This document shows positions 1 to 14,058 of a stretch of 14,058 nt of DNA, in pieces. Positions within the stretch are counted from its first letter, which is position 1; every line of letters begins with the position of its first letter. The position numbers and the translations under genes are program-made. A model generated the notes under the pieces. It did no database searches. It saw only the letters and a list, made by a program, of their open reading frames with translations, and had not been told where the DNA came from. The stretch lies in the NCBI GenBank assembly GCA_016839445.1, contig JAEOUG010000163.1:1-14058 (forward strand), given 5' to 3'. This DNA is from Candidatus Thorarchaeota archaeon (GTDB lineage Archaea; Asgardarchaeota; Thorarchaeia; Thorarchaeales; Thorarchaeaceae).

Positions 1-1
1 A

Positions 2-928
2 GGCTTCAGTGAATACCATCCTGAACTGGCATACGAGGAGTGGATAATTGACACATCTGCTGACGAGGAGAGAGCAGAGATTCGACCAGAGAAGAAACCC
101 ATGGGGCACCAAGCCTTCTTTGTTGTGGACCGAAGAACTGGGAGTGCCGTGTACAGCTATTACTACGACGAGAAGTCCTCCCTTCTTGAGGTGGCGCCAA
201 ACATTGTGGCAGCGATTTCTTCCTTCAAGATAGACCAGACCACGCCTACGGAGACCTCAGTCTTCCGAACCGGTGACCTCAGCTATATCACAATAGAGCG
301 GGACAGCTACGTCTTCACCCTAGTGACTGGACGACATGGTGGCGTGGAAGCCCTCCGCGAACGCTTCTCCTTTCTCCCTGATCTGTTCAAGGACGAGGTT
401 CCCGAGCCGACCGAGGATCCGACGGATCTGTTCAGGTCGCCAGCCTTCACTCTGAAGCTGTTGGCGACACTGCCACCTGAGGAGTTGGGGGGAAGAGTGG
501 CTCCGGTGCAGAAACGCACTCTGATATGGGAGCGGTTCGAGCACGAGCAAGTCCGAGATTTCTTGGAGGCAGTGTGGACCCGCTTGGACGGGAATCTCAC
601 CATGTCAAGACTGGCCCCCGGAAAGGGGCCTGAGATCATCTTGGGCGCGATCCATCTGCTCCATAGACTAGGCGCAATCGAATTCAAGCTCAGGCTATCG
701 CCCGCGGATGTGCCGGTTCTGATAGACCGTCCGAGCAAGGAGGTTCTTGCGCTCTATGAGGATCTTGAGAAGATCCTTGAGTATGTTGATGGAGATCTCT
801 CCATTGAGAGCATTGCGAAGGCCCTGGATCTTAGCCCGAGCGTACTGATTCCTGTGTTTGGGGAATTGGACAGAAGAAGGATTATCAGGATTCGCGATGA
901 CGGCAGTCCACACACGCAACCTTCATAG
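2..928 (+). CDS. 5'-truncated longin + tandem winged-helix protein (NPRL2/NPRL3-like module), paralog of the C-terminal half of 997..2949
   Basis: The frame is open from nt 2 (GFSEYHPELAYEEWIIDTSADEERAEIRPEKKP-MGHQ...), so ATG 101 is probably internal. Longin pattern: AFFVVDRRTGSAVY, helix NIVAAISSF, hairpin SYITIERDSYVFTLVT. Two WH units: LDGNLTMSRL..ILGAIHLLHRLGAIEF and VDGDLSIESIAKALDLSPSVLIPVFGELDRRRII. Stop TAG at 926-928. Confidence 0.75.
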   Translation, partial: GFSEYHPELAYEEWIIDTSADEERAEIRPEKKPMGHQAFFVVDRRTGSAVYSYYYDEKSSLLEVAPNIVAAISSFKIDQTTPTETSVFRTGDLSYITIERDSYVFTLVTGRHGGVEALRERFSFLPDLFKDEVPEPTEDPTDLFRSPAFTLKLLATLPPEELGGRVAPVQKRTLIWERFEHEQVRDFLEAVWTRLDGNLTMSRLAPGKGPEIILGAIHLLHRLGAIEFKLRLSPADVPVLIDRPSKEVLALYEDLEKILEYVDGDLSIESIAKALDLSPSVLIPVFGELDRRRIIRIRDDGSPHTQPS

Positions 929-996
929 TAAGAAGCCAGAAAGATACATAACGACACGCAATTGGCACAACCCACTGAAAGGAGTAGAAGTCGAGA

Positions 997-2949
997 ATGA
1001 TCCACAACGTGCTGTTGATTGAGAAGCAGAACGGTAACGTAGTGGTGAGAACCAGGTTCTGGAAAATTGACTTCAAGGAGGAGGATGTCAAGGATTTCCT
1101 GAGGGGTTACTTGGACCTTCAGAACACAGCCGGCCTCGCCCCGGACACTCCTGTGTTCGTGGCTGAGAAGCACAAGGTCTTCCATGCTGAGGTTGACGGC
1201 GAGATGCTTCTCATGTTCGTCACAGACGGCAGGGATGAAGACCGAGTCATCCAATACAAGGTGCGCGAGGGCGCATCCAGGGTCTCTACTGCACTGCGCG
1301 GCAACAGCATTGGATACATTCGGGACAACTTGGATGACATTCTTGGAGAGCTGATATTCACTCGCTTCAAGGTCTCGTTTGTGGGGTCGGGCGGTGTCGG
1401 AAAGTCAACGCTCCTCCGACTCCTGTTCGGCAAAGAGCCTGCTCCTGGCGGGTACGTTCCTACAATCAACGTTGCCGTCGACTCCTCTGAGACCATTCAG
1501 TTCGGCACTTTCCTCGTGACTGTCTGGGACTTCGCAGGTCAGGCTGTGTTTCAGGACCTTTGGGCCTTCTATTTCTCAGGGACTGATGTCATCTTTCTGA
1601 TCACTGACTCAAGCTTCAGGAATGTTATGCAGACCAAGTCGCTTCTCAGGACAATCCGCAAGGAAGCGCCTGCTGTGCCGCTCTTCATCATAGCAAACAA
1701 GCAGGACTTGCCTGAGTCAATGAAGGCTGAGAAAATCAAACGACTTCTCGGCGCTCCAACCTTCCAGATGATAGCCACTGACAAGTCACGCCGAGAAGAA
1801 TTCATTAGACTGATGCTTGACGTTGCCGCGAAGACCGTAGGTGTTCAGCTACCTGACCTTCCGATATCAGAGATGATCACGGTACGAAGAGGAACCGAAG
1901 AACTGGAGGCCAGCTTCGACAAGGCGCACTTGACGAAGTCACAGGAGGCAGGCTTCGAAACAGTGCCGTACGAGGAAATCCCAGAAGATACAGGAGTTGA
2001 GATACGGCCAAAGCAGGGCGGTGGAACGACCGGTGTAGCTTCCACAGAGAACCTTGTTCAGAAGGAAGCCTCATCACAACAAGTGCAGGTCATTCGCAAG
2101 ACACCGGAGCTTTCGAAGATTCTCCATCTCATGCTGATCGTGCACAAGGACGGACTGCCAGAGGTGGCCTATCATCTCTCCTATGGCGAGGACACAATTG
2201 ACAAGAACTCCGTGGCTTCTCTCATCTCGGCTCTTGACAGCTTCGGAGGTATTGATGCAGAATCGCCCGAAGGACCAGCAACCGATGCTCTTGAGACCAT
2301 TGAGCACGAGGGCAACTTGGTGATGGTAGAGAAGACCAATCACTTTGTCTTGGCGCTTATTGTCACGAATGATAGCGAAGAAGAAAGTCAGAGGAGGACA
2401 TTGAACTCCCTGCTTGTCGACCTTGAGCAACGCTATCAGAACATCTGGGAGAACTGGGATGGTGAGGTATCTATCTTTGAGTCATCCATCTGGGATGTGC
2501 GGGAGAAGGTCCCCCTACGACCGGTGAGTTTCGACTATCTTCTACGGGCTCGGGAAGCTGGGCGTCCGCTTCCCTTCAACAGCAGAGAGTTCGGAAAGGT
2601 CGTTGTCGAGGTGCAGTCCGCCATCGAGAACAACGACACAGTTGGAGGACTCGTGCGAAGTCTTGACATCCCCAGAGAGACCATCTTGGGCTGTCTACAG
2701 ATTCTCAATCGCTTTGGCTGGGTTGACTTCAACGTGGAGATTGGACCCGAGAGCCACCTTCGGAAGTCAGGAGTCGTCGATGAGGACACTCAGAAGGCAT
2801 ATGGAGACGTCGTCGTGCGGTTCGTCGATCTCTGTGATGGCTCATTGCCTCTTCAAGATGTGGTGAAGAAGCTCAACGTGAGTCTGCCCGCAATGCGCTT
2901 CGTGGCCACAAAGCTCGTTCTAGATGGAGTCCTTGAGGTCGTCGTCTAA
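997..2949 (+). CDS. Multidomain Arf-like small GTPase: longin - GTPase - acidic linker - longin - WH - WH
   Basis: 650 aa. G1 GSGGVGKST (aa130-138), G2 YVPTI, G3 WDFAGQ (aa177-182), Arf-like switch II FQDLWAFYF, G4 NKQD (aa234-237), degenerate G5 IAT. N-terminal longin-like start IHNVLLIEKQNG. Second longin at about aa374-505 (LMLIVHKDGLP, SLISALDSF, WDGEVSIFE). C-terminal WH pair. AAGGAG SD-like site at about 979-984. Confidence 0.88.
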   Translation: MIHNVLLIEKQNGNVVVRTRFWKIDFKEEDVKDFLRGYLDLQNTAGLAPDTPVFVAEKHKVFHAEVDGEMLLMFVTDGRDEDRVIQYKVREGASRVSTALRGNSIGYIRDNLDDILGELIFTRFKVSFVGSGGVGKSTLLRLLFGKEPAPGGYVPTINVAVDSSETIQFGTFLVTVWDFAGQAVFQDLWAFYFSGTDVIFLITDSSFRNVMQTKSLLRTIRKEAPAVPLFIIANKQDLPESMKAEKIKRLLGAPTFQMIATDKSRREEFIRLMLDVAAKTVGVQLPDLPISEMITVRRGTEELEASFDKAHLTKSQEAGFETVPYEEIPEDTGVEIRPKQGGGTTGVASTENLVQKEASSQQVQVIRKTPELSKILHLMLIVHKDGLPEVAYHLSYGEDTIDKNSVASLISALDSFGGIDAESPEGPATDALETIEHEGNLVMVEKTNHFVLALIVTNDSEEESQRRTLNSLLVDLEQRYQNIWENWDGEVSIFESSIWDVREKVPLRPVSFDYLLRAREAGRPLPFNSREFGKVVVEVQSAIENNDTVGGLVRSLDIPRETILGCLQILNRFGWVDFNVEIGPESHLRKSGVVDEDTQKAYGDVVVRFVDLCDGSLPLQDVVKKLNVSLPAMRFVATKLVLDGVLEVVV

Positions 2950-5078
2950 GTCTTGACGATAATCCTTTCCTTGTACTCCGGGATGTTCAGGCCGCGTACA
3001 CTTGCGGTATAAGGCGTGTGCACCATGTATCGCCTTCCCTTGCAGGACTTGGCGAATTGCTCAAGATTGCTGGAGGATGAGTGGGCGCTGAGCCGTGCGA
3101 GCTCGACCTTGCACTCATGTTTCTCATATCCATGAAGGAGGTTCCATCCTGCGGTCCGAGGCGCCAGGTATCCGCAGAGTATCACTGCCGCCTTTGGGTT
3201 GCTTCTCTGCTCATTGAAGTGATGCCTCGCCAGCCCTCCTGACATCATTCCGCCGCCCGCAACCAGAACGTCATCCTCCGACAGATGCACCTTGTTCTTC
3301 TTCATGCTCTGCCAGCTTCCCTTCACTCCAACGAACTTGGTGACCCTCTCTGCTAGGCCAGTAACCCACACATTCCTGTTCTTCGTGATCCCCAGGTCTT
3401 CAAGCATCATGAGTATCTCTTGACTGCGGCCCACTGCGAAGCTGGGAATTATGACGGGTCCGTGTTTCGCAATTGTTGAGCTAATCTGCTCTGCAACCCT
3501 TGTACGGTCAAAGTCCTCTCGACCCCAGTATGTACCATCGAAGATGACATAGTCGGAATCAGTTGGGAGATTCGCGCCAGAGAACAGGATAGATTTGTCC
3601 ATGTTGAAGTCGCCCGTGTACATTATCTTGGTGCCTTCAACGTCGACCTCGTACACCGCACTTCCCGGTATATGGCACGCGTCAATTGGCGTCACTACTA
3701 TTCCAGGGCTCACCTCACTGCTTTCGCCATATTCTAGTTGAACATGGCTCCTCGTGACTTTCTCAATGTTCCTCGCGTTGTACCGCGAAATAAGATCCAG
3801 CTTGTCATACTTGCGGGGAGCGAACGGGGTTCCCACCTTTAGAGCATCTTCAAGGAGCATCTTCGCAATTCCAGCGGTCGGCCCGACAGAGCACCACTTC
3901 CCTTCATAGTCCTCAAAGAGAACAGGGAGCCCTCCTAGGTGGTCCAGATGTCCATGAGTGACCAAGACTGTATCGACCATCTCGAGCTCGGGGCACCACT
4001 CAGGTATCCGATGGTTTGCTACCGAGAGGCCGAAGTCCATCAGAATGCCACCAGTGTCGGTCTTGATCAGGATTCCACTGCGTCCTATCCTCGGGCCACC
4101 GAGGAAGATGATCTCTATCTTCTTGATCTTCGATGAGTAGGCTACTGATGGTAGGAGCCCCACTCTCAGCTTCTGCGGAATGAGTTCGAAAATGACAGGG
4201 TCAATCGCTTCGCCTGGAGGAGGCTTCGGGAGTTCCTGTAGCCTGACCTGTAGCACTTCACCGTCGTGGCTTTGGAATCTCTCCCTCTCGAACACCTGTT
4301 TCACAGATTCGATTGCATCTGGAACAGGGAGGCTTGTGTCCAAAGATTGCTGGGCCTCACGATAAGCAGCATCTCTGGCAATCCCGAGAGTGTCCCGGAG
4401 TAGTACATCAGGGCCCCACTCCTTTAGGTTCTCGTATACATCTAGGAAGGGTCTTCCTGCAACGGCCTCGCTCAGGTACTGCGGATGCCGAATGAGTGCA
4501 TCTGCAAGGCGATATCTCTCCTGTGTCAAGACCTCACTTAGATCAATACCGAGTTCCCGCGCAGGGTCCGAGAAGGAGATTGGACTGAACAACGGGGCGC
4601 CAAGATACGTGATCCAGTACCGTATCTCTTTCATGATATCCTCTGGTTTCTTATGTCTGCAGGACGCAATCACTATCAGAGCACGTCTAAGCCAATCCTC
4701 AATGTCATTCTGTGTACGGATGTATCTCAAGGAGTACCTGTACAGGAATCTGAAGTCTTCCTCGTTGAAAAGGTCCAGCAAGAATCCGTAAAGACACAAC
4801 GTCATGACTTCGATGATGTCCTCTTGTGCAGGATCTTCTATGTCATCTCTGAAGGTCTGCATCAGCTTCTCATGACACTGAACCCCCTTCACTAGTGATT
4901 GCGTATCGAGAGTCCGGGCTACACTCAACTCGTATGCCATGAGCTCAACATTCTCGCCGAACAGGCCCTGGCCAGCAAGGCTCTTGCCTTTGGTTGCGTC
5001 TTGGATGGCTGACTCTGCATTCTTGAAGTGCCTCGCAACAATCTTACTTGAGGATGCAGGATAGCTGGTCTTGCTCAT
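2946..5078 (-). CDS. MBL-fold beta-CASP family ribonuclease (CPSF73/aCPSF-like) with a long N-terminal extension
   Basis: Motifs FLGG..IGRS, MDFG, THGHLDHLGG (HxHxDH), CHIPGS, YTGDF, IPSFAVGRSQE, GMMSGG, LSAH, VH. ATG 5078 is preceded by SD-like GTGAT. Alternative GTG start at 5087. Confidence 0.88.
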   Translation of the reverse strand: MSKTSYPASSSKIVARHFKNAESAIQDATKGKSLAGQGLFGENVELMAYELSVARTLDTQSLVKGVQCHEKLMQTFRDDIEDPAQEDIIEVMTLCLYGFLLDLFNEEDFRFLYRYSLRYIRTQNDIEDWLRRALIVIASCRHKKPEDIMKEIRYWITYLGAPLFSPISFSDPARELGIDLSEVLTQERYRLADALIRHPQYLSEAVAGRPFLDVYENLKEWGPDVLLRDTLGIARDAAYREAQQSLDTSLPVPDAIESVKQVFERERFQSHDGEVLQVRLQELPKPPPGEAIDPVIFELIPQKLRVGLLPSVAYSSKIKKIEIIFLGGPRIGRSGILIKTDTGGILMDFGLSVANHRIPEWCPELEMVDTVLVTHGHLDHLGGLPVLFEDYEGKWCSVGPTAGIAKMLLEDALKVGTPFAPRKYDKLDLISRYNARNIEKVTRSHVQLEYGESSEVSPGIVVTPIDACHIPGSAVYEVDVEGTKIMYTGDFNMDKSILFSGANLPTDSDYVIFDGTYWGREDFDRTRVAEQISSTIAKHGPVIIPSFAVGRSQEILMMLEDLGITKNRNVWVTGLAERVTKFVGVKGSWQSMKKNKVHLSEDDVLVAGGGMMSGGLARHHFNEQRSNPKAAVILCGYLAPRTAGWNLLHGYEKHECKVELARLSAHSSSSNLEQFAKSCKGRRYMVHTPYTASVRGLNIPEYKERIIVKT

Positions 5079-5215
5079 GTCAATCACTAGGCCCTAGGCG
5101 TGTCTGTTTCTCAGCAACGAGGTCTATTATCTCCTTCTGGCTGAAACATGCATCACTTAAATGGTGCTAGGATTCGTGACAGGAAGAAGTCATTTGCCGG
5201 TTAACGTCCGGTTAA

Positions 5216-6217
5216 ATGCGCTGGGAACTCAGTTCGCGTGGGGTGCAACCACTGGCCGCAAGCTGCGAAGAACTCCGAGAGAGAATACTCGAGCTAAAGA
5301 AGAAGCGAAAGGCGCTGATTCTTGCTCACAACTATCAGACCTTGGACATTCAGGAGATAGCTGATTTCGTTGGTGATTCGCTTCAGCTGGCAAGGAAGTC
5401 CGCAGAGAGCGAAGGATACGAAATGGTTGTCTTCGCTGGAGTAAGATTCATGGCTGAGATGGCAGCCGTTCTGTCTCCTGACGTCCCTGTCTACATACCG
5501 GACCCGGGGGCGCTCTGCCCTCTTGCTGCATATCTCACTGGAGAGAAGGTCGCCGCCAAGAAAGAGGAGTACCCCGATGCACCAGTTGTTGTGTACGTAA
5601 ACACCACAGCTGATGCCAAGTCCAAGACCGACTATATCTGCACCTCAGGTAGCGCCATAGAGATCGTCAAGTCGATTGGTGCTGAGCGGGTTCTCTTCGG
5701 TCCTGATGCTAACCTCGCTGACTATGTACGCGAACACACGGACGTTGAGATCATCGACCTGGATGAGCGCGGGCATTGCTATGTCCATGACAAGTTCGAC
5801 GTGGAGATGATACTTGAGCTCAAGAAGAAGTACCCCGATGCCATCGCCATAGCTCATCCCGAGTGTCCAATCGAGGTGCAGCACGCGGCGGACGTCGTTG
5901 GGTCCACAGGGATGATGGCGAACTTCGTGGCACAGTCAGATGCCAAGGTCTTTCTCATAGCTACCGAGATGGGAATGGTTGAACAGCTTCAGAAGGCTCA
6001 TCCTGACAAGAAGATTCTCCCCGTCTATGAGGGGGCTGTGTGTAGACAAATGAAGAAGCACACACTCGAGAAGATACTACACGTCCTTGAAGAGATGCCT
6101 GAAGAGAATCTCGTGACAGTTCCTGAGGAGCACGTGCCCCACATCCGGCAGGTCCTAGAAGAGATGAATAAAGTGAAGGGTCAGGGTCCTGCCAAGGCCG
6201 TTTCAGCGAGAACCTAG
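5216..6217 (+). CDS. nadA: Quinolinate synthase A ([4Fe-4S])
   Basis: LAHNYQ, GDSLQLA, GVRFMAE, YVNT, CTS and AHPEC motifs. Three cluster-ligand Cys (ALCPLA, GHCYVH, AVCRQMK). The true start may be in-frame GTG 5243, because ATG 5216 overlaps a TATA-like TTAAAT. Confidence 0.96.
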   Translation: MRWELSSRGVQPLAASCEELRERILELKKKRKALILAHNYQTLDIQEIADFVGDSLQLARKSAESEGYEMVVFAGVRFMAEMAAVLSPDVPVYIPDPGALCPLAAYLTGEKVAAKKEEYPDAPVVVYVNTTADAKSKTDYICTSGSAIEIVKSIGAERVLFGPDANLADYVREHTDVEIIDLDERGHCYVHDKFDVEMILELKKKYPDAIAIAHPECPIEVQHAADVVGSTGMMANFVAQSDAKVFLIATEMGMVEQLQKAHPDKKILPVYEGAVCRQMKKHTLEKILHVLEEMPEENLVTVPEEHVPHIRQVLEEMNKVKGQGPAKAVSART

Positions 6218-6873
6218 TCATGGGCGAGACTCACAAGACTCAGGAGCGCCGACAGGGAGTCAATAACGGCGCCCTGATGATTCTGACGCCTGAAGTCACT
6301 CTCTGTAAACATGCCTGTGAGGGCGATGAATCTGCAGAAGCCCTCCGCCCTTTTCTGATCCTTCAGTGAGTCTCCGACGAATATCATGTCAGTGAATGGA
6401 ATGTCGAACTCCCGGTGAATGTGATTGAAATGGTCCGCCCCCTTCTCGAATCCCGGTCGATATCCGACAATTGCCTTGAACATGCCAATGATTCTTCTTC
6501 TGCGGAAGTACTCCTCTATTGTAGGTTGGAAGGTGGAGGATGAGACGAAGACCTCGATTCCTTTGTCATTCAACTGCTCAACAACGGCGACAGTGTCGGA
6601 GAACAGCTCCTGGTCGAATATCCTCTCTATCTTGAGTTGCTCGAACTCCTCTATAGCCTCCTCGTTTCGAGGATCGCCAGGGAAGTTGCTCTTGATTTGG
6701 TGTTCGTACGGCAGTCCGGTTGTAGACCTGTATCGCTGAGTTGCATCTTCCCTGCTGACTCCGTAGTGTTTCATCATGGTGGCTACACCAATCTCCTCTA
6801 GGAACGGCATACTATCAGCAAGGGTCCCATCGAAGTCGAACACTATTGCCTTGCAGTGTATTTCAGGGGTCAT
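6214..6873 (-). CDS. HAD-superfamily hydrolase (phosphoglycolate phosphatase/Gph-like)
   Basis: Motif I FDFDGTLADS, motif II VSSST, motif III Lys (GFEKG), motif IV FVGDS..D. Start reassigned to ATG 6873 (MTPEIH), which has a GGTGA SD just upstream. The ORF-track extension to 6984 looks non-coding. Confidence 0.9.
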   Translation of the reverse strand: MTPEIHCKAIVFDFDGTLADSMPFLEEIGVATMMKHYGVSREDATQRYRSTTGLPYEHQIKSNFPGDPRNEEAIEEFEQLKIERIFDQELFSDTVAVVEQLNDKGIEVFVSSSTFQPTIEEYFRRRRIIGMFKAIVGYRPGFEKGADHFNHIHREFDIPFTDMIFVGDSLKDQKRAEGFCRFIALTGMFTESDFRRQNHQGAVIDSLSALLSLVSLAHD

Positions 6874-6913
6874 CTGTCGGTCACCAAGAGGAATCTTTCT
6901 GGGTTGAGGCCTT

Positions 6914-6920
6914 CTTATAG
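6914..6920 (-). promoter_or_regulatory. Putative TATA box for the HAD gene
   Basis: CTATAAG on the minus strand about 41 nt upstream of ATG 6873. The spacing leaves a short leader containing the GGTGA SD. Confidence 0.45.
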
Positions 6921-7154
6921 TCCTCGATACGTCGGTTGCTCGTCCACGAGATCCTTCTGGGAGTGTTCGGACCTGGCAGCACACTTAGGTGGTTACTCAC
7001 ATGTCCACACTCTTCAGTGAGATCCGTCCGCTCTTCCACTTTAGCTTTGCCGATGTGCTGTCTTCCGGTTGTCCTCCCAGCCCCTTCCCGGAGAAAGCAA
7101 TCACAATCCTTTTTGGGCTCAACTCGTTAGCGGAGTGTCAAGGAGTACAAGGCA

Positions 7155-7721
7155 ATGACTTCTGAGGATGCTGGTAGCGAGAAGACTGGTACAGAACCAA
7201 TTGACATTGGGTCACTCTTCAAGGGCACTGCGACGATCACATTGGTCGCCGAGATAGTCTCGGCAATCATGCTTCTGGGGTCTGGAGTGGCTTTCATTGT
7301 TAGCCGAGCTGGAATCTTGGAGATACTCTCAACCGACGTACTCATACTCCTGCTAGTGCCTGCTGCCATGCTTGCCCTCTTCATCTTTCTAGGAGCCATA
7401 AGCTTCTTTGTCCGCGTTAACAGGAGAATCGCAGGATTCTTCATCGGATCTGACATCGGTTCTGTTGATCTCAAGAAGCCCCGCGTGAAGATGGTAGTAT
7501 TCATCTATGGCCTCGCGGTAGGCCTCATCCTCATATTCGGCATGTACGGGTACTGGCTTGTCTACAAGTACTACTTCGCGCCGCTTGCAGCGACCTCCCT
7601 TAGTTTCTTGGGCATCTCTCTTTCCCTAGGCATCTTCCTGATGGCACTACTCGTGCAGATGGTTGTGGCGGCTCTCGGCAGAACCGCAACCGGAATCATA
7701 AGAGCCGTTCTACAGGAATAG
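7155..7721 (+). CDS. Hypothetical integral membrane protein (4 TM)
   Basis: 188 aa with four long hydrophobic segments arranged as two hairpins separated by a basic loop. AAGGAG SD at about 7140-7145. Confidence 0.8.
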   Translation: MTSEDAGSEKTGTEPIDIGSLFKGTATITLVAEIVSAIMLLGSGVAFIVSRAGILEILSTDVLILLLVPAAMLALFIFLGAISFFVRVNRRIAGFFIGSDIGSVDLKKPRVKMVVFIYGLAVGLILIFGMYGYWLVYKYYFAPLAATSLSFLGISLSLGIFLMALLVQMVVAALGRTATGIIRAVLQE

Positions 7722-7784
7722 TCAGCTGAATAGCTCAGATGGAATTAAAAGGAGTCCATGTCTGGCTGACTTCGGTGCAACGGA

Positions 7785-8987
7785 ATGGAGTCAGAGGCCG
7801 TCAGCGTCACTAATCCTGAACAGGCTGGGAAGAAGCTGCACATGTGGCAGCTTTCGTACATCATAGGATTCCTGATTGTAGTTCCAGTCCTACTGCTGGA
7901 ATTCCTCGGCTTCCATCTTCCCGAATCGATTCTCCCTTATACTGAGCTAGTTGGGGGAATCCTCCTGATTGCTGGGGCATGTGAGGCATTTGTTCTCTCG
8001 GTCGAGGGGATAGCTCACAACATGCACCTGACCGACTATGTGTCTGGTATCTACGCCAGCCTCGCTAGTACCATTCCCGAGCTCTCCCTTCTTACGTTCC
8101 TCCTGCTCAGCGGCCAGTACGAGATGGCATGGATCCTCGCACTTGCCACCATCTTCATGAACTCACTAGTCTTTGCTGTCTACACTCTAATACTTCCCAA
8201 GGATGAACATGGCGAGTTCAGATTACCCGATGCAATTCATTGGGTGGGTTCAGACCTGCTTAGCATGGGGGCTGTCATCTCCTTGTCTGTGGGCCTCTCC
8301 ATGGTGCTTGTTCACATGTTCAATCCTCCGGAGGGTGGAACCTTCGCACAGGCCCTAGACAGTGGCGAGTTGATAGTCTTCGGCATGTGCCTCGTGGTAG
8401 TGTTCATTGCGTACCTCTACAGAATAACGAAGTACTACGGCCGATGCGATCCCTCCGCCGAGGACCCGTATCTCTCCTGTGAGATAACGCACGATGCCAT
8501 GAGCCGCAAGAAAGTTGTGACATACGTCCTCTTGGCCTCTCTGGGTGCTCTGCTGGGTGGCGAAGCCCTATCCTCCTTCGCTCACTTCGCTATTGATACC
8601 GCAGGTCTCACCATCATTCAGGCTGCTTTGCTCCTTGTCATCTTTGGAGGGACCCCTGAGTACATCATTGTGGCCAGCAGTCATCGGAAAAATGAGATTG
8701 AGATAGCGCTATCTAATGCCTTCGGCGGCATAGTGCAGGTCTTCTTCGTTGTGTTCGGCTACACGCTCCTAGCCTCGGGAATCATCGGGTTCGTCTTCAG
8801 TGGAGGACTGAACCTAATCCCCATAGATGTATTCTCAGTGGTTCTGCTCCTGTTCGCCTTTCCAACGTTGTTCATTCTGAGAGTCATGATCACGGATGAT
8901 GCAAAGGTCAATGCTCTGGAGTCAATTGCGATGATAGCAGTCTTCGTAATGATGCTATACATCCTTCTCGTCTATGGCGGGTATTAG
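7785..8987 (+). CDS. CaCA-superfamily cation/Ca2+ exchanger (CAX/YrbG-like)
   Basis: About 11 TM segments in two homologous halves with a central hydrophilic loop. Alpha-1 repeat ASLASTIPEL...ATIFMNSL. Alpha-2 repeat FGGTPEY...SNAFGGIVQ. Confidence 0.85.
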   Translation: MESEAVSVTNPEQAGKKLHMWQLSYIIGFLIVVPVLLLEFLGFHLPESILPYTELVGGILLIAGACEAFVLSVEGIAHNMHLTDYVSGIYASLASTIPELSLLTFLLLSGQYEMAWILALATIFMNSLVFAVYTLILPKDEHGEFRLPDAIHWVGSDLLSMGAVISLSVGLSMVLVHMFNPPEGGTFAQALDSGELIVFGMCLVVVFIAYLYRITKYYGRCDPSAEDPYLSCEITHDAMSRKKVVTYVLLASLGALLGGEALSSFAHFAIDTAGLTIIQAALLLVIFGGTPEYIIVASSHRKNEIEIALSNAFGGIVQVFFVVFGYTLLASGIIGFVFSGGLNLIPIDVFSVVLLLFAFPTLFILRVMITDDAKVNALESIAMIAVFVMMLYILLVYGGY

Positions 8988-8999
8988 AGAAAGAGATTG

Positions 9000-9026
9000 G
9001 AGGGACCAGATGATTACTGATCCCTC
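9000..9026 (-). terminator. Hairpin between convergent genes, putative terminator
   Basis: On the minus strand GAGGGATCAG-TAATCAT-CTGGTCCCTC forms a 10-bp stem with one G-U pair, followed by a pyrimidine tract (CAATCTCTTTCTCT). It lies 6 nt after the stop of the 9033..11930 gene. Confidence 0.55.
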
Positions 9027-9032
9027 AGGTGT

Positions 9033-11930
9033 CTATCCAAATGTACTGTGATCAAAGCCGATGACTGCTGGTGCCGGAGTGATTGCTGGTTCCTTCTCAC
9101 GATACATGACAAAGAAGGCTAAGACGAAGAGAAGACCACCAATGGCGTAGAGTCCCATACGAATGCTGGTCCAGAGTATCTGATCATTGTTTCTGCCGTC
9201 AGTCTCACGTTGCTCGAGTTCAGTACGTACGCTACGCCCCTGAATCACAACGTTGTAGCTACCGGGCTCCAGTGTCAGGGTGCCGCTTGCATACTCACGT
9301 TGCTGGTAGATCGACGTGGACTCAATGGTCAGGACGATTCTGGCCTCTTCTATACCCTGCTTGTAGAATATCACGTTTATGACTTCGGTCTCGAAGACCG
9401 TCATGTAGTAAGATACCTGTACCCAGACAGTCTCTGTGAAGTACGGGCTATCGCTTACGACAAAGCCGAAGCTTGCAGAGTTCGTGGTCATTTCATTGGC
9501 GCCAGGATTAACAGGGCCTTCCATGTTCGCAGGAGCAAGAAGTAGGACGCACAATAGGAACACCACTGCCGGAATGAAGAACCTGAGTCTCCTGATCTTC
9601 TTCATCCCGTCCCGTCTCGTTGCGAACTCCACCCCAACTAGCGTCGCAATAGTCGCGCCACCAGCAATTGCTAGGGTGAATATGGTTGCCTCCATGGCCT
9701 GCCCCGTGTCCATTGTGAACTCTCCGGGATCCAGTCCTCGGGCAACCTCCCATGGGTCGCTCAAACCGTCCTTGTCCGAGTCAACCAGTGTTGGGTCTGA
9801 ACCATAGATGACAATCTCTTCGTTGTCTCCAAGGGTGTCTCCGTCCGTGTCTCCGTTGAGAGGGTCACAGCCATAGATTTCAACTTCGGCATAGTCTCCG
9901 AGGCCGTCTCCATCCGAGTCCGCGTTATTGGCGTCTGTACCGAGTTCGAACTCACGCAGGTTGATGAGCGAGTCCATATCAGCATCGCCTCCGCTATCAT
10001 CGGAGAGGGGGTCGAGACCGTTCGCGTCTTCATATCCGTCAGGCATGAGATCTAGGTCCGTGTCATAGTCCAATGGGTCTGTGCCCAGAGAGCCCTCCTC
10101 CGCATCATCTAGCCAATCCATATCCGAGTCGCTCATGAAGAGACAGGTGCCCAGAGTGTCATACTCCATACTGTCGCTGAGAGTGTCTCCGTCTGAGTCC
10201 GTGCTATATGGGTCGCCCCCTTCCATGTACTCCTCGATGTTGGTGAGGGTATCGCCGTCAGGATTCCCTGTGGAGTCATCAAAGAGCGGGTTTAGTCCAT
10301 ACGCCTCCTCAAACCCGTCAAACATCGAGTCTCCATCTGAGTCGGGGTTGCTGCTGGAAGTCCCTGCCGCTGACTCATCTGCGTTAGATAGACCATCGCC
10401 GTCTAGGTCGTCAGGCGTACCGAGCTTGACGAGGAAGCCATCTCGGCTTCCGCTGAGGCCAGAGAATAGGGTCCCGTATGTATCCCACGTGTTGCTCATG
10501 GTGTATCCAACAGCGTATGAGTAGCCATCACTATCGACAGTCACATCATATGCTGAATCGTCGTTCTCTCCTCCGATGAAGGTGGCATATCTCACCTGCT
10601 GTCCATCGGCGGTCAGGCTGAAGGCATGGGCATCAACATTTCCTTGGTGAACCAAGTCTGCCGCATTTACCAGAGGATAGTCGTAGGAATAGGTATAGCC
10701 GACGACGACGATGTTTCCTTCGGAGTCGATTGCCATGGCGTTGGGACGGTCTGTGTCAGATCCGCCGAAGTAGGTTGAATAGAGCACTCTTGACCCAGTC
10801 GAATCAAGCCTCATGATGAAGATGTCAGTGTCCGACCGTGTGTCGTCTAGCGAGTTGACAAGAGGCATTTCGTCTCTGTTTGTTGAGCCTGTGATGACAA
10901 TGTCGCCGCTTGGTGTGAGGCCTACATCCACCACCCAATGGAAGTAGCCCAAGTCTAGCATCTTGGTGAAGATGAGCTCATCTCCACGTGGTCCGAGCTT
11001 GCATAGGAAGCCGTAGAATTCCTGGTCCTCATTGCCGAAGAGGATGTCACTCATGGGCCAATCAATTGCCTCGGTCCGCCCCACAACGAAGACTGACCCA
11101 TCATCTCCTACTGCAATGCCACTTGGGTAGTCGTTTGCACTGAACCCGTAATGGTCCTCGCTTCCTCCTAGGTATGTTGAGTACACCAAGTCGCCCAGGG
11201 AGGTGAACTTGGCTATGACCACATCACTGTATCCGTCGAGCACCCAGTCCCAAGCGTTCTCAAGAGGCAGGTCGGTTGAGCCAGTAATGCCTGCAATGTA
11301 GATGTTACCACGGTCATCCAGAGTCGCATAACTCATCGAGTCATAGTCTGACCCTCCGAAATAGGTCGAGAAGACCAATCTGTCACCCGTCGCCGCTAGT
11401 TTCAGCAAGAATCCATCAACGTTCTCCCAAGGGTCTGGGTTGCTATTGAAGGTCGAATCATACGCGCGGACTGTGGGTAGATCGCTTGAGTCTGTATCTC
11501 CACAGATTATCATATTCCCATAGGCGTCGACCTCTATAGACATTGGATAATCTGTTTCTGACCCGCCGATTATTGTCGTGAATAAGACCTCTTTTCCGTC
11601 TGGAGTCAACTTCATCACGAAGATGTCGTATGGTTCTCCAGAACCTGGGCCAATAGAGTAGGTGACCGGAAGATCCGTCGAGTTTGTGAAACCTGTTAGG
11701 TAGATGAACCCAAAGTCATCCACGGCTACATCAGTCACTGCATCCCTGCTGTTACCTCCGACGTACGAGGCAAGTGCAAACGCACCTCCGCCCTGTGCAG
11801 TGACTGCACGAGCCTGCGCCGTAGGCAGGTCGATTTCATCAAGGGAAGTCACGTCTTGTCCTACCATCGGACATGCAGGAAGGACAAGCACAAGAAAGAT
11901 AGGAATGGCTAATGCCCACATTCTCCTCAT
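9033..11930 (-). CDS. Secreted, membrane-anchored surface protein: SBBP 7-blade beta-propeller + TSP3-like Ca-binding repeats + C-terminal TM module
   Basis: N-terminal signal peptide MRRMWALAIPIFLVLVLPA. Seven STYxGG..D....VD..G.IY..G.T.S.D.P repeats and ten DxDxD.L.D..E repeats. Three C-terminal hydrophobic helices. ATG at 11930 (the ORF track starts at TTG 11933). Confidence 0.88.
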   Translation of the reverse strand: MRRMWALAIPIFLVLVLPACPMVGQDVTSLDEIDLPTAQARAVTAQGGGAFALASYVGGNSRDAVTDVAVDDFGFIYLTGFTNSTDLPVTYSIGPGSGEPYDIFVMKLTPDGKEVLFTTIIGGSETDYPMSIEVDAYGNMIICGDTDSSDLPTVRAYDSTFNSNPDPWENVDGFLLKLAATGDRLVFSTYFGGSDYDSMSYATLDDRGNIYIAGITGSTDLPLENAWDWVLDGYSDVVIAKFTSLGDLVYSTYLGGSEDHYGFSANDYPSGIAVGDDGSVFVVGRTEAIDWPMSDILFGNEDQEFYGFLCKLGPRGDELIFTKMLDLGYFHWVVDVGLTPSGDIVITGSTNRDEMPLVNSLDDTRSDTDIFIMRLDSTGSRVLYSTYFGGSDTDRPNAMAIDSEGNIVVVGYTYSYDYPLVNAADLVHQGNVDAHAFSLTADGQQVRYATFIGGENDDSAYDVTVDSDGYSYAVGYTMSNTWDTYGTLFSGLSGSRDGFLVKLGTPDDLDGDGLSNADESAAGTSSSNPDSDGDSMFDGFEEAYGLNPLFDDSTGNPDGDTLTNIEEYMEGGDPYSTDSDGDTLSDSMEYDTLGTCLFMSDSDMDWLDDAEEGSLGTDPLDYDTDLDLMPDGYEDANGLDPLSDDSGGDADMDSLINLREFELGTDANNADSDGDGLGDYAEVEIYGCDPLNGDTDGDTLGDNEEIVIYGSDPTLVDSDKDGLSDPWEVARGLDPGEFTMDTGQAMEATIFTLAIAGGATIATLVGVEFATRRDGMKKIRRLRFFIPAVVFLLCVLLLAPANMEGPVNPGANEMTTNSASFGFVVSDSPYFTETVWVQVSYYMTVFETEVINVIFYKQGIEEARIVLTIESTSIYQQREYASGTLTLEPGSYNVVIQGRSVRTELEQRETDGRNNDQILWTSIRMGLYAIGGLLFVLAFFVMYREKEPAITPAPAVIGFDHSTFG
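9720..10412 (-). repeat. Ten thrombospondin type-3-like (DxDxDG) Ca-binding protein repeats
   Basis: DLDGDGLSNADE, DSDGDSMFDGFE, NPDGDTLTNIEE, DSDGDTLSDSME, DSDMDWLDDAEE, DTDLDLMPDGYE, DADMDSLINLRE, DSDGDGLGDYAE, DTDGDTLGDNEE, DSDKDGLSDPWE, mostly followed by G.DP-like turns. Confidence 0.82.
10422..11775 (-). repeat. Seven SBBP beta-propeller protein repeats
   Basis: Blades begin ASYVGG, FTTIIGG, FSTYFGG, YSTYLGG, FTKMLD (degenerate), YSTYFGG and YATFIGG, each followed by a G.T.S.D.P-like segment and a FxxKL-like strand. Confidence 0.8.
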
Positions 11931-12008
11931 CAAGTGCCCCTAGCATACCGCATCTGGTACGTCCTACTTAAGCCTTCTCAGAACACGACTCAATTGCTGC
12001 TTCTTGGT

Positions 12009-12245
12009 CTAGTAGTGTCCGTACTCGCCAATGATCTGGATCTTGATGATGCACGTGAGGGTGACGTATTCGTCCGCCTCACCAGTATCCCCATGGCTTA
12101 TGCCAACAATGTCAGTGCCTACGAACGCTATCCTCCCTTCAGCGACAATCATCATCCCTGGCCCAAAGAACCTGAATCTCTCACCAGATTTCGCCGCATC
12201 TAGAAGGACGCTTCTTAGGTCTGCATCCTTCTCGAATTTCGACAT
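12009..12245 (-). CDS. Small hypothetical protein, possible Sm/Hfq-like (SH3-type barrel) fold
   Basis: 78 aa, co-oriented with its neighbours. TATA-like CTTAT about 26 nt upstream and GAGGT directly before the ATG. N-terminal helix followed by five short beta strands, including EGRIAFVG and YVTLTCIIKI. Confidence 0.7.
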   Translation of the reverse strand: MSKFEKDADLRSVLLDAAKSGERFRFFGPGMMIVAEGRIAFVGTDIVGISHGDTGEADEYVTLTCIIKIQIIGEYGHY

Positions 12246-12369
12246 ACCTCATGGATAGCAGGTCGTTGGAGATAAGCCTTGGCACTCGTCTGCGAAGGCG
12301 TCCTTCTCACGGCCGCTTCTGGAGCAAAGGAGCAGGAACATCTCTCCACGAGATGCCCCTTTCCTGTTC

Positions 12370-13557
12370 CTAGATGATGCCGACCTGCTTTCCGACCCTC
12401 TCGTATGCTGCTAGAGCAATGTCGAGTTGGTCCTTCGTCAGACCAGAGTTCATCATGTTCCTGATTCTTGCCTTGTCACGAGCAACCATTGGGAACACAA
12501 TAGGCAGAGCGAGAATACCCTCTTTGAACAGCCCGTCGCTGAGTTCGACGGCCTTTGAGCTCTCACCGCACATGGCTGGAATGATGGGAGTCTGGCTGTT
12601 GCCGGTATCAAAGCCCATCTGCTGAAGGCCCTTGACGAAGTACTCGCGATTCTCCCAGAGAGTGCGCACATGCTCTTCTTCGGTCTCAAGCACATCGATA
12701 GCTGCGATGCACGCTGCGGCAGTAGCTGGTGGGTGAGAAGCACTGAGCAGCCAAGATCTGCTCTTGTTCAGGGCGTAGTTCACCATATCACGGCTACCTG
12801 AGACATGGCCTCCCATGACGCCAAAGGCCTTGGAGAATGTGCCCATCTCGAAGTGAACGTCCTTGTGGGTGAGGTCGAAGTGTGACACAATACCACGGCC
12901 ACCTTTTCCGAGAACGGCCTCTCCGTGGGCATCGTCCACGTAGATCATGGCGCCGTGCTCTTTCCCGGCTTTGACGATACCATCCAGTGGTGCTATATCG
13001 CCGTCCATCGAGAAGACGCCGTCAGTGATAATGAGTATCCTGCGGGGATTCTCTTTCTCTGCGTCTTTCAGAACCTCCGCCAGGTGCGCTGTGTCATTGT
13101 GATTGTACACGAACCGCTTTGCCTTGGTCAGGCGTACGCCATCGATAATGCTGCCGTGGTTCAGTTCGTCAGAGACAACGACATCCTCCTTGTCAACAAG
13201 CTGAGGGATCAGACCCTCATTGGTTGTGAAGCCTGCGCTGTAGGTGAGGGAAGCCTCTGCGCCCTTGAACTGTGCCAGGCGCCTCTCGAGCTCCAAGTGC
13301 AGATCCATTGTGCCTGCAATAGCCCGTACTGATCCAGAACCTACGCCGTGGGTCTTCACTGCGTTGAGTGCAGCGTCCCTGAGCTTCGGATGGTTGCTCA
13401 AGTTGAGGTAGTTGTTCGAGCAAAGCATGATGACCTCCTTGCCATCGATCTTCGCCTTAGGGGTGCTTGGCCCCTGTAGTTCACGAATCTTCCAGTCTAG
13501 GTTTGCATCGACCAGTTTCTGATATTCCTCTTTCATCCAGACAGTAGGATCTCGCAT
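12370..13557 (-). CDS. kbl: Glycine C-acetyltransferase (2-amino-3-ketobutyrate CoA ligase), alpha-oxoamine synthase family, PLP-dependent
   Basis: CSNNYL, GSGSVR.IAGT, SDELNHGSIIDG, DGVFSMDGD, VDDAHG, PLP-lysine GTFSKAFG, FPMV..ARIR. ATG 13557 is preceded by GGTGA (ORF-track GTG 13566 is part of the SD). BioF-type activity is not excluded. Confidence 0.85.
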   Translation of the reverse strand: MRDPTVWMKEEYQKLVDANLDWKIRELQGPSTPKAKIDGKEVIMLCSNNYLNLSNHPKLRDAALNAVKTHGVGSGSVRAIAGTMDLHLELERRLAQFKGAEASLTYSAGFTTNEGLIPQLVDKEDVVVSDELNHGSIIDGVRLTKAKRFVYNHNDTAHLAEVLKDAEKENPRRILIITDGVFSMDGDIAPLDGIVKAGKEHGAMIYVDDAHGEAVLGKGGRGIVSHFDLTHKDVHFEMGTFSKAFGVMGGHVSGSRDMVNYALNKSRSWLLSASHPPATAAACIAAIDVLETEEEHVRTLWENREYFVKGLQQMGFDTGNSQTPIIPAMCGESSKAVELSDGLFKEGILALPIVFPMVARDKARIRNMMNSGLTKDQLDIALAAYERVGKQVGII

Positions 13558-13629
13558 TGTACTCACCCATTGTGGTTGTCGAAGTTTGCCCTGAGTCGGG
13601 CGTTTCTACGCGGGGCCGGCAAATTGGAC

Positions 13630-13636
13630 TATATAT
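13630..13636 (-). promoter_or_regulatory. Putative TATA box for kbl
   Basis: ATATATA in an otherwise GC-rich intergenic region, about 73 nt upstream of ATG 13557. Confidence 0.4.
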
Positions 13637-13745
13637 GGCCTTCGCTGTGGGAATGACAGGGTGTGAACCGATCCGCTTTCTTCAAGATACTAGGCGCCGC
13701 GAACCTCGCATTTACCGGTATGGTTCTTCAGGAGGCCGTCCATGA

Positions 13746-14057
13746 CTACCTGTGCTTGATGAAAGTCCCCGAACGATATTCCTTGAATGCAACATCCAGT
13801 TCATCTTGTGTGTTCATGACGATTGGCCCGTACCAGGCAATCGGTGCTCCAATTGGGGCTCCCGATATCAGCAGGAAGCGACCGCCTTGGTCACTCCTGA
13901 CTAGGATGCTTTCTCCGTCAGAGAAGACAGCAAGCGTTCCTGCGTCTACTCGCCTACGCTTGTTCCCAAAGAGGACAGATCCCTCGAAGACGAAGGCGAA
14001 AGCGGTATGTCCACTTGGTATGGTGTGGGTCATCTCAGTCCCCTTCTCGAGTTCGAT
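13746..14057 (-). CDS. Pirin family protein, C-terminal cupin domain (5'-truncated)
   Basis: Frame open to the window edge (IELEKGTEMTH...). Pirin C-terminal signature RFLLISGAPI..PIAWYGPIVMNTQDEL..AF.EY..G. Stop TAG at 13746-13748. Confidence 0.9.
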   Translation of the reverse strand: MELEKGTEMTHTIPSGHTAFAFVFEGSVLFGNKRRRVDAGTLAVFSDGESILVRSDQGGRFLLISGAPIGAPIAWYGPIVMNTQDELDVAFKEYRSGTFIKHR

Positions 14058-14058
14058 G

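Follow-up and report, generated by a model that had tools for sequence, protein, structure and literature searches.

A small GTPase that is encoded in one chain with two longin domains and two winged helices raises the question of what the flanking domains do, and whether they act within their own chain or together with a second protein. Such a gene is present in the stretch of DNA analyzed here (the window), which comprises 14,058 nucleotides of contig JAEOUG010000163.1 from a Candidatus Thorarchaeota archaeon. The reading frame was intact, and the gene was shown to be a natural fusion of a longin–Arf-like GTPase unit (residues 1–299) and an NPRL2/NPRL3-like unit (residues 371–650), joined by a linker that is flexible according to the structural model. 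The domain order longin–GTPase–longin–winged helix–winged helix, put forward earlier from the sequence alone, was borne out by AF2 models, and the domain list is judged correct. The gene and its parts are as follows.

997–2949, + strand: fusion gene P0001 (longin, Arf-like GTPase, linker, longin, winged helix, winged helix), 650 aa, stop codon at 2947–2949
997–1356, + strand: predicted longin domain 1 (residues 1–120), from AF2 element order (pLDDT about 90) and hhalign to longin 2
1357–1851, + strand: Arf-like GTPase domain (residues 121–285), from Pfam Arf (66.5 bits), VIA and ortholog conservation
1852–1893, + strand: conserved tail of the GTPase unit, PDLPISEMITVRRG (residues 286–299), shared with stand-alone longin-GTPase paralogs
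1894–2106, + strand: disordered, hypervariable, net-acidic linker (residues 300–370), from AF2 pLDDT, ortholog alignment and composition
1951–1971, + strand: short conserved motif GFETVPY (residues 319–325) in the linker, general form G-F/Y-E-x-V-P-Y/F
2107–2511, + strand: longin domain 2 (residues 371–505), from the AF2 model and longin matches (Z 10–12.4); net charge −18
2512–2772, + strand: winged helix 1 (residues 506–592), from the AF2 model
2773–2946, + strand: winged helix 2 (residues 593–650), with a profile match to human NPRL2 residues 171–236

The Longin-GTPase Unit and the Linker

Over residues 122–255, the GTPase domain matched Pfam Arf (PF00025), the best of eight families, at 66.5 bits (cut-off 22.3). 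With this match and all motifs listed below present, the claim that an intact G1–G4 GTPase lies between longin-like domains was confirmed.

1384–1407, + strand: G1, GSGGVGKS (residues 130–137)
Within the GTPase domain, + strand: switch-I threonine T156
1525–1542, + strand: G3, WDFAGQ (residues 177–182), including the catalytic Gln182
1696–1707, + strand: G4, NKQD (residues 234–237)

Among 120 orthologs, G1 was retained in 119 and both G3 and G4 in all, and the mean column identity of the domain was 0.96 (31 orthologs). VIA matches to the domain reached Z 18.7 for Arl13B and Arf6, 16.9 for SR-beta and 16.8 for a Loki RagA-like GTPase. Pfam Gtr1_RagA also scored above its cut-off (27.6 bits versus 22), but was outscored by Arf, Roc and Ras; the G3 and G4 sequences are what we take to be Arf-type motifs. 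The presence of the catalytic Gln182 makes an arginine-supplying GAP plausible. In the Arf family, an N-terminal amphipathic helix couples GTP binding to membrane insertion; this helix is absent here and its place is taken, in the AF2 model, by the 120-aa longin.

The AF2 model of the whole 650-aa protein had a mean pLDDT of 82.6 and a pTM of 0.48. In this model, residues 1–120 follow the longin order strand-strand-helix-strand-strand-strand-helix-helix (pLDDT about 90), and the last helix is continuous with the first strand of the GTPase. The profiles of longins 1 and 2 matched in register (hhalign E 3.7e-4, probability 36%), and the profile of the N-terminal domain aligned end to end with the AP-3 mu longin among PDB sequences, at a non-significant E of 0.34. 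On the predicted topology and these profile matches, residues 1–120 are probably a longin. Two other candidates were discarded: the top match in the same PDB profile search was a designed repeat protein, rejected as a lead, and in the ESM Atlas only unnamed bacterial clusters were found, at 0.75–0.76 and thus below the lead level of 0.9. Pfam returned nothing usable for the regions flanking the GTPase at E up to 10, and when the full 650-aa model was used for fold searches, the matches listed were all GTPase chains and thus uninformative on the flanking domains.

Residues 300–367 were predicted to be disordered (pLDDT below 50 in the whole-protein model), and the linker varied strongly among orthologs (mean column identity 0.42 versus 0.96 for the GTPase). 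It had been described as acidic, about 85 aa long and Gly/Gln-rich; it is indeed net acidic (13 D+E versus 7 K+R), but spans about 71 aa and contains 6 Gly and 6 Gln. The strict pattern G[FY]E.[VA]P[YFQ] of the motif embedded in it was found in 90 of the 120 orthologs, with a variant in most of the remaining 30.

The C-terminal Half Resembles NPRL2 and NPRL3

When residues 371–650 were modeled by themselves, the pLDDT was 87.9 and the pTM 0.81. Residues 375–504 show the longin element order (pLDDT about 88) and are followed by winged helices at about 515–590 and 596–648. As modeled, this half thus has the domain order of NPRL2/NPRL3, in which an N-terminal longin precedes repeated winged HTH domains, as stated by Levine (2013; PMC3747258).

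In a Foldseek search of PDB with residues 371–650, ranks 1–15 among the matches listed were all Nprl2/Nprl3 (Npr2/Npr3) chains of GATOR1/SEACIT, with E values of 6.5e-6 to 3.5e-3 and 287–471 alignment columns across all three domains, while the rigid-body similarity was modest (TM 0.21–0.36, rmsd 10–18 Å). An HMM of 37 family members, searched against 177,635 PDB sequences, had five matches, the first two of them to human NPRL2 (E 0.0022), and relatives gave sub-threshold Pfam matches to NPR2 (E 0.012) and HTH_NPRL3 (E 0.018). By VIA, the best 24 matches of the C-terminal half were all longin domains (Z 9.9–11.7), and a second look at longin 2 returned only single longin-type domains among the best 50 (Z 10.0–12.4), with no GATOR1 chain among these. 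Further VIA matches were to chain 8fw5_C, counted toward the NPRL2/3 likeness (Z 9.8 over 239 aligned residues of the C-terminal half), to the N-terminal tandem winged helices of FAM91A1 (Z 9.4, residues 137–280 of the C-terminal model) and, for longin 2, to SRX chains of SR-alpha (Z 8.4–10.4). A role like that of the SRP receptor was considered and dropped, since many other folds matched about as well as SR-beta and SRX. Pfam NPR2 (PF06218), NPR3 (PF03666) and IML1 (PF12257) had no match in the genome (89.8% completeness) at E up to 10, and NPR2 and NPR3 had none on the 650-aa protein itself. The C-terminal half is therefore a remote relative of NPRL2/3 and not a curated member of these families.

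In GAP longins, an arginine finger is supplied by Arg78 of human Nprl2 and Arg84 of yeast Npr2. A catalytic arginine could not be placed in the C-terminal module; Arg466 is invariant in 37 of 37 family rows, and Arg79 of longin 1 is a conserved arginine as well. GAP longins are described as carrying a GP motif in the loop before strand 2 (Traffic 2025, PMC12290439, section 2.4), whereas longin 2 carries G386-x-P388 at the hairpin between strands 1 and 2. G386 is nearly invariant and Pro388 is replaced in 7 of 31 aligned orthologs (P0112, P0113, P0115, P0117, P0119, P0121, and P0122); the upstream paralog keeps the G at the same hairpin position and has no P. Across the 31 orthologs, the median net charge was +1 (range −3 to +4) for winged helix 1 and −3 for winged helix 2.

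The Upstream Paralog is a PseudoGTPase

The contig begins within the gene that precedes the fusion gene.

2–928, + strand: upstream paralog, C-terminal 308 aa (the longin–winged helix–winged helix half)
981–984, + strand: GGAG, Shine-Dalgarno-like site read from the sequence, 12 nt before the ATG of the fusion gene

The N-terminal half of the paralog was supplied by another contig of the same bin (C87), which overlaps positions 1–774 of the window at 95% nucleotide identity. The full-length paralog is about 560–590 aa long and has the same layout as the fusion protein. The fusion and paralog families aligned over 544 columns with both proteins covered end to end (hhalign probability 97.8%, E 1.2e-12), the alignment showing a gap of 14 residues where the P-loop would be, and HMMER confirmed the relation in two pieces. 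Identity of the paralog across the class was about 35–70%. Its GTPase-like domain was found without a P-loop, G3 and NKxD, and the N-terminal half from the same bin contains no GxxxxGK; with these motifs absent, the upstream paralog is a pseudoGTPase. The original prediction had pointed to a neighboring paralog, but the full length of this neighbor, the degeneration of its GTPase domain and the NPRL2/3-like nature of the C-terminal half of the fusion protein had been missed. In the ESM Atlas, the N-terminal half of the paralog matched unnamed clusters (0.80) and archaeal Arf clusters (0.75–0.78), all below the 0.9 lead level, and its C-terminus matched Pfam DUF742 at E 0.057, which is not above the cut-off.

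The two genes are separated by a 68-nt spacer, and this arrangement, with the GGAG site, fits co-transcription as judged from the sequence; 20 sequencing runs from 7 studies contain part of this stretch, with no RNA run among those listed. The paralog lies directly upstream in 54 of 62 evaluable Thorarchaeota loci, 1.9–3.6 kb away in four, and was not seen in four. When five genomes lacking an adjacent copy were checked, the paralog was located elsewhere in two and not found in three, one of them a record titled chromosome. Its absence from these three suggests that the partner may not be obligatory.

Stand-alone Units and a Split Operon

Both units of the fusion also occur separately. At least four further genes of the same genome encode the longin 1–GTPase unit by itself, two such genes being in tandem on contig C182, and stand-alone longin 2–winged helix–winged helix (NPRL-like) genes were present as adjacent pairs in at least 23 genomes. 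In a genome of a different Asgard family (G012), separate genes, in the same order as in the fusion, encode a longin-GTPase of 276 aa and an NPRL-like protein of 303 aa. A 180-aa ORF lies between the two; consecutive ORFs of the three overlap in each case, and further genes lie on either side. The NPRL-like protein of this operon scored below the Pfam cut-offs for both NPR2 (14.8 versus 27.5 bits) and DUF742 (26.6 versus 27 bits); DUF742 gave nothing on the 650-aa protein itself. The 351-aa first gene of the operon was tried as a further NPRL-like candidate and rejected (hhalign probability 0.6%, no relation shown). Among stand-alone NPRL-like loci from other families, 5 of 6 had no GTPase within about 7 kb. 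Long frames of 670–790 aa in other families that matched only the longin part were also considered as fusions; all three that were checked have a C-terminal longin and none has the GTPase half.

Proposed Mechanism and Alternative Explanations

The best explanation, to which we assign an even chance, is that the fusion protein serves as the subunit that binds nucleotide in a small-GTPase switch encoded by two genes and conserved in Thorarchaeota, with a heterodimer of NPRL-like halves acting as a cis-tethered regulator. The fusion protein and the pseudoGTPase paralog would form a pseudo-symmetric heterodimer through these halves, longin contacting longin and winged-helix lobe contacting winged-helix lobe, in the manner of Nprl2–Nprl3 and of the C-terminal roadblock domains of Rag. 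The resulting longin platform may engage the tethered basic GTPase domain and set GTP hydrolysis or the nucleotide state, for which the opposite charges of the GTPase (net +5) and longin 2 (net −18) are counted in favor, and the ratio of regulator to client would be fixed at 1:1. The GFExVPY motif of the linker could be a docking peptide, either for a longin (autoinhibition) or for an outside partner. That both units stand alone, often as tandem pairs, points to like-with-like pairing between two chains; the Foldseek alignment of RagA and Gtr1, each a GTPase with a C-terminal roadblock, to the GTPase and longin 2 (367–394 columns) is also counted in favor of such pairing. The original idea that the longins flanking the GTPase act as its regulators or together with the neighboring paralog is judged right; dimerization of the pair and GAP activity would be expected by analogy. 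Of its two proposed forms, a swap with the paralog is the better supported and predicts binding between the two proteins. A complex prediction for fusion residues 371–650 with paralog residues 30–308 gave a median score of 0.35, and one unrelated control scored 0.49, so that the prediction carries no weight on either side.

The other form, an intramolecular platform in which the two longins of a single chain associate across the linker and act on the GTPase in cis without the paralog, received no support and is considered unlikely. Both longins and the 71-aa flexible linker do share one chain, and one closed-looking genome record contains the fusion gene and no detectable paralog. However, a pTM of 0.48 for the full-length model versus 0.81 for the C-terminal half indicates no confident packing of the halves, longin 1 is rigidly fused to the GTPase in a unit that recurs alone in the genome, and the longin 2–winged helix–winged helix unit also occurs alone as tandem pairs. 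Besides, known longin and roadblock platforms in general pair equivalent domains from two chains. In Npr2–Npr3, N-lobe is paired with N-lobe and C-lobe with C-lobe, according to the structural account of Tafur (2022; PMC9646525).

We regard it as equally unlikely that the protein is a homo-oligomeric Rag-like GTPase, self-dimerizing through longin 2 and the winged-helix lobes while the pseudoGTPase paralog has a separate role. A Lokiarchaeota RagA-like GTPase was crystallized as a homotetramer according to its entry title (8yl2), homodimers were predicted for Rag-like architectures of strain MK-D1 in the part of Tran (2024; PMC10933270) that concerns them, and RagA and Gtr1 aligned with the whole model in Foldseek over 367–394 columns covering the GTPase and longin 2. 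These points are set against the tight conservation of the gene pair, with its adjacency and short spacer, and against the retention across the class of a catalytically dead, full-length paralog.

An improbable, though not incompatible, reading is that the NPRL-like half has other small GTPases as its targets in trans, its own GTPase being a timer or localization switch for this activity. The genome contains 26 matches to the 650-aa protein, mostly small GTPase domains, stand-alone NPRL-like pairs without a neighboring GTPase exist, and eukaryotic Nprl2/3 act on RagA in trans, as presented by Tafur (2022; PMC9646525). The fusion itself and the split operon of the same order point instead to the attached longin-GTPase as the partner, and regulation in trans could take place alongside the heterodimeric switch that we prefer. 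No DNA-binding fold is commoner in archaea than the winged helix, and a GTP-controlled regulator in which the two winged helices bind DNA while the GTPase gates transcription, weakly suggested by profile matches to HTH families and the CodY wHTH (E 0.4), was rejected as very improbable on charge, with winged helix 1 neutral, winged helix 2 acidic and the last 145 aa of the paralog at a median net charge of −2 (orthologs), and on relatives, as Nprl2/3 use their winged helices for protein contacts.

Relation to Known Systems

The nearest known system is NPRL2–NPRL3 (yeast Npr2–Npr3), the longin-plus-winged-HTH heterodimer of GATOR1/SEACIT that acts as GAP for RagA/Gtr1 and so turns Rag GTPases off in the nutrient signaling of eukaryotes. 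Residues 371–650 share its order of an N-terminal longin and tandem winged helices, its members were the top Foldseek and PDB profile matches, and in both cases two diverged paralogs carry the module. In contrast to NPRL2–NPRL3, the module is fused behind a GTPase and the domain orientation differs (rmsd 10–18 Å), and no third subunit corresponding to Iml1/DEPDC5 of GATOR1 was found by Pfam IML1 in this 89.8% complete genome. RagA/B–RagC/D (Gtr1–Gtr2) are similar in having a GTPase followed by a C-terminal roadblock/longin-type domain, in having two paralogs that would work as a pair and in the Gtr1_RagA match above cut-off; they differ in that a longin replaces the roadblock domain here, and that a further longin at the N-terminus, a linker of 71 aa and two winged helices are present, one partner lacks a P-loop, and Arf scores far higher (66.5 bits). 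As in SR-alpha SRX/SR-beta and MglB–MglA, a longin or roadblock domain would act on an Arf/Ras-like GTPase; the partners there are separate proteins, and the NG domain, membrane anchor and signal-recognition context of SR are absent here. The bacterial conservon consists of roadblock, DUF742 and GTPase components, and a likeness to this type is limited to the DUF742 match of the G012 relative, which lies just below the cut-off.

The component parts have been published before. The Asgard NPRL2-like proteins reported in the preprint text of Liu et al. (bioRxiv 10.1101/2020.10.19.343400) fit the stand-alone pairs and the C-terminal half; that text mentions fusions of NPRL2-like proteins to two-component domains and, separately, longin-GTPase fusions, whereas the protein described here is a GTPase–NPRL2-like fusion with a pseudoGTPase partner. 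The GTPases in the relevant sections of Tran (2024; PMC10933270) are likewise annotated as Arf-like, lie structurally between Arf and Rag, and are fused to a longin or set between a longin and a roadblock domain; the proteins of Loki strain MK-D1 in those sections differ from the present pair, which has a winged-helix lobe, a long disordered linker and a degenerate paralog. In the portions of the literature covered, no description of a GTPase–NPRL-like fusion or of a pseudoGTPase partner was found. Tran (2024; PMC10933270) notes that matching is hard because Asgard GTPases seldom share an operon with longin or roadblock proteins, and section 2.6 of the Traffic 2025 article (PMC12290439) raises the question of which GTPases, ArfR or Rag-type, the GAP-like Asgard longins have as partners.

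It is conceivable, although doubtful, that the Thorarchaeota pair is a pre-eukaryotic, single-operon counterpart of Rag–GATOR1, with a Rag/Arf-like GTPase covalently linked to its own longin GAP of the Nprl2/3 type and matched with a pseudoGTPase twin, in which case the separate eukaryotic heterodimers of GTPases and of longin-wHTH GAPs may have arisen from, or been paralleled by, fission of such a protein; the sub-threshold DUF742 signal would then tie the winged helices of Nprl2/3 to the prokaryotic roadblock–DUF742–GTPase triad. The sequence of the fusion gene itself specifies one pairing of a GTPase with a putative longin regulator. Together with the split operon of another Asgard family and the conserved twin whose GTPase is dead, this fusion, found in one order, constitutes a defined, expressible system, with which it can be asked whether an Nprl2/3-like longin-wHTH module regulated GTPases before eukaryotes. 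If the module were without effect on the attached GTPase, there would be less ground, in this family, for the usual conclusion that eukaryote-like domains imply a eukaryote-like function.

Domain architecture of P0001

The first two genes of the window, and the domains of the second gene product (P0001) as placed by its AF2 model, were as follows:

Positions 2–928: paralog ORF, cut by the contig start
Positions 997–2949, + strand: P0001 ORF, 650 aa
P0001 residues 1–120: longin order (two strands, helix, three strands, two helices)
P0001 residues 121–285: GTPase
P0001 residues 300–367: disordered
P0001 residues 375–504: second domain in longin order
P0001 residues ~515–590 and 596–648: two winged helices

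The full-length model (48-sequence input; pLDDT 82.6, pTM 0.48) gave a domain in longin order, a GTPase, a second such domain and two winged helices, so that the five-domain description in the original prediction stands. The last helix of the N-terminal 120 residues continued directly into the GTPase. By Pfam, an Arf-family GTPase was found at residues 122–255 (66.5 bits, cut-off 22.3), and neither flank of it had a Pfam match. The G motifs of P0001 were intact (GSGGVGKS, T156, WDFAGQ and NKQD), and among 120 orthologs G1 was conserved in 119 and G3 and G4 in all 120. A conserved 14-residue tail directly followed the GTPase. The linker, predicted to be an acidic, Gly/Gln-rich segment of ~85 aa, was acidic as described; its length was 71 aa, and a composition count showed it not to be notably rich in Gly or Gln. 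It was hypervariable across orthologs and carried a conserved motif, G-F/Y-E-x-V-P-Y/F, at P0001 residues 319–325 (strict form in 90 of 120 orthologs). The genome carrying the window is an Asgard genome of Thorarchaeota type: in the homolog search, the closest proteins were all from Thorarchaeota or Promethearchaeota wherever named, and 73 related loci came from Thorarchaeota/Promethearchaeota MAGs.

Similarity of the C-terminal half to NPRL2 and NPRL3

Residues 371–650, comprising the second longin and both winged helices, were predicted by AF2 to form a compact unit on their own (pLDDT 87.9, pTM 0.81). In Foldseek, ranks 1–15 for this unit were all Nprl2/Nprl3 (Npr2/Npr3) chains of GATOR1/SEACIT (E 6.5e-6 to 3.5e-3), with alignments covering all three domains and low TM values (0.21–0.36), since the lobe orientation differs. 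In the exhaustive VIA search, ranks 1–24 were longin domains (Z 9.9–11.7), among them a Lokiarchaeota longin and those of VAMP7, AP sigma and mu, Sec22, Lst4, CPLANE, C9orf72-SMCR8, TRAPP and SRX; one GATOR1 chain was listed, with 239 residues aligned (Z 9.8, rmsd 9.6). In a rigid-body second look, the best 50 rows were single longin-type domains throughout, with no GATOR1 chain. Human NPRL2 accounted for the top two of five PDB matches (E 0.0022) to an HMM of 37 family members, which paired the last winged helix of P0001 with NPRL2 residues 171–236; at the sequence level, this match supports the likeness independently of structure. Relatives of the C-terminal half also showed sub-threshold Pfam matches to NPR2, HTH_NPRL3 and DUF742. 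NPRL2/3 are described, in a passage of Levine (2013; PMC3747258), as having a longin at the N-terminus with repeated winged HTH domains after it. Based on these search results and this domain order, residues 371–650 are termed NPRL2/3-like, yet they are not a member by the Pfam models: genome-wide searches with NPR2, NPR3 and IML1 gave no match even at E values as high as 10. The GP motif is a feature of GAP longins (Traffic 2025, PMC12290439); P0001 contains it only as G-x-P, which is not invariant among orthologs.

A degenerate paralog encoded upstream

Homologs of the paralog were delimited in 58 loci and were ~560–590 aa where complete. In a profile-profile comparison, the P0001 and paralog families aligned over their whole length (97.8% probability, E 1.2e-12, 544 columns), and HMMER upheld the relationship for both halves. 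In the paralog family, a gap of 14 residues fell precisely at the P-loop, DxxG was lacking and VPGSD stood instead of NKQD. The missing N-terminal half of the window's copy was supplied by contig C87 of the same bin, likewise without a P-loop. Because of the profile alignment, the HMMER result and this N-terminal half, the paralog is, as judged from sequence, a full-length pseudoGTPase. Window positions 1–774 and the last 774 nt of C87 (L086) overlapped within the paralog gene at 95% nucleotide identity (97.7% protein identity over 257 aa), which suggests the presence of two strains in the bin (contamination 6.45%) and would account for the assembly break at the window start.

The paralog was located directly upstream of the P0001 gene in 54 of 62 evaluable loci, 1.9–3.6 kb off in four and not seen in four. 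In four genomes (L043, L044, L048 and L054), the two genes were separated by inserts of 1.9–3.6 kb. Of five genomes without adjacency, two had the paralog at another location; in the other three, among them a record titled chromosome, it was not found. In the window, the spacer between the two genes was 68 nt, with GGAG 12 nt ahead of the ATG.

The beta-CASP gene downstream was adjacent and convergent in 57 of 58 Thorarchaeota loci, and is therefore probably outside this unit. In the window it encodes a 713-aa beta-CASP/metallo-beta-lactamase protein (2946–5087, − strand), its stop overlapping that of P0001 by 4 nt, with an N-terminal extension of ~320 aa without a Pfam match; it resembles aCPSF1 (177 bits, cut-off 580) as well as the type VII Cas14 model (140 bits, cut-off 800), in each case below the cut-off. 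Further along, a 966-aa protein (9033–11933, − strand) with SBBP beta-propeller repeats as well as bacterial TSP3 repeats resembled bacterial surface or cohesion lipoproteins. The ORFs at 7155–7721 (+ strand, 188 aa) and 13663–14058 (+ strand, 132 aa, 3′-open) had no Pfam or NCBIfam match.

Occurrence of the modules within the genome and the phylum

The longin-GTPase unit (residues 1–299) also occurred alone in the same genome, as proteins of 286–298 aa. Contig C182 (L004) carried tandem longin-GTPase genes with intact P-loops (957–1850 and 1–861, minus strand; 298 and 287 aa), and C72 (L002; 691–2505, minus strand) encoded a 605-aa paralog with 40% identity over residues 1–312, in which a tail of ~300 aa, extremely acidic and rich in Glu and Pro, came after the longin-GTPase. 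Tandem stand-alone longin-WH-WH proteins of 289 and 275 aa were encoded on C18 (L008; 1474–2343 and 2346–3173); their first hairpins read G-E-P in one and G-E-S in the other, echoing the asymmetry between GP-bearing Nprl2 and Nprl3.

The profile of the C-terminal half matched 94 of 151 genomes of the phylum. Among the matches listed, fused frames of ~610–680 aa with a ~570-aa paralog alongside were present in the window's family (26/26) and one sister family (1/1), and nowhere else. The remaining families had stand-alone proteins of 285–313 aa, or the longin only, C-terminal in long non-GTPase proteins; adjacent stand-alone longin-WH-WH pairs were found in at least 23 genomes. Only 2 of 150 clusters among the matches listed from a representative library of 1.84 billion proteins matched P0001 at full length.

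Six stand-alone loci from other families showed a GTPase nearby in one, from genome G012, and none near the NPRL-like gene at the remaining five (two families). In G012, a longin-GTPase gene (276 aa) was followed by an ORF of 180 aa and then by an NPRL-like gene (303 aa), with consecutive pairs overlapping. The five-gene cluster there (L088; 6591–10358, minus strand) runs 351 aa (longin-like start, HTH-like end), longin-GTPase, the acidic 180-aa ORF, NPRL-like and 157 aa, with neighbours overlapping or nearly abutting. Against the Pfam DUF742 model (cut-off 27), the NPRL-like protein of G012 reached 26.6 bits, which hints at kinship between the Nprl2/3 winged helix and this bacterial family.

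Proposed mechanism and relation to previous work

We have shown the architecture of P0001, its NPRL2/3 likeness, the degenerate paralog and their conserved linkage. The original prediction, that the two longins could pair across the linker into a cis-acting GEF/GAP platform or swap with the neighbouring paralog, was partly supported. We propose that P0001 and the paralog would heterodimerise, like with like, via their NPRL-like halves. Rag C-terminal domains likewise pair like with like, and RagA and Gtr1 aligned to the GTPase plus second longin of P0001 in Foldseek. Npr2-Npr3 pair N-lobe with N-lobe and C-lobe with C-lobe, according to a passage in Tafur (2022; PMC9646525). In such a dimer, the longin platform would have the tethered GTPase as its target; this GTPase keeps the catalytic Gln182 and has a net charge of +5 versus −18 for the second longin, and the linker motif may serve as a docking peptide.

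According to passages and the Fig. 5 legend of a preprint by Liu et al. (2020; bioRxiv 10.1101/2020.10.19.343400), most Thor MAGs contain an NPRL2-like family; Rag-family GTPases fused to longin are reported there separately. MK-D1 GTPases fused to longin and/or roadblock are described in part of Tran et al. (2024; PMC10933270). The GTPase-NPRL-like fusion and the pseudoGTPase partner had no description in the literature searched on Asgard GATOR1/NPRL2/NPRL3 and pseudoGTPases, nor in passages of a 2026 structural-clustering preprint; they may already be depicted in the figure, supplements or Nature version of Liu et al. P0001 offers a concrete GTPase-regulator pairing that is testable at the bench.
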